From: an uncultured Armatimonadetes bacterium
GTDB lineage: Bacteria > Armatimonadota > UBA5829 > DTJY01
Assembly: GCA_963717145.1 (NCBI GenBank)
Contig: OY970325.1
Span: 1,920,001-1,984,000 of the forward strand
Direction of reading: 5' to 3'
Length of the DNA: 64,000 bases
The translations under genes were made by a program, and so were the position numbers. Shown here piece after piece: positions 1 to 64,000 of the stretch. The notes under the pieces were generated by a model. That model did not search any database, had not been told where the DNA came from, and saw only the letters and a program-made list of their open reading frames with translations. Within the stretch, counting starts at the first letter, position 1. Each line of letters starts with the position of its first letter.

Positions 1-17
1 CGAACGCATCAAAACAC

Positions 18-119
18 AACGATGCTTCGGTAGCAGAGGCCCGGCGGCGCTGCCGAAGCATGTCACGACACCGTGGTGCTTCGGTAGCGCCGCCGGGCCT
101 CTGCTACCGAAGCATCGTT
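18..119. repeat. REP-doublet (REPIN-like) inverted repeat, family A
   Basis: 43-bp arm aacgatgcttcggtagcagaggcccggcggcgctgccgaagca (18-60) and its reverse complement (77-119, 1 mismatch). Each arm is itself a hairpin. A second copy lies at 17895-17996. Confidence 0.9.
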
Positions 120-223
120 CTCCCGAATCGAGACGATTAGATGCGTTCGCCCTGCTCTGAGCTGCCTTACCTATTGACAAATTGGCGTTTATGTGGGATA
201 GTAATGTACGGGGGTAACGACAA

Positions 224-2329
224 ATGGCCACACGATGCATCATCTCCATCTTGCCTGTCCTCACGGCGCTCGTTCTCTGTCAGACTATCGCACGGGCCGA
301 TCCACCTGAATACCGTAGTGCCTGGGTATACGGATACGCCAGCGAGTTCGCCAATCCGACTGCGACCAGCACGGTCATCAACAAACTGGCGGACAACAAC
401 TTCAACGTTGTCGTACCGGAGATACGAATCGTCGCCGGATGCTACTACGATTCGGACATCGAGTCCATGGCAAGCGACGTTCAGGCGGGCTATGACCCTC
501 TCGCCGACCTGATTGCCAAGGCCCACGCTCGGAACATGGAGTGCTGGGCATGGATACTCACCTACCGAGTAGCGATGAACAGCACTCTCGATGATTGGGC
601 CACCTACACCAATACCGGGACTCAAAGCACCCAGTTGCTCGACCCAGGGTGCCCTGGAACCCAGGACTATGTCTGCAAGATCGTGAAGGAGATCGTAACC
701 AAGTATCCCGACCTGGACGGCTTCAACTTCGACTACGTTCGCTATGATGGAAACCAATATGGATACAACCCCATCGCCAGGGAGCGGTTCCGAAGCGAGT
801 ACGGGTATTACCCGCCCACATCTACTGCCGATGCCAACTGGCCGGTCTGGGCTGCGTGGAAGCGGCGGCAGGTTACCGACCTGGTGAGGAAATGCTACGT
901 GGAGGCCACGCACATCAATCCCCAGATCAAGATGACCGTGGACAGCATAGGCTGGATGGGCCCCGATCCGAGTGTGAACTTCGAGGGCACGCGCGCTTAC
1001 TCTGAGGTATGCCAGGACAACAAGGGCTGGATGCAGGAAGGCATCGTGGACGTCAATATCCTGATGAACTACAAGCGAGACTGGTGTACCGCATCCGAGC
1101 CTTCCTGGACCTACGGGGGGAAGACGTACAACGGAGGCGATCAGCAGGGTGATCACAGACTGTGGAGCAACTGGCTCGCGAGCATGCAGACCACCACCGG
1201 CAGGCACTCGATTGACGGCATAGGCGGGTACATGAACGTCATGTCGGGGATCCTCTCCCAATGGCAGTACAGCCGCGCGAACGGCATAGGGCTCGGCACC
1301 TTCCGCTACGGATTCACCATCGGCCTGGAGGACGCAACCCACCCCGGGAAGCCGGTCTTCAACACGAACACCACCGTGGTTACTCACGGCAGCGAGACGC
1401 TGTTCTACAACACCATCAAGGCTAACATGTTTCAGAATCCCGCTCCCATCCCCGCCATGCCCTGGAAGGAATCACCGACCGACGGGATCATCTTCGGCAC
1501 GGTGACCGATGCCACTCAGAATGACCCCATCTACCAGTCCTGGATCTGCAAGGGCACGGTGACCGTTGACGGCCCGGTGACTCGCTCCATGGACACCGAC
1601 GCTACCGGAACCTACGGATTCCTGAAACTCCCGCCGGGGACTTACACCATCACCGTCTCGAAGGCAGGCTATCCGAATCGCACGTACACCAACCAGAACC
1701 TCGCCATTGGGCAGGTCCTTCGGCGCGACATCGACCTCGGCTTCCTCCCTTGCGCCTCGCCGACCGAGGCAAAGATCGCCGCTACCGACACTAAGGTCGC
1801 GCTGATCGGCTCGGTCGTGAGCGCCTCATTCACCGATCACTTCTATGCCGAGGCGCTGGATCGATCGAGCGGCATTCGCGTGAATCTGGCGAGCCATGGG
1901 CGTTCGCCGGGACAGGGAGTGGACGTGCCCGGGGTTGTAAAGACGAACTCCGACGGCGAGCGGTATATCGAGGCGTCGGCTGTCTCTCCTGCCGGCGGCG
2001 GCACGATCGATCCCCTGGAGATGATCGGACGCAGTATCGGCGGAAGCGATTCTGAGGCGCAGCCGGGCATCGTTCAAGGAGCGGGGTTGAACAATATCGG
2101 ATTGCTCATCTCCACCGTTGGCACCGTCACCCACGCCGAGAGCGGCTTCTTCTACGTGGACGATGGAAGCGCCCCCACGGACAACTCCGGCTTCGTGGGA
2201 GTCAGAATCCTGCCCTGTGGACTGAGCGTCCCGGCGGAGAACTCCCATGCAGTAGTCACCGGCGTCAGCTCGTGCTTCAAGGACGGCACGAACCTCTACC
2301 CGCAGATTCGCGCGACGGCGATTCACTGA
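224..2329 (+). CDS. Secreted glycosyl hydrolase-like family 10 (DUF187/GHL10) protein with a carboxypeptidase-regulatory-like Ig domain and a conserved C-terminal surface domain
   Basis: Signal peptide; motifs YRSAWV, YDPLADLIAKAHARNMECWAW, LLDPGCP, DGFNFDYVRY, W..WKRRQVTDLV; TGTYGFLKLPPGTYTITVSKAGY Ig-like domain; C-terminal GIRV...GLNNIGLL...FYVDDGS domain. Confidence 0.85.
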   Translation: MATRCIISILPVLTALVLCQTIARADPPEYRSAWVYGYASEFANPTATSTVINKLADNNFNVVVPEIRIVAGCYYDSDIESMASDVQAGYDPLADLIAKAHARNMECWAWILTYRVAMNSTLDDWATYTNTGTQSTQLLDPGCPGTQDYVCKIVKEIVTKYPDLDGFNFDYVRYDGNQYGYNPIARERFRSEYGYYPPTSTADANWPVWAAWKRRQVTDLVRKCYVEATHINPQIKMTVDSIGWMGPDPSVNFEGTRAYSEVCQDNKGWMQEGIVDVNILMNYKRDWCTASEPSWTYGGKTYNGGDQQGDHRLWSNWLASMQTTTGRHSIDGIGGYMNVMSGILSQWQYSRANGIGLGTFRYGFTIGLEDATHPGKPVFNTNTTVVTHGSETLFYNTIKANMFQNPAPIPAMPWKESPTDGIIFGTVTDATQNDPIYQSWICKGTVTVDGPVTRSMDTDATGTYGFLKLPPGTYTITVSKAGYPNRTYTNQNLAIGQVLRRDIDLGFLPCASPTEAKIAATDTKVALIGSVVSASFTDHFYAEALDRSSGIRVNLASHGRSPGQGVDVPGVVKTNSDGERYIEASAVSPAGGGTIDPLEMIGRSIGGSDSEAQPGIVQGAGLNNIGLLISTVGTVTHAESGFFYVDDGSAPTDNSGFVGVRILPCGLSVPAENSHAVVTGVSSCFKDGTNLYPQIRATAIH

Positions 2330-2346
2330 TTACTGATGGGAGTAGT

Positions 2347-2424
2347 GGAGCATTGGAGCATTGGAGCATTGGAGTACTGGGGTCCGGACCCCAGTACTCC
2401 AATGCTCCAACACTCCAATGCTCC
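2347..2424. repeat. Near-perfect 78-bp palindrome built from GGAGCATT octamers
   Basis: ggagcattggagcattggagcattggagtactggggtcc|ggaccccagtactccaatgctccaacactccaatgctcc; related octamer palindrome at 16411-16503. Confidence 0.85.
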
Positions 2425-2456
2425 GTTTCTCGGTTCCCGAAGGAGGTCGTTCACCG

Positions 2457-2651
2457 ATGGCATGCCCGAACACCGACACGAATATGAGTTCCTGCACGTG
2501 CAGCTACCCCGGATGCGCCCGCAAGGGAAACTGCTGCGAGTGTCTTCGATACCATCTGAGCAACAATGAGCTTCCGGCCTGCGCGTTCCCGGCCGACGTG
2601 GAGAAGACCTACGACCGCTCATTCCGCCGCTTCGCGCAGATATACAAGTAG
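2457..2651 (+). CDS. Small cysteine-rich protein (DUF6485-like), 64 aa
   Basis: AGGAGG RBS at 2441-2446 and ATG at 2457; MACP..N...CTCSYPGCARKGNCCECLRYH....ELPAC.FP..VEKTYDRSF pattern. Confidence 0.8.
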   Translation: MACPNTDTNMSSCTCSYPGCARKGNCCECLRYHLSNNELPACAFPADVEKTYDRSFRRFAQIYK

Positions 2652-2659
2652 CAGCGCGG

Positions 2660-3637
2660 TCAAGCGGTCTTCCTGGCGAAGACGGTGCGCCACATGAACC
2701 CGTTCTGGAACGCGAATATGAACGACATCAGGTTCAGTTGGACCGCTCCATCCTTGCCCGTCACCCCGGCCATCACGGCCACGAAGATGAACGGCGAGAC
2801 CAGCAGCGGCTGAATGCAACTGGGAAGATCGAGAGGCGCAGTGGGTTGCGTCTTCCTGACCTCCATCCAATCCCACGTCGTCTTGCATCCTATGCCCACA
2901 AGCATGATAAGAACGAGCCCGAGCCAGATGAGCCAGGTGCTCCGCTGCTTCTTGACCGCATCCACGTTCTTGATCTCGGCCTTCGTGTCCTTGATCTCCC
3001 CCGTGGTCCTCGCCAGGTCCGCGGTCGCGGTCTGAACCTCCTGCCTCAACAACGATGCCGCCTGCAGCTCCTTGATGTCCTGCGCATCCACCCGGGCCGG
3101 TGCCGATAGATCGCTCTGCAACTCCGGGTTGGCGGACAATGCTGCCTTGAGATCCTTGATGTTCTGCTTCTCCGCCGCAGCCTGTGGGGAATTCGGTATG
3201 TGGAGCTTCCGCGCCATCATCAACTCCCCCTTGAGATCGTTGATGCTCTCCGCTGCCTTGGCTTGTGGCGCAGGCAGGCCCTCGACGCTGATCTTCGCCG
3301 ACAACGACACCATCGACTTTTGGTCCAGCGACTGAAGCTTTTCCTTCTTGTCCGCAATATCTTTGGATAAGTCGTCCAGCCTCGACTTGAGCGTTGTAAG
3401 ATGAGAGACTGGACTCTGGCGCGCGTAAACGGGGACGAAAACGGCGACCAGGATCACGAGAACGAGCACGACGCCCGCGATCGCGAGGATCGGCCTGCCT
3501 CTCCCGCGTCGCGGCGCTGCATCCAGTCGATCAACCGTCCGGACCCGGCGACGCTCCAGACGGCCGTGGATGAAAAGGATCAGGGCCAGCAGCCACATGG
3601 CCCCAAGAAGAGAAAGACCGAGATACCAGGTGTTCAT
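2660..3637 (-). CDS. Hypothetical membrane protein: two N-terminal TM segments, a long coiled coil and three C-terminal TM segments
   Basis: 325-aa ORF with a GGGAGG RBS, hydrophobic segments and a heptad-rich middle; C-terminus PLLVSPFIF...FAFQNGFMW. Confidence 0.7.
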   Translation of the reverse strand: MNTWYLGLSLLGAMWLLALILFIHGRLERRRVRTVDRLDAAPRRGRGRPILAIAGVVLVLVILVAVFVPVYARQSPVSHLTTLKSRLDDLSKDIADKKEKLQSLDQKSMVSLSAKISVEGLPAPQAKAAESINDLKGELMMARKLHIPNSPQAAAEKQNIKDLKAALSANPELQSDLSAPARVDAQDIKELQAASLLRQEVQTATADLARTTGEIKDTKAEIKNVDAVKKQRSTWLIWLGLVLIMLVGIGCKTTWDWMEVRKTQPTAPLDLPSCIQPLLVSPFIFVAVMAGVTGKDGAVQLNLMSFIFAFQNGFMWRTVFARKTA

Positions 3638-3780
3638 CTATCTTCCCTCCCATTGCAGAATCGGACACTCTAGGGTCGTTATTCTCCGTGGACGTAAACA
3701 CTCCTCCCCCCGCCCTGCGTTTTTTCCATCAATGCGATTGAACCCGCATTATTCATGACACGCTCAAACAAGGCGCACAC

Positions 3781-3985
3781 TGTCATTCTGAGCGCAGCGA
3801 AGAATCTGGCCGGGCCCAGACAGATTCTTCGCTGCGCTCCTAAGGAAGCCCACACCGTCAGTCCTGAGTGCGCCTCTGGGCGTGTAACGAAGGACGGCCT
3901 TACTCCACCGAGCCGTCCTTCGTTACATGCCGTCCCTTCGACAGGCTCAGGACAGGCATTCACCGGCATACTCAGGACTAGCGGT
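3781..3985. repeat. Composite cluster of palindromic REP-like elements
   Basis: tgtcattctgagcgcagcgaagaatct...agattcttcgctgcgctc (related to 14713-14782), then gtaacgaaggacggc...gccgtccttcgttacatgccgtc...attcaccggcatactcagg (related to 12274-12493). Confidence 0.85.
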
Positions 3986-4007
3986 GTTTGCTTCCGGTGT
4001 GACGAAC

Positions 4008-4042
4008 AAAAGGGCGGGATGCGTAGACGCTTCCCGCCCTTT
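4008..4042 (-). terminator. Intrinsic terminator downstream of 4105-4767
   Basis: Stem aaagggcggga/tcccgcccttt followed by T-rich sequence on the minus strand. Confidence 0.7.
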
Positions 4043-4104
4043 CGGTATTCCATGTTGGGTCATCGGGCATGAGTGACCCCACCCAACATCACTATCCTGT
4101 TTCC

Positions 4105-4767
4105 CTACGCCGCCGCCTGCAATCCGCGCGCTGCCACGGTCGCCTCGGCCGACGGCGCGGAGATATCCGTCTGTTTCGCCCCGCGATATCGGACGTAGTA
4201 CGTATAGTCCGACCCACTACCAGTGATCTCGTCGTAGTAGGGAGATCTAGTCGCCAGGCCGATCACCTGGAAGTCGGTCTCCCCGGCCTTCTTGCGATAG
4301 ATCGTCGCTGCCATCACGCCCGCCGGCTTGCCGTTCGTGTTCTCCTTCGATGGATTCGGGCCCCAGTGAACCGTCACCTGGCCGATCTTCGACTCCAGGT
4401 ACATCTTCGGCGTAAGCTCCGTGATCGGGAGCGGCATATCCTGAACGTACTGAGGCACGAGGCCGAGCAGGCTACGAAGCGCATCGGTCATGCCCGGATG
4501 CTTCTGGATGCGCTGAACGAGCGGGCGGAGGACGTCCTCGGAATCGGTGCGGCTGGTGACCTTCGCGGAGGTCGTGCTCTTCGCGAGACTCCTCTGCAAG
4601 AGGGCCGCCGCATACTTATCGGTGAAATCGGCCGACGCGGTTGTGATCGGCGTCAGGTCCGCCGGCAGAAGACCGACCATCCCTGCGTTGGTGGTCAGCA
4701 TCGCCACGAAATTGGCGAGCCATGCATCGTAGTCATTGTCACTTGGTGGATAATACGTCTTTCCCAT
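4105..4767 (-). CDS. Uncharacterised protein with an N-terminal helical domain and a C-terminal FN3-like beta domain; paralog of 21055-21732
   Basis: GAGGTG RBS; YYPPSDNDYDAWLANF, RPLVQRI...TDALR..LGL, VHWG...NGKP, IYRKKAG, ATRSPY and YVRYRG all align with the second paralog. Confidence 0.85.
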   Translation of the reverse strand: MGKTYYPPSDNDYDAWLANFVAMLTTNAGMVGLLPADLTPITTASADFTDKYAAALLQRSLAKSTTSAKVTSRTDSEDVLRPLVQRIQKHPGMTDALRSLLGLVPQYVQDMPLPITELTPKMYLESKIGQVTVHWGPNPSKENTNGKPAGVMAATIYRKKAGETDFQVIGLATRSPYYDEITGSGSDYTYYVRYRGAKQTDISAPSAEATVAARGLQAAA

Positions 4768-4804
4768 GCTTTATCACCTCGTCTGGATGCTAAGCCGACT
4801 GTCT

Positions 4805-4972
4805 GCCGCCACGGATATGACCTGCGATGCAGTGTCTATGAGTCTCCATGCAGCGTCTATGAGCCTTCATGCAGCGTCTATGACTCTCGATGCAGAGTCC
4901 ATGACTCTCCAAGCAGAGCTGCTCAGAACGATCGCAGAGCTGCTCCGCTCTTCCGGATCGCTGCACGGCGGC
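4805..4972. repeat. Degenerate tandem array of about 8 x 21-bp units upstream of 4105-4767
   Basis: Core units gatgcagtgtctatgagtctc, catgcagcgtctatgagcctt, catgcagcgtctatgactctc, gatgcagagtccatgactctc, caagcagagctgctcagaacg, atcgcagagctgctccgctct, plus one weaker unit on each side. Confidence 0.8.
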
Positions 4973-5194
4973 TGATCCACGCGGATCGGGCCTCGTCGGA
5001 GAGCGAACTCCCCGCCCCGGCTCATTCCCCGGCACTATTACCGGGTCAGCGGCCTGCACCACATATTCTTGGATTCGGGATCATGAATCTTTAGGGCCAC
5101 TAGCACTTGAGGGAAATCTTTTTCAAGATGCGATCGTGATGAGGATGAACGGCGGACCCCCTCTCCGCTGCGGGGAGCGCCGGGGAGGGGTGTT

Positions 5195-5262
5195 CCGGTG
5201 TTGGGTGATGGGTGTCAGGTGTTCGATGTTGGGCGTTCGATGTTCGATGTTCGATGTTCGCT
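5195..5262. repeat. Heptamer short tandem repeat (TTCGATG-like)
   Basis: gtgttcgatgttgggcgttcgatgttcgatgttcgatgttcg; similar heptamer tracts near 8732-8765 and 12523-12552. Confidence 0.75.
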
Positions 5263-5386
5263 CCCCCACCCCCGCCAGCCCCGACCGCGCCGGTGAATGA
5301 CGACGCATGTATCGAACGGCGGCCTGCGGAGCGCCGTCCACTAGCTGGGACGCAGCAGGTTGGACGCGTGAAGGAACAACCGCTGC

Positions 5387-5414
5387 TTGACTTTCGCAGG
5401 GAATCGTGTATAAT
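5387..5414 (+). promoter_or_regulatory. Sigma70-type promoter with no downstream ORF
   Basis: TTGACT-16 bp-TATAAT. Confidence 0.65.
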
Positions 5415-5419
5415 ACTTG

Positions 5420-5555
5420 TGTGAAAGTCGGCGCAGTTGTCCCGCAACATAGGCGGAACAACCGCGCCGGCTTATTGCGCTAGTTACCACTGGCATGGTA
5501 TGCTAGCGTGCTACGAACGATCCTCAGGATTGTCGGCAGAATCCTAAGGATCCGG
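5420..5555 (+). ncRNA. Candidate small structured RNA (possible antitoxin)
   Basis: Follows the promoter; three consecutive hairpins (about 5426-5472, 5477-5510, 5519-5552); convergent with the small hydrophobic ORF 5557-5715. Confidence 0.4.
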
Positions 5556-5556
5556 C

Positions 5557-5715
5557 CTAGAGCCAGTGGGGTAGATGCCCCAGCAACTCTAGGGATGCGC
5601 TCTGGATTGCTGGCCAAAATGGCAGTATCTCAGCAACAAAGCGCGCGGCGTTAGCTGCTATCGCGACGAGCAGCGATATCACCAGCAGCCATCGCACGAT
5701 TCGTCTGGTTTTCAT
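5557..5715 (-). CDS. Small hydrophobic membrane peptide, 52 aa (candidate type I toxin)
   Basis: AAGGAAGGGAG SD upstream; MKTRRIVRWLLVISLLVAIAANAARFVAEILPFWPAIQSASLELLGHLPHWL has a basic N-terminus and one TM helix. Confidence 0.55.
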   Translation of the reverse strand: MKTRRIVRWLLVISLLVAIAANAARFVAEILPFWPAIQSASLELLGHLPHWL

Positions 5716-5950
5716 GGTTCTCTGCGCTCCCTTCCTTGTTGGGATAGGGGCGCCACCGATAGACAGCCCTGAAGGCCAACCGACTGACTGCCGACAATCA
5801 ATCGGGGCTCCCCGGGTCTCGTCGATAGCAACCGCCAAGTTTCTTCTCGACGAGATCCGTTGCCAGGGCGTCGCTTCGGCGACGCCCAAACTATTGGTGT
5901 GTCCGCTACGTATGTGCTGATCCGCGCCTCGACTGTCTAGCCCATGACGC

Positions 5951-5993
5951 AAAAAGAGCCAAACCCGGCGCTAGGCCCTGGTTTGGCTCTTTT
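5951..5993 (-). terminator. Intrinsic, probably bidirectional, terminator
   Basis: aaaaagagccaaacc...ggtttggctctttt stem with A and T tails. Confidence 0.7.
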
Positions 5994-6140
5994 CCTCAGA
6001 TCACTTGGAAATGACACACAAACAGGGCCGGAAAACAGCTCCCGTTCAAAAAGCTTGGCTCCATCCATAGAACAGGAATAGATGCTTCGCGCCTACCCGC
6101 GTCGCATACTGTTTTCTAACGCTGCTTGCAATTATGACCA

Positions 6141-6242
6141 CTATTGTTCGCGCTCGACCAGGGTCCCCGGGTAGGCAGGGCACAAGAAAGATAGCAATGA
6201 TGATCGATCGCGCACGAGTGGTGCTCGCCCCATTGAGAGCAT
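6141..6242 (-). CDS. Possible 33-aa small protein MLSMGRAPLVRDRSSLLSFLCPAYPGTLVEREQ
   Basis: GGAGG 8 nt before the ATG, just downstream of the promoter at 6276-6304. Confidence 0.3.
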   Translation of the reverse strand: MLSMGRAPLVRDRSSLLSFLCPAYPGTLVEREQ

Positions 6243-6275
6243 ATCCGTCGCCTCCAGATAGGAAGCAACAGTACG

Positions 6276-6304
6276 ATTCTACCCGCTTTGCCGCACCTTG
6301 TCAA
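6276..6304 (-). promoter_or_regulatory. Sigma70-type promoter
   Basis: TTGACA-17 bp-TAGAAT on the minus strand. Confidence 0.7.
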
Positions 6305-6426
6305 GGGGTTCGCCAGCTTTTTTCAGAGATTCCCAGACTTTTCTTGCCAACAGGAAGCGAACTGCGGGGACTCCTCGGTCGGCAGCGGAATACGTAGAGG
6401 ACCGTATCGAAGGAACAGGCCGGAGA

Positions 6427-6595
6427 TCAAATCCCCAATTCCGTCTGCTCGCCTTCGCGTTGGAGCTTCTTGCCGGAGGAGCGGAGGGAGTAGCCCTTCG
6501 GGAAGTCAACTCCTTGCCCTCCAGGAGTTCCTTGATCGTGCGAACCTGGAGCTTCGGGATCTTCCTGCCTGAGGGCGAGTCAAAGAAGACTACAA
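6427..6595 (-). pseudogene. Frameshifted C-terminal remnant resembling DNA methyltransferase/Mrr-type restriction fusion proteins
   Basis: FFDSPSGRKIPKLQVRTIKELLEGKE/(F)DFPKGYSLRSSGKKLQREGEQTELGI*, with a 1-nt deletion near 6508; no 5' part is present. Confidence 0.55.
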
Positions 6596-6628
6596 CACCC
6601 GCCCGCGTCCTCTTCGACGGCCCTTGCT

Positions 6629-7469
6629 CTACGCGTCACTGTGCAGCCGCAATCTGGCTGGCAGGTAGTCCTTTACCCAAAGGCGCTCGACTGTCTCCGC
6701 CTCCCAACTGGCCCTGAATGCGAGGAGCAGCATGAGTGCCGAGACCACAACAACAACGATCTCTGGCAGGTAGGCGGTGCCGGTCCACCGCCAACGCATA
6801 AGGACGAGACTGATCACGATGATGAGAGCCAGCATGAGTGACCAGGGCTGGTAACGTGGCGAGCGCACGCTAGGCATGCATCCTCTCGGATTGCTCTCGG
6901 CTCCTTTTGACGGTCGAAATAACAGACTCTCGGCATATCCGAGCATAACAAACTCAGCGGCAAGCAACAGAGGCCAGACGAAGCTTCTCGGTCCACCCAA
7001 AGGTTAGCCCTAAGACAGTGGCAAAGGTCCAGTTATAGCCAATGAACCGCGTCGTATGCCTACGTCTACCCCATTCAACCAATTCCTGTGGTCCACGGGT
7101 GTAGAGGAAATATGCAAAGAAGTCTCGACCCCCGCCACTCGGTTTACCGTTCGGCTCGCATAACCGTCGGTAGCTCTTCTCCACTAGCAATCTGACCATA
7201 GTCCGGCTGTGGAAGTTGTATGGATCGCCGAATCTAGCATACATGTAGACGATCACGAAAGTGGAAATCACATATCCGACGATTGGTGAGCCGAGAATAG
7301 CCACAACCAACGCACCTAGCGCTCCATAGTCAAGACTGTACTTGCTGAAGAGATCACTTGCAGCCTTGACAAGCTGCAGCCATCCACCTACTGGCCTCCA
7401 GGATGCAAGAAAGGCGGCAATGAACACCCAGCCGGTCATGAAGTTCCTTGTGAGTAGCTCGCGTTCCAT
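6629..7469 (-). CDS. Hypothetical multi-TM membrane protein, probably one gene split by a frameshift near 7000
   Basis: Overlapping hydrophobic ORFs 6954-7469 and 6629-7000 join by removing one T from a TTT run; GGGGA RBS; lower GC than neighbours. Confidence 0.5.
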
Positions 7470-7716
7470 ATCATCCCCTGTCTGCTGACTACCTGCTCTC
7501 GACCGACTCGTCCGCGATGTGCTCGCGCATGATGGTAAGGTTATCGCCGTAGTAGAGGGTGTTCTTCATTTGCAGGGATGTTCAACGGGGAGGAGGCGGT
7601 TTCCTGCCTGGGACGTGGATCGGGAGTGCAACTCCCGGGGCGTGCGGCGGGAGGGAGTGCAACTCCCTCCCGAACGGTGGCTCCCTCACGAACGGTGAAG
7701 CGAGAGGCGGGAAGGC

Positions 7717-8661
7717 TCAGTAACTCCCCTTGTTCTTGAGGACCCACTTGCCGATCTTGAGCTTGCGCTTCTTGATCTCGGGGGAGACCGAGCCGATCAT
7801 CCAGCAGTTCTTGCCGCAGTTTCGCGCCATCTTGCGGACCTCCGCCGCGCGGGGGCTGGTCCTGATCTCCTCGAAGGTCTGCTCCTTGATGTTCCCCATG
7901 CTCTCGTCGACGACGTTGCACGGCTTGATGTCGCCCCACGGCTCGCACAGGAAGATGTCCTCCCCCATGCAGCACGGGAGCAGGCGCTCCCCACCGTGGA
8001 CGTAGTTGATGATCCCGTGGTTGAAGTAGGCGCGGAACCAGTTCTTCGGCTTCTTGCTCTTGAACAGCTCGCGGATCAGCTTGCGGACGTTCTCCGAGAC
8101 CTCTTCCTTCTTCGTGATCTCGTTGTCCATCTTGTGGAAATAGTAGGCGTTGTGGACGACGGCGGTGGCGAACTCGACCTCCAGGTGCTTGGCGAGTTCG
8201 TATAGCTCCAGGATGTCGGCCGAGTTCCGGTCAGAGATCGTGATGCCGAAGCCGATGTCCTTGAGCCCCATCTTCTTGAGCTGCAGGAGTGTGCGCAGTC
8301 CGTGGTCGAAGCCGCCCTCGATGCCGCGCAGTTCGTCGTTCGCGGCGGGGAGCCCTTCGAGCGAGATACGGAAGCCGAGTTCGCCGTTGAACTTCTCAGC
8401 GAGGGCGACGATCTTCTCGGTGTAGAATCCGTTTGTGCTGATGCAGATGCGCTTGGCCTTCTTCTTGACGATCGTGACGATGTCGGCCAACTCCTCGCGC
8501 AGGAACGGCTCGCCGCCGGTGATGTTGAGGAATTCCAGCTCGGGGAACTTCTCGTAGTACGACGGATCCATCTCCTGCTCGGGCGTGGATGGGAACTGCC
8601 AGGTGTTGCACATATGACACTTGGCGTTGCACCGGTATGTTGCGACGAGTATGCCTTCCAT
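7717..8661 (-). CDS. Radical SAM protein with a SPASM/twitch-like C-terminal domain
   Basis: YRCNAKCHMC (CxxxCxxC), ITGGEPFLR, C-terminal C..G......PWGDIKPC...MGNI and C.KNC. Confidence 0.92.
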   Translation of the reverse strand: MEGILVATYRCNAKCHMCNTWQFPSTPEQEMDPSYYEKFPELEFLNITGGEPFLREELADIVTIVKKKAKRICISTNGFYTEKIVALAEKFNGELGFRISLEGLPAANDELRGIEGGFDHGLRTLLQLKKMGLKDIGFGITISDRNSADILELYELAKHLEVEFATAVVHNAYYFHKMDNEITKKEEVSENVRKLIRELFKSKKPKNWFRAYFNHGIINYVHGGERLLPCCMGEDIFLCEPWGDIKPCNVVDESMGNIKEQTFEEIRTSPRAAEVRKMARNCGKNCWMIGSVSPEIKKRKLKIGKWVLKNKGSY

Positions 8662-8963
8662 TCGTGACCTCTTTCGTGGGGAGTCTGGTATAAGGATACA
8701 TTATCGGGCGGAATGATGCAAGGCGTCAGGGAATGGTTAATGGTCGATGGTTCATGGTTCATGGGGGAATGGGAGTGTGGAGACCTGGTATTGTTACCAG
8801 TTCTGCGGTTTTTGCTGGGCTTTGGAAGCTTCATGTGCTATAATATCAGGTAATCATCGGCTTGTGCACAGTGCCGGTAATGGGTGCGGCAGCACGGGCA
8901 GTCGCATCAGACGGCCTCACTGCCGTCATGGTTGGCATCGACTCAACGAAGGAGATGGGGAAC

Positions 8964-9905
8964 ATGGTCTCGCGAACGACGCTGGCTATGGAAGTGGTGG
9001 CGAAGCATTGCCTAGCCATCCTGCTTATCGTGCTTTCGATCGGTTTGCCACTAGATTGTGCTGCCCTGACTACCTCTTTCCGGCAAGGTGACAGCTTTGG
9101 CAGTATCGTGGAAGATACAAGCCTTATTCACGACTGCAGAGATGAGTACTATGGGGGAAACCACACGTACCGGCATGCGACAAAGGAGAACTATGGCTCC
9201 TCTGAGCGTTTATCCGCGGGCTACACTCAGTATCTGATCGATTATGACTCGAACTACTTCTTTACAGAGCAAGTCGCGGTTGGGCTGATCAGGTTTGACC
9301 TGACAAGGATACAGGGTGCCACGGTGCAGTCTGCGAGGCTCTACTTGTACCTGCAGATCCCTTCAGTCCGCATTGATGTACCCGGTTACACACCATGGAC
9401 GGTGGGGGCAAAGGTCGTACCGGCAGTGGATGGGGACTGGGTGGCAGGCACGAGCAACGGTGTGATAGAAGGGGGCGCATCGTCTTACGCGCAGAAGCTT
9501 CAGGGAATACAAGACTGGAGCACACCGGTCCGGGACAATTGGTATTCTTTGCCGGGGGACTCTGCAGTTGGGACCTATACTGGCCAAGTGAATCGGTTCT
9601 ACGACCAGTCCGGCCAACTCAATGAGTACCGGAGGGTCTATCTCGATCTGCCCCCGAGCGCAGTCTCACTATGGGCCAGCGCTCCTGCCAGCAATACCGG
9701 ATTGGCGTTGTACGGACAGGAGAACTCTGTGGTGTCCGGCTCCGTAAACCGCATAGCTTCCTCCAACTCGCCCTACGTGGCGATGCGGCCCACTCTCAGT
9801 GTCACTTATGTGATTACCCCTGAACCTTCTTCGCTCAGCGCGCTCTTGGTGGGAACAGGATTCGCGTTCTTTGCTGTCAGGGCACGACGTCGGAACAGAA
9901 CCTAG
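8964..9905 (+). CDS. PEP-CTERM sorted surface protein with a DNRLRE/CBM96-like domain
   Basis: AGGAG RBS, signal-like N-terminus, NYGS...GLIRFDLT.I.GATVQSARLYLY...RPTLSVTY, C-terminal TPEPSSL + TM + RRRNR. The ORF is open from 8862. Confidence 0.85.
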   Translation: MVSRTTLAMEVVAKHCLAILLIVLSIGLPLDCAALTTSFRQGDSFGSIVEDTSLIHDCRDEYYGGNHTYRHATKENYGSSERLSAGYTQYLIDYDSNYFFTEQVAVGLIRFDLTRIQGATVQSARLYLYLQIPSVRIDVPGYTPWTVGAKVVPAVDGDWVAGTSNGVIEGGASSYAQKLQGIQDWSTPVRDNWYSLPGDSAVGTYTGQVNRFYDQSGQLNEYRRVYLDLPPSAVSLWASAPASNTGLALYGQENSVVSGSVNRIASSNSPYVAMRPTLSVTYVITPEPSSLSALLVGTGFAFFAVRARRRNRT

Positions 9906-9941
9906 ACCCCATGCTGATGAACGGAGAGTGACGTCCTCGCT

Positions 9942-12251
9942 TCACAGTGATACGCTCTCAAGCGTCAGACGTTCCGGTCTGCGGGTCTTCTCGAAGCGCA
10001 AGAACACTCCACCATAGGCACCGAGGGATAGATCAATGCTGTCCCCTGAGGGGAGTGGCGACATCTTGCCGGTCGCGGGATTCCAGAGCTCACCCTTGCC
10101 GGCGCGGATGCTCACTGTGCCGGTCCAGGGAGTGGCGCTGTCGTTGATGATGAAGAAGACGTCGTGGCCGTCGATCCGGCGGTGGGTCGAATGGAGCGGC
10201 GACTTGGGATCGGATAGCCTGACATCAGGCTCTATGATGGAGTCGAGACTCGAGGCCAGGAGGTCGATCTTGTCCTGCGGGAGGTAGACCCCGGCCCCAC
10301 CGGCTGAGTTAGCCATCACACGAGCGCCCTTCGACTCGCCGAATATCTCCTTCGCAAACGCCTGCACTCGGGCCGATGGGAACTCGGACTCGCTGTTCAT
10401 CGGCAACGCGTCAACCGAGATCACGACGCCGCCGGTCTTAGCGAACTCCGCGAGCCTCTCCCACGCCTTCATCGGAAGTGTGTCGGCGCACGGGAGGATC
10501 ACGACTCGCCACCGGAGCTTGCCGAGTTCGAGCGCCCCACCCTTCACCTTCGCCTCGATGAGCGCCTGGCCATCGATATAGGTGAAGTCACGCTTCGCCT
10601 TCCAGAGGCTCGCGCTCACCTTCTGGTAGATGTCGGCGACGAGATTGGCATCGGGGGCATCCGTAGCCCACTTGCTCGCGATCGTGAAGCGGGGCCAGAT
10701 GCTCTCGCTCGGATAGAGGACCGCGATATCGGCGACCTGATGGCCGCCCCTGAGCATCGTGTTGCAGCGCCCGATGTGCTCGTTAAGCCGGACGAGTTGC
10801 TCCTGGGAGAGACCGTCGAAGGAGTAGTAGCTCGTCTGAACGTTGATACCATTGAGAGCCAGCTTGCTGAGCGTTCCCCTGATCTCATCCTCGGTGACGA
10901 CTCGCACGGGCCGAGTGTCACCCGCCGGTCGGTATCGCTGGACGTGATCGGAGGTCTCGGACATCGTCCATTGCGTCTTGCCCTCGAGTTCCCCGGCGCT
11001 TGAGAGCAGTCGGGCGACGAACCAGGGGACCTCGGCGGGGATGCTCGTCAGGCAGTCGATGCTCGGGGCGTCGAGCCGTCGGATGCATCGGAAGAAGTCG
11101 CCGTAGAGCGGGACGTGCGTGATGATCGGCTCCTCCAAGAGGAGGTGGCCGCCGCTGGGGATGTTGTGCTTGCGTCCCCACTGCTGTATCTGGCCGAAGA
11201 AGTTCTCAGCGGTCAACTCGCCGACCGTCAGCCAGAAGTCGTACCGCGCCTTCCTCCCCTGCTCACCGGCATCGGCCACGAGTGCGGGGATGAGCGGCTC
11301 GATGTCGTATCCCCGGCGCTTCTTGAACTCGACGGGGAGGTTCGGCGACCAGGGCATCACTCGATACGGCATCTGGTTGAAGAAGAGGCTCATGAGCGAC
11401 GGCTCGTCGGTGAATGTGGCAGTGAAGTACTTCCCGAGGTCGCTGCCGAGGTGCTTCGCATAAGCGTCATGCGTGACCTCGATAAACTTCGCGGTCGGCT
11501 CGGGCATCAGGAGGTTGACGTAATGCGCCTTATCCGCGAGGCTGATCGCCGAGTGCGTGCCTTCATAGAGCGCGTCCTCGGTGATCGCCATGACGTGCCA
11601 CTTGCCGCCGGGCGACTTCCACGTGGCCTTGTCCCCGCTGACGTCGATCGTGGTCGGCTTGTCGAGTTGGAGGACGCCGCCGACAACGGGATATGCCACC
11701 GCTGAATGAAGCTTCCCCGGAGGAAGGTCGAGGGTCACCTCGCTTTCAGTCACGGCGTCCGCGATCAGGAGTCCACGGGCCTCCCATTCGTGATGATCGC
11801 GGAGAGTTATTCCCCCTGCAGACCCGGATGGATAGCCCTTCTCGTCATAGAGCCAGAGAGCCATGCCGGCTTCCTTCGCCGCCTTGACCGCTCGGACGTA
11901 CGACTGCCACTTCTGCTCGTTCTCGACGTAGCCGTCGAAGGAGACGTTGCACGCCATCCCGCCGAAGCCCTGCTCGATCAGAGAGGCGATAAGCTGGTCC
12001 TGGGCCGCCGGGTCATCCGGCATGTGGTGGACGATCTTGAGGATGCGCGAATCCGCAGGGGGATTCGCGAACCGCTCGGCGAGTGGTCGATCTGACTGTG
12101 GCAGTTTCATCGTCGCCTCCGTTGTTCCAGAACTAACCGCCAAGACGCCAAGAACGCCAAGAGCAGACTCTGGTAGTTGCATCATTCCCTCTGTTGTGGC
12201 GGCGCAAAGCATGATCGCCAGCGCCGCAACGATTGTGATTGTATTCCTCAT
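9942..12251 (-). CDS. Secreted glycoside hydrolase, GH106 alpha-L-rhamnosidase-like
   Basis: Signal peptide; GFGG, WLYDEKGYPSGSAGG, FTDEPSL, EFKKRRGYD, GHLLLEE, ADIAVLYP, ELWNPATG. Confidence 0.75.
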   Translation of the reverse strand: MRNTITIVAALAIMLCAATTEGMMQLPESALGVLGVLAVSSGTTEATMKLPQSDRPLAERFANPPADSRILKIVHHMPDDPAAQDQLIASLIEQGFGGMACNVSFDGYVENEQKWQSYVRAVKAAKEAGMALWLYDEKGYPSGSAGGITLRDHHEWEARGLLIADAVTESEVTLDLPPGKLHSAVAYPVVGGVLQLDKPTTIDVSGDKATWKSPGGKWHVMAITEDALYEGTHSAISLADKAHYVNLLMPEPTAKFIEVTHDAYAKHLGSDLGKYFTATFTDEPSLMSLFFNQMPYRVMPWSPNLPVEFKKRRGYDIEPLIPALVADAGEQGRKARYDFWLTVGELTAENFFGQIQQWGRKHNIPSGGHLLLEEPIITHVPLYGDFFRCIRRLDAPSIDCLTSIPAEVPWFVARLLSSAGELEGKTQWTMSETSDHVQRYRPAGDTRPVRVVTEDEIRGTLSKLALNGINVQTSYYSFDGLSQEQLVRLNEHIGRCNTMLRGGHQVADIAVLYPSESIWPRFTIASKWATDAPDANLVADIYQKVSASLWKAKRDFTYIDGQALIEAKVKGGALELGKLRWRVVILPCADTLPMKAWERLAEFAKTGGVVISVDALPMNSESEFPSARVQAFAKEIFGESKGARVMANSAGGAGVYLPQDKIDLLASSLDSIIEPDVRLSDPKSPLHSTHRRIDGHDVFFIINDSATPWTGTVSIRAGKGELWNPATGKMSPLPSGDSIDLSLGAYGGVFLRFEKTRRPERLTLESVSL

Positions 12252-12273
12252 AGGTTTCTCCCTCAGCAAGGTA

Positions 12274-12552
12274 CCGTCTAGTCCTGAGTAGTCCTGATGA
12301 ATGGCAAGACGTAACGAAGGACGGTCGGGCCTGCACTAAGGTTGGTGCTCCGTAGGCCGCCCTTCGTTACATGCCGTCATTCACCGGCACACTCAGGGCT
12401 GACGGGCTTTCTCTGTGTCCTCTGTGCCTCTGTGGTTGAATGGCCGCCCTTCGTTACATGCCGTCATTCACCAGCACACTCAGGGCTAACGGGTTTTCAC
12501 TCCCATACTCCCATTCTCCATTCTGACTTCTGACTCCTGACTGCTGACTCCT
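12274..12552. repeat. Composite REP cluster: one inverted and two direct 52-bp copies, a CTCTGTG tract, and octamer/heptamer tracts
   Basis: ggccgcccttcgttacatgccgtcattcaccggcacactcagggctgacggg at 12355-12406 and 12442-12493 (2 mismatches); inverted, degenerate copy at about 12274-12323. Confidence 0.85.
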
Positions 12553-12553
12553 C

Positions 12554-14659
12554 CTACTGCATAAAACTATACGTCGGCACGTGGAGAATCCAGCCTACGA
12601 CCGGCCAGAGACACCCGACGATGAAATCCCCCAGCAGCAGGCCGATGAAGAAGTCCATAACGATCCGGTACATCTTCATCCCGCCGTAACGGAGCGAGAG
12701 GAGCTTCGCCAGCCACGCGATGAACATCGGCAGCCAGAGCGTGCCGATCGAGTAGCTCGTCGAGATCGCGAACCCTAAGGGATGGAACGGCCACCAGCCG
12801 GCCCGGAGCTTCATGAAGTAAAGAAGATACGCAAACGCCATCCCCCACCCGATCGCCAGTGTCGCGGGGATATCGGCCTTCTGCGGGTTCACCAGCCAAT
12901 TGTTCAGCCGGCTGACGTATGCCTCCGCGCCAAAGTACGGAACGTGCCCCGCCATCCCGACCGACGCGCCGCGCGTGTATCCGAAGTGGAGGAAGATCCA
13001 GAACCCGCTGATCACCGCCACGACCGACGCCACCCCGATCGCGATGCCCATGTACCTCTGCGGAGTCCCCGTTCGGTCCGCCAGCTTTAGCCCATCGAGC
13101 TGGTAGGCGATCGGGATGCTCCGGTACGCGCGGTTGAACCAGAATACCCAGCTCATGCCGGTGAGCTGTCCCGGCGTGAATGCCGCGCCCCCGAATGCGC
13201 CGAGGAGTATGATGTCAGGGTCCATCCAGTGAAGATCGTGGGCCGGCGGTCCGAACTCGGCGTGCATCTTGGCGATCGCGAGCGCGAGGAAGAAGTACAT
13301 GAGGACCACCGCGATGCCGATGTACCAGCCCATGCCGATCATCTGGAAGAACCAGGCGATCGCGATCATGCCGAGTATCGCCCCAAGGAAGGCGGTCCGA
13401 TACGGCATCGGGCCGTTTGCCTCGTCGGGATCGTGCAGGCCGCGAAATGCTGCCCGGTAGACCTTCGTCAGATGCTTGCGTCCCGACCAAAGCGCGAATA
13501 CGGCGATGAGGTAGTATGCCCCGAGCGCCTGCTGGTTCATGAACGGGAAGGTCGGAGTCGCCTCGTACACGCCATACATGTCGCCGAATATGCGGACGAC
13601 CCGCCACATGACGTAGAAGAACCAGCACGAGAAGAGCATGTCCAAAGGCAGAAGGAAGCTCAGCCCGATGCCGTAGGGATAGAAGGAGACGGGAGTCCAG
13701 CCGATCGCGCTCCATGGGCGGCTGGGCATGAACGGCTGGATGTCCCACATCTTGACGGGGATGACCGGAAGCGAGGGATAGAAAAGCTGCATGCCGTTCA
13801 GGATCGAGATACCCGCCGCGATGGAGAATCCGATCCACATGAGCCGGCTGCGGAAGAGCCTGTGGCCCGGCTCGGTGATCTGCATCGGCAGTTCGACTAT
13901 CGGGAAGAGCAGCTTCTCGTTGCGTATCCATTGCTGGCGAACGATCGTGTTGATGCAGAACATGACTCCCATCATCGTGAGCATGACGGCCGACCAGACG
14001 CCGACCGGTATCAGCCAGTGGCGGATGATCTCCCAGGAGTACATCGAGCTGTGGCCCTCCTACCAGCCCTTCACGACCTCCGGGTCGCTCACGGATATCC
14101 AGCTCGGGATGTGTGGAAGCATGATCTGCGCCCAGCGGTTCTCCGGCGTGGCGAATCGGAATGGGTAGGTGATCATCGGCATGAGGACATCCATGTAGTC
14201 GATGCTCACGATGGCGGTCGAGATGGTGAGCATGACGTAGATGACGAGCAGCTCCCCGCGCTCCAAGGCGTATGCTCCTCCTCCCCCCAACCTCCGGACC
14301 CTCACCCCCGACCCCTCTCCCTCAGAAGGGCGAGGGGGGTGGTCCTCCGATCTCAGCTCCCCTCGCCCTTCTGAGGGAGAGGGGTCGGGGGTGAGGGTCC
14401 GGGGTGCAAGCCATCGCGCTGCAATGCGTCCGATCAGGCCGTTGAGGACGGTCAGGACGATCAGGAAGAGGATCGTGTTCGCGAAGAGCGAGATCGTGGA
14501 CGGATACGGACCGGCCCCGCCGCCGGTCACGTTCCGGAAGCCGACCTCCATGTAGAGCAGGAAGTAGACGTTCACCGGCACGAGGATCATCCCGAGGATG
14601 ATGGCCCGGTACCGGCGCAGGAAGCCCATCCGCTCGCCCTCACGAACACCGCTCTCCAT
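12554..14659 (-). pseudogene. DUF6785/DUF6784-like polytopic membrane protein (putative transporter) interrupted by an in-frame TAG
   Basis: ORFs 14060-14659 and 12554-14044 are in the same frame, separated by a single TAG (KGW*EGHSSMY); motifs ELLVIYVML, QWIRNEKLLFPI, WWPFHPLGF, FFIGLLLGDF. Confidence 0.75.
14291..14404. repeat. Palindromic REP-like element inserted in frame within a CDS
   Basis: About 46-bp arms ccggaccctcacccccgacccctctccctcagaagggcgagggg and its reverse complement; encodes PRTLTPDPSPSEGRGELRSEDHPPRPSEGEGSGVRVR. Confidence 0.9.
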
Positions 14660-14666
14660 ACGAGCG

Positions 14667-14696
14667 AGTATACCGGTCGGGCCGCCGGTCGGTCAA
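14667..14696 (-). promoter_or_regulatory. Sigma70-type promoter; the ATG at 14659 may be leaderless
   Basis: TTGACC-18 bp-TATACT, ending 7 nt before the ATG. Confidence 0.55.
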
Positions 14697-14712
14697 GATG
14701 AGGACGCCCCGC

Positions 14713-14782
14713 GCTGTCATTCTGAGCGAAGCGAAGAATCTCGCCTTCCGAACAGATCATTTGCTCCGCTCAGAATGACAGC
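14713..14782. repeat. Palindromic REP-like element (GTCATTCTGAGCG family)
   Basis: gctgtcattctgagcgaagcgaagaatct...agatcatttgctccgctcagaatgacagc. Confidence 0.85.
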
Positions 14783-14928
14783 CGGGGAGGTCTGTCAACA
14801 GGTAAATTTACCAGTTTTTCGCAGATTCGTGGACGAGTTGCTTTTTTGGCTGTATAATGCTTGTAGTTCGATCAGCTTTGTGCGAGGTTTCACACACTCG
14901 CCAGCGAGATCGCACCAAGGAGAAAGAG

Positions 14929-15621
14929 ATGAAGAGAGCCATTCCAGTACTTCTTGCCGTATTCATGCTTGCGACAGCCACAGTATCTGCAGACCAGACC
15001 AGTTGGCGCGTGCTCATGAAGGCCGACAACGGCGCCGGCGGATACGCCGGCCCAGGCGCCTATGTCGGCGTCTATCCGACTTCCCTGGAAGGCCTGGACG
15101 CTGAAGACCATCCACCGTATTCAGGCTTCTTCGTGGATACGCCGGGAAATCAGGTGCATCTGGTTACGCTTGTTCCTGGTGATGGCGTAACTTCGCACAA
15201 CATAAAGGCGCCTACTCTTCCTGTACCTGAGAAAACGTGGGACCTTTATGTCGGAGCCAACGTAGACTACCAGTTCCCAACAATCGGTTTGCGTGCGTAT
15301 GCCGTCACTGCCAGGCAAACCCCCACTTTTGACGGCATCCCTGTCTCATACTATGTGAGGATGGCAGACAACAAGGGCGTCACCGGCGCACCCGCAAACG
15401 GCACCATGTGGGAACTTCCCATGCCCACCACTAACGGTCAGTTCTGGACGTCGCCAGTCAACCTACCGGTCATAAAGCTGTCGGCAGGTAGCAATGCGGC
15501 ACTGCTCGCAGAAGGTTATAAGCTGCAGTTCGTGCAGAAGGCCGTCCCCGAGCCGAGTGGACTGCTCGCACTCGGCGGGTGTCTTGTCGGCCTTGCAAGT
15601 TTTTTCCGGCGGCGCAAATAG
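14929..15621 (+). CDS. PEP-CTERM sorted surface protein
   Basis: AAGGAG RBS, signal peptide MKRAIPVLLAVFMLATATVSA, C-terminal VPEPSGLLAL + TM + RRRK. Confidence 0.9.
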   Translation: MKRAIPVLLAVFMLATATVSADQTSWRVLMKADNGAGGYAGPGAYVGVYPTSLEGLDAEDHPPYSGFFVDTPGNQVHLVTLVPGDGVTSHNIKAPTLPVPEKTWDLYVGANVDYQFPTIGLRAYAVTARQTPTFDGIPVSYYVRMADNKGVTGAPANGTMWELPMPTTNGQFWTSPVNLPVIKLSAGSNAALLAEGYKLQFVQKAVPEPSGLLALGGCLVGLASFFRRRK

Positions 15622-15742
15622 TTGTTTACCGGATATCGCACCTCAGGCGATAAAGAATACTGAGGGCGCGGGGTTGTGCGCTCGCAGAATTGTGGTATAA
15701 TCGAGTCAGCAATACCAAATCCAGCCGAAAGGAGGCAGTGCA

Positions 15743-15875
15743 GTGAGATACAGAGTCTACATTTACCGAAGAAGTGAAGTACATTGCCCGCCTCGTTTCG
15801 GCTCGTCTGGATGACAATCGGGTTCTCTTTCTGAGACCACTTCGGGCCGCGGGCAATGAGTCTGTGGCCCGTTTT
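15743..15875 (+). promoter_or_regulatory. Leader ORF (MRYRVYIYRRSEVHCPPRFGSSG, 15743-15814) plus terminator-like hairpin upstream of the ECF sigma gene
   Basis: TGGTATAAT near 15693-15701; AAGGAGG RBS; hairpin cgggccgcgggc/gtctgtggcccg followed by TTTT. Confidence 0.45.
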
Positions 15876-15898
15876 GCGTTTCCAGGAGAGAAGAACCG

Positions 15899-16408
15899 AT
15901 GAATTGCTGTATACAAAGTGCGAGAGATGGCGACCAGACCGCCAGAGAAGACCTGGTGGACAGACTTCGCCCTCGAATAGCGAGCATGGCCGGACACTAC
16001 GCGAGATGCACCGGCGAAGACCCTGATGACCTGCTTCAGGAAGCATGGGTCGGCCTGCTCGAAGCGCTCCCCGAACTGAACATGCACATCGGCAGCCCGG
16101 AGCAGTACCTCATCCGGCATGCCCGCTGGCGTCTGCTCGATGCGGTCAAGCACGCCCGAATCCGGCGATGTCTGCCGCTGGAGGACCAGGCGGGCGACGA
16201 CATCCCCCACCCCGAATCCGCGGTCGAGTCCGCGTTCGTCTCCGAATTCGCCGGACGCCTGAAGGAATCCCAGCGCGCGGTGCTCGGATGCCTGCTCGAC
16301 GGCCTGACGTGGCGGGAGGCCGGTCGCGCGCTCGGATGCACGTCGGCGAACGTGGCGTATCACGTGCGCCAGATCAAGCGGCGGTATGAGGAATGGACTG
16401 GGGAGTAG
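15899..16408 (+). CDS. ECF-family sigma-70 factor
   Basis: AGGAG RBS; region 2 (DPDDLLQEAWVGLLEAL) and region 4 HTH (GLTWREAGRALGCTSANV). Confidence 0.88.
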   Translation: MNCCIQSARDGDQTAREDLVDRLRPRIASMAGHYARCTGEDPDDLLQEAWVGLLEALPELNMHIGSPEQYLIRHARWRLLDAVKHARIRRCLPLEDQAGDDIPHPESAVESAFVSEFAGRLKESQRAVLGCLLDGLTWREAGRALGCTSANVAYHVRQIKRRYEEWTGE

Positions 16409-16410
16409 GC

Positions 16411-16503
16411 GAGTATGGGAGTGTGGGAGTATGGGAGACCGGAATCCGGCACCCCCAGACTTCCATACTCCCGTACCCCCACACTCCCACACTCCCATAC
16501 TCC
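16411..16503. repeat. Inverted octamer repeats (GGGAGTRT / CCATACTC)
   Basis: gagtatgggagtgtgggagtatggga ... tccatactcccgtacccccacactcccacactcccatactc. Confidence 0.8.
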
Positions 16504-16583
16504 TTTACCACCCGCCTCCGCCCGCTCTACACAGTTCATGGAGGCATGCAACGAAATCTTGCCTCCAGAAGGAGGTGGGTGAT

Positions 16584-16628
16584 ATGTGGGTCTATGAATC
16601 ACCCGCCCCCGGAGCAGGGCGCCGGTAG
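16584..16628 (+). CDS. Possible 14-aa peptide MWVYESPAPGAGRR
   Basis: Perfect AAGGAGGTG SD; followed by the cUUCGg-loop hairpin ccgccgggac-ttcg-gtcccggcgg (16652-16675). Confidence 0.4.
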   Translation: MWVYESPAPGAGRR

Positions 16629-16752
16629 TCCCGTACCGGGAATTGCTCCCGCCGCCGGGACTTCGGTCCCGGCGGTCATTCTATCAAGAATGAATGGCGT
16701 TAAGTCATGCCGAACTCTCCTGTAACGAACCATTGGCAGGAGGAGCAAATCG

Positions 16753-17892
16753 GTGATGACACGACGCAACATTTGGATCGGGCTGCTGCTTGCTGTCTGG
16801 CTGACGGCCGGATCAGCGGCGGCACAATCGGACCGGACCTATCCCGAGGTGGGACCCGGTCTCACTTATGTCCATGAGCGGATCGGGGACGTACCCTGGG
16901 CGATCCACATCCTCAAGATAGATCGGCAGGAGGATTTCCGACTCATATCGAGCCTGGCGCAGGGCACTATCTACGGACTCGCCGGGATCAGCAAGCACGT
17001 GGGCGCTGTGCCCTCAGAACTCGGGACGCCGGTTGCCGCGATCAACGGCGACTTCTACCGGATAGCTTCGGGTCCCTATCAGGGCGACCCGAGCGGCCTG
17101 CAGATCGTGCAGGGAGAACTGGTGAGCGCTCCAATAGGTCCGAGCTTCTGGATAGACGCGCGGGGCAAGCCGCAGATCGGCGATGTCCAGCCGCAGATGA
17201 AGGTCACATGGCCGGACGACAGCACGACTCCGATCGGGCTGAACGAGGAGCGCAAGGACGATGCGGCCGTCCTCTACACGCCGATACTCGGGGCGTCGAC
17301 TCGAACCAAGGGCGGGCGGGAGATGGTCCTGGAACGCGTTGCCGGCGAACCGTGGCTGCCGGTCCGTCCCGGTCTGACATACAGCGCCCGTGTGCGTGAG
17401 GTGAAGGACAATGGCGATACGTCGCTGTCGCCGGACACCATGATTCTGTCCGTCGGGCCGAATCTCGTGAACGCGCCGGCCGTTACGGTAGGCGACGTGC
17501 TCCGGATCACGATGGCGACATCACCCGACCTGACCGGAGTGGATGTGGCGATCGGCGGCCATCCGATCCTGGTCGCCGATGGTAAACGAGTTCCGTTCGG
17601 CCCAGGCGATCCCCGTCACCCGCGCACGATAATCGGCTGGAACTCGCGCTATCTGTACTTCGTGGTTGTGGATGGCAGGCGGAGTGACCTCTCCGCTGGG
17701 ATGACGAATGCGGAGATGGCGTCGCTCATGCGACGACTCGCATGCACCGACGCGATGAACCTCGACGGCGGAGGGTCATCTACCTTCTGGCTCGGCGGTC
17801 GAGTGATGAACGTCCCTTCCGACGGTCGCGAGCGAGGGATCGCCAACTCCCTGATCCTGCTGCGCAAACCGGCAGCTCCCGCGGTCAACTAA
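16753..17892 (+). CDS. Phosphodiester glycosidase (NAGPA-like) family secreted protein
   Basis: Signal peptide; AAINGDFY, RHPRTIIG, VVVDGR, AMNLDGGGSS, SDGRERGIANSL. Confidence 0.92.
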   Translation: MMTRRNIWIGLLLAVWLTAGSAAAQSDRTYPEVGPGLTYVHERIGDVPWAIHILKIDRQEDFRLISSLAQGTIYGLAGISKHVGAVPSELGTPVAAINGDFYRIASGPYQGDPSGLQIVQGELVSAPIGPSFWIDARGKPQIGDVQPQMKVTWPDDSTTPIGLNEERKDDAAVLYTPILGASTRTKGGREMVLERVAGEPWLPVRPGLTYSARVREVKDNGDTSLSPDTMILSVGPNLVNAPAVTVGDVLRITMATSPDLTGVDVAIGGHPILVADGKRVPFGPGDPRHPRTIIGWNSRYLYFVVVDGRRSDLSAGMTNAEMASLMRRLACTDAMNLDGGGSSTFWLGGRVMNVPSDGRERGIANSLILLRKPAAPAVN

Positions 17893-17894
17893 CT

Positions 17895-17996
17895 ACGATG
17901 CTTCGGTAGCAGAGGCCTGGCGGCGCTGCCGAAGCATCGGACGGTAAGACATGATGCTTCGGCAGCGCCGCCAGGCCTCTGCTACCGAAGCATCGT
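17895..17996. repeat. REP-doublet (REPIN-like), family A, second copy
   Basis: Perfect 44-bp inverted arms at 17895-17938 and 17953-17996. Confidence 0.9.
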
Positions 17997-18029
17997 CCTC
18001 GAGTTCGCTCGGGCATCAGGAAACATGGG

Positions 18030-18288
18030 TTGACATAATGTCCGGCGATAAAGTATACTACCCCAACACAGCGCTTGCATGGCGTTGTGACTCTGCGAAA
18101 GGGGGACGAGACATGGCACGCAATCAGCATCAGCGCTGCAATAGTATGCAGCAGGCAAACGCACGTCCCCCGGTGGTCGTAGAGTAGCTCACCGATCTCA
18201 GTTTCGCGATTCAGAGGCCGCTCCACTACCGGGAGCGGCCTCTTTGTTTTTCATGGAGGCCGTGGGAGAGTTCCCTCGGCCTCTTTTT
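18030..18288 (+). promoter_or_regulatory. Promoter, leader peptide ending PPVVVE, attenuator-like terminator and a second terminator
   Basis: TTGACA-18-TATACT; ORF 18113-18187 with an AAGGGGG SD; terminator agaggccgctcc/ggagcggcctct-TTGTTTTT (18213-18251); second hairpin with T5 (18256-18288). Confidence 0.6.
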
Positions 18289-18334
18289 CGTTAGGATTGA
18301 ACTTTTCGGCCCCCGAAAAGCGTCAACTATATGT

Positions 18335-20368
18335 ATGGGCAAGCTCTGGGACGGCTTGCTCGATCGCGGAGAGGAGAATATAGTGTCGTATATCATCCGT
18401 ACAACCGGCCTGGGTTTCATCCTGGCATCGCTCATCTGCATGCCAGTCGGACGCGCGCACGCCCAGCAACCGGTCATCAAGGCCGTTATGGCCGAGTGCG
18501 CGCCGAATATCGATGGCGACATCTCCGATGCATGCTGGCAGTCAGCCTCTCAGGTCAACGACTTCTTCTTCGTCAACGACAGCTCGAAGGCCAAGGAGCC
18601 GACGACCGCCTGGCTCTGCTACGACCAGAAGTGCATCTACATCGCCTTCAAGTGCCTGGACTCCGATCCCACGAAGATCGTCGCCCAGCAGAAGAAGCGC
18701 GGCGGAAGCCTCGACAGCGACGACTGGGTCGGCTTCAACCTCGACTGCTACGGTGACTTCAAGAAGATCGTCTGGTTCGACGTCTCGGCGGGCGGCGTGC
18801 AGGTCGAGAGCCTCCAGACCGGCGAGGCGAGCAAGATCGAGTGGAAGGGCGACTGGGCAGGCGGTGCGAAGAGGATCGACGGCGGGTACACCGCCGAGTT
18901 TGCCGTCCCGTTCTCCATCATCCAGTATCGCCCCGAGCAAACGAAAATGGGGATCGCGTTCATCCGACGCCACGCGCGGACTCAGCAATGGTGGTGGTCG
19001 CCGAATATCGGCCCGAACGGCGACAGCGCGCGGTTCTACTCCTGGGAGGGTCTCAACCTGCCCCGCCGGAGCAATCGGCCGATGGTGCTGGGATACTCGC
19101 TCTTCGGCACGGGGTCGGACGCGCCTCACAAAGTGGGACTCGACGTCAGGCACGCGATCACGCCGAGTCTGAACGGTCTCGTAACGATCAACCCGGACTT
19201 CAGGAGTATCGAGCAGCAGGTGGACAGCGTGGACTTCTCGTACACCGAGCGGTACCTGTCCGACAGCCGGCCGTTCTTCCTCGAGGGCCCGAGCTACTTC
19301 CCGCAATCGAACGTGCTATACACCCGCCGGATACAGGATGTGGATGTCGGGACGAAGCTCTCCGGCAAGGTCGGCGACTATGACCTGGCATTCATGCACA
19401 CGCAACTTTTTGGCAAGGAGAACCACACCGTACTGCAGATGGGCCATCACTGGTCGGATCGCGCGTCACTCTGGCTCTGCGGAATCGAGAGCAACGTGCC
19501 GGGCCTCAACAACGGCGTCACCCTGACATCGTTCCGGCAGCGGCTGAAGAAGGCCGGCGTCCACCAATGGTGGTTCTCCTCCAACTACGCGACCGCCACC
19601 TCGGCGTCCGGGCCGGGAATGGGTACGTGGTTCCGCGCTCACGTGTACGACTTCGGGAAGCCCAGGGAGATCCACTGGGACCTGAACTACGAGACTTTCG
19701 ACTCCGATTACGATCCGTATCTGGGACTGGTGGGCGAGAAGGATCGGAGGAGTCTGAGCCTCTCATTCGATCTGAGTGATCAGCCGAGCAAGGGCTCTAT
19801 CCAGAGCTGGTACACCGCTCTGGACCTGGGAAAGACAGACCATCTCGACGGATCGCTCTTCCACAACGACATAGGGATATACGGTGAGCTGTCCCTGCGC
19901 AAGGGGACCGGCTACTGGGTAAACGCGTCCATGTCAGACAGGCCGCCCTACCACGATTCCGTCTCTCGAGCAGGCTACTACTGGGGGTCGAATGACCTCT
20001 ACAAGGGTGGGAGCATCGGCCTCGGAATCGGCAGGCAGGCGGGAGGAGACTACCGCTACTGGTCGATCGGGCAGGGCTGGCCGATCGGGGACAAGCTGAG
20101 CGTCCAGGCGTCATATGAGTCCGCGAGCATCAGCGATCCGAGCCCGGATGCGTTCAGCTCGCACCAGATCGTCGCATCGGCGGCATACGATTTGGACAAC
20201 GAAAGGACCATCGGCGCGCGTCTAATAGACAGAGAGGGCAAGGCGAACCTCTATCTCGCCTACAAGCAGAGAGTGAGCGCCGGCTTGGACGCATACGTGA
20301 TCTTTGGCGACCCGAACGCGGACTCCACGCGGAGCACGGTCACCATCAAGCTGAGCCGGCTGCTGTAG
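18335..20368 (+). CDS. CBM9-like sugar-binding / DUF5916 domain protein
   Basis: PNIDGDISDACW, YDQKCIYIAF, YTAEFAVPFS, TINPDFRSIE, RPFFLEG, YTRRI; beta-barrel-like C-terminus. Confidence 0.85.
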   Translation: MGKLWDGLLDRGEENIVSYIIRTTGLGFILASLICMPVGRAHAQQPVIKAVMAECAPNIDGDISDACWQSASQVNDFFFVNDSSKAKEPTTAWLCYDQKCIYIAFKCLDSDPTKIVAQQKKRGGSLDSDDWVGFNLDCYGDFKKIVWFDVSAGGVQVESLQTGEASKIEWKGDWAGGAKRIDGGYTAEFAVPFSIIQYRPEQTKMGIAFIRRHARTQQWWWSPNIGPNGDSARFYSWEGLNLPRRSNRPMVLGYSLFGTGSDAPHKVGLDVRHAITPSLNGLVTINPDFRSIEQQVDSVDFSYTERYLSDSRPFFLEGPSYFPQSNVLYTRRIQDVDVGTKLSGKVGDYDLAFMHTQLFGKENHTVLQMGHHWSDRASLWLCGIESNVPGLNNGVTLTSFRQRLKKAGVHQWWFSSNYATATSASGPGMGTWFRAHVYDFGKPREIHWDLNYETFDSDYDPYLGLVGEKDRRSLSLSFDLSDQPSKGSIQSWYTALDLGKTDHLDGSLFHNDIGIYGELSLRKGTGYWVNASMSDRPPYHDSVSRAGYYWGSNDLYKGGSIGLGIGRQAGGDYRYWSIGQGWPIGDKLSVQASYESASISDPSPDAFSSHQIVASAAYDLDNERTIGARLIDREGKANLYLAYKQRVSAGLDAYVIFGDPNADSTRSTVTIKLSRLL

Positions 20369-20383
20369 GAGCAGGCAATCCTT

Positions 20384-20412
20384 TTGCATTGCAGACGCCT
20401 GCGTGCTACAAT
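20384..20412 (+). promoter_or_regulatory. Sigma70-type promoter with extended -10
   Basis: TTGCAT-17 bp-TACAAT preceded by TG. Confidence 0.6.
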
Positions 20413-20442
20413 CGAAACACCGAATAACTCAGGAGGTACAGT

Positions 20443-21036
20443 ATGGGACATCCGGGTTCGGGACCGTACAATCCACCCAAGTCGGGCAACAACACGACCG
20501 TCATCATCGTGGTCGCAGTCGCACTCTTGGGATTCATCTTCATCGCCGCCATCCTGGCGGCGATCCTCTTCCCCGTCTTCGCGAGGGCTCGGGGGAAGGC
20601 GCAAGAGTCCGTCTGTATGATGCACATGCAGCGGCTCGGATTGGCGATGAACGCATACAGGGCGAACTGGGGCGATACCTACCCGCCGCCGGGTAACTGG
20701 AACGATCTTCTGGCGACGTATACGAAGGAACCTGAAGTCTTCCTGTGCCCGTCCGCCAAAAGCGCCAAGCCTGGTTACGGGATGAACAGCGGGCTGTCCG
20801 GCATTCAAGCAAAGGCCGTCAAGTACCCGGGCGCTACGATCATGTTCTTTGAGACTGAACCCGGCGAGAACAAGGCGGGAGGGTCAGCACTGCTCCTCAG
20901 CCAACCGAGACACATGGGCCGATGCGGCATTAGTGTCGTGGACGGACGCATCATGATGGTCGAGCAGACGTCGGTGAGCGCTCTGAACTGGGACCCTGCC
21001 CCGAAGACCGCGCCAACGTTGCCCACGCGTCCATGA
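20443..21036 (+). CDS. Pilin-like / DUF1559-related membrane-anchored protein
   Basis: AGGAGG RBS; ILAAILFPVFARARGKAQ..C..HM..LGLA..AY, FLCPS, GYGMN, RH.G......DG motif. Confidence 0.8.
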   Translation: MGHPGSGPYNPPKSGNNTTVIIVVAVALLGFIFIAAILAAILFPVFARARGKAQESVCMMHMQRLGLAMNAYRANWGDTYPPPGNWNDLLATYTKEPEVFLCPSAKSAKPGYGMNSGLSGIQAKAVKYPGATIMFFETEPGENKAGGSALLLSQPRHMGRCGISVVDGRIMMVEQTSVSALNWDPAPKTAPTLPTRP

Positions 21037-21054
21037 TCCGATACCTGGACTCGG

Positions 21055-21732
21055 TTACGCCGCTTTCTCGTGCGTCTGCAGGCCCATGACCGCCACCGTC
21101 TGCTCCGGGGAGTCCGGGCCTTCGTCTCCGTTCCTGCGGCCACGGTATCTGACAGCGAAGGTCATGATCGCGCCTTCGCCATGAACCCGATACAGGTAAG
21201 GCGATGAGGTCGCGAAGTCAAGCATGCGGAAGACCTCGTCGCCGGCCTTTTTCACATAGATATTGCATCCCAGCGCCCATTTCGGCTTCCCGTTCCGAAG
21301 CTCGTTCGCCGGCGCAGTGCCGAAATGCACGACGACCATGTTGCCCACCACTTCCAGATGGAGCGCCGGAGCCTCTTGACCGACTTCCCGCCTCACGCGC
21401 CCCTTATTGACGGCCTTTAGCCGCATCGCCCCGCGCATCTCGTCCGTGACCTGCGACTGGGAGCTGATGAACCTCACCAACGGACGTACGTGCGCTTCGA
21501 AGGTCGTCCGGGCCGTCTTCTTGCGCAGGACGGCCGCCTTTGCGAGCCTCTGTTGCGTCTGATGATTCTCCAGGGCGGCCACGAACTCCGCTCGATCCCC
21601 GGCCAGGAACGCCACTTGCTCGGGCGACAGCCGCAGTTCGTCGAGGTGAGACATGACGTAGCCCTCCAGGTTTCCGATCCAGCTCTTCACATCTTCGTCG
21701 TTGACAGGAATGTAATCGTCTTTCCGCGCCAT
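21055..21732 (-). CDS. Uncharacterised helical + FN3-like protein; paralog of 4105-4767
   Basis: GGGAG RBS; YIPVNDEDVKSWIGNL, RPLVRFI...TDEMR, VHFG...NGKP, IYVKKAG, ATSSPY, AVRYRG. Confidence 0.85.
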   Translation of the reverse strand: MARKDDYIPVNDEDVKSWIGNLEGYVMSHLDELRLSPEQVAFLAGDRAEFVAALENHQTQQRLAKAAVLRKKTARTTFEAHVRPLVRFISSQSQVTDEMRGAMRLKAVNKGRVRREVGQEAPALHLEVVGNMVVVHFGTAPANELRNGKPKWALGCNIYVKKAGDEVFRMLDFATSSPYLYRVHGEGAIMTFAVRYRGRRNGDEGPDSPEQTVAVMGLQTHEKAA

Positions 21733-21756
21733 GACACGTGCTCCCTTCAGTTAGTC

Positions 21757-21924
21757 GTTCCAACCGGCGGCGGGATCGGTCCGCTCGGCAGCGGGTCCGT
21801 TCCCCTCGTCAGCGGGAACGGACCCGCTGGCAGTTGGAACACCCCTGCCGAGAGAGGGACCGGGCCGACTCTCAGTGGGAATGGCCCCCCTCAAGGGTGG
21901 ACCATTCCCATTATCGGCGGGCTT
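21757..21924. repeat. Degenerate tandem array of 8 x 21-bp quasi-palindromic units upstream of 21055-21732
   Basis: gttccaaccggcggcgggatc, ggtccgctcggcagcgggtcc, gttcccctcgtcagcgggaac, ggacccgctggcagttggaac, acccctgccgagagagggacc, gggccgactctcagtgggaat, ggcccccctcaagggtggacc, attcccattatcggcgggctt; CC at positions 4-5 and GG at 17-18 in all eight. Confidence 0.85.
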
Positions 21925-21957
21925 GAGGGCGAACTGGAGGGAGGTTTGCGAGTCGTC

Positions 21958-23895
21958 CTACTTCAGCGCGTAGACATCCACATCGGAGGAGAAGTAGACC
22001 GTGCCGTCGGGGCCGAGGGCGACGTTGTCGACCTTGGCGGGCGCATCGATGAGGCGCTCCGTCTTGTCGGTCGCCAGGTCGAGCTTCACGATCGCCTTCT
22101 CGCTGGCATAGTACAGGCTGCCAGCGAGCGACGCGACCGAGTTGCACGTCAGGCCCGGGATGTCCGATGGCAGGCCCTCGATGAACTCGCGCTTCGCGGT
22201 GTCGAAGAGCTTCATCGCGCCATCTACGGAAACCACCACCCGCCCGAGTTTCTCATCGCAGGCGAGCACTCGAATGTTCGACGTGCCTTCGAAGGTATGC
22301 TCGAAGGCGACCTTGCCGGTCGAGAGGTCGATCACCCCGAACTTGGGGGACTCGCCCTTCTTGTTCGGCAGGCCGTTCGCGCCGAGGGAACTGCCGACGT
22401 AGATGGACTTCGCGTCGACCCCCACCCCGCCGATCGCCTGCTCGCCGAGAGGATTCTCGATGAGGTCGGTCTTGCCGCTATCGGGATCGGTGATCGCGAC
22501 CGCGCCGCCGTATGTCCCGTACTTCGCCATCCAGCCGGAGTAGAGCTTGCCGTCCGGGCCGAAGACCGCGCCGCCGGTCGGGCGGATGTAGCCCTTCGGA
22601 CCGACACTCGCGATCACCTTCGGGTTCTTGTTGTCCCACTGATTCCACGGTTGCTCCGGGTCGTACCGGACGACGTCTCCCCCCACGTAGGCGACCGCAT
22701 ATGCCTTGCCGTCACGGAACGCCACATCGTAGACCTCGCCGCCTGCGTCGCAGATCGTGCTGGTGTTCGTCGCCTTCTTCGTCGCGGGATCCATGAACCA
22801 GAGCGTCTGGCCGAAGGTCGGACCGCCCCACAGCCTGCCCTGTGCGTCGGCTCGCAGGAAGTGCGTCTGGCGGGGAGCGGACTCACCGGGGATGCGCTTG
22901 AGGTGGAGCTTCGTGTCGCCGGCCCTCATCACGAAATAGTCCTGCCCGCGAACGCCGAGCAGTTCGCCCTTCGAGTTCGAGGCAAGGGGTCGTCCTCGAA
23001 GGTCGATATCGGTGATCAGCTTCAGGTCCTTGTCGCCGTCTCGGTATGTGTAGAGGGCGTTCCCCTGATGGATCAGGAGCAGATCGTCGGTCGTCGCATA
23101 GGCATCGACCGACCACGCGCGCTTCTCGGCGGGAGGAGTCGGGAATGGCGGCGGGACTTCGTAGAGCGTCTTGCCCTTGAACGCCTTGTTGCCGGCGAGG
23201 AAGTATCCGTGCCACGACACCCCGGACGTGACGCCCACCATGCTCTTCGGCAGCGGGCGGAACTCCTTGGTCGCGGGGTCGAAGATCAGGACGGTGTTCT
23301 TCTCCTGACCGAAGCTGCACAGGATTCGCCCATCGGGGAGCGCCGAGACGTAGCGCAGGTACATGTTCGGTGGAGCGGGCGCACCGAGGTCCTCGACCTC
23401 ATAGGTCTCGAGGTCGAGCGCACCGAGCTTGCCCCCGCCATACGTGCCGCCGTAGACGCGCCCATCGCTTCCGATCGCCAAGTTCCAGATGTAGCTCTCA
23501 CCGGGGAAGGCAGCGACCTTGGTGAACTCCATCTTCTTCAGGTCGAACACCATGAACCGCCCATCGTAGAACGTCCCGACGACGAGCCGATCGCCGGGGA
23601 CTTCGTCGAGCGCCCACGATCCCGCGCCTGCGGGGGCGGTGTAGACCTTGGCGGTGTTCTTCGCGGGGTCGATGAAGATCAACTCCGCGCCGGAGTTCTC
23701 GTTCATGTTGCTGAGGACGAGCATCTCTCGCCCGGAGGATCGGTCAACGACGACTCGTCCGGCGAGGACGTTCCGCGCCTGGCACGGCTTCCCGAGATGC
23801 ACGATCTCCGCCGACGATGCGACTGCGGCGAGTGTGAGAATTGCGACGGCCAAGAGCCACTGGGGTATGTGCAAGATGGATCTCCTTCTGCTCAT
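21958..23895 (-). CDS. Secreted beta-propeller repeat protein
   Basis: Signal peptide; repeated blades such as IWNLAIGSDGRVYGGTY, GPDGKLYSG and YDP/FDP motifs. Confidence 0.75.
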   Translation of the reverse strand: MSRRRSILHIPQWLLAVAILTLAAVASSAEIVHLGKPCQARNVLAGRVVVDRSSGREMLVLSNMNENSGAELIFIDPAKNTAKVYTAPAGAGSWALDEVPGDRLVVGTFYDGRFMVFDLKKMEFTKVAAFPGESYIWNLAIGSDGRVYGGTYGGGKLGALDLETYEVEDLGAPAPPNMYLRYVSALPDGRILCSFGQEKNTVLIFDPATKEFRPLPKSMVGVTSGVSWHGYFLAGNKAFKGKTLYEVPPPFPTPPAEKRAWSVDAYATTDDLLLIHQGNALYTYRDGDKDLKLITDIDLRGRPLASNSKGELLGVRGQDYFVMRAGDTKLHLKRIPGESAPRQTHFLRADAQGRLWGGPTFGQTLWFMDPATKKATNTSTICDAGGEVYDVAFRDGKAYAVAYVGGDVVRYDPEQPWNQWDNKNPKVIASVGPKGYIRPTGGAVFGPDGKLYSGWMAKYGTYGGAVAITDPDSGKTDLIENPLGEQAIGGVGVDAKSIYVGSSLGANGLPNKKGESPKFGVIDLSTGKVAFEHTFEGTSNIRVLACDEKLGRVVVSVDGAMKLFDTAKREFIEGLPSDIPGLTCNSVASLAGSLYYASEKAIVKLDLATDKTERLIDAPAKVDNVALGPDGTVYFSSDVDVYALK

Positions 23896-24070
23896 TCGAG
23901 GTGATGCTGAGAATCTACTGCCACCTTCGTTGCCCGCAGCTCGAAGTCCTCCGCGACAAACAAATGAGCCGACACGACCATGAAATCGCGATCGACTTCA
24001 AAGCCATGCCGGCTCAGTTTGCTGGATGCTTGGAGCGAAGCATGCTCCGAGAGCTTCCTAATACATCAGT

Positions 24071-27000
24071 CTACCGGTAGTAGACTATGTCCGCATCGCT
24101 TCTCAGCTTGACTACCGGCGCGGGCAGACCGTTCACCGTGCCGACCTGGCAGATGCCTGTAACGACCACGTTGTCCAGGCTCGCGAGTTCGGCCTTCTTC
24201 GACGTACTCAGGAGCGATACGTCCACCGGTATCCCGACGATCGTCGCATCGTAGACCATGGCTGATCCGTCGTCGACGAACCAGTAGATGCCCTCGGTCG
24301 TGGTGAGCTTGCCGGTGATGGTCACGAACAACCCGATGGTGTTCACACCGTTCCCTCCGGGTATGCCGGGTGTGTACGCGTTCAGACTGGCGCCGCCAGA
24401 TCCCTGTTGACGATCAGCAGTGGCTGAGGCATCACTCCGGCTGTTCCGGCGGTCACTGTCGCGCCCTGGATGACCCGCTCATTGTTCACAAGGTTGATCA
24501 CGCCGGCCACGTTGACGAAGCTGCCCTGAGCGAACCCACCCACGTCTACTCTGATGCCGGAGAATCCGTCGCCGGGCTCCTGGATGTAGAGATGATCGCC
24601 GAAGTCGGCGGTGACCGCTTTGTTGAGGAGCGCGACTTCGCTCGGGTTTTCCAGCGCCTTTGCGGCTTGGATCGTCCCTGTGTCGGCCAGGACCTCGATG
24701 CCATCACTGATCGTCCCGGTCGAGACGTTGCCGGCGGCATCCTTGAACTGCGCATATACAGTCTTGTCGCCGACTCCGGTGCTCAGCGACCAGATCTTGC
24801 TCGTGTCGTAGGTCTCCCAGCCGCTCCATGCGCCGCCCTCGTTGTTGAACTGCATCTGTGCAGCGTCAGTGGACGACACATCGAGCGTCACGGAACTCGA
24901 CGGTGCGTAGTCCGCGCCGCTTTCGATCGAGATCGTCCCCGTCGGGGGAGACGTATCGACTGTTATGGTATCGGAGACCGGCGCGGACCAATTGCCCGCA
25001 ACGTCCTTGAACTTCACATATACGATCTTCAGCCCTTCGCCGCCCGGGAGCGTGTAGCTCTTGCTGACCGCATAAGCCTCCGGAGCCGAATAGGTGGTCC
25101 CGTCGTCGCTGAACTGCATCTGAGCGCCGGTGCCCATGCCGCTTGGGAAGTCGCTCGCAGACAAGGCGAGCGCTACGTCCGGGCTCGATGTATCCACAGA
25201 TCCACCGTTGATGTTGATGCTGCAGCTCACGGGCGCGAGCACGTCATAGTAGTCGATCTCCAGGCGCGGCCTGGGGTTGGCGCCGCCATACTGCTCCTTG
25301 TCAGTAAAGATCTTGGCGGCGGTGTTCAGCGTCTCCTGTGAATGAAGGACCATAACCCCTCGGCTCTGCACCGGGATGCCGCCCGTGTTTCCGTTCCACG
25401 ACCAGGTGTAGTCGCCCACAGCGCCGACGGAAGTCGTGGCATACACCCCGGAGTAGTTGGCGTTCATGTTGGTCCAGGTTGCAGATCCCTCAGTCCAGTT
25501 CGCGGTGACCTTGCCAAGGCTGATATTATACGCCGTGTTGACCGAACGGGTGTAGCAATACAGCTTGACCCGAACGCTGTTGGAGGCACTGACGATTGAG
25601 GCCTGATCCGGAGCGCCGGTAACATCCCACTGCACCAAACCGCGCCGGATGGCGAGGCTCGCGGTTGAACTCCAGCCGCACTGTACGGCCGCGGCCGCGG
25701 CGGTGCCGTCCGGAGTCCCGCTTCGGATGTAGCAGTCGCCGTTGGTCGTCGTTCGGCTCCAGGTGTAGAAAGGCGGGGCCGATGTGCTCAGCGCGACCGC
25801 GGTGCTCTGTGCCGAGTAGTTGAGCACCACATCATAGGCGTCAACGCGATAGTTGTATGCAGTGCTGTAGTTCAGACCGGAGTCGGTGTAACTGGTGCCC
25901 GCTGCCGTGCCTACCTGGACGCCGTTTCGGTAGACCCTGTAGCCTACGACGGCATAGTTGTCGGTCGAGGCATCCCAGGCGAGGGTAATGGTGCTGGGCG
26001 TCGATCCGGTGGCGTGCACGTTCTGGGGGACGCTTGGCGGATCGAAGTCGGTGTTCGGACCGCAATCACAGGACTTGCTCACGGTGGGTCCGAACCATGC
26101 GTAGCCGTCGCGCACCATCTGCCAGGCGGCCGTGTAGATCCCGCCTGAGCCGGGAGCGGTCAGGGTGAAGTTGAAAGTGTATGTAGCCCCCGGCTTTATC
26201 GTACCCGAGAGATTTACCCGTGTGAAGGTCCCGAACGGATTGTTGTCACCCACGGCTGCCAACCGGAAACCTCGGGCATTCAGCCAGCACACGCCTCTGT
26301 TCCGGTATGTAACCGACACAGCGTAGCTCTGCCCCGGCAACATAGTCGTTGGGATGGTGTCTGACACATATTCGCAGGAATACTTGTCCCACGTCGGGGT
26401 ATTGCCGAAGTAGGCGCATATCCCCTTGTATATCCCCCATTCAGACACGGACCGGAAGAAGTCGTCGGTTAGGTAAGAAGCATCCCTTGCGCAGTTGTCG
26501 TGGAACGCAACCTCTATCAGGACAGCTGGTCGGTCCGGGATGCGGATTTCGCCGAAACCGCCGGCGGAATCCTTGACTCCCCGGTTGGCCCACGCGCTCT
26601 CACCGTCGTATGTGCTGCGGATCGCGTCGATAATGTTGTTCTGGATACTGTTCGCGAGCGTCAGACTGTTCGCTTCGTGATCGGGGTGCTCCATTGCAGT
26701 GTCGCGGAACGTCTCCGTTCCGTTTGCCGTGCCACCGCCGCCGGCATTCGTATGATGCGCGATGTAGATGTCGGCCGCGTTGTAGTCCGCCCACAGAGGA
26801 CGCGCGCGGATGTCGTCGCTGCTGCGGTCGGTCGCCGTATCGGCGCCGGTGTTGCCCGAGGATGACGCCCAGACGCTGCCCGGCGCTCCGGCGTGATGAA
26901 GCCATGACGATGCGCACATCTTCCACCACGCCAGGCCGGTGTCCGAGTTGCAGCAGTCGCTCTCATCGAGCTGTCTTGGCGTGATGAAGGTCGCCCCGTC

Positions 27001-27663
27001 CTGGACCAGGTACTGCTTGAGGAACTGAACCAGTCGGATGCTGTTCGTATCCTCGAGGACGGCTTCCCCGAAGCCGCATGGGTCGGAACGCTGCCAGCCC
27101 CACCAGCCCTTATAGAGCATTCCGTGAGATGGCCCGACAGCTACCTTCTTGCCGCTGAGACCAACCGCACCGACGATGGGCGGCGACTGTGGCTGAGCAC
27201 TCGGCATGCCGGATACGTCCGGAGCAGGCGACAGATACGATGACAGCAGCTCGCCGTTGCTTGTGAGCTTGATCGCCGAGATCGACGGGAAATCGCCGAG
27301 CGTCGTCCTGAACTGATTGAAGATTGCCTCCAGGCCCGACTCATTCAGCCCGACAAGGACCTCGTTCGACAGGTCTACTTCGGCCGAACCATCGGATATC
27401 GCGAGGCCGTTGATGGAGACCCCGACAGGAATCCTTGAGAAGATTCCTTGATCCGCTTCAACCTGAGTCGGACCGGCGACAAGCGCGCGGATCGCCGCTT
27501 CCGCGGGATCCATCCCGGTCGGAACATCGCGATCCACCAGGACCGGTTGCCCTTGCGACCAGAACCGGACCTGCACGGTCGATGCGCTCGCCGTCCCTCC
27601 CAGGATCAGAAGAACCAGCAAGATCGCTGCCGGTACTCTACATGAAAGTAAGAAGCTCCTCAT
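24071..27663 (-). CDS. Multidomain N-acetylmuramoyl-L-alanine amidase (GerMN + Amidase_3 + Ig-like + FN3 + DNRLRE-like + Ig repeats + C-terminal surface domain), with a frameshift near 24400
   Basis: GerMN (AAIRALVAGPT..E...G, VDLS); amidase (GPSHG, E, IAHHTNA, PAVLIEVAFHDN); FN3 (WDASTDNYAVVGYRVYRNG). Adding one G at GATCT-GGC joins ORF 24071-24346. Confidence 0.85.
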
Positions 27664-27796
27664 ACCCTGCCCCCAAGAATCGGTCTGGACGCCCCCAAAT
27701 ACCATGTGATACCGTGGAACGTTCTGCGACCACCAGAATCAGAGTCTCACCCCGTCCGGAACGCGCACAGCCAAGAATCCACAAGACTCCATGGTC

Positions 27797-27824
27797 AGTA
27801 TACTGGATTTGCCCGCAGTGTCAA
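27797..27824 (-). promoter_or_regulatory. Sigma70-type promoter for the amidase gene
   Basis: TTGACA-16 bp-TATACT. Confidence 0.6.
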
Positions 27825-27916
27825 GGGTGCAGGGGGTATCTTGGGGCAAAACTGGTATTATTACCGGGTGAGCGCGAGGGGTCGAAAACGGCTTGTCCCG
27901 ATGGCGAGTCATGCCG

Positions 27917-28939
27917 TTAGCCAGGGAAGCCCTCCCGGCGGAGACGAGCGCCCACGGCCCGAAGGGTCATCTCGTCCTCAGGGTCGATCCGGCCGTCGGG
28001 AAGCGGACCGGTGTTGAGAAGCAGATTGCATCCTCGCTCGCGGGCACAACGTAGAATCTCCCACACCTCGTCCGCCGTCTTATGCTGTCCGGCCAGGTGA
28101 GCGGGGTATCCCCAGACCTTCCCCGGGTAGATGGTCGTGCATATCTCGACGGGCTTGTCGGTCGCTTCGGTGGCCTTGTACTCCGGCGCTCGGAAATCCT
28201 CAGTTCCCAACAGGCCTTCCTTGTAGGAGATGAGAGCCTGAGGCTGGAGGGATCGGATCATGTCATACAGTTCCTGCACTCTGAACCTGCTGTGATCGCC
28301 CGATCGAGGGATCGCAAGTCCATCGAGCCAGATGCCCGCAACAGGGCCGTAGTTCGTGAGCAGTTCCCTGATCTGGGCGGCCATGAACTCAACGTAAACG
28401 GAGAGATGGTGCGCATCACCGTAGGCATAAGCAGGATCCGGGGGGTCGTACTTTGGGCGTGGGTTCCCGCCCCATTCGTCGTTGTTCGGAGCATGAGGAT
28501 GCTTCCAGTCGCGTCCGTGGGAGTAATAGAAGAACAGGCCGAGTCCCCGCTTCCGGCAGGATTCGGCCAGTTCGCCAACGAGGTCTCGACGGGCCGGAGC
28601 ATTCATGCTGTTGAAAGAGGTTTCCCTGGTGACGAACAGGCAGAATGACTCATGATGGCGAGTAGTGATGTTGATATACCTCATGCCGCAGCCAATCGCG
28701 AAATCGGCAATACGGTCGGCGTCGAATCTCTCGGCGGCAAAGTCATCGATCAGCTTCTCATACTCAGCAACCGGGATCTTCTCCAGGTATTGAGCCCATT
28801 CATGTCGTGCCAGGAGCGAATATAGGCCGTAGTGCAGGAACAGCCCGTACTTCGCGTCGCGAAACCACGAGACGGCCGCCGCCCGTGGGTCTTTGGCATA
28901 CTGATCCTCATAGCCTTCGAGATAAGATGGGATGTCCAT
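27917..28939 (-). CDS. Alpha-L-fucosidase, GH29
   Basis: WFRDAKYGLFLHYGLYS, TTRHHESFCLF, RDLVGELA, ELLTNYG...IWLDG, NLLLNTGPLPDG. Confidence 0.92.
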   Translation of the reverse strand: MDIPSYLEGYEDQYAKDPRAAAVSWFRDAKYGLFLHYGLYSLLARHEWAQYLEKIPVAEYEKLIDDFAAERFDADRIADFAIGCGMRYINITTRHHESFCLFVTRETSFNSMNAPARRDLVGELAESCRKRGLGLFFYYSHGRDWKHPHAPNNDEWGGNPRPKYDPPDPAYAYGDAHHLSVYVEFMAAQIRELLTNYGPVAGIWLDGLAIPRSGDHSRFRVQELYDMIRSLQPQALISYKEGLLGTEDFRAPEYKATEATDKPVEICTTIYPGKVWGYPAHLAGQHKTADEVWEILRCARERGCNLLLNTGPLPDGRIDPEDEMTLRAVGARLRREGFPG

Positions 28940-29024
28940 CAGCTTCTCCTCGGGTAGCCGCGTTGATCTCCGCGACCGCCTCAACGCTCGGTTTGTAGGT
29001 CACGCCCCACTCGCTCGACCGAGT

Positions 29025-30473
29025 TCATTCTTTGACCTCGCGCAACCGGCGGGCGGCCGTTTCCAGTGGAACCTGTCGCGGATCGCCATACGGCTCAGTC
29101 CATGATATGCCGACATTCCGAACGCCAACACCGGTCAGTCGCCGGCAGAGGTCGAGGGTCAGGCGACTCCGCACCTCGATCAGCGACGGATCATCGAACC
29201 GATTGTCCGACTCGCCTGGATCCTTCTCCAGATCATACAGCTCGCAGACATCGTCGTAGTAGACCGAGAGCTTGTAATGCCCGTCGGTGATCGCCGCTCC
29301 CGGGCCGAAGTTGTTCGGCGCAAACGGGGCCTTCTGCGGGCCGTATGGCGCGGGCCAGGTTGGAGCTTGCGTTCCCGCCTCGATGAGGACATTCGGACGT
29401 CCGTCACCCAGCTTCCCCTCCACGAGCCTCTGATGCAGGCTCTCCCCGACGAACGACAGCGGCCTCTCGATCCCCAGCGCCTCCAAGATCGTCGGGGCGA
29501 GATCGATCTGCTCCACAAGCCCGTCGAAGACGCCGTGGTACACCCCGTCGGGATGGCGAATGATCACGGGGATGCGCGTGAGACAATCGTAGAAGACGCC
29601 GATCTTATGCCATGCGCCTTGATCGCCGAGGAACTCGCCGTGATCCGAAAGGAATACAACCAGGGTGTCCTCGGCACGACCGGTATCCTCGAGGGCGTCC
29701 AGAATACGGCCGACCGAATCATCGACATATCGAATCTGACCCATGTAGGCGGCCCTCGCCTCCCGTATCTCGTCGTCGGTCGCCTCGATGGCCTGGCAGT
29801 TCGCCTGCCAGTTGGTCAGCCGGCGCGGCTTGCCCGATCCTCCGCCCTCCCGATACCTCGGCGGACGCTCGATCTGATCCCGCTCGAACATCGAGAAGTA
29901 AGGCTCCGGGCAGGTGAACGCGGGATGCGGGTCCTGCCAGTTGACCCACGCCAGGAAAGGCTCGGTTTGCCTGCGGATGAAATCGATCGTCTCATCAGCA
30001 AGGCGTCCGGTGATGTTGTACGGATGGTCGGCCTCCATCGCGAAGGCATCGAACGACCGCCGATACTTCGGGTGATCGTCGTAGTTGCCGACACATATCT
30101 CGTCCAGCTCGTCCCAGACGGCGGGCAGTTGATCGGCGTTGAAGCAGTGGTTCTTCCCGAACATGCCGGTGCGATAGCCCGCTTCCCTGAGCGAGCGGAC
30201 GAGGTTCGGCACAGCGTAGTCGATCGTGGATCCGTAGGTCCTGTGTCCATGCTCCGACATGCGGGTCGAGGTCACGAGGCTGATCCGGCTGGGACCGCAC
30301 AGGGGCGCGGCACAATAGGCTCGATTGAGCCTCACTCCCTCCGAAGCCAGGCGGTCGATGTTTGAGGTCCCGATCGTGGGATGGCCATAGCACGAGAGGT
30401 AGTCGGCCCGAAGCTGGTCAGGGCAGAGAATGAGAAGGTTCAGCCGTCCGTCTGAATGTGTTCGTCGCTTCAT
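29025..30473 (-). CDS. Formylglycine-dependent sulfatase
   Basis: DQLRAD, CGPSRIS (CxPxR), GKNH, DPH, SDHGEFLGD, ELYDL..DP.E. Confidence 0.93.
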   Translation of the reverse strand: MKRRTHSDGRLNLLILCPDQLRADYLSCYGHPTIGTSNIDRLASEGVRLNRAYCAAPLCGPSRISLVTSTRMSEHGHRTYGSTIDYAVPNLVRSLREAGYRTGMFGKNHCFNADQLPAVWDELDEICVGNYDDHPKYRRSFDAFAMEADHPYNITGRLADETIDFIRRQTEPFLAWVNWQDPHPAFTCPEPYFSMFERDQIERPPRYREGGGSGKPRRLTNWQANCQAIEATDDEIREARAAYMGQIRYVDDSVGRILDALEDTGRAEDTLVVFLSDHGEFLGDQGAWHKIGVFYDCLTRIPVIIRHPDGVYHGVFDGLVEQIDLAPTILEALGIERPLSFVGESLHQRLVEGKLGDGRPNVLIEAGTQAPTWPAPYGPQKAPFAPNNFGPGAAITDGHYKLSVYYDDVCELYDLEKDPGESDNRFDDPSLIEVRSRLTLDLCRRLTGVGVRNVGISWTEPYGDPRQVPLETAARRLREVKE

Positions 30474-30484
30474 GCTGTCTCCCC

Positions 30485-31727
30485 CTACCCCGGATCACAG
30501 TCCGCCAGCCATTCGTCAGTCAGATACCGGCCGAGTAGGAAGTGCTTGCGATCAGGATAGAACAGTATCCGCTCGCCCGCATCCTCCACCAGGCTGCAAT
30601 AAGTCGCAACCTGAGTGCCCGTGTCCGCCCCGGAAATCGGCGTCCAGTCCGTCGAGGCGAAGAGCTTCGGCGGACCGAATCGGATCGGCTGATCCCTGTC
30701 CGCAACCTCCCGCCCGATTGTTATGTAGGCCGGATTGCGCACGTTGATGCTGTCGGTCGGCCCTCGACCGCCGTGCCCTGAGCCGTCGTTATTGTAATAG
30801 ACGAGCAGGTATCGGCCGTCCCTCAGCTTATACAGTGGACAGGGCGCCATCGGATGCGGGATAGGTTTCCCACCGGGCTCATATCTCAACGGCCGCGGAT
30901 CATCCCACGTTCGGCCGTCATCCTCCGAGAGAGCATAGTAGATCATGCCACGAAGGGTCCGCATCACGACAATCAGCCGACCATCCGAAAACGCCTGAAC
31001 CGTCGGCTCCTGAGCGGTATTGATACCCTCGCGGAATGGATTCGGGACTGCGAGTCCGTGCGGCGACTTTGGCCAGGTGCTGACGATCAGCTTCTCGGGA
31101 TCGGACCCCGACAGGATATTCTCGAATCGCAGAAAACAGATCTCGGATGCGCGCTCGAACATCCCGACGCCGGGATCGATGGCATTGCTCGCCCATCGAG
31201 TGAACCCCGCCAGAACCGCTCCCTCAGGGGTGACGCCGGGATTCTGGAAGACGATCCATGTAGGCGGAATGCTCGGGTCCCGGATGGCTGATGGCATTGG
31301 GGGCGATCGCGAAATCAAATGTACCGCTCCAGGTGATTCCGTCGTCCTCCGAGTAACGGCCTCGCAGGACCCCGGTGTCGGCGGTCCGGGCATCGTCGAT
31401 GCCGATGTTCTTGTTGTAGAAGCACCAGATTCGGCGAGAAGAAACGATCAGGAACTGCCAGCTTGCGAGGCCGGTACCCGGAGGATCATTCGGCGTCGGG
31501 CCGTCGATCACTTGAGGAGCGGTCCAGGTGTGCCCACGATCAACCGAGCGGCTGAAGACGACTCGCTGGTCCGGGTTGCTCTCACGAGTCGCAGTGGTCC
31601 ATGTGGCCAGGAACGCGCCACCGGGAGTAGCGACGACATTGAAGTGCTGGTTCGCGTGATCGAGGCCGCCGGGTTTCTCCGGTATGTAGACCAGCAGATC
31701 GGGATTCGTTCGCTCCCACTCGTGCAT
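30485..31727 (-). CDS. Sialidase-like BNR/Asp-box protein, with a frameshift near 31280
   Basis: Asp boxes SVDRGHTW, SEDDGITW, SEDDGRTW. One extra G splits ORFs 31224-31886 and 30485-31393 (SHP-DPSIPPTW). Confidence 0.8.
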
Positions 31728-31735
31728 GATGTTCC

Positions 31736-33142
31736 TCACAGGTATTCCGAATACAGCGCCGTCTCGGCATCGACGATCGAGCCGTCGGGAAGCGCATACT
31801 GATTGGGAGTAACGCCCTCGTATGTGAGCCGCCCCTGGGTCGCCCGTTCGAGGTCGGCCTTCCGCGTGGCATACAGGCTCTCCCACGACTCGCCGTCACG
31901 CCACAGAAGCTCGTGCAGATCGGCCTCGACTCCCGCCAGGTTCCGCTCCTCGCAGGGATCGCTCACCATGTCGAAGAGCACCGGCGGATACTCCGGGAAC
32001 TCGACGTACTTCCATTCGGCGGTCCGGACGATGCGGAAGGTTGTCTCCACGCGGGCGATATGCTCGCTTCGGATGAACTCCTTCGTTCGGCCGCCGATCA
32101 GGCTCTCACCATCGAGGTCATCGGGGATCGGGAATCCGCACAAGTCGGACAGCGTCGGGAACAGATCCAGCAACTCGACGAGGCAACCCTTCTCGCAGGA
32201 CGCTCTCCCCGGGACTCGAATCAGCAGCGGCACTCCAACCGAACCCTCGTAGTACGTCCGCTTCCACCAGAGGCCGTGCTCGGAGGCCATGTCGCCGTGA
32301 TCGGAGGTGTACACGATGATCGTGTTGTCCAGCAATCCCCCGAGCTCGGACAGCAACTCCCCAATGCAGTCGTCGAGAAAGCTGACGGACGCATAGTAGG
32401 CTGCAAGTCCACGACGGCGGTCCTGCTCGCTGAACCTCGCCAGGCCGTAGTCCTCGACTATGAACCGGTCGTGGGGATGCATCTCGTCCGGAAACCCCTT
32501 CGGCCACGGGTGGAGTTTCGGTCCGTCGGGCCAGTATCGCTCCCAGAAACGAGCCGGCGTGGTCAGAGGATGATGCGGACGGGAATACGAGGCGCACACA
32601 AACCACGGGCGATCCGCATGCTCTCTGATGAAGTCCAGGCTCTCACGAGTGACAATCCGATCCTGAAGCTGGTCCTCGGGTATCTCCGACGGTCCGGCGA
32701 ACGGGAAGTGGCCGACCTTGTGATCGGTCCACTGGTGACCGCGGGCGGTCCAGGCCGGATCAGGCTGATGCCCGCAGAAACCGTTCGGCTTGAGGTCGCC
32801 GTAGGGACGAAACTGGAAGCCGTTCATCGGGCGCTCGCCACCGACGTGCATCTTCCCTATGCCGCAAGTGACATATCCGTGCTCGGCGAAATGCTCGGGA
32901 ATGGTTCGGTCGACAATTGGAAGGTTGTTCTTCCACGCGCCGGCACGATGCGGCAGGCGGCCGGTCCACATGCTGATCCTCGAGGGAGTGCAGAGCGGAC
33001 ACTGGCAGTACGCGTTGCGAAACCGCATGGACTCGGACGCCAGGCGGTCGAGGTTCGGCGTGCTGACCGCCCTGTCGCCGGCGAATCCTGCAACACGCCT
33101 GTTGTGCTGGTCGGAGATCAGGAAGAGTACATTCGGCTTCAT
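31736..33142 (-). CDS. Formylglycine-dependent sulfatase
   Basis: PNVLFLISDQH, TPNLDRLA, CTPSRIS, GKMH, TSDHGDM; promoter TTGACA-18-TATGAT at 33157-33186. Confidence 0.93.
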   Translation of the reverse strand: MKPNVLFLISDQHNRRVAGFAGDRAVSTPNLDRLASESMRFRNAYCQCPLCTPSRISMWTGRLPHRAGAWKNNLPIVDRTIPEHFAEHGYVTCGIGKMHVGGERPMNGFQFRPYGDLKPNGFCGHQPDPAWTARGHQWTDHKVGHFPFAGPSEIPEDQLQDRIVTRESLDFIREHADRPWFVCASYSRPHHPLTTPARFWERYWPDGPKLHPWPKGFPDEMHPHDRFIVEDYGLARFSEQDRRRGLAAYYASVSFLDDCIGELLSELGGLLDNTIIVYTSDHGDMASEHGLWWKRTYYEGSVGVPLLIRVPGRASCEKGCLVELLDLFPTLSDLCGFPIPDDLDGESLIGGRTKEFIRSEHIARVETTFRIVRTAEWKYVEFPEYPPVLFDMVSDPCEERNLAGVEADLHELLWRDGESWESLYATRKADLERATQGRLTYEGVTPNQYALPDGSIVDAETALYSEYL

Positions 33143-33243
33143 AGCGGCCTCGATCAATCATAGTCGCCGGCCACGTGGGATGTCAACCGTTGCAGGAAAG
33201 AACGCATGACCTGGCGGAATGTAAGCTCTAGAGGAGTCACAAC

Positions 33244-35652
33244 TTGGTTTTCAGATCATTGCTGCTCATATTCGCGTCCTTGGTCGCGCTTGCCGGACCT
33301 GCGCTCGTGCCTCAGCCGAAGGAGGTCAAGCTCATCGGGCCGCCGATACCGATGGAATCCGTTGCCATCGTAACGAGCGACAAGGCCTCTGAGCCCGAGG
33401 TCTACGCCGCTCAGACGCTTCAGTCGAGCGTGAGGAGGCGGTTCGGGCGGACATGGCCGATCCATCACGAAACCCCCTCAGGCGTTGAGGCAACGATTGT
33501 TTTCACCGTCGAATCGTCCACGGTCCATGACGGCTACTCGATCACGATGCAGGGAAGCAAGATCATCATAGCAGGGAGCAGTCCCCGAGCGCTGATCTAC
33601 GGCCAGGATACGCTTTTTCAGCTACTGAGCATGCAGGAAGGAAGGATAGTGCTCTCCAGGGCCTCGATCAGGGACTGGCCGAGCGTTCCGTGGCGAGGGA
33701 AGCCTCAAACCTCGATCGAGGCGCATCTGCAGCCGGGAGTAATGGACTGGTATGCCAGGGCCAGGCTCAATTTCATCGATCTTCGGAACGGGACCTACGC
33801 CTTTGAACCCGAGGACAAGCTCGACGAGGAGTCGATCGCAAGAGTGATCGAGGAGGCGCATCGGCGAGGAATCGTCGTCTATGCGACGATCAACTGTGGC
33901 ACGGACCGCAAGCTCTACGACACGACAATCCGCAAGTTCGAGCGGTTCATCGAGCTTGGGGTGGACGGACTTTGGGCCTCGTTCGACGACAAAGGGCCGG
34001 GAGAAGCACCGGCCGAGATCCTCGCCGGAGTCACGGCTCTCGGCAGGGAGCGTGGGATCACGGGCCGGATGATCGCCATCTGTCCGCCGAAGGGCTCGTA
34101 TCAGATGATCGCCAGCGACTTCACCCGGAACATGATGAAGGTCCCCGGCATGGACGAGGCGCTCTGGTTCTTCACGTGCCTCCCCACGCCGCAGAACCTC
34201 CAGTCCGCCAGGTCTCTGGGACTGAAGACCCCGCCCGCGTGGTGGCATAACTGGCCGAGGGGTCCGGGTCGCTCGATGATGGGCCCTTCGGTCGTCCCGG
34301 TCAGCTTCCTCTACGGGTCGGTCGGTCGTAAGGACGGCAAACCACCGTATCTGCCGATACCATCGCTCGAGGAGGGATGGCATCAACCGACCTACGATCT
34401 GCTGGCGACTTGCGGAGACTCCTGCAGCGCGGTGATGCAGTGGGGTGGAAGCACGTGGAAGGCTGAGTATACGTATCCCGTCATGGGCTGGTGGGCATGG
34501 AACCCTGAGGGACATGATTTGGCGGAAGTTCGGCGGCGGATCTATGAGCTGGTCTATGGACCTGCGCATGTCACGGACGCAATTGCATTCGATGACGGGT
34601 TCGACCGGCTCCGGCGGCTTTTCCTGTATCCGATCGCACCCGATGAAGAGCAAGTCAGGATTCCTCCGAGACTGGCCGACGAAACAGACCGTCAGGGGGC
34701 TGTGAAACTGCTCGGCGATCTCGATGCGACCGTCAAGCGGCTCCGGGCGGTGGAGGCGTCGGATAGCTTCGTGAGGGAGGACCGCTTCCAGTCATGGTTC
34801 ATCGACGCTCCCGTCGCCGAACTGGCAACTGCCAGGGTCGCTGCTGAGTTGCGGTACCCCGAGTATTCGTGGGACGCGCATCAGCGCAGGGTCCTGACTG
34901 CGGTATATGATGGACATCTTCCCGGGGCTGATCGGCTGATCGATACTGCAAAGCCTCGATTGCTGGCTCAGGCATCGGAGGCCCGGGACAAGCTCACCGA
35001 GGTGGCCGGCACGGACAAGTATGCCGAGTACTGGACCGCCAAGGCGAATCTGGATGCCGAGGGCTGGCGGGCGATGACAGATCAACGGAAGTCTGAGTTC
35101 CCCAAGCTGGTTGACGACATCCTGTATCAGCGAATCGGCGACCTGTCCAAGATCCTCAAGGGAATCAATTCACCACCGAACGATCTGCCGGTCATGGCAA
35201 CCGTCTGGCCCGACCGCGAGCAGTTCTCGGGCGAATGGAGAAGCAGCAGGTATCGGGACGCCTATATGTTCCTGCGGCCGAACAAGGCGTTCACGAACAT
35301 CGGGGACTACGATGAGGTTCAGATAGCCGCTCCCGGAAAGAAGATCAAGGGCTGGTACGGGGCTCAGTTCTACATCAACGCGTGGGTCGGCGAGTCTCTT
35401 GGACTGGAGATCATACGCGGACGATGGCTCGGTCGGAGGTTCATCACCCTGCTCCGCGGCGATGAAGTCCTCTGGCGGCAGGACGTCTCGCTGCTCCCGG
35501 GCGGCAGTTGGGTGACCGTCAGCCTCCCCGATGAGGTCGAGGATGCCGACAGGATCGAGTTGCGACTCCGGGTCGAGGACGTCCAGATCGCGGACAACTA
35601 CCCGGCTCTGATCTGCCTCAGCCCGATCCGCATACTATGCGTTCCAAGGTGA
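33244..35652 (+). CDS. Secreted protein with a GH20 zincin-like N-domain and a GH84-like catalytic region
   Basis: GAGGAG RBS with TTG start; LVPQPKEV, DGYSI, LIYGQDTLFQL, IRDWPSVPWRG, SFDD. Confidence 0.7.
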   Translation: MVFRSLLLIFASLVALAGPALVPQPKEVKLIGPPIPMESVAIVTSDKASEPEVYAAQTLQSSVRRRFGRTWPIHHETPSGVEATIVFTVESSTVHDGYSITMQGSKIIIAGSSPRALIYGQDTLFQLLSMQEGRIVLSRASIRDWPSVPWRGKPQTSIEAHLQPGVMDWYARARLNFIDLRNGTYAFEPEDKLDEESIARVIEEAHRRGIVVYATINCGTDRKLYDTTIRKFERFIELGVDGLWASFDDKGPGEAPAEILAGVTALGRERGITGRMIAICPPKGSYQMIASDFTRNMMKVPGMDEALWFFTCLPTPQNLQSARSLGLKTPPAWWHNWPRGPGRSMMGPSVVPVSFLYGSVGRKDGKPPYLPIPSLEEGWHQPTYDLLATCGDSCSAVMQWGGSTWKAEYTYPVMGWWAWNPEGHDLAEVRRRIYELVYGPAHVTDAIAFDDGFDRLRRLFLYPIAPDEEQVRIPPRLADETDRQGAVKLLGDLDATVKRLRAVEASDSFVREDRFQSWFIDAPVAELATARVAAELRYPEYSWDAHQRRVLTAVYDGHLPGADRLIDTAKPRLLAQASEARDKLTEVAGTDKYAEYWTAKANLDAEGWRAMTDQRKSEFPKLVDDILYQRIGDLSKILKGINSPPNDLPVMATVWPDREQFSGEWRSSRYRDAYMFLRPNKAFTNIGDYDEVQIAAPGKKIKGWYGAQFYINAWVGESLGLEIIRGRWLGRRFITLLRGDEVLWRQDVSLLPGGSWVTVSLPDEVEDADRIELRLRVEDVQIADNYPALICLSPIRILCVPR

Positions 35653-36125
35653 GCAACGGCATTGTTCGATTACCGCTGACTCCTCTCCCGGCTGCCCGCC
35701 GCTGCTGCTATGAGGCCGGAGACGCAGAAAGGGACTCCGGCATCGGCCAGAGTCCCAGTCATGTGGGAGCGGGGGCGCTCTCCCCGCTCAACTACAACTT
35801 CCTGATGATGCTCCTGGGCGTGCGGTGGGTGCTATCGCGGAATGGACGCAGGTCCGATCTCCAAAAATGGCTGGACACATGACTCCCAGGAAACGGGCCG
35901 CGACGCCTGCCTGCCCGTTTCCTGGTCCACTTCGTGCGGTCACATGATCAGTCTCCGGCAGCACGTGTGAACACAAGTTAATCAAATCTCCAGAGGGTCT
36001 CCATAGGAAAGGCGGACGTTCGCAATGACCGTGACTCAGAGTGGTACAGGTACGCCGGCAGTCAGGTAGTACAGGTTGTCGCCGACAAACTAGAATGAAC
36101 CCACTGAGACCAGAGACTGATCAAG

Positions 36126-37721
36126 CTAGCAGCCTGTCCATGAAATAACCTCTGGCGCAAGGTGCCAGGTATGTAGTAAAATACGGGTATGAGCAAGCCA
36201 TACCTTCCTTATCAACCTGACCAGATATTGCTGTTGCCGCCCTTGATGTCGGAGTGGCTGCCCGAGGGACATCTCGCATACTTTGTGAGCGATGTCGTAG
36301 ACAGTCTCGACCTTTCCGCGATATACGCCTCATACGAGAAAGAGGCCCGAGGAGCGCCGCCGTTCCATCCGGCAATGCTTACAAAGATCATATTCTACGG
36401 TTTGTGCCGGGGAGTGTATTCATCTCGAAAGCTCTCCCTGGCCACGTATGAAGATGTAGCCTTCCGGGTGCTTGCGGCAGGAAATCATCCCGACTTCCGC
36501 ACGATAAGCGAGTTCAGGAAGAGGCATCTCAAGTCCCTTGCGGACCTGTTTGTGCAAGTGCTCAGGCTATGCGCAAGCGCCGGGCTTGTGTCGATGAAAC
36601 ACATAGCCATAGACGGAACAAAGCTGCTTGCCAACGCAAGCAAGCACTCCGCCATGAGCTACTCTCGGATGGTCGAGAAAGAAAAAGAGCTTCAGGCTGA
36701 GATCGAGGCGCTCCTTGCGAAGGGTCTTTCTGTGGACGACCAGGAAGACGCGGAATATGGTCTTGACCGCCGAGGAGACGAACTCCCGGAGGAACTCGCA
36801 ACCAGAGAGAAGCGGCTCGCCAAGATCAGGGAAGCAAAAGAAGCGCTGGAGCGCGAGGCCAAAGAGCGAGCATCAGCCGAAGAAGCGATGCGAGCCCAAG
36901 AGAAGGCGGAGCAGGAAGCATCCGGGAAGAAGCCTCGCGGCAGAGAGCCGGGGCCCGTAAAGACAGAGCCGGAAGGGAAGGCACAGCGGAACTTCACAGA
37001 CCCGGAAAGCCGGATAATGAAGGACGCAAAGAAAGCCTTCGTGCAGGCATACAACGGACAAGCTGCGGTAGACGCAGATCATCAGATTGTAGTGGCGTGT
37101 GATCTCACGAACCAGGCAGCGGACTCACCGCATCTTAGTGACATGATCGAGGCAATCAAGGAGAACACCGGAAAGAAACCGGAAGAACTATCCGCCGATG
37201 CCGGATACTTCAGCAGCGACAACATAGAGATGGTCGAGCAGCAAGGGATCGACGCTTATATACCGCCTGACAGACAACGTCATGGCAAAGAGCCGACGGC
37301 GCCTTCCTGCCTTGATCCGGCAAAGCAATCCGCCGCAGATCGCCAGAGAGCAAAGCTCTTGACTCCTCTTGGCCGAAAGATCTACGGGAGGCGGAAGGAG
37401 ACGGTAGAGCCGGTGTTCGGCCAGATCAAGAGCGCACGGAACTTCCGAGGCTTCCTACTCCGAGGCCTTGCGAAAGCGAAGTCGGAGTGGACGCTTGCGT
37501 GTCTTGGGCACAACATGCTGAAGCTATACCGATACGGCGACCGGAAATCGATCTTCGATACGTAGATATATGACCTGGATCAGGCTGATTATCAAGGTAC
37601 AAGGGGTCTTTACAGACCCTCGCCGGAAATCCGGCGAAAAACACTATCGAACAGCAGCCAGCGCGACCCCGCAGATGGGAAACTCACCCACATAGCGGGG
37701 AATTCTCAGACAGGCTGCTAG
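36126..37721 (+). mobile_element. IS1182-family insertion sequence with CTAG target duplication
   Basis: Left end CTAG-cagcctgtccatgaaat, right end aattctcagacaggctg-CTAG (imperfect 17-bp inverted repeat). Confidence 0.88.
36189..37565 (+). CDS. IS1182-family DDE transposase
   Basis: EWLPEGHLA, PPFHPAML, SSRKL, PDFRTISEFRKRH, IDGTK, NFTDPESRIM, AYNGQ, ADAGY, VEPVFGQIK. Confidence 0.95.
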   Translation: MSKPYLPYQPDQILLLPPLMSEWLPEGHLAYFVSDVVDSLDLSAIYASYEKEARGAPPFHPAMLTKIIFYGLCRGVYSSRKLSLATYEDVAFRVLAAGNHPDFRTISEFRKRHLKSLADLFVQVLRLCASAGLVSMKHIAIDGTKLLANASKHSAMSYSRMVEKEKELQAEIEALLAKGLSVDDQEDAEYGLDRRGDELPEELATREKRLAKIREAKEALEREAKERASAEEAMRAQEKAEQEASGKKPRGREPGPVKTEPEGKAQRNFTDPESRIMKDAKKAFVQAYNGQAAVDADHQIVVACDLTNQAADSPHLSDMIEAIKENTGKKPEELSADAGYFSSDNIEMVEQQGIDAYIPPDRQRHGKEPTAPSCLDPAKQSAADRQRAKLLTPLGRKIYGRRKETVEPVFGQIKSARNFRGFLLRGLAKAKSEWTLACLGHNMLKLYRYGDRKSIFDT

Positions 37722-37810
37722 TTGTCGCCTGTCTTGCCCCAGTTTTCGTAGATAATCCCCCAATCTACCCGCCAACGATCCCGCCGCAGTTGACATCGCC
37801 ATTCACCTCT
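37718..37810 (-). pseudogene. Degenerate dockerin-like C-terminal fragment
   Basis: Minus strand reads GDVNCGGIVG/(V)DWGIIYENWGKTGDN* with a frameshift; its TAG coincides with the IS target site. Confidence 0.4.
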
Positions 37811-37899
37811 TCGTTAGCGCCACCCCATTTTAGACGAATGCATACATTTTGCAGCAGCATGAGCATGGGTCAACAGTGGCACTTCGGAATCTGAGAAAC

Positions 37900-39594
37900 T
37901 CAGCCCGATGCAAGTCTCTGGCAAATGAGCGACGCTGACAGTAGGGCATGCAAGCGCCGGACGCGGCGACGCTGTCTGATCTCATCAGAACCTAGCCGGT
38001 ACATGCTGGCGACCTTGATTGCATAGAAGAGGAGGGATTGGAGATATGGCCCTAGGCTTTGGCTCTCGACTTTGTCGTAAGCGCACTGGCGGATCTCCGA
38101 GGACAGTGCAGCAGAGAATAGGAGATCGTGGTGTCTATTATCGATCGATGACGTATCTATTGCAGTATCCAACCTATCGGATTGTAGGCCTATGCGCTCG
38201 AAGTCCAATAGCTCTCGTAGACTGGTATTCTCGGGCAAGCAGAACCGAGCCCAAGCTTCCAGTTCGGCGAAGTCCCGATAGGGGTGGCTGAACCCCGTGT
38301 TGGCGAAGTCTATCAGCCAGGGACGATCCGGATACGAGACAAGGATATTGCCTGCATGAAGATCCCCATGGCTCAAGCAGAGCCGTTCGGGAGTATCGAA
38401 GCTGATCCTACCATCGGTCATCGCAGTTGCTGGATTGGGTAGAGACTCACTTACTCCGTCGTCCCACGTGATCTCAATGTGTTCGCCGTCCTTAGAGAGC
38501 TTAACCCGATCATCCGAAGCCACCACCTCGCCAACCATGTCTTGCAGTCTAGTATGCAAGTTCTCTTGTTTCCATCGGAATGCAGCTAGGCTTAGTTGAG
38601 CCAAATCACCTAATCCGTTGGGTTCATGTGCCTCGAACCAAGGGGCGAGTGTCTCGAGAAAAATGGATCTTACCATCTTGACAGGCTTGTCGAGGTTCTG
38701 CACCTCCCTACAATCGCGACAATACTCATCGAATGTCTTGAGCTTATCGTTTATCTCTCCTACCAGGAATGTGAACGCCAATGCTCCGAAGTGCAGGGAC
38801 TCCCACGAATCGCTCAAATCTGTGGAGTTCTTTATATAATCCCTAACGTACTTCCGGAAGCGCTGCTTCTCCTCGTCGCTTCCCTCCCTAGTGCCAACCT
38901 TGACTATATACTCCCTGCCTCGACTTCCAGCCGCGTGCATCATGATGCGCAAGACGACTGAGCCGCCATGGCCACCTTCTACACGCGCGACAGAGATCTC
39001 ATCAGCGCCATCGTGAAACACTTTCTGCAGTAGACCATGAATCTCATCTTCCAGAATTAGACGATTCTTGTGTCTACTATACTTACCGCGTGCCACCGAA
39101 TCCAGGATGTACGCGGTTGTGAGCCCCCCCGTAAAATACACCTTTCGCTGCCAGTTCATTCTTACTCGCTTGGCCAGGACTTCGCCGATCCGAGCCGCCA
39201 ACTCCTCCATATGCACCTTTGGTATACAATCGAATGCTAGGCCCTGATGTACCACTAGTTCCCTGACCCAGGACATCTGCGTGTACCCGGATATAGCAAT
39301 AACCGTCAGTCCCGTGCCGTACCGTTCGCGGAGTATCTCCATCAATCTGTAACCCGAGGTATTGGATATGGTATCGTCCGGATCGTCGCCAGGATCTAGA
39401 CAGATATCCACTACTGCCACATGAGGACACGTGTCCTCAATGGAGGCTACCGCCTCGCTCTCATCCGAGCATCCTGAGACGGTGATCCCTTCATCCTCGA
39501 GGACAGACACCATCGCTCGCAAATCATCAGGGTCGTTATCGATAATGAGGACCCGCAATTCCTTTGGCAACACCGGCGACAACTCCATATTCAC
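37900..39594 (-). CDS. Response-regulator receiver fused to a kinase-like (APH / TCAD9-like) domain
   Basis: REC (VLIIDND, VAVVDICL, ISGY, K); GGHGGSVV, YIVKVG, HGDLHAGNILV, LIDFANTG, RDFAELE. Confidence 0.8.
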   Translation of the reverse strand: MNMELSPVLPKELRVLIIDNDPDDLRAMVSVLEDEGITVSGCSDESEAVASIEDTCPHVAVVDICLDPGDDPDDTISNTSGYRLMEILRERYGTGLTVIAISGYTQMSWVRELVVHQGLAFDCIPKVHMEELAARIGEVLAKRVRMNWQRKVYFTGGLTTAYILDSVARGKYSRHKNRLILEDEIHGLLQKVFHDGADEISVARVEGGHGGSVVLRIMMHAAGSRGREYIVKVGTREGSDEEKQRFRKYVRDYIKNSTDLSDSWESLHFGALAFTFLVGEINDKLKTFDEYCRDCREVQNLDKPVKMVRSIFLETLAPWFEAHEPNGLGDLAQLSLAAFRWKQENLHTRLQDMVGEVVASDDRVKLSKDGEHIEITWDDGVSESLPNPATAMTDGRISFDTPERLCLSHGDLHAGNILVSYPDRPWLIDFANTGFSHPYRDFAELEAWARFCLPENTSLRELLDFERIGLQSDRLDTAIDTSSIDNRHHDLLFSAALSSEIRQCAYDKVESQSLGPYLQSLLFYAIKVASMYRLGSDEIRQRRRVRRLHALLSASLICQRLASG

Positions 39595-39605
39595 CCTCCT
39601 ACGCT

Positions 39606-39977
39606 CTAGGCAAGAGCAAGAACGTGATCTACTGCCTTGAGCAGATCATCGCCATCGTAGTCCTTACCGATATACTCGGCAGCATTAGCCCTTAGGGCCA
39701 CGCTGGCTTCCGAGCATGATGGCACGGTTGAGATCACTATCATGGGCGTCCAGTCGTTCCTGTATAGCAGATCATAGAGCCGTTCTTGGCCCTCGCCACT
39801 AAGGAATCGGCTGTCCACAACGACAACGTCAAAACCGGAGGGTGCCTTGGAGCCAACTTCCAGGGCCTGTTCAAATGTCGACACGATATCTACCGCAAAG
39901 CCTTCGGCTCTGAGAACCTCCGCCGCGAACAGATCCCATGGGTCCTTATTGTCCAGCACCAAGATTCGACCGGTCAT
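39606..39977 (-). CDS. Stand-alone response regulator receiver
   Basis: ILVLDN, DVVVVD, IVIST, A.EYIGK. Confidence 0.85.
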   Translation of the reverse strand: MTGRILVLDNKDPWDLFAAEVLRAEGFAVDIVSTFEQALEVGSKAPSGFDVVVVDSRFLSGEGQERLYDLLYRNDWTPMIVISTVPSCSEASVALRANAAEYIGKDYDGDDLLKAVDHVLALA

Positions 39978-42900
39978 CTCTCTTGTCCCCTGGCTACAGG
40001 CAATTCAACTCGAAATGTTGTTCCCTTGCCGACCTCAGTGTTCACAAGGGATAGGCGTCCGCCATGTCTGGGCAGCACCAAGCCAGTGACCCAGAGCATT
40101 ATGCCTAGACCCACATCAGCAACGCTGGTCGGTGGTCCTCTCTATCGGTTTCCTGATGATCTTATCACGCAGCTTCGCATCCATCCCGACCCCATTGTCT
40201 TCGATATCCACACGGATGCATCCCTGAGTTGCCGAGACAGACACCCGCAACCGACCTTTGTTCCCCATGGCTCGATAGCCATTTGTGACAAGGTTAGCCA
40301 GCGTCAGGTACAGCCAGTAGCTGTTGGCTCGTACCGTCGGCAGATCTTCTGCCAGAACAAGATCGAGTCTGACTCCAGTAGGAGAAGGGTTATCGTCTAC
40401 AACCTTCTGGATAATCGGTTCTACTCGCAAGAGCCTTGCGTCCGAAACGTCCCTGAGTGGAATCAGAATATCCTCGACGAATTTCTGGAGCGCTCCGATA
40501 TTATGCTCCAGTTCATCGAGTGCTTCAGGAGGAGAGCCTTGGGTATTGCAGAGTGCCCGGCGAAGCTTACTCAGCCATGCTCCAGACCTTCCTGCAAACC
40601 GGCCAAGTTCATGTGCTATTGCAGTTGCCGCTAGTCCAAGACCTGTCAGCTTCTCAGCTTGCAGAAGCTCGTTCTGGGCTCTCTGATGGCTTATAGATAT
40701 GGCAGCTTGGCCAGCCAAGTGGCTCAGCAGTTGGCTATCCCACGACGTGAAGCTGTAGGGATCTTGATCATTGTTGGTAAACACCTGAAAGACTCCTATA
40801 GTCGTGTCTTTTGTAACGAGTGGCACAGATAGGACTGAAACCAGTCCGCTGGCTCCTGCAACGTCTCGAAATTCATGCCCTTTGAGCGTGCGCCAATCCA
40901 ACTGACACTCAGACCGCTGTCTCAAGAAAACACCGCCGATGAACGAACCTTCGATGGGCACATGTTTCCCCTCCAAGACGGCGGCTGTACCGCGTGCTGC
41001 CGCCAGTTCCAACTCCAGTCCATCATCAGACTGCAGCCAGATGCATCCACTAGGCACAAACAGCAGATCACACGCGCAGTCGAGCAACTCGGTCAGCAGT
41101 TCATCAAGGTCTCTGCTGCCCACAGCGCCTGCAACTCGCCGCAGCACATCCAGCATCCGGGCGCCCTCCAGTGCCACACCCGCCTGCATGGTTATCGCAT
41201 GCAGCAACTTGAGGTCGTCCTGCCAGAACCTCTCCTCGTGCCCGGGACCAACAATCAGTATGCCGAGTAGAGAATCACGAAGCAGTATAGGAGCGCACAG
41301 GACGGTAGACTGCGGGTAGAAACAAGCGCCAGCCAGTGGATCTCCTTCAGTCAGCTTGACCAGGTGCGGCAGCTTCTTATCGCGGGTGACTCGCCTGATT
41401 GCACCCCTCTTCCCGGTTATTGCAGGAGGATCTCCCGGTCTGACCATACCCCGATGGACATGCGCCTGGAATTCTCCAGATTGCTGTTCGTAGAGCAGCA
41501 GAATTCCCTGCGAGCTGCGAACCGCTGTCATACCTTCGTCGAGAAGTCCCCTAAGTATGTCCTCCGTATCCAGAGATCGACTCAACCAGTCAGAGACCTT
41601 CTGGTGCGTCTCCAGCTCAGCAATCCGGCGCTGATCTACGTGACTGAACACGCGGGAGTTCTCGATGGCTATCGCAGCATACTCGGCAAGCATGCTGGCC
41701 AGACTCACATCAAGCGCGCTGAACCTGCGCACGTCCTTGCTGGCTACGGCTAGCACGCCTATGTGCTGCCCCCGTTGCATGAGCGGAGCCACCAACACGG
41801 TGCTCGCGCCGCGAGACTTATAGGACTTGAGATACCTGTTGGTGGTCTGAGCGTGAAGATCCTGGACAATATGGAGTGAACCAGTCTCTTGCTCCCAGTT
41901 CGGCAGCGCGTCAGATAGCGTAAGACCTCTTGGTGCCGGGCCGACGCCCGTACCAGGCACTCGCACGTAGAGTTTCAGCTCTTCATCCTCCAACAGCCAG
42001 AGATCCGCCATATCTGCCTGAGTCTGACCTACCACGGCGTCGACTACTGTCTTTAGTGTTTCGTCCAACTGGAGACCCAGGTTGATTGATTTGCCAGCCT
42101 CCAAGACGTGTCTCAGTTTGGACACGGTCTCAGCGTTCTCCAACGCAATTGCAGCATGCGTTGCGTACATATTTGCTATATGCATATCCAGGAAATCGAA
42201 CGAGTCGCCGCCGAGGGGTCGGTTCAAACTCAGAATACCCAGAGTCATGCCGCTGTGCTTCAGTGGAAGCACGATAGACCTGCCAATCTGGTCTTTCCGC
42301 TGGAGAGCAACACCAGGGGTACTATCAGAAGGAAGAACGATGGTTTCCCCACTAGTTCTTGCCAGATCGGCTATTGGTGCTTCATCGACACCAAGCAGTG
42401 CAAACGGTGAGGGTGCGGATTCGGGCAGACCTGAAGCCGCATGCATGCGCATGGCATCTCCGCCAGGCGGGCACAGAAGAACTGATCCCGACTCGCCTTG
42501 GAATAGCTTCAGCGCAAATCCGAGAATCATCTCCGGCAGGGCTTCTATATCAACAGTCTGACTCAGACTGGAAACGGCCTCGTCCAATTGGTTTAGCCGT
42601 TCAATCTGGCTCTTATGCTCATCCAGGTTCTGGGCGTTCTCCAATACAAGGCCGAGACGTGCCGCGATATGGGCTAGCATGTTAATCTCATCCATGCCAA
42701 ACCCTTCGCTATCCGTCACAGGTTTGTGGACGTTCAACACGCCTAATGCTCTCCCGCGCACGCTGATGGGAAAATGGGCAACAGAACCTATACTCCTGAT
42801 GTAATCCTGCCGTCTGGGGTTCCCGGATGCTGCCTCTAGTTGCTCCTTGCATAAGTCCGTATCCTGAACTCGGTTCTCGTAGAGGTACGGCACTTCACCT

Positions 42901-43694
42901 CTCAGAATTGGCCCCAGAAGCCGGTCATCGCTAGATATCTCCTCTGGTATCACATCCTCATATTCACTTTTAACCGAATAGACTCGGAGGTTCCCGGACT
43001 CTGGATTGAGCAGGCGTATGTGGCCATTATGGCAACCCAACAGATGCATTGAGTCCTCCAATGCCGTACTTAGGAGGCGCTCCACATCTTCCTCAGTAAC
43101 AAGCATCCGATCGATCATATTGAGCAGCCCAAGGTGATCCTGAAGGCTCTTGGCACGATAGGCCGTTTCGGAAATGACAGCGGCTACACGTTCCAGCAAT
43201 CTCATCCGCTGACGAAACTGCCGGTTGGTGACCGTTGGCACTGCATCCAAGGCCTCTCGGAATTCCTCAATGGGGAGCCCGAGTTCCCTGGCCAAACCTA
43301 GTTGGTGCTCGGAAGAGGGCTGTTGTTCGTGGTCTTGCACCCACATCTGGCCCCCGAAAATGGTGGCAGTATGGTACGGCCCCACGAATATAGGTACAGC
43401 AAAGTCATGTAGGTGACCCACGTCGCAAAGGTAATCGATTGGCTGCCTACTGAGGGCAACGATGTCAGCATACTTCCTGTCGCAGGCCTGACAGGCACCG
43501 ACACACTTGGCTCGTATCATCTTGCAGTAATCGGTTAGATTGCTGGGCTGCGTTATCCACCTGCCCTCAGGATCCATAATGACCGTGGCAGTGTTTGTGG
43601 CATCCGCAAAGGTGTCCTGGAACTCCTGCAGAGTGTCCTCTGGCAAGAGATCAAGCAGAACTGGGCTGGCATGGATATTGGTGGCAAGACTCAT
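39946..43694 (-). CDS. Sensor histidine kinase: PocR + five GAF domains + HisKA/HATPase; frameshift near 40140 separates the G2 box
   Basis: PocR (LQEFQDTFADAT, YCKMIR, C.ACD, YLC..GHL.DFAVPI); five GAF repeats; AIAHELG, NLVTNG, EDNGVGM. An alternative frame continues VGLGIML...HGGRL...GKGTTFRVELP. Confidence 0.85.
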
Positions 43695-43789
43695 GGCTCA
43701 TCATATCTCCAGTTGACAGCGAACATGCGACAACTCTACTGCTGGGCGTAGTAGTTACCAGCCAGTAGCATGAGGACGAAGTGGCTATA

Positions 43790-43818
43790 AGTATATCAGG
43801 CGTCAGCCTCGTTGTCAA
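43790..43818 (-). promoter_or_regulatory. Sigma70-type promoter of the kinase operon
   Basis: TTGACA-17 bp-TATACT. Confidence 0.7.
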
Positions 43819-43832
43819 TAGGCTATTCTTTC

Positions 43833-45310
43833 TGAAGAGTTCATGATCGTTGATAGTGAAGTTGGTCAGTCTGGATCGGTCGCGAGTGTCTGAGGAACCC
43901 CCGCGAGCATCCGCCGACATGACTCCATCGTATCTTCACCTCCCAAGTGCCAGGTCCCGAACAGACTCATCAGCGCCATTCGGGTCTCCGATCCTTTCGC
44001 CGATCGTGTGCCTCCGCTTACCTTCCGCGCCGTTACCGCAGGCCGTATCGCCCGCTCTGCCGCGTTGTTCTCGCTCGGCACTTCCGGACATTCTACGAAG
44101 ACAAACAGCTCCGGCAGGAACCTCTCGATCCGCTGAGCCAGTATCCGCTGTGGAACATCCCGCTTCAGGTATGGCTTGGCGAGTCGAAGCAACTCGTCCT
44201 CAAATGCGATCCGCTGCTTCTGCCGAGCCTTCAACTCCTCGTTCGAATATCTCTTCGCGCGCCTTTAGACGGCCTTGACCTTGCCGGCCCAGACTGCTAC
44301 CCCTCTCTTGTCAGGGTTCGCCTCGACGAGCGTTCGCAAGTCCCGCAGGTAGTGCACCCAACACCGCTGATGCCAACCGAGCAGCACGTTGTAGCCGCAG
44401 TAGAAGTCGCTTACGACTACACCCTCGTAGTCCTCTCCCAGCACGTCTTTTGCGACCTGGCCGCTCCGACTCTTGTTTCGGACGAAGTAGCGCACGCGTG
44501 GCGTCGTGAAGCTCCAGATGTATCCGTTCTTCCCATCTTCCCGCCAGCCGGTCTCATCCGCGTTCACCGTAGGGCTTCCTCTGACTGCTTGCAGAAGTTT
44601 CTCTACCTCCGGCTTGCCCATGGAGGCCACCTTCTGGAGTATCTTCGCGATCTCTCCGAGCCCGAGATGCAGACCGTAGAGCGACTCCAGAAGCTTCTGC
44701 ACACGCTCAACCGGCATTCTGCACACAGTGTGGAGATAGCTCACCAGGCTCATCAGCCTTATGCCCACACGGTGCGTTCCGATTACCTCCCTGGAGAGAT
44801 CGAGCTTTGGCACATGCCTCTTGTGGCAGACTCCGCAGTACCGCCCGATCACCCGATGCTCGATGACCCTGACCGGTGCTATCGGTATCTCGATTACTTG
44901 CCGGCTGTGATGCACCGTGCCGCCCGAAAGCTCCCTGCCGCAGTCCGGACAGGTGTCGAGCGCGTGCTCCACGATCGCAGTCGGAGTCTCCCTCAGCCGC
45001 GCAAACGACTTCTGCCGCTTCTTGCGGTCTTTCTTCTTGCGCTAGGGCCGGTTTGCCTTCACAAAGGCAGGAATCGTCCTGCCGCCGCCACCGAGCTTGG
45101 ACCGGAGTTCCTCGTTCTCCTTCTCAAGCGCTCGGACGCCTTCGGTCAGGGTGTCCATCCCTTCACGCAACTCCAGGACGGCCCGATGCTGCTCCAAGAC
45201 GATGGCGATCAGTTCTTCTCTTGATAGGTTGCCGAGATCGTTCACAACCTACCATTCGACAACCCGCTCCAAGGTTCCTGCTTAGATTATCAATGATCGT
45301 GAACTCTTAC
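43833..45310 (-). mobile_element. IS66-family (single-ORF, ISBst12-like) insertion sequence, inactive
   Basis: Inverted repeat gtaagagttcacgatcattgataat (reverse complement of 45286-45310) versus tgaagagttcatgatcgttgatagt (43833-43857). Confidence 0.85.
43866..45245 (-). pseudogene. IS66 transposase with two in-frame nonsense codons
   Basis: Coiled coil, CPDCG, ADETGW, VVSDFY, QRCWVHYLRD, NNAAERAIR; TAG at 45042-45044 and TAA at 44265-44267 in one continuous frame. Confidence 0.9.
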
Positions 45311-45443
45311 GATTACCTGCGCTCGCTGGTTGATTTGACCATTGATGATTGTCTGCAGGCTTTTTACGCTCTTGCACCGCACCTTCGTACTGGCCTAAAT
45401 GGTGTCATCATGCGGACTAGGGACACCCACTACCCGGCATGTC

Positions 45444-46589
45444 CTACTGGGCGCTCTTCCATGGCAGAGTTGGTATCGTATCGGCTTGGCTGAACAGACT
45501 GGATCGCAGAGTACCGAGCATGCTTGGGCTGCTGCTGGACCCAGGCTGGGATAAATAGCTGTAGCTGTAGAGTACAACACCTTGTGCTCCGGAGGTTCGG
45601 GCGAACTCCAACTGGTGCTGGGTCTGGTCTATCGGCAGTCTCCATGCGCCCTGGCCGATATAGACATGCCGACCGTGAGCACAGGAGAGCGCATTCTTTG
45701 CCGCCGCCTTGAATGCCTCATCATCGAGCGCGAAGATCATCGGCACGGCGAAGTCGATGATTCCCTCGTCGAGCCATGCGTTCCAGTCCTGGAAGAACTG
45801 ATCGTATGCGACCGATCGGTTACCGAATACCGATGCGGAAACCTTGACCCCAGGCTTAGCCGCAGTGACGTCATGGTAGATCTCGCGAACGAGAGTGGTT
45901 ATCTGCTCCCTGCGCCATCCGGACCATGCAGAATCGGTCTCCTCGGGACTTCCCGTCTTCGCCTGCTCGGTGTTGAACCGCCCCAGGCTGATGGCATTGT
46001 AGCCGGTGTCCTGTCCCAGGTAGCGAACGTTGTCGAGATGCAGGCCGTCGATGTCATAGCGGTTGGCGATGTCCATCACGACGGACCGAGTATACTGCCT
46101 GACCTCAGGAATACCCGGATCGAGCAGCATTTTCCCCGCCTGTAAGCTCGTCTTGCTGTCCCTTGTACGCATCAGCCATTCGGGATGCTTGTTCACCACA
46201 TGCTCTGCCACTGTCTTGTAGAACTTCGAATCGGCGAAGACGTCATAGACACTGATCCATGCGTGTACCTCGATGCCGGCCTTGTGCGCCTTCTCGATTA
46301 CATCGGCGAGCGAATCATAGTCACCGGCCAAGTCGCTTGCTCTCGGTTCGATCGTCGACGAATAGTATGCGTCACCGCGCTTGCGCACCTGGACAATAAG
46401 CGCGTTGATGTTCGACTCCTTGGCCCTTGCCACCAATTCGCTCGTCTGTTCCGGGGTCTTGATTCCGGAATGGAATGCATCCACCCACAGCCCCCGGAAC
46501 TCAGCGGCCGATAACGGAAGGCACGCCTGCAGTAGGAGCACGCATAGTACAGCAGTGCCGGCTGATCTCGCGCCCAATCTACTAATCAT
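45444..46589 (-). CDS. Secreted GHL10 (DUF187) glycosyl hydrolase-like protein
   Basis: Signal peptide; EFRGLWVDAF, VQVRKRGDAYY, GIEVHAW, HPEW, LDPGIPEV, YDIDGLHLD, QDW..W. Confidence 0.92.
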   Translation of the reverse strand: MISRLGARSAGTAVLCVLLLQACLPLSAAEFRGLWVDAFHSGIKTPEQTSELVARAKESNINALIVQVRKRGDAYYSSTIEPRASDLAGDYDSLADVIEKAHKAGIEVHAWISVYDVFADSKFYKTVAEHVVNKHPEWLMRTRDSKTSLQAGKMLLDPGIPEVRQYTRSVVMDIANRYDIDGLHLDNVRYLGQDTGYNAISLGRFNTEQAKTGSPEETDSAWSGWRREQITTLVREIYHDVTAAKPGVKVSASVFGNRSVAYDQFFQDWNAWLDEGIIDFAVPMIFALDDEAFKAAAKNALSCAHGRHVYIGQGAWRLPIDQTQHQLEFARTSGAQGVVLYSYSYLSQPGSSSSPSMLGTLRSSLFSQADTIPTLPWKSAQ

Positions 46590-46644
46590 AGGTCACCTCG
46601 ACTTCCAATCATATGATATCCCGACTACTGCTCCCCGCCGTGAG

Positions 46645-47094
46645 CTATCTCGTATCCTCGGAATCCGTATCTTCGGCGGGACAGTCCCACTCGCCGGTAG
46701 CCTCATACGTGAGCATGGCATAGACCTTCTCGAAGTCATGCACATAGGCAACAAGCCCATCGGACAAACGATCATGGTAGTATTCGCACTCCAAAGACGG
46801 CGGACGAGCAGTGAAACTACCATCTTCCCATACGCGCATCTGCCAGAACTGCGACAACCTTGCGTCCACAATCTCGAAGAGCAGTATCGGCGACTGCAGA
46901 AGCGTCCCATCATCATCCACGTATTCGACATACAGCCCCGTGCCGTATAGTGACGAGTCGATGTAGGAATACAGTCCCACAACGACATACTCCCTACCAA
47001 CGGTGAGACCAAAGGCCTGGGACCGATGGAAACTTGGTCCCAACCGGGCAATATGCTCTTCGCTAGGATACTCGTAAAGACACTTGATTATCAT
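46645..47094 (-). CDS. Putative immunity protein, second copy
   Basis: 149 aa, 125/149 identical to 47136-47585 by manual count; located downstream of the RHS gene. Confidence 0.75.
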   Translation of the reverse strand: MIIKCLYEYPSEEHIARLGPSFHRSQAFGLTVGREYVVVGLYSYIDSSLYGTGLYVEYVDDDGTLLQSPILLFEIVDARLSQFWQMRVWEDGSFTARPPSLECEYYHDRLSDGLVAYVHDFEKVYAMLTYEATGEWDCPAEDTDSEDTR

Positions 47095-47135
47095 CTCTTC
47101 TCACCAGATGCCGGCCCCTTCGTCTCTCGCTCGCC

Positions 47136-47585
47136 CTACTGGGTACCCCATTCCTCAGTGTCCTCGGCGGGACAGTCCCACTCGCCGGCAGCCTCATACA
47201 TGAGCATGGCATAGACCTTCTCGAAGTCTTGCACATAGGCAACAAGCCCATCGGATAAACGAGCATGGTAGTATTCGCACTCCAAAGACGGCGGACGGGC
47301 GGTGAACGTACCATCTTCCCATACGCGCATCTGCCAGAACTGCGACAACCTTGCGTCCACAATCTCGAAGAGCAGTATCGGCGCCTGCAGAAGCGTCCCA
47401 TCATCGTCTACGTATTCGACGTACAGCCCTGTGCCGCGGAGTGACGAGTTGACATAGGAATACAGCCCAACTACGACGTACTCCTTGCCGATGGTGAGAC
47501 CGAAGCTCTGTGATCGGTAGAAACTCGTCCCCAACTGGGCGATACGCTCTTCGCTAGGATAATCGTAGAGACACCTGACTATCAT
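47136..47585 (-). CDS. Putative cognate immunity protein of the RHS toxin
   Basis: ATGA overlap with the RHS stop codon; LTIGKEYVV...PILLFEIVDARLSQFW. Confidence 0.78.
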   Translation of the reverse strand: MIVRCLYDYPSEERIAQLGTSFYRSQSFGLTIGKEYVVVGLYSYVNSSLRGTGLYVEYVDDDGTLLQAPILLFEIVDARLSQFWQMRVWEDGTFTARPPSLECEYYHARLSDGLVAYVQDFEKVYAMLMYEAAGEWDCPAEDTEEWGTQ

Positions 47586-50500
47586 TTCTTCTTCCCTGAT
47601 CCCGAAGTTCCTTTCCCAGCAGACGCCTTCGGCTTAGGTGTATCCACCTTCGCCTTCACGTCAACCTTCTCGCCAGTCTTGAGGTTCTCATACCAGTGTG
47701 CGGAGACTTTCTTCCCGCTATACAACTCCTTGGCGGGGCTACTCATTTTGGCCCAGTCACCTGCAGCCGTACCAGGATGCTGATTCATTAGTCTTGGGAG
47801 ATCATCTATTTGAGTCCCTACGTGCGTCGCCCTACCTGCAAATGTCTTCATCTCATGGAACGCCAGTTCTTCTGCCAAAGTAGTACATGCGTCCGTACCT
47901 GTTACGAACTTCTTTGCCTTGCTGGAGACCTTTGCGAGGCCCTTCGCGGCAGATGAAGCACCCTTCGTGGCAGATGCACTCTTCGCGGCAAACCCGGGCG
48001 CAGAAGCGGCTCCAGCACCTATCGTTGCAGCGGTGATCAACACCGTCCCAAAAGACTCGCCGAACTTCCTGGGATCACTCGTCGTAGTCCATTCCGTATA
48101 GGACTTTACCGCCCCTTTGAGAATCGCTCCACCTGCTGCGCCGACCCCTTCAGACTTGGCGAGATTGTAGACCGCAGCTACACCCTTCACTGTCTCCACC
48201 GGGTTCGCCGCATCCCAGTAACCCAGGAACACCTGACCAACATCGTGGAGATGACCATCTGGCGCCAGCCCGGTAGGATCTGTGTTGGTCACTGGGTTGT
48301 TACCAACGTATGCGTACCAGTTTCTGCCATCGCAACTCGGATCCAAGGTGATGAACCTGCCTGTCACCGGATCGTAGTATCTGGCGCCGCATTTCATCAG
48401 GCCTGTGTCCGGATCCGAATAGTATCCTTCCTTACCTACGTAGGCGTGCCTCGTGTCCGTCGTACCTATGCGCTGCAGCATGTTTCCCCACGCGTCGTAT
48501 ACAAGCCTGTCCCCCGTGGAAACACCGGCGGTGCTTGTCATTCTGATAGTACTGCCGAGATGATCGTGGTGGTAGTAGCTCGTTATGCCGCCCGACGTTT
48601 CGCTGATCTCCGGGTTATACCAGGTCAGGACATTGCCAGAGGAGTCGAGTTCCTGGAAGAGAAGGCCATCGCCGTACAAGTAACGCCGTGTTCCCCTGCT
48701 GTCGCTGGTCTGTGTGCGATCCCCGGATGCGTTGTATAGGAATGTGTCAGTTCTGCCGGGCATGACAACACTTGTGAGTTGGTTCTCGAAATCGTACCCA
48801 TACTCGGTAGTGCCGGACGGCGCTCGCTTGCGCCAGATGTTGCTATTGGCATCATAATCGAGGTAGGTGTAGCCGGCACCCTGCGAACCGTAGTCGGCAA
48901 GCCTACCGTTCGCGTCGTAGTGATACTCGGTGATCGACGTGCCGCTGGTCTTGGTGAGTCTGTTCCCGTTCGGATCGTATGCATAGCTGTAGCTATAGGG
49001 GACATCACCTGTCCTAGTCTCGGACTTCAATCTGTACAGCCAGTCGTAGGCATACGTGGCTGCTCCGAGACCGTCGGTCGCGGTGAGTATGTTCCCCACA
49101 TTGTCGTATGTGTAAGTGCATCCGTACATCAAAGCACCGTCGGCCTGGTAATGCGAGAGGTTCGACACGAGGTTCCTGGCGTTGCGGTAGCGAGACGGCG
49201 ACGGCGCCAGGCCATCGTTGTAGGCGTAGACAGTCCAGGCGCCATTCGGAAGTGTCTTCTTGGACAGCCGCCCTCGGAAGTCGTACTCATAACTGGTAAT
49301 CCCCCCGTTGGGGTCCTGCAGGCTACGAAGCCTGTCGTCCGGGTAGTACTCAAACCCGTAGGTAGCCAGCGGCGTGTCATTCAGGTCCCTGATCTGGACT
49401 ACCTTCCTGCACTCACTACCCGTGTACTCGTAGTGGATCTTCCGCCCGATGTCGAATCGCATCTCGTCGGTCATCCTGCCGACGCTGTCGTATACGTACT
49501 CACGAGCGGGCCAGGCCGGGCTGTGTACCCAACTGTGGGTAGTGGGATTCCAGTCATATGTCCAGTCGCACACCTTGCGGAGCAGGCCATCGGCGTCATA
49601 CTCAAACTTCACCTTCTGGTCCGGGGTACCACTGGTACCCACGTAATAGCACCGAGCTACACACCTGTTCGCCGCATCGTACTCGTACTTGATCCTGTTC
49701 TGGCGGCCATCAATCTGCTCCACGAGGTTATCGTTCTGATCGTAGAAATGCCTGACTGTGGTACCGTGAGAAGTCACACGACATGGCCTGCTGAAGGAAT
49801 CATACTCGTATGTGGCCACCGTGCGAGGCGTAGTCCATCCAGGTCCACTGACCCGAACCTCCTTCAGATTACCTACCGCGTCGTGCACATAGTCGGTCGT
49901 CACCCAGTTTGAGGCATCTTCCTGATGTCTTTCCTGTGACAGACACCCCAAGTAGTCATGCGTATACTCCGACACGCGACCATTCTCGTCAGTGGCTCTG
50001 CCGGTCTGGCCTGTAGGCAGGTATTCCTTCCTAGACTCGGTATCGCCCGAGTGCCAGATCTTGTAAGGACGACCGAGCTTATCGTAATCGAGTTGCACAA
50101 GCGCCAAAGCATCAGTGGAAGTGGTTCTTGGCAGTGCTTCCCAGTACTTGTTGCCTAGCGCATCATATCCGGACAGAACAGTCCTCCCTGTCTGATCGGT
50201 CGACTTATCCACGTACTGCTGGTAGCGTTGGTCGTAATGATATGTCATGGCTGGAGGAACCTGCTCGCCGTTCTGGTAGGGCCCAATCGTGGAAACAACA
50301 TTGCCGTAAGCATCATAGCCGAAGTCAGTAGCGATGTTTACGTTGTTGGGGTCCACCTGTGCTTTCGTCAAGTGGTAATTGCTGTCGTAGGTATTGCGAG
50401 TAAGCCGACCGGCCGCAGTGGTCAGCGTGTACAGGCAATTCCCAGCAGTATAGGTCATCGCCGTGGTCTTGCCAAGAGGGTTGGTGACAGAGAGCAGATT

Positions 50501-53500
50501 GCCCAGATTATTCGCGTCCCAACCGAAAGAGCTAACATAGCCACGAGCATCCCGATACCATTTGAGCCTGCCATCGCTATTGCGCCAGTTGAAGCACTCT
50601 GTGTAGTTCACGCCACAGCCATTCGAACTCCCACTTCTGGTTACATCATAGATGCGCAGTCCTCGCCAGAAATCTCGTCCCCAATGCTTTGCTTCAGCAT
50701 CGAACCACCAATCCGCATATCGATAGAGTATCTTCTCTCCGATAGGGGTAGTGACAGTGGTCTTGACCGCCGAGTGTTCGCAGTACCAAGGAGGAACAGG
50801 ATACGTAGACCAGTTCCAGGGATCATCCAGCCCGCCCTGGAGTAGTACATACCTGAACGAGGTCTTTCCTCCATGGCTATCCACTACATCCTTCAGCATG
50901 CCGCGCACGTAGTAGTACTGGAAGTTACCATGCGGCATGGAATCCCCTCCCAGCCCACATGGTAGGAGTAGGTCCAAGACTTGAGGTTGTCCGTCACTCT
51001 GGCCAAGCGCCCTTCCCCATCATAGGCAAGCGAGATTGTCTTACCGTCATACTGAACGAAGGGCACGTCCCCGGCCTGTGGCGCGGGATACTGAATACCG
51101 GTGAGCCGCCACGAGCTATCGTAGGAGAATGAGAACCTCTGGTAGTTCTGCCCAAATCTTCGACAAGAGTAGACCATTCTGGGCAGAGAGCGTCCGTCCG
51201 GCAGGCTATGCCAGAAGACCTGCATCCATCGACGGTTATCTGCGTCCCCAATCCATATCAACTGCTGTGGCCGCAGTTGGTCATAGTGCAAGGTCATCTT
51301 CTGCCCGGTGGGCTGTTCGATATACTTGGGCAACCAAGTGTTACTGCCAATAGGCCAGCAGTACCAAACCCTGGTATGATCCTTCCGTGTCACGATGAAG
51401 CCCTGTTCGCCGGCCGGTGCAGGCGTCAGCCCGTCGGTGTTCTCCCACCAAAGGGTATCGCGCACCCAGGACGATCCGCTACGCTTCCAGTACTGAGCAG
51501 TCCCAGACGGGTGATATACCCACACCTTGGAATCGCTCTTCTTCTGCAGAATCGACTGGTATGAGTACATCCATTTGTCTTTGCCGGCAGGTCGATCCTT
51601 GCGCTCGCTCTGGTGAACCATGCTGAAGTCTAGATCCAGATCTCCCATAGAATCCCAGCCCAATATGGGAATCGTCGTCAACACGATCCCGGTGGCGGTG
51701 TTTGCTACGGAGTAATCACTTATCGGCAGGACCTTCTGCGATTCAAACAAGTTGGGTTGGATGTTTCCCGGCAGGTCGCTCTCTCCGGGGCTTCCGGAGA
51801 GTAGATTCATCTGAAGCATCTGTTGCTGGTACTGCACAGTAACGGTTACACCGGGGCCTGGTGATTCCACCAGGCCAGCCTTATCCGCGGCGCGTGACCT
51901 GATCGTATAGGATCCTGAGGCCGTTACCGGAAATGTGTAGTTGAAGAAATCAGTCCCACTCGCCTCGATCCAGGTCACCCCGTCGTCAAGACTCAACTCA
52001 ACCTCTGCTACGCCCGACGTGCCATCAAAGGCGGTCCCGCTTACCTCGATGCTGTCGCCGACTATCTCCAGCCCGACTGCAGGTTCAATGATACTAGATC
52101 TGGGCACAACGGTATCCACAATCACGATGATTCCCGAACCAGGCGTCTCTGCGACCGGCGGAGTAGCAGTATCAGTAGCGCGGCTCTTTATCGTATACCT
52201 GCCGTCCTCCAAAGCATCCCAGGAATAGCTCCAGGTACTTGTCCCAGTCACATCGACCCATGACTGTTGTCCATCGTTACTTATCTCAACTCCGCTTACG
52301 CCGGGTATGCCGGTAGCAGTTCCTGATAGCACGACCGGTATGGAGGTGATGTACTCGCCACTTGCGTGGCTTGTAATCCGCGATTTGGGGCCTGAAGGAA
52401 CTTCAACGGCAATACCACCCATGATCTCCGGGTTTTGAATGTCATGTAGACCGTTATCATTGATGACCGCCAATGCGACTAACTTATCTCCAGCAAATGA
52501 TGCTTTGAAGACAATGCTCCAAGTGATGGACAGGCTGTTGTCTGCACCCGACACACCAGTGCTGGACAGATCGACTATCACATTCTCGTTCTCCAGCGTC
52601 ACGCTGGCCCCAGGGGTGTAGCCCTCTCCGCCCATCCACTCAACAGCACTATCATCAGACAACCAGCACTGGCCGGTGTTTTGGTTGTATAGCAGGTGGC
52701 ATGCTGATATCCCATCAAGCGTAGGTTCGTCTATCAGCAATTCAGCCGTACCGATATTGGTGTAGCGGCAGTAATCGGAATATGTGACGGTGAACGGCGT
52801 TGGAGTACCGGTGTACAGCGTCCCGGAAGACGGACTGAGAGAGGCATTCTCCGGAGGATTCGTGTCTTGCAGCGCGGTGAAGACATGCCCAATAGCACTC
52901 CAAGTACTCCAACCGAGCACGTTGTGCACCCGGACGAAGGCGTAGTACGGACCTCCCTCACTTAGCGTTAGATCACACAAAGCCGAGCCGTCTTGAACGT
53001 TAGCTGCGCAGTCGACCTCCGCATCCTCTACGAGCACCTCCCCGGAATCCCAGATGACACCGGTACCGGAACTATCTTCAGAACATATCCTCACCTGGAA
53101 CTGGTCGTGCATCGCAGCTCGCCAGGTGATAGTCGGGGTCAGCGAACAATAGGCCTCGCCTACCTCTGGATCCATGATCACCGGAGATGCAGGTGAACTA
53201 CCAAACACACGCACAGCAATCTGACTAGCCTCAGACATAGGATCGTCATTGGGGTTGCCGGCATCGTTGGCCGTGAGCGATACCAGATAACATCCAGTGG
53301 CAGCAAAAACGTGTGAGACCAGCGCCCCGGCTTCCTGCGGAGTGCCATCACCAAAATCCCAATTATAAGCAGTTATAGTATCACTGACCCGGTCAAGGTT
53401 GGAGTCGAAATCATCATCGTAGGAGGGCGAATCAGGGCAGTCACCCCTAAGGTAGACGATCTGTCCCAGCGTTACGTCAAGTACTCTCGACTGCCATGGC

Positions 53501-54042
53501 CCCTGGTCAGATATGCTCTGCACAGCAGAGGCAACGATAGGTGGATCGGCGGACAGGGAGTTGCCATCTTCAACAACGACCGTCGCCGATACGGTAAGTG
53601 GACCGTCGTGCCGACCAGCCGTCGGGCTAGTATCCTCGACCGTACAACTGATCTCGTACACGCCCGGACTGCTGTACGTGTGACCGGACCCTCCGCCAGA
53701 ACCGCTTCCATCTCCAAAATCGTACGAATACGTGAGACTGTCTTCCACCTGTGATGTAGTCAGGACAGGCTCCATCACACAACTCCAGGTGTAGACGTAC
53801 TTGGTGTCAAAATCCTCCGGGTCGTCTTCGGTTCCCGGTTTCACCACCCGGAAATCAATCGAATCACCAGCCATAATCTGCGCCGTGTCGCTCCATTGGC
53901 TATCACTGTACACCTGCAATTCTGCACCGAATTGTGGAGCGGACTGGTACCATATGGACTGCTCGGCGAGAGCTGTACTGGCGCACCCATATACAAAGCA
54001 CAGAACAGCTAGTAGCGCGAATCCTCTTCTCTTGCAGGTCAT
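47582..54042 (-). CDS. Large secreted RHS/YD-repeat polymorphic toxin with N-terminal PKD and Ig-like domains; frameshift near 50955
   Basis: Signal peptide; PKD motifs (YDFGDGS, WDFGDGT); Ig-like repeats; YD repeats; core end GARYYDPVTGRF...YAYVGNNPVTNTDPTG; variable C-terminal domain. ORFs 50893-54057 and 47582-50977 overlap. Confidence 0.88.
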
Positions 54043-54774
54043 TATTCCCTCCCCCACCTACGGTAAGTCACGGTATCGTACGGCGCAAGAACTCACAATT
54101 GGCGGATGCCGGCGGACAATCCCGTCGAATGGCATCATTCGGAATCATATGGCACACGCCGTCATGAATGGCCCGAGCGAACGGTGGCGACTACCAAGTT
54201 CCCTCACATCCCCGGCTCTTCGGTCAGGATACGCCGAGCAATCTGATCGGATGGTCACATCATTGCGTCCCCTACTACCCTACTGAATGAATAAGACGCA
54301 GAATTCATCTCTGCTGCTTTTTCGACCAAGCATAGTACACGACGCTCGCTAGGTAACAGCGGCTACACGTTAACATACTGATGCACTCAGTGTCAACGCT
54401 GATATGGTAGCACAAGAAGAAACCTCCAGGACTGCTGTGGCCAGACAGGAACAAGCTTGCATTCGTCATCTCCCAGACACGGAACGTGGTTTGAAAACGC
54501 GGACAAGGATTCGAACAGCCGTCTCGGTGTGCCTCCCCGACTGCTCTGGTGTCCGCTTTCGAGAACTCGCCCCCCAGACCCGTAGACTCGACCAGCCGTT
54601 CCTCGCGCATCTGCTTCAGTACCTGCCGTGCCGGTCTGCTCTGCCTCATCGTTCATCTATGTTTACTATGAGTCCCGACGTTCTCACCATACCAAATCAA
54701 ATCCCCTTGCCGCTTTGTTATATCGAGGTCGGGCTTGGCATGATAAGGCGAATCCTGCCGGCAGAACCTGGCCG

Positions 54775-55977
54775 TCATCTTTCCGTGGGCTCGGTCTCGG
54801 GCACATCAACATCGGCTGTCTCTTGATCCACGAAGAGGTCGAGATAGGGTTGGTATGCGAACACACGATTCCTCTTACCAGGGCTGATCTGGCTGATCAG
54901 GCCGGCCTCCTCGAACTGAGTGACCATGTTGTTGGCCGATACCATGGTTACACGCAAGAGATCCTGCGCCGTTTTCACATTTATGATGGGGTTGTAGTAC
55001 AGCTTGTCGAGTAGCCGTAATCCATTCGCAGCGCCCCGGAATCCATCAACCAGTCGCCGATGCTCTTCGCGCAGGCTGATAACCCGCTTTGCCGTATCCG
55101 TCGCTTGACGTGATACCTCATACACCCCCCGAAGAAAGAACTTGAGCCAGCCCTCCCAGTCGCCCTTGAGCCTGACTGCCATCAACCGGTCGTAGTACTC
55201 CTGACGGTTCTGCTTGAAGTAGTAGCTGAGGTAGAGCAATGGCTGACTGAGAATCCCCTGCTCGCACAGCATCAGCGTGATAAGAAGCCGCCCGATGCGG
55301 CCGTTGCCGTCGAGAAATGGGTGGATCGTCTCAAACTGAGCATGCACAAGCCCCATCTTCAGCAAGACCGGCATAGGCGATGGATTGTGTATGAACAACT
55401 CCAGATCACCGATGGCCGTTCCCATTTCCTGCGGTGGAGGTGGGACGAACGTCGCTTGCAGCAAGGAACAGCCGCCGGGGCCGATCCAGTTCTGGCTCTT
55501 CCGAAACTCCCCAGGTTCGCGCTCGCCGCCCCTGACTCCTTCGAGCAATACGGCGTGAATGTCACGAATCAGCCGCAGAGAGATGGGCAGTTCTTGCAGC
55601 CGATCTATGCCGTAGTTGACCGCGCGAACATAATTCACGACCTCGCCGATATCCGCCGGCAGGTTTCGGGTGGCTCGCTCCGACTCATACTCCAGAAGAT
55701 CTACCAGGGAGGCCTGAGTGCCTTCGATCTGCGAACTGAGCACCGCCTCCTTGCGGACGTACATGGCAACGAACAGATCCGGATTGGGCAGAAGCTCGGC
55801 CATCGCGTCCAGGCGCGCCAGTGCCCGGTCTGCGTCGGACATGTGCTTCAGCAGATCCATGTCCATGCTGATCGGCGGGTCGGGCGGGAGAGGCTTGGGG
55901 ATGAATGCTCGATACCGCATCTCGCCGGTCAGTTGGTTTACATATACTCCAGTTCGCGTAGACTCCTGTGTCGTCAT
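54775..55977 (-). CDS. Fic family protein
   Basis: HPFLDGNGRIGR; EAVLSSQIEGT; C-terminal winged helix. Confidence 0.95.
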   Translation of the reverse strand: MTTQESTRTGVYVNQLTGEMRYRAFIPKPLPPDPPISMDMDLLKHMSDADRALARLDAMAELLPNPDLFVAMYVRKEAVLSSQIEGTQASLVDLLEYESERATRNLPADIGEVVNYVRAVNYGIDRLQELPISLRLIRDIHAVLLEGVRGGEREPGEFRKSQNWIGPGGCSLLQATFVPPPPQEMGTAIGDLELFIHNPSPMPVLLKMGLVHAQFETIHPFLDGNGRIGRLLITLMLCEQGILSQPLLYLSYYFKQNRQEYYDRLMAVRLKGDWEGWLKFFLRGVYEVSRQATDTAKRVISLREEHRRLVDGFRGAANGLRLLDKLYYNPIINVKTAQDLLRVTMVSANNMVTQFEEAGLISQISPGKRNRVFAYQPYLDLFVDQETADVDVPETEPTER

Positions 55978-56132
55978 AGTTCACCTGCGTTTAGCATGCG
56001 AGTGTTCGCGCGTCCATAATAAAGCGCAGACCCGGTTTACTTTACCATGATAGCACTTCCGCCCGGCGGAGTAAAGCGCTGGTTCGCTGTCGCCAATCGC
56101 GGGAATGAGTTGTCCTGGAGACAACTCAGGCA

Positions 56133-56484
56133 TCACTCTTCCTCCTCAGCTCCCCCACCGCTGTCCCGGCCCATGCGGTACTTGATGTCAGCGGTCTGGC
56201 GTTTGGCAATGCAGGCACTCACCAGGTACTCACCAGGTACTCATCAGGTACTCAGCGGCCGGCAGCAACCGCCCTCTTCAGTATCGGCACGGTTTCGATC
56301 TCCTGCCTGGGCGGCAGATCAGGCAGATCGTTATATGGAATCGAACGATCGTAGACCATGCAGCTATTCCTCATCTCCCTCATCGCCACCCTTGCCCATG
56401 CGGTACTTGATGTCGTAGTTGGTGATGAAGTCCAGTTCCTCGTCCGTGAAGCCGAAGTGCTTGGCCAGGACACGGTCGATCTAG
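56133..56484 (-). pseudogene. Two 3'-end remnants of a type IIG/Eco57I-like RM gene, plus a Fic N-terminal fragment
   Basis: IDRVLAKHFGFTDEELDFITNYDIKYRMGKGGDEGDEE* and DIKYRMGRDSGGGAEEEE*; fragment MVYDRSIPYNDLPDLPP (56252-56359); 4 x 11-bp caggtactcac-like repeats (56212-56255). Confidence 0.65.
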
Positions 56485-56710
56485 CGCATTGCTATCTTGT
56501 ATCCAACTTGGCCAGTACAAGGTTGCCAAGCTCACCTGATAGGAAGGACATCATGGTCTGTTGTCAGGGGTCCTGGATAGGTTCGCGATGGACTCCATGG
56601 CAGCGCGTACCGACACCAGCGGTAGCTACCTGGCGACGTGAGCAAACCCTTCAGCTGGTCCCGTTCAGCAAGTGGACTGCAGTATCCATGATGATCAGCG
56701 GTTCCCGAAC

Positions 56711-56989
56711 CTACTGCTGCTCGTGACCGCTGGCGGCCTGCTTGCGAGCCAGTTGCCCCTTGCCCGCCGCCGTAAGATACCAACGGATGTCACTTGACTC
56801 ACCGATTCGTCCCACAAGACCTTTTTCCTTCAACGTCTCAAGCGTCTTCTTGAGGTCATCCTCTTCTATCGGCCTATCCCGCGTAGGAGGCTGCCGCAAC
56901 CCAGCCAGAATGCCTGGGATGGAGCGCAGCTTGTACTTGGTCGACTTGAGAGCCTTCAGGACTTCCTTCTCTCTCCGATCTAGCGCCAC
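56711..56989 (-). CDS. Winged-helix-like fragment, probably 5'-truncated
   Basis: VLKALKS.KYKLRSI.GI...L..L.EKGLV......WYLT..G; no clear RBS; frame closed by a TAG at about 57005. Confidence 0.45.
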   Translation of the reverse strand: MALDRREKEVLKALKSTKYKLRSIPGILAGLRQPPTRDRPIEEDDLKKTLETLKEKGLVGRIGESSDIRWYLTAAGKGQLARKQAASGHEQQ

Positions 56990-57030
56990 AAGCCGCTCAG
57001 ATTCCTAGCCGAAGACCGGAGTTCGAGCGC

Positions 57031-58551
57031 ATGTTGGAGATGGCGAAGTCTGACCGTCAGGTGACGGCCATTCTTGTCCACGATCTCTCCCGATTCTCAA
57101 GGGACAGCTATGACGCCAAGGGGTGGATTCGTGAACTCACCAAGGCAGGCGTCCGCGTTATCTCCCTTAGCGACCCTTACATCGATCCCGAGTCGGTGGC
57201 AGGTGTCTACATGGAGGCGATCACCTTCGCCAAGAACGAGGCATACAGCCGGGAGATCGCTTTCCACACGAAGAAGGGCTGTCGCTCGAACATTCAGACT
57301 CGTGACGAGGAAACCGGCTGGTGCTACAAGAACGGCGGTCAGCCCATGTGGGGCTATCGCTCGGAACGTCTTCAGCGAGGACAGATGAAGAAGAACCGCC
57401 CGCTCATCAAGTGCATCTGGGTATTGGACGATACCGTAATGGCGGGAAAGCAGGTTCATGAATGGGCAAAGGACTGCCTTGAACTGGCCTTGCAGGGCGC
57501 GTCCCTCGATGACCTCCGAGACTACTGCAACGATCACGGCATCCCTGCTCCTCGACAGCAATATTGGGGTTCGACGACTTGGAACAGCCTCCTCCATCCA
57601 CATTCCCTGCTGCAGTACGCCGGGTACGGTGTCTGGAATGTCCGGGGCAAGAACCAGCGCTGGAACCCGCCCAGTGAGTGGGTTCTCGTGCCCAATGCCC
57701 ATCCGGCGCTCATAACAGAGGAGGAGGCGAAGGCCATACTCGAACGTCGCCAGGGTAAGTCCACGAGGAGATTCGACAAAGGATCGAACCGCAGCCAAAG
57801 CTCTCCATACCTGCTGAGTGGAGGCATGTTCACATGTGGCCAGTGCGGAAGCAACATGGTCGGTTTCATGAAGAACCGGGACAGCCACTACTACATCTGC
57901 AATACCCACCCGAACAGGAAGGGACTAGGCTGTGGACCTAGCGTCTACGTGCCGAAGGACGAGATCGAGAGCGCAGTGATCTCAGGGCTAAGAAATGTCC
58001 TCTCCGTCTGTGCAGACCCGAAGGGCATGATACGCGATGTCAACGATGAGTTGCGGGGTATCTGGGAGGAATCCCACGGGATCGACCCAGCCGTTGAACT
58101 CCACCTATCGGAAGCAGAGGCGAAGATCGCCAACATCAGGAAGGCGATCGAGGAAGGCTTAGCCGATACCGCATGGGCAAACCAGCGCCTACGGGAGCTG
58201 CTCTCCGAACGCGAGCAGTTCGCCTCCATGCTCAAGACCACACAGCAGCCTCCACAGATTGACATTGAGTCAGCAAGGGCACACGGACGACTAGTAGATC
58301 AGGTATTCGCCGAAGGCAGTCCGGCGGAGAAAAAGCGGGCAATAAGGCCGTGGGTGGCACAACTAAAACTGGCTCCGGAAGACCTGGCGATCGATATTCT
58401 CTACCAGATCCCGGAGCCGGTTGTAGTTAGCATGGGAGCGGGGGCATGCTCCGAAGGCTTCAACAATCTCCTCGGGAAGACGGAGTCCGTGACCTTCCTC
58501 TACTATCCGGGCACGTGCAACCGCCCGCCGAGGTTGGAGGTCGTGAGCTAG
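57031..58551 (+). pseudogene. Large serine recombinase lacking its N-terminal catalytic serine motif
   Basis: RPEFERML, VHDLSRFSR, GG.P.WGY, HPALI, YLLSG...CGQCGSNM, YYIC and a coiled coil. No YxRxS upstream, and an in-frame TGA at 56947. Confidence 0.85.
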
Positions 58552-58862
58552 GGCATGCTCCGTCAGTATGCACCGCCAGTGCTCGCGGCTTGGATGATCA
58601 GGCGGTGTCGGTTAGCGAAGAATGGCCCTGCCGTCCGTCCTATCTGCGAGGGATGATGTCGAAGATATGAGCGCGCCGCCCGGACGGCACGTCATATCGC
58701 CCCATACCCGTTCTGGTGGTACGACTTAGCAGGCAGCTCGTAGTCCGCTCAGGGCGTCACGGAATTGTCCCATTCCCGATCTCCAGTCCTCGGATGGCTC
58801 TATGCCTTCTCTCAGGTATGGAAGAGGGGGAGAAGTGGATCTTCTCCCCCTCTCGTTGTCTG

Positions 58863-61800
58863 CTACCTTGCCAGGCACTCGGCATAGAAGTCGTCGTAGA
58901 GATAGAGCATCTCTTGGTTACTCATCCACACCCCTGCTCTGCCTGCCGGAAGCGGAGATGTATCGGTGGCAACCAGACTCCAGGTCGCGGGTTCGTTCGT
59001 ACCGAAGCCCCAATGCTTGGCTTTTATGGTATCGCCTTCTACCTTGATCCGCAATACCGCCTGCGATGAGCTTTGCTCCACGTCCTCGGAATCAAGAACA
59101 GTCCTGACCCCACTCTCGTATCTCTCCAGACGGCACTCGGCGTCCGTCACGGACCATGTGACGGCATAGAAGGTATTGTAGCTGCTCGCCCTCACAATCA
59201 GGGCAGCAGTACCGCCGAAGTCGGCTGTTTCCAGCTCTACGGTGGCATCCATGTCGATGGCCCTCTGAGTGAGGAGGGAGGTGCCGGCCGTCATACCGCC
59301 GAATCCAGGCTCCACACAGGCCCTGTCGTTGCTTACATAGAGACACACCGTCTGGTTCCAGGGGTCTCCAGTCAGGAAGTTCAGAGAACTCCAAGGACCG
59401 CCGAGGTCAGCCGTGCCCCAGGTGTCCCATAGGGAACGAGTAAACGAATCCCGGCCCAGGATGCGGAAGTTCCCGGATCTCTGGTTGTCTCCATGGAAGG
59501 TAGGCCATGGGAACAGGTTGGCAGGTTTGCCGGAGGTATCGCCGGCAACTTCCCAACGGTAGACTCGTCCGTTATCAGTGGCAGCCACGATGTCCCAGTA
59601 GCCGTCTCCATCCATGTTACCGACGGCAGCAGTCGATCGCACAGGTCCAGTTACAGTCTTCGGCCATCCGCTCAGAACGGTCGCATCGTTGTTGAACGCA
59701 TGGACCTTGCCGTCATATGACCCGACGATGACTTCCAGGGCATCATCGCCGTCGATATCGGCAAGCACTGGCGACGATGAGCGATAGGTGTAGTCTTGAG
59801 GTACGCTCGCCCCGAGGTTCGGTACTGGATACCATCCCGACGTCAGCGAGCCTGCCGGGCTTCGACTTACTACATAGCCATTGTCTATGACGTACACGAT
59901 ATCCAATGCCCCATTGCAGTCAATGTCACCGATGGCTGGGGAGGACTGAATGCCCGTATTCTTGAGATGCGGCCATCCAGACAGGTACTGACCGTACCGG
60001 TCCAGAACTGCGACCGCAGACTGTCCTCCACCTCCATAGCGGTGAGTCGTCACCACTATCTCCAGCTTGCCGTCGTTGTTGACGTTGGCGAGAGCCGGGC
60101 TGCTCGTGATCGCGCCCAGCTGCAGGCCGTACTCAAACTCCGGCCAGGTCTCGAGTGGCGTGCCATCGGCCTCCCAGACCCACAGGAACCCAGCGGAGTC
60201 ACCTGCGACGACTTCCAGAGTGCCGTCACCGTCGATGTCGCCCAGTGCCGGAGTCCCGTACACGGGATCCCCCGCATTCTGCGGCCACCCTGTGAGCATC
60301 GTTCCATCGTACTCATAAGCAGCCACGGCCATGTAGCCTGAGCCGAGCACTATCTCCAGTGTCCCGTCATTGTTCAGATCTCCCAAGGCGGGGCTTGAGT
60401 AATAGACGCCATCGTCGTGTGAGGTCGGCCACCCGGACATCAGAGTGCCGTCCGACTCGAACGCATACGCCGTTCCGTCGCCGACAGCTACTACTTCGAG
60501 TTGCCCATCGGCATCGATATCTCCCACAGACGCAGCGTCGTTTATCGCGCCGGCGAGAGTCTTGGGCCAGCCGGACAACTCACTCCCATCGGCCTCGAAC
60601 GCATGGAGGACGCCATCCTCGGAACCGACGATGGTCTCATCCTGTCCATCTCCATCCAGGTCCGCGAGAGTCGTGCAGCCGGTGACTCCGTCAGTGAGCT
60701 GCAGCACGTCAGCAGTCACCGACGTAAGCCCGCCGGTATCTGAGGAAGCGCTATACTTTCCGGTGCCGGCGAACTCCACTGTGACCGTGAATGTGCCTGT
60801 TTCTGTCGGTGTGTAGTTCACTTCAGCGACACCCGACTCATCCGTGCTCGACGATCCGACTGTAGTGCCTTCCACCTTGAAGACGAGCGTCTTGTTGGCG
60901 AGAGGCGCGTTGCAGTCAGTTCGCTTCAGCACTGCACTCAGAGTCACCTCTTCGTCCTCGTGTGTCCAAGTGTCCGATACCGTGACACTGGTCGCGAGCG
61001 TACTGAAGTTATGATCGAAAAAGCCCGTTCTCTCATTGTTGCCGTGGAACGTGGTCCATGGGAACAGGTCGGCCGGATTGTACGCGGTGTTCCCACCGAT
61101 CTCCCAGCGATACAACCCTCCGTCATTGGACCCAACGACCACTTCCCAGAGGCCGTCACCGTCCAGGTTGCCTACTGCGGGAGTCGATTTGATCGGTCCC
61201 CCTGTCGCCTTGGGCCAGCCCGAAATGAGAGATCCGTTTGAGTCGAAGGCATAGAGCTTGCCGTCTTCACACCCAACCAGAACCTCGAGGAGCGAGTCGC
61301 CATCGAAGTCGGCCAGGATCGGGGACGACTGCCTGGCTGAGTAGTCATAGGGCGTGACAGTACCCATATCGGGCACCGTCCAGCCGGATGTCAGCGCTCC
61401 CGAGGCAGTGATCGAGTAAACCCGACCATTCATGCCGACGAACACGATATCTACCGCGCCGTTGCCGTCAACATCGCCAATCGCAGGAGAGGCCAGGATG
61501 TCTGTGGCGGGGTTGAGTGGCCAGCCACTGACGTACGACCCATCCTCGTTGAGCGCTATGAAGTGACCTCCCAAGCCCCATTTGGTCGTGCCGAGAACGA
61601 TCTCCGTCTTGCCGTCATTATCGAGATCGACCAGAGCAGGACCGGCTAAGTAGGCTCCGAGTCCCAGCCTGAGAAGACGATCCTGGAAATTGGGGTCTGT
61701 AGGCCAGGTTGAGAGAATGGAACCGTCTCCATTCCATACACAGATGGCACCGGAAACGTCGCCGGCAACCACTTCCAGATGGTCGTCTCCATCTATGTCT

Positions 61801-64000
61801 CCCAGTGCGGGTGTGCACTCTACCTTTTCAGTCATAGACTTGGGCCACCCGGTGGCGACACTACCGTTCGAGTTGAACGCACACACACCGTACATCGTGC
61901 CTACGACAACCTCCAGGAGGTCATCTCCATCTATGTCACCCAGCACCGGAACTGTGAGCGGACTGGTGGCTTCGTTTCCTCCAGCGGTGAACATGGTGCT
62001 TCCATCGGCTCTGAGTGCGTAGAGCAGTTCGGGGCCCGAAACCACGATCTCAGGTGCATCGTCTGCATCCAGATCGCCGACTGCAGGGGCGTGATTGAGG
62101 GGAACCCCAAGATCAGCTATCTCGGTTGCGGTTCCATCTGCGCTCACCTTCAGTACCTGACCCTCACCGGTGCAGATAATGGCTTCGAAGACACCGTCGT
62201 CGTCCAGATCCGCGATCGCCGGTGACGAGTACACCTTCTCGTCGCTCACTACAACCGGCCAGCCATTCTGGACCGCAGCCATGACGTAGCCGCTGATCGT
62301 ATCGGATGTCAGTCCGGTACTCTCGGCAGTCACCTCCACCTGACCGGGTACCGATCCCGCGCGCAGAGTGATCTCGACCTGGCCATCGGTCGGCGTGGCC
62401 GGATTGGAGCCCTCGAAGGTGCAGAGACTCGCCCCCTCCGAGAGGGTGAAGGTAACGGGATTCGTCGCTGCTTCCGCGACTCGGTCGTACTCATCGAGCA
62501 GGATGGCACTCAGTATCATTGTCTCCGTGCCATCTGCGTGCAGCCTGATCATCTGCTGCTCGATATCTATCCACGTTGCGGGCCTCGGGGTTGCCACGAA
62601 GCTGCCGAGAGCATTGCTGCCTATCGCCGTGATGCCCAGATCATTGGTCACCCCGGTAGCTCCCAACGTGTATTCCGTGTCGGGCGTCTGCTCATCGGTA
62701 GTCAGCCGGATGGTCAGCGGGTCCTGGGAGAAAACAGATGCGGAGAGCACATCGATGCCGGCGTTGATATAGTAGTTGGCGGCATCGAGGGCACTGTCTT
62801 CATCCACTTCGCCCGAGAAGACGACATCGATATGAGTATCGTCCACCCAGAGAACCAGGCTGACCGAGGGCCTGCTGCTGACCAGAACGGTGCTCGGATC
62901 CGGATCGATCGCCCCTCCGGCCAGACCGACGACATCGCTGACTTCCAGGGTGTTGCCGGGAATGAGCCACTGAACGCTCACCACCGTTTCGTTGCCGAAG
63001 TTCAGCAGCGACGACCAGGGGAGCGGATTGGAGTCCCGCTCGTATGTGCCACTCTGAGTATTCACCGGCCGGCTGAAGAGCACGTCTGCATAGCCGCTTG
63101 CTGAACTGCAGCAGCCCAGCAGCGTCAACGCATCGGTGTTGAATGAGCACGTGTCCTGCGCAACGGGATTCCCTGCCAAGTCGGTGATTCCTGACATGGT
63201 AACCGTGTATGTGAGGTCGCTTGTCAGCGAAGATGTGGTCAGAGTTACCTCGGTCCGATCCGGGCGCTCGACCGCTACCGCGCTCGACACCGTGGCACCG
63301 TTGTCGAGCTGGTAGTTCGTAGATATCTCGCTGGTCGTGGGGTCCAGTCGTTCGGTGAACCATAGCTGGACATGCGTCGCGTCCGAATGGTAGGCGTTCA
63401 TGACCCCGGGGCCGGTCATCTCCGGACCAACGCCTGACTTCCTGGCGTTCTGCTGGAATACGGGCCACATCAACGCGTCATCCGTATACGACTCATGGAT
63501 CTCCCAGCAGTTGATCTTAGACTCATCGGACATGAGCACCTCGAGGTACCCATCCCCGTCGATATCCGCAATGCTGGGAGCAGTCCCCCCCGAAGACTCG
63601 CCGAGGGGCAGCGGCCAGCCCGGTGGCTCAAGGCCGTTTGCTTTCTTTGCATGGAGAACCTGATCGTACGGCGCGGTGAATAGTATCTCACCGCAGCCGT
63701 CATCATCAAGATCGACTATGCTGGGAGCGCCAAGTGTGCTCGCAGACGATATGGGTTGATGCTCAGTTCCATCCAGAGCGAATGTACGAATTCCACTCAT
63801 CTTGGAGAGCACTATTTCCGGCAGATCGCTGTCACGCACGTTGCCGACGGCCATTCCATGGGTGGGCCCGTAACCCGTACTCACAGGCCAGTCGGATCCC
63901 GAAGGCGGCGTTGCGTTTGCCTTCAAAGCGGTGATTCCGAATGTCCACGATACCACTGCCTCCAGTGCGCCGTCCGAGTCCACATCCACCAGAATGGGGA
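58863..64000 (-). CDS. Very large FG-GAP/VCBS repeat protein with Ig-like domains; 5' part lies outside the window
   Basis: Many SSPA(I/L)GD(I/L)DGDG.LE(V/I)V and GWP repeats; three WP.F...N.RSG-type module ends; Ig-like stretches. Confidence 0.9.
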   Translation of the reverse strand, partial: PILVDVDSDGALEAVVSWTFGITALKANATPPSGSDWPVSTGYGPTHGMAVGNVRDSDLPEIVLSKMSGIRTFALDGTEHQPISSASTLGAPSIVDLDDDGCGEILFTAPYDQVLHAKKANGLEPPGWPLPLGESSGGTAPSIADIDGDGYLEVLMSDESKINCWEIHESYTDDALMWPVFQQNARKSGVGPEMTGPGVMNAYHSDATHVQLWFTERLDPTTSEISTNYQLDNGATVSSAVAVERPDRTEVTLTTSSLTSDLTYTVTMSGITDLAGNPVAQDTCSFNTDALTLLGCCSSASGYADVLFSRPVNTQSGTYERDSNPLPWSSLLNFGNETVVSVQWLIPGNTLEVSDVVGLAGGAIDPDPSTVLVSSRPSVSLVLWVDDTHIDVVFSGEVDEDSALDAANYYINAGIDVLSASVFSQDPLTIRLTTDEQTPDTEYTLGATGVTNDLGITAIGSNALGSFVATPRPATWIDIEQQMIRLHADGTETMILSAILLDEYDRVAEAATNPVTFTLSEGASLCTFEGSNPATPTDGQVEITLRAGSVPGQVEVTAESTGLTSDTISGYVMAAVQNGWPVVVSDEKVYSSPAIADLDDDGVFEAIICTGEGQVLKVSADGTATEIADLGVPLNHAPAVGDLDADDAPEIVVSGPELLYALRADGSTMFTAGGNEATSPLTVPVLGDIDGDDLLEVVVGTMYGVCAFNSNGSVATGWPKSMTEKVECTPALGDIDGDDHLEVVAGDVSGAICVWNGDGSILSTWPTDPNFQDRLLRLGLGAYLAGPALVDLDNDGKTEIVLGTTKWGLGGHFIALNEDGSYVSGWPLNPATDILASPAIGDVDGNGAVDIVFVGMNGRVYSITASGALTSGWTVPDMGTVTPYDYSARQSSPILADFDGDSLLEVLVGCEDGKLYAFDSNGSLISGWPKATGGPIKSTPAVGNLDGDGLWEVVVGSNDGGLYRWEIGGNTAYNPADLFPWTTFHGNNERTGFFDHNFSTLATSVTVSDTWTHEDEEVTLSAVLKRTDCNAPLANKTLVFKVEGTTVGSSSTDESGVAEVNYTPTETGTFTVTVEFAGTGKYSASSDTGGLTSVTADVLQLTDGVTGCTTLADLDGDGQDETIVGSEDGVLHAFEADGSELSGWPKTLAGAINDAASVGDIDADGQLEVVAVGDGTAYAFESDGTLMSGWPTSHDDGVYYSSPALGDLNNDGTLEIVLGSGYMAVAAYEYDGTMLTGWPQNAGDPVYGTPALGDIDGDGTLEVVAGDSAGFLWVWEADGTPLETWPEFEYGLQLGAITSSPALANVNNDGKLEIVVTTHRYGGGGQSAVAVLDRYGQYLSGWPHLKNTGIQSSPAIGDIDCNGALDIVYVIDNGYVVSRSPAGSLTSGWYPVPNLGASVPQDYTYRSSSPVLADIDGDDALEVIVGSYDGKVHAFNNDATVLSGWPKTVTGPVRSTAAVGNMDGDGYWDIVAATDNGRVYRWEVAGDTSGKPANLFPWPTFHGDNQRSGNFRILGRDSFTRSLWDTWGTADLGGPWSSLNFLTGDPWNQTVCLYVSNDRACVEPGFGGMTAGTSLLTQRAIDMDATVELETADFGGTAALIVRASSYNTFYAVTWSVTDAECRLERYESGVRTVLDSEDVEQSSSQAVLRIKVEGDTIKAKHWGFGTNEPATWSLVATDTSPLPAGRAGVWMSNQEMLYLYDDFYAECLAR

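Follow-up and report, generated by a model that had tools for sequence, protein, structure and literature searches.

The window, that is, the whole stretch of 64,000 nucleotides analysed here, contains two copies of a gene from an uncharacterised family, each encoded on the minus strand and preceded by an array of 21-bp units (Table 1).

Table 1. Features of the two family loci in the window
Feature	Position	Strand	Description
Family gene, copy 1	4105..4767	minus	220 aa ORF; C-terminus ...LQAAA
Array 1	4795..4984	minus	~9 units of 21 bp; best-kept units 4816-4918
Weak -10-like hexamer GGTAAT (ccGGTAATag)	5037..5042	minus	Distal to array 1; assignment uncertain
Terminator-like hairpin	4009..4042	minus	11-bp stem AAAGGGCGGGA/TCCCGCCCTTT, then TGTT; ~63 nt past the copy 1 stop codon
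Motif GAGAGCGAACT	4999..5009	plus	Partner GAGGGCGAACT at 21925-21935
Family gene, copy 2	21055..21732	minus	225 aa ORF; 33% identical to copy 1, E 7e-38
Array 2	21739..21918	minus	~8.5 units of 21 bp, orientation partly alternating (GGGTCCGTTCCC / GGGAACGGACCC)
-10-like hexamer GATAAT (gccGATAATgg)	21910..21915	minus	tccagt 17 bp upstream; distal edge of array 2

In array 1, TRF identifies a repeat at 4816-4918 with a period of 21, 4.3-4.4 copies and 81-84% matches. Within the 250 bp upstream of copy 1, the lag identity is 0.52 at lag 21 and 0.42 at lag 42, compared with 0.32 at the next best lag. At a looser threshold, the periodic stretch extends from -217 to -28 relative to the ATG and comprises 9.0 units; an earlier note on this DNA reported approximately eight degenerate units. 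About five of the units are well kept and the remainder are degenerate; the distal ones represent a second, degenerate subtype (GAGCAGCTCTGC). In array 2, TRF identifies a repeat of period 21 at 21765-21840 (3.6 copies, 71% matches), and the identities at lags 21 and 42 upstream of copy 2 are both 0.45. Because the units of this array partly alternate in orientation, long hairpins can be folded on either strand. The two loci have the same architecture, as the earlier note had it, and comparison of the consensus units confirmed that the two arrays are unrelated in repeat sequence. The same note pointed to a shared motif, GAG(A/G)GCGAACT, which is indeed present distal to both arrays but does not hold as a feature of the family: with 18 hits in the genome, it precedes only 2 of the 25 family genes, and was ruled out as a family element.

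Copy 1 was also said to have its own terminator, and the sequence contains a hairpin with an 11-bp stem followed by a T-rich stretch; the consensus terminator scan, which listed no terminators, missed this hairpin because its loop limit is 8 nt. The consensus promoter scan produced a single promoter-like site at copy 1, at chance level and overlapping the start codon, and no sites at copy 2. The GGTAAT hexamer distal to array 1, which is not among the sites of the sigma-70 consensus scan, might, with some uncertainty, be the counterpart of the ccGATAATgg motif of most family members. If the GATAAT hexamer at the edge of array 2 is part of a promoter, array 2 would be a transcribed leader. A minus-strand ORF at 4790-5062 reads as a His/Cys-rich heptad.

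Domain structure and distribution of the protein family

The copy 1 protein consists of a helical N-terminal domain (hereafter, N-domain; residues ~10-100), a Pro-rich linker, and an FN3-fold domain (residues ~121-213). The combination of helical and FN3-like parts, first noticed from the sequence, is borne out by the AlphaFold2 model (pLDDT 90.7), in which the C-terminal strands span residues 121-213, and by fold searches. The top Foldseek hits of the C-terminal domain in the PDB are all FN3 (E 2e-5), and this seven-strand beta-sandwich superposes on solved fibronectin type III domains (VIA: Z 12.0, rmsd 2.1, 91 aligned to 5z06_B; Z 11.6 to 1cfb_A). Neither of the two window proteins matches the Pfam fn3 family (PF00041), for which membership is defined by the gathering score, at E values up to 1. 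The copy 1 protein has no family hit in Pfam or NCBIfam; searches of Pfam, NCBIfam, PHROGs and PADLOC yielded nothing beyond single weak hits, and the best E values in PDB sequence searches with both profiles were 0.15-0.33. Among the Atlas look-alike clusters, which are commonest in Spirochaetota, Bacteroidota and Planctomycetota, there is one in which fn3 was annotated in 32% of the members.

Structure prediction for the N-domain, which the earlier note had proposed as a check, gave an all-helical model without a strand and a predicted homodimer. The fold search with this domain retrieved generic helical hairpins (best Z 6.9, rmsd 6.6, 89 aligned), below the level that is meaningful for helical folds, and no winged helix is among these weak matches listed. 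A known nucleic-acid-binding domain was not detected by Pfam, NCBIfam, PHROGs, PADLOC, PDB sequence or fold searches. The N-domain is predicted to make a two-fold symmetric antiparallel dimer, with a homodimer score of 0.72 compared with 0.00 for the best of three controls. Of 30 proteins whose solved structures are pairs of one chain, 20 attain that mark, as does 1 of 23 with a single-chain structure; these counts are only a rough guide because an alignment built for this analysis was used. The predicted interface involves residues 5-104, with a contact agreement between runs of at least 74% and a partner pLDDT of at least 85. Most of the proteins are acidic, 18 of 25 having a pI of 5.2-6.7, and 20 of 25 have an N-domain with a net charge of zero or below.

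A C-terminal Ala-Ala is present in 21/25, 13/19 and 16/20 family proteins, compared with 89 of 4811 crude ORFs. SsrA-like degrons (ClpXP C-motif 1) have a free C-terminus ending in Ala-Ala, as most family proteins do, and direct ClpXP-dependent degradation; the tmRNA tag of the genome, GTNSYALAA, itself ends in ALAA. The Ala-Ala end of the family proteins might thus act as a degron.

Copies 1 and 2 are two of 25 paralogs in the source genome, which are 22-57% identical to copy 1 and include a single near-identical pair (94%). The family is represented in 5 of the 10 genomes of the taxonomic family and in 16 of the 151 genomes of the phylum sample. In a profile search, 6268 cluster representatives scored E 1e-3 or better, the weaker of which may have only the FN3 domain in common, and 491 scored 1e-30 or better. 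Single-gene modules of the family are found in Armatimonadota and Planctomycetota, at the least. When 2204 flanking ORFs from about 100 loci were clustered, no neighbour gene recurred, only shadow ORFs overlapping the family gene, and there are no relatives in the phage, plasmid and IMG/VR collections.

Arrays and promoter-like motifs upstream of family genes

An array of 84 bp or more with a period of 21 or 22 bp is located at most 700 bp upstream of 22 of the 25 paralogs. Four other genera contribute 19 homologs, 18 of them with an upstream array. Samples of this kind, from paralogs and related genomes, are not independent, and part of this conservation is co-inheritance of gene and array. 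Of 22 full-length homologs in other phyla (21 named Planctomycetota and one Acidobacteriota), retrieved with a 10-row subfamily alignment as the query, 15 have an upstream array, and the seven loci without an array include the single one from Acidobacteriota. The signal is weaker for very distant homologs, in which only the N-domain aligns: an array was detected for 18 of 20, and just 3 of the 20 arrays survive the strict test. The search for 21-bp periodicity upstream of homologs, suggested in the earlier note, found the link again in these three homolog sets, more weakly in the last.

The period stands out against the genomic background. At an identity threshold of 0.6, lag 21 picks out 25 regions of the genome, lag 42 picks out 26 and lag 22 picks out 5, compared with 0-4 at the other lags from 9-41 and 45-60, 6 each at lags 43 and 44, and 14 and 15 for 7- and 8-mers. 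Merging gave 48 periodic regions, of which 19 fall in the interval from -50 to 400 bp upstream of one of the 25 family genes and 2 are farther away, at 403 and 547 bp. Among 4808 crude ORFs, a top upstream lag of 21, 22 or 42-44 with an identity of 0.40 or more was found for 27 non-family ORFs (0.56%) vs 14 family ORFs. Such arrays are thus far from being equally common beside unrelated genes, the outcome against which the earlier note had cautioned. In a family-negative relative (one genome), no non-coding 21-bp array was found in 1.6 of 3.78 Mb; three stretches of 1.6 Mb from G000 contain 11, 13 and 2 lag-21 regions.

At least 10 intergenic arrays with a 21/22-bp period adjoin unrelated genes (GH99-like, beta-helix, LarA, MFS, radical SAM, SSF/Kelch), and one of these orphan arrays sits between convergent genes. 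Three of 10 orphan arrays resemble a family-linked array (0.71-0.77) above the family-to-family maximum of 0.67, which would fit the presence of extra targets in trans. These look-alikes, at genome coordinates 895026, 1292375 and 546328, pair with the arrays of L006, L012 and L022, respectively.

The period is kept and the sequence is not. In the strict local test, 43 of the 98 upstream regions pass, 40 with period 21 and 3 with period 22, and no other period within the range of 10-35 was recovered. The arrays listed with period 22 are L015, L021, L022, L023 and L047, and this period is confined to one protein subclade, given as L015, L021, L022 and L023. The similarity of array consensuses is 0.71-0.86 at 93-94% protein identity and falls to the background (0.38-0.62, vs a mean of 0.45) at 60-71% identity; the mean for family-to-family comparisons is 0.49. 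Conservation of period and position without conservation of sequence, initially proposed for the two window loci, thus extends over the 25 paralogs of the source genome to homologs in four further genera and in a second phylum. The arrays carry about 5-15 phased units. As read from the prints, old arrays (L047, L061, L065, L069) retain a short core and exact spacing, and the linkers vary between units. Dyad symmetry is enriched in the unit consensuses (mean best stem 4.51 vs 3.62 shuffled; none of 200 shuffles reached 4.51); the cores of L001, L025 and L074 are non-palindromic.

A bipartite promoter-like motif, T(A/G)(C/G)AGA-N17-ccGATAATgg, which we infer to be a sigma-70-like promoter, precedes the array in 6 of the 10 subfamily-A genes; in 10 of the 15 subfamily-B genes, it follows the array and precedes the ATG. 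In subfamily A, to which copies 1 and 2 belong, this motif and the ATG flank the array, whose proximal end is 7-70 nt from the start. The start context downstream of the array is conserved and consists of a Shine-Dalgarno sequence AGGAGG, the ATG and an invariant N-terminal motif. As a general motif of the genome, CCGATAAT was rejected, given the lack of genome-wide enrichment (108 observed vs 88 expected); its concentration upstream of family genes is family-specific, and it may serve there as a promoter.

Relation to known repeat systems

Literature searches for a gene-array link brought up only papers by Subirana and Messeguer (J Bacteriol 2020; Int J Mol Sci 2021, PMC8161180), and the sections of the 2021 article covered here contain no description of the gene-plus-array module, of which the earlier note likewise knew none. 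The repeat class as such, however, is in print: these sections describe non-coding bacterial repeats of constant size (20-21 nt, also 52 nt) and variable sequence, with at least four units of 20-21 (20-23) nt, a sequence that varies within a genome, and a short conserved core. Like these repeats, the family arrays contain at least four units, have a fixed unit length (40 of period 21, 3 of period 22) with a sequence that differs within the genome, and are non-coding, given their location upstream of start codons, the period-22 arrays and the stop codons. The same sections of the article (PMC8161180) give no function and no link to a gene, with 0 occurrences of 'upstream', 'promoter', 'flanking', 'intergenic' and 'adjacent gene'; the family arrays, unlike that class, are tied to one protein superfamily across phyla. 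Catalogued 20-21-nt repeats, so far without a function, a partner or an experimental handle, are now tied to a large uncharacterised superfamily, and this link makes a descriptive puzzle testable, through binding of the protein to its own array, the effect of spacing, and the transcription start.

Iteron arrays (R6K, RK2, pPS10, F, P1-type) are direct repeats of 17-22 bp, phased at ~21-22 bp and private to each replicon, that adjoin a Rep gene whose product binds them and represses itself. Unlike iteron/Rep systems, the family modules are chromosomal and solitary and lack a winged-helix Rep domain: no Rep family was identified in Pfam or NCBIfam, the N-domain model is all-helical, and, whereas iteron/Rep systems lie at a plasmid or phage origin of replication, the 25 copies are dispersed over the chromosome, with no relatives in the phage, plasmid or viral collections. 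In partition loci, such as parC/ParR (R1, pSK41) and sopC/SopB (43-bp units), a tandem array upstream of the operon doubles as the operator, and this centromere is cooperatively bound, with specificity private to each system, by a dimeric protein encoded downstream. In contrast to ParR/parC-type loci, the family module is a single gene, without a partner NTPase and without a ribbon-helix-helix or HTH domain; the absence of a recurring neighbour in ~100 loci leaves no operon of an adaptor and a partition NTPase. REP, BIME and REPIN elements share with array 2 the intergenic palindromic units of sometimes alternating orientation. However, REP families have one sequence over many loci and are not locked to 21 bp, whereas each family array has its own sequence; no unit sequence dispersed genome-wide was found, only 3 of the 10 orphan arrays resembling a family-linked one.

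Possible roles of the arrays

The reading that we tentatively prefer, with somewhat less than even confidence, is that the array is a DNA-level phased binding platform that controls the adjacent gene and is possibly bound by the product of that gene. The solitary module would then have three parts: a sigma-70-like promoter, ~5-15 phased array units of 21 (rarely 22) bp that are private to the gene, and the gene itself, whose putative cytoplasmic product of ~205-225 aa has a helical dimer domain, an FN3-fold domain and an Ala-Ala end. Short core motifs, often dyad-symmetric, would recur on the same face of the duplex at intervals of two helical turns, and a protein would load cooperatively on the phased units and set the transcription of the adjacent gene. 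The most likely binder would be the gene's own dimeric product, with one dimer per unit, in an arrangement resembling an autoregulatory operator of the iteron or ParR/parC type. The Ala-Ala C-terminus, similar to the end of the genome's own SsrA tag, would keep the protein short-lived. Each step in this reading is one that we infer: action of the array as DNA, its binding by a protein, and the identity of this protein as the gene's own product.

The location of the array upstream of the promoter-like motif in most subfamily-B genes argues for action at the DNA level; against it, complete turnover of the array at ~70% protein identity would require a very fast change of specificity. For the proposal in the earlier note that array and cognate protein co-evolve, there is evidence both ways. 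The array is private to each gene, there is no partner gene, the predicted homodimer is symmetric, and period 22 is found in one subclade; on the other side, the proteins are mostly acidic and lack a known nucleic-acid-binding fold, and similar arrays adjoin unrelated genes. If the protein is the binder, its fold would be a new one that binds DNA sequence-specifically and measures the period, and a single cell would contain dozens of orthogonal protein-site pairs, a potential toolkit; otherwise, the module would still be a conserved, undescribed cis-regulatory architecture. A bolder version, which we regard as doubtful, is that the family consists of self-specific DNA ruler proteins. Each dimer would take up exactly two turns of the helix and polymerise on the private array of its own gene, and the superfamily, with its thousands of members in several phyla, would be the missing partner of the repeats locked to 20-22 bp. 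In the predicted antiparallel dimer, a helix of 54 residues would measure an estimated ~80 A, near the ~71 A length of 21 bp. If true, this version would account for the fixed length of 20-22 bp and the free sequence of bacterial non-coding tandem repeats.

It is unlikely, in our estimate, that the array functions at the RNA level instead, transcribed as a 5' leader or a separate ncRNA, with periodic short hairpins that would affect how stable the mRNA is or how it is translated, or serving as a locus for small or sponge RNAs. The periodic leader RNA suggested in the earlier note fits subfamily A, where the promoter-like motif and the ATG flank the array, but not other members, in particular the 10 of 15 subfamily-B genes with the array upstream of the motif. 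Inverted repeats are enriched in the unit consensuses, although the cores of three arrays are not palindromic. The sense fold is more stable than the antisense one in 9 of the 10 subfamily-A arrays of G000, but over 30 arrays, the sense strand is the more stable in 14 and the antisense strand in 16. The copy 2 leader folds better than all 200 shuffles (z -5.49), but its antisense fold is nearly as good (z -4.37), and the copy 1 leader folds no better than shuffles (z -1.24 sense, -0.10 antisense). At stem positions, G.T on the sense strand (157) outnumbers A.C (108), which speaks for RNA, whereas of 1735 stem cells, 658 are non-Watson-Crick and only 58 compensated, which speaks against it. The window has no Rfam matches at gathering thresholds. 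Transcription of such repeats was proposed in the sections covered here of the article by Subirana and Messeguer (PMC8161180).

We likewise see only a low probability that the arrays are generic period-locked minisatellites without a gene-specific function, whose recognition, if there is any, would depend on DNA shape or on a general protein of the nucleoid or of DNA architecture, their upstream placement resulting from co-duplication or from the tolerance of these intergenic regions. Repeats of this class have been described in Bacillus; their authors also name Cyanobacteria, Actinobacteria and others, and suggest a nucleoid role (PMC8161180, sections covered here). The orphan arrays beside unrelated genes of the source genome and the fast sequence turnover, as in a neutral minisatellite under concerted evolution, are compatible with this possibility. 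So is the single A-tract per unit seen in the prints of many arrays from lower-GC relatives, which would add curvature. As a general principle, A-tract curvature was rejected, with an A/T run of 3 or more in only about 14 of 32 unit consensuses (by eye). However, the association persists in another phylum and in the homologs that share only the N-domain, and co-inheritance alone is insufficient to account for it because the repeat sequences have been replaced many times. Furthermore, the cores are kept although the linkers have diverged to saturation, upstream periodicity is rare among non-family ORFs compared with family genes, and the 1.6 Mb of the family-negative relative are devoid of such arrays.

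A mobile or recombination cassette, in which array and gene would move or be shuffled as a unit and the array would serve as a recombination or replication site, appears very improbable. The 25 dispersed solitary copies, the patchy spread of the family and the resemblance of some family arrays to orphan arrays elsewhere would be in keeping with mobility, but recombinase, transposase and Rep genes do not recur beside the module, the paralogs are old, with near-identity limited to one pair, the phage, plasmid and viral collections contain no relatives, and the arrays are private to each gene and do not form a common end sequence.

Finally, a coding repeat, in which the seven codons of a 21-bp unit would encode a heptad leader peptide or an N-terminal extension, can be rejected with near certainty because 22-bp arrays exist, which also excludes the periodic leader peptide of the earlier note: 21 is divisible by 3, several arrays continue the reading frame of the gene without a stop (frames of 305-371 aa), homologs are annotated in databases with N-extensions of ~85 aa, and the ORF across array 1 reads as the His/Cys-rich heptad, but stop codons separate the array from the ATG in copy 1, arrays are found on either side of the promoter-like motif, and the conserved AGGAGG, ATG and invariant N-terminal motif follow the array.

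Family genes and their upstream arrays in the source genome

The linkage between genes of this family and the tandem arrays preceding them is real, far beyond chance and deeply conserved. Copies 1 and 2, the two family genes of the window, have the same layout and arrays of unrelated unit sequence, as described in the earlier note and borne out by Tandem Repeats Finder (TRF), lag identity (the self-match of a sequence shifted by a given number of bp) and printing of the units in register. The 21-bp units of copy 1 lie within 350 bp upstream, read on the gene strand; over 250 bp upstream, the lag-21 identity is 0.52 vs 0.32 for the best unrelated lag, and printing in register shows some five well-preserved units and two of another subtype, flanked by degenerate sequence. 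The motif GAG(A/G)GCGAACT, which had been pointed out as common to both copies, is found at both places in the window, but it has 18 hits in the genome and precedes only 2 of the 25 family genes, and its sharing is therefore treated as a coincidence. The terminator that had been assigned to copy 1 stands as a hairpin, but the consensus terminator scan does not list it.

Features of the gene-array modules in the window and of related elements in the source genome
Feature	Position	Strand	Details
Copy 1 family gene	4105-4767	-	ORF, 220 aa
Array 1, best units	4816-4918	-	TRF: period 21, 4.3-4.4 copies, 81-84% matches
Array 1, full extent	~4795-4984 (-217 to -28)	-	looser threshold, 9.0 units
Terminator-like hairpin, copy 1	4009-4042	-	11-bp stem
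Copy 2 family gene	21055-21732	-	225 aa; 33% identity to copy 1, E 7e-38
Array 2	TRF 21765-21840; full ~21739-21918	-	~8.5 units
Family C-termini, window examples	4105-4119, 21055-21069	-	Ala-Ala end
tmRNA gene	genome C1:169206-169558		tag GTNSYALAA
Orphan arrays	C1:895026-895351, 1292375-1292646, 546328-546506		resemble units of paralogs L006, L012, L022, respectively

The source genome (5.37 Mb, a single contig, GC 60.6%; the window is C1:1920001-1984000) has 25 family paralogs of 215-227 aa with the common N-terminus M..DY(I/L)P..D..F..W..NF, and an HMM built from these recovers exactly the same 25 ORFs, even at E <= 10. When only 250 bp upstream are considered, autocorrelation peaks at lag 21 or 42 for 14 of the 25 and at lag 22 for two more. 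Within 700 bp, arrays of 84 bp or longer precede 22 of the 25, the exceptions being L013, L016 and L024; the array signal is weak in L005, L011, L014 and L018, and that of L017 is a 7-bp repeat.

Counting all regions of the genome whose lag identity reaches 0.6 gives 25 at lag 21, 26 at lag 42 and 5 at lag 22, compared with 0-4 at each of the other lags from 9 to 41 and 45 to 60, and 6 each at the doubles 43 and 44. Among the 48 merged periodic regions, 19 are directly upstream of a family gene and two more lie at 403 and 547 bp; the others are orphan intergenic arrays or coding repeats of the heptad or Gly-rich kind. How often such arrays accompany unrelated genes, a point raised in the earlier note, was examined: 27 non-family ORFs (0.56%) among 4808 crude ORFs have upstream 21-type periodicity, some of them being a family ORF with an over-long start or a divergent neighbor of a family array.

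Conservation of the period and turnover of the repeat sequences

A survey of 40 relatives found the family in 5 of the 10 genomes that belong to the same taxonomic family; none of the other 30, drawn from different families of the class, had it. Autocorrelation upstream of homologs, which the earlier note had proposed, yielded a top lag of 21, 42 or 22 in 18 of 19 loci from four other genera, where the arrays are clean, comprise 7-12 units and have a sequence private to each array. When species genomes were scanned using an alignment of 10 subfamily rows, 38 loci were detected, 37 from named Planctomycetota (mostly Phycisphaerae) and one from Pyrinomonadaceae. After three loci without upstream DNA and one without a start codon were dropped, the top lag was 21 or 42 in 21 of 34 (15 of 22 among near-full-length matches); that of the Acidobacteriota locus was neither. 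In a phylum sample, 16 of 151 genomes had a match, many aligning over the N-domain only. The proteins of 20 such distant loci are 204-222 aa long, and the top upstream lag is 21 or 42 in 18 of these, with degenerate arrays that pass a strict local test in 3 of 20. Across all 98 upstream regions, this test, covering periods 10-35, was passed by 43, 40 with period 21, three with period 22 and none with any other. All these counts of homologs and paralogs overstate the statistical weight because kin are not independent.

A profile search retrieved 6268 cluster representatives at E <= 1e-3, 3402 at 1e-10 and 491 at 1e-30; the weak hits may share the FN3 domain only. Look-alike clusters in the Atlas are commonest in Spirochaetota, Bacteroidota and Planctomycetota. 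Distant homologs from genomes G172 (nine family copies), G073 and G142 (loci L188-L202) match the profile over the N-terminal helical domain only and retain the overall length, a Pro/Thr/Arg-rich linker and a ..KAA or ..MAA end. Six database homologs (P0035, P0036, P0100, P0102, P0112 and P0123) have extensions of about 85 residues ahead of the conserved start. Gene calling probably ran on through a 21-bp array lying in frame, which would make this a systematic annotation error for the family.

Across homologs, one repeat sequence has given way to another many times over with the period unchanged. Array consensus similarity is 0.71-0.86 in three protein pairs at 93-94% identity and 0.38-0.62, that is, background (mean 0.45), in pairs at 60-71%. 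Register prints of older arrays show a short retained core, linkers that vary from unit to unit, and exact spacing; examples of cores are GGGG-loop-CCCC (L047), GTCGCGT (L061, L065) and yGGAGC-N4-TCCrr (L069). Period-22 arrays are confined to one protein subclade (L015, L021, L022 and L023), a pattern compatible with an inherited period as well as with a protein that matches its period. These four proteins are 59-67% identical to L016, and their repeat sequences are mutually unrelated.

The family protein

The AlphaFold2 model of the copy 1 protein (pLDDT 90.7) contains helices at 10-26, 35-88 (a single 54-residue helix) and 95-100, followed by a seven-strand sandwich at 121-213 with the FN3 fold (Foldseek E 2e-5; VIA Z 12.0, rmsd 2.1, 91 aligned). 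The N-domain modelled alone (pLDDT 93.3) gave only generic helical matches in the fold search (best Z 6.9), and no hit to family proteins was found in Pfam, NCBIfam, PHROGs, PADLOC or PDB sequences. Prediction with two copies yielded a symmetric antiparallel dimer via residues 5-104, with a score of 0.72 vs 0.00 for the best of three controls; at least 74% of contacts are common to the runs, and partner pLDDT is 85 or higher. Among proteins solved as one-chain pairs, 20 of 30 reach this score, compared with 1 of 23 whose structure is a single chain; these counts are only rough, our own alignment having been used for the prediction. The modelling supports dimerisation of the family protein as a prediction.

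Family proteins are mostly acidic; conservation throughout the superfamily extends to one basic stretch, K..R......R.LV.RIQ..P..T..LR. C-terminal Ala-Ala occurs in 21 of 25, 13 of 19 and 16 of 20 family proteins vs 89 of 4811 crude ORFs (1.85%). The SsrA tag specified by the tmRNA of this genome, GTNSYALAA, has such an end as well. By analogy with ClpXP-type degrons of E. coli, the Ala-Ala end may be a built-in C-terminal degron of this type.

Possible roles of the array

Most family genes bear a promoter-like motif, T(A/G)(C/G)AGA-N17-ccGATAATgg; CCGATAAT is not enriched genome-wide (108 observed vs 88 expected). Subfamily A (L001-L010, including both window copies) has the C-terminus ..AARG..AA and arrays that stop 7-70 bp short of the ATG, and 6 of its 10 genes carry the motif upstream of the array. 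In subfamily B (L011-L025), whose C-terminus is SATIAA, 10 of 15 genes have it between array and ATG, at -40 to -319. If the motif is a promoter, the array could act whether it lies upstream or downstream of the transcription start, which would favor action at the DNA level. Tentatively, we favor the reading that the array is a phased binding platform at the DNA level, coupled to the gene, whose own dimeric product may be what binds it.

That the array instead acts as an RNA leader or non-coding RNA seems unlikely. Inverted repeats are enriched in unit consensuses (mean best stem 4.51 vs 3.62 shuffled; 0 of 200 shuffles reach this value), and the stems pair poorly: 1735 cells comprise 1019 consensus pairs, 58 compensated, 157 G.T (sense), 108 A.C and 393 other mismatches. 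Folding energies of 30 arrays revealed no general strand preference, the sense strand being more stable in 14 and the antisense strand in 16. The copy 1 leader folds like its own shuffles (z -1.24), and that of copy 2 folds well in sense (z -5.49) as well as in antisense (z -4.37).

We likewise consider it improbable that the arrays are generic period-locked minisatellites. In the source genome, no fewer than 10 intergenic arrays of 21/22 bp have unrelated genes as neighbors, and three of these orphans resemble a family-linked array (0.71-0.77 vs a maximum of 0.67 between family arrays). In the only family-negative relative compared, 1.6 of 3.78 Mb contained one lag-21 region, a coding GCT-rich repeat, vs 11, 13 and 2 regions in three stretches of 1.6 Mb each in the source genome. 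One look-alike orphan array sits between convergent genes. Subirana and Messeguer have described non-coding tandem repeats in bacteria whose sequence varies and whose size is constant, at 20-21 nt or 52 nt (PMC8161180; see also PMC6749651, PMC8625621). They note the two helical turns, propose a polymerising protein or small RNAs, and report no function; PMC8161180 nowhere uses "upstream", "promoter", "flanking", "intergenic" or "adjacent gene". No description of a gene-plus-array module was found in the literature searched.

A mobile cassette of gene and array is very improbable; no recurring gene was found beside the module, and phage, plasmid and viral collections contained no relatives of the family. 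A coding repeat can practically be dismissed, given the existence of 22-bp arrays. For the same reason, the one open frame through array 1 at 4790-5062 (-), encoding a His/Cys-rich heptad (ESHRRCM and similar), was judged non-coding.

Other repeats are present in the window. TRF detected a period of 21 (2.7 copies, consensus CCCTTCGCGGCAGATGCA) at 47940-47990, within the long ORF 47582-50977 (-). Tandem repeats of 7-8 bp units, such as TGTTCGA and CACTCCCA, occupy intergenic gaps at 2346-2424, 8732-8764, 12499-12552, 16401-16503 and 5188-5260, the last just upstream of array 1.
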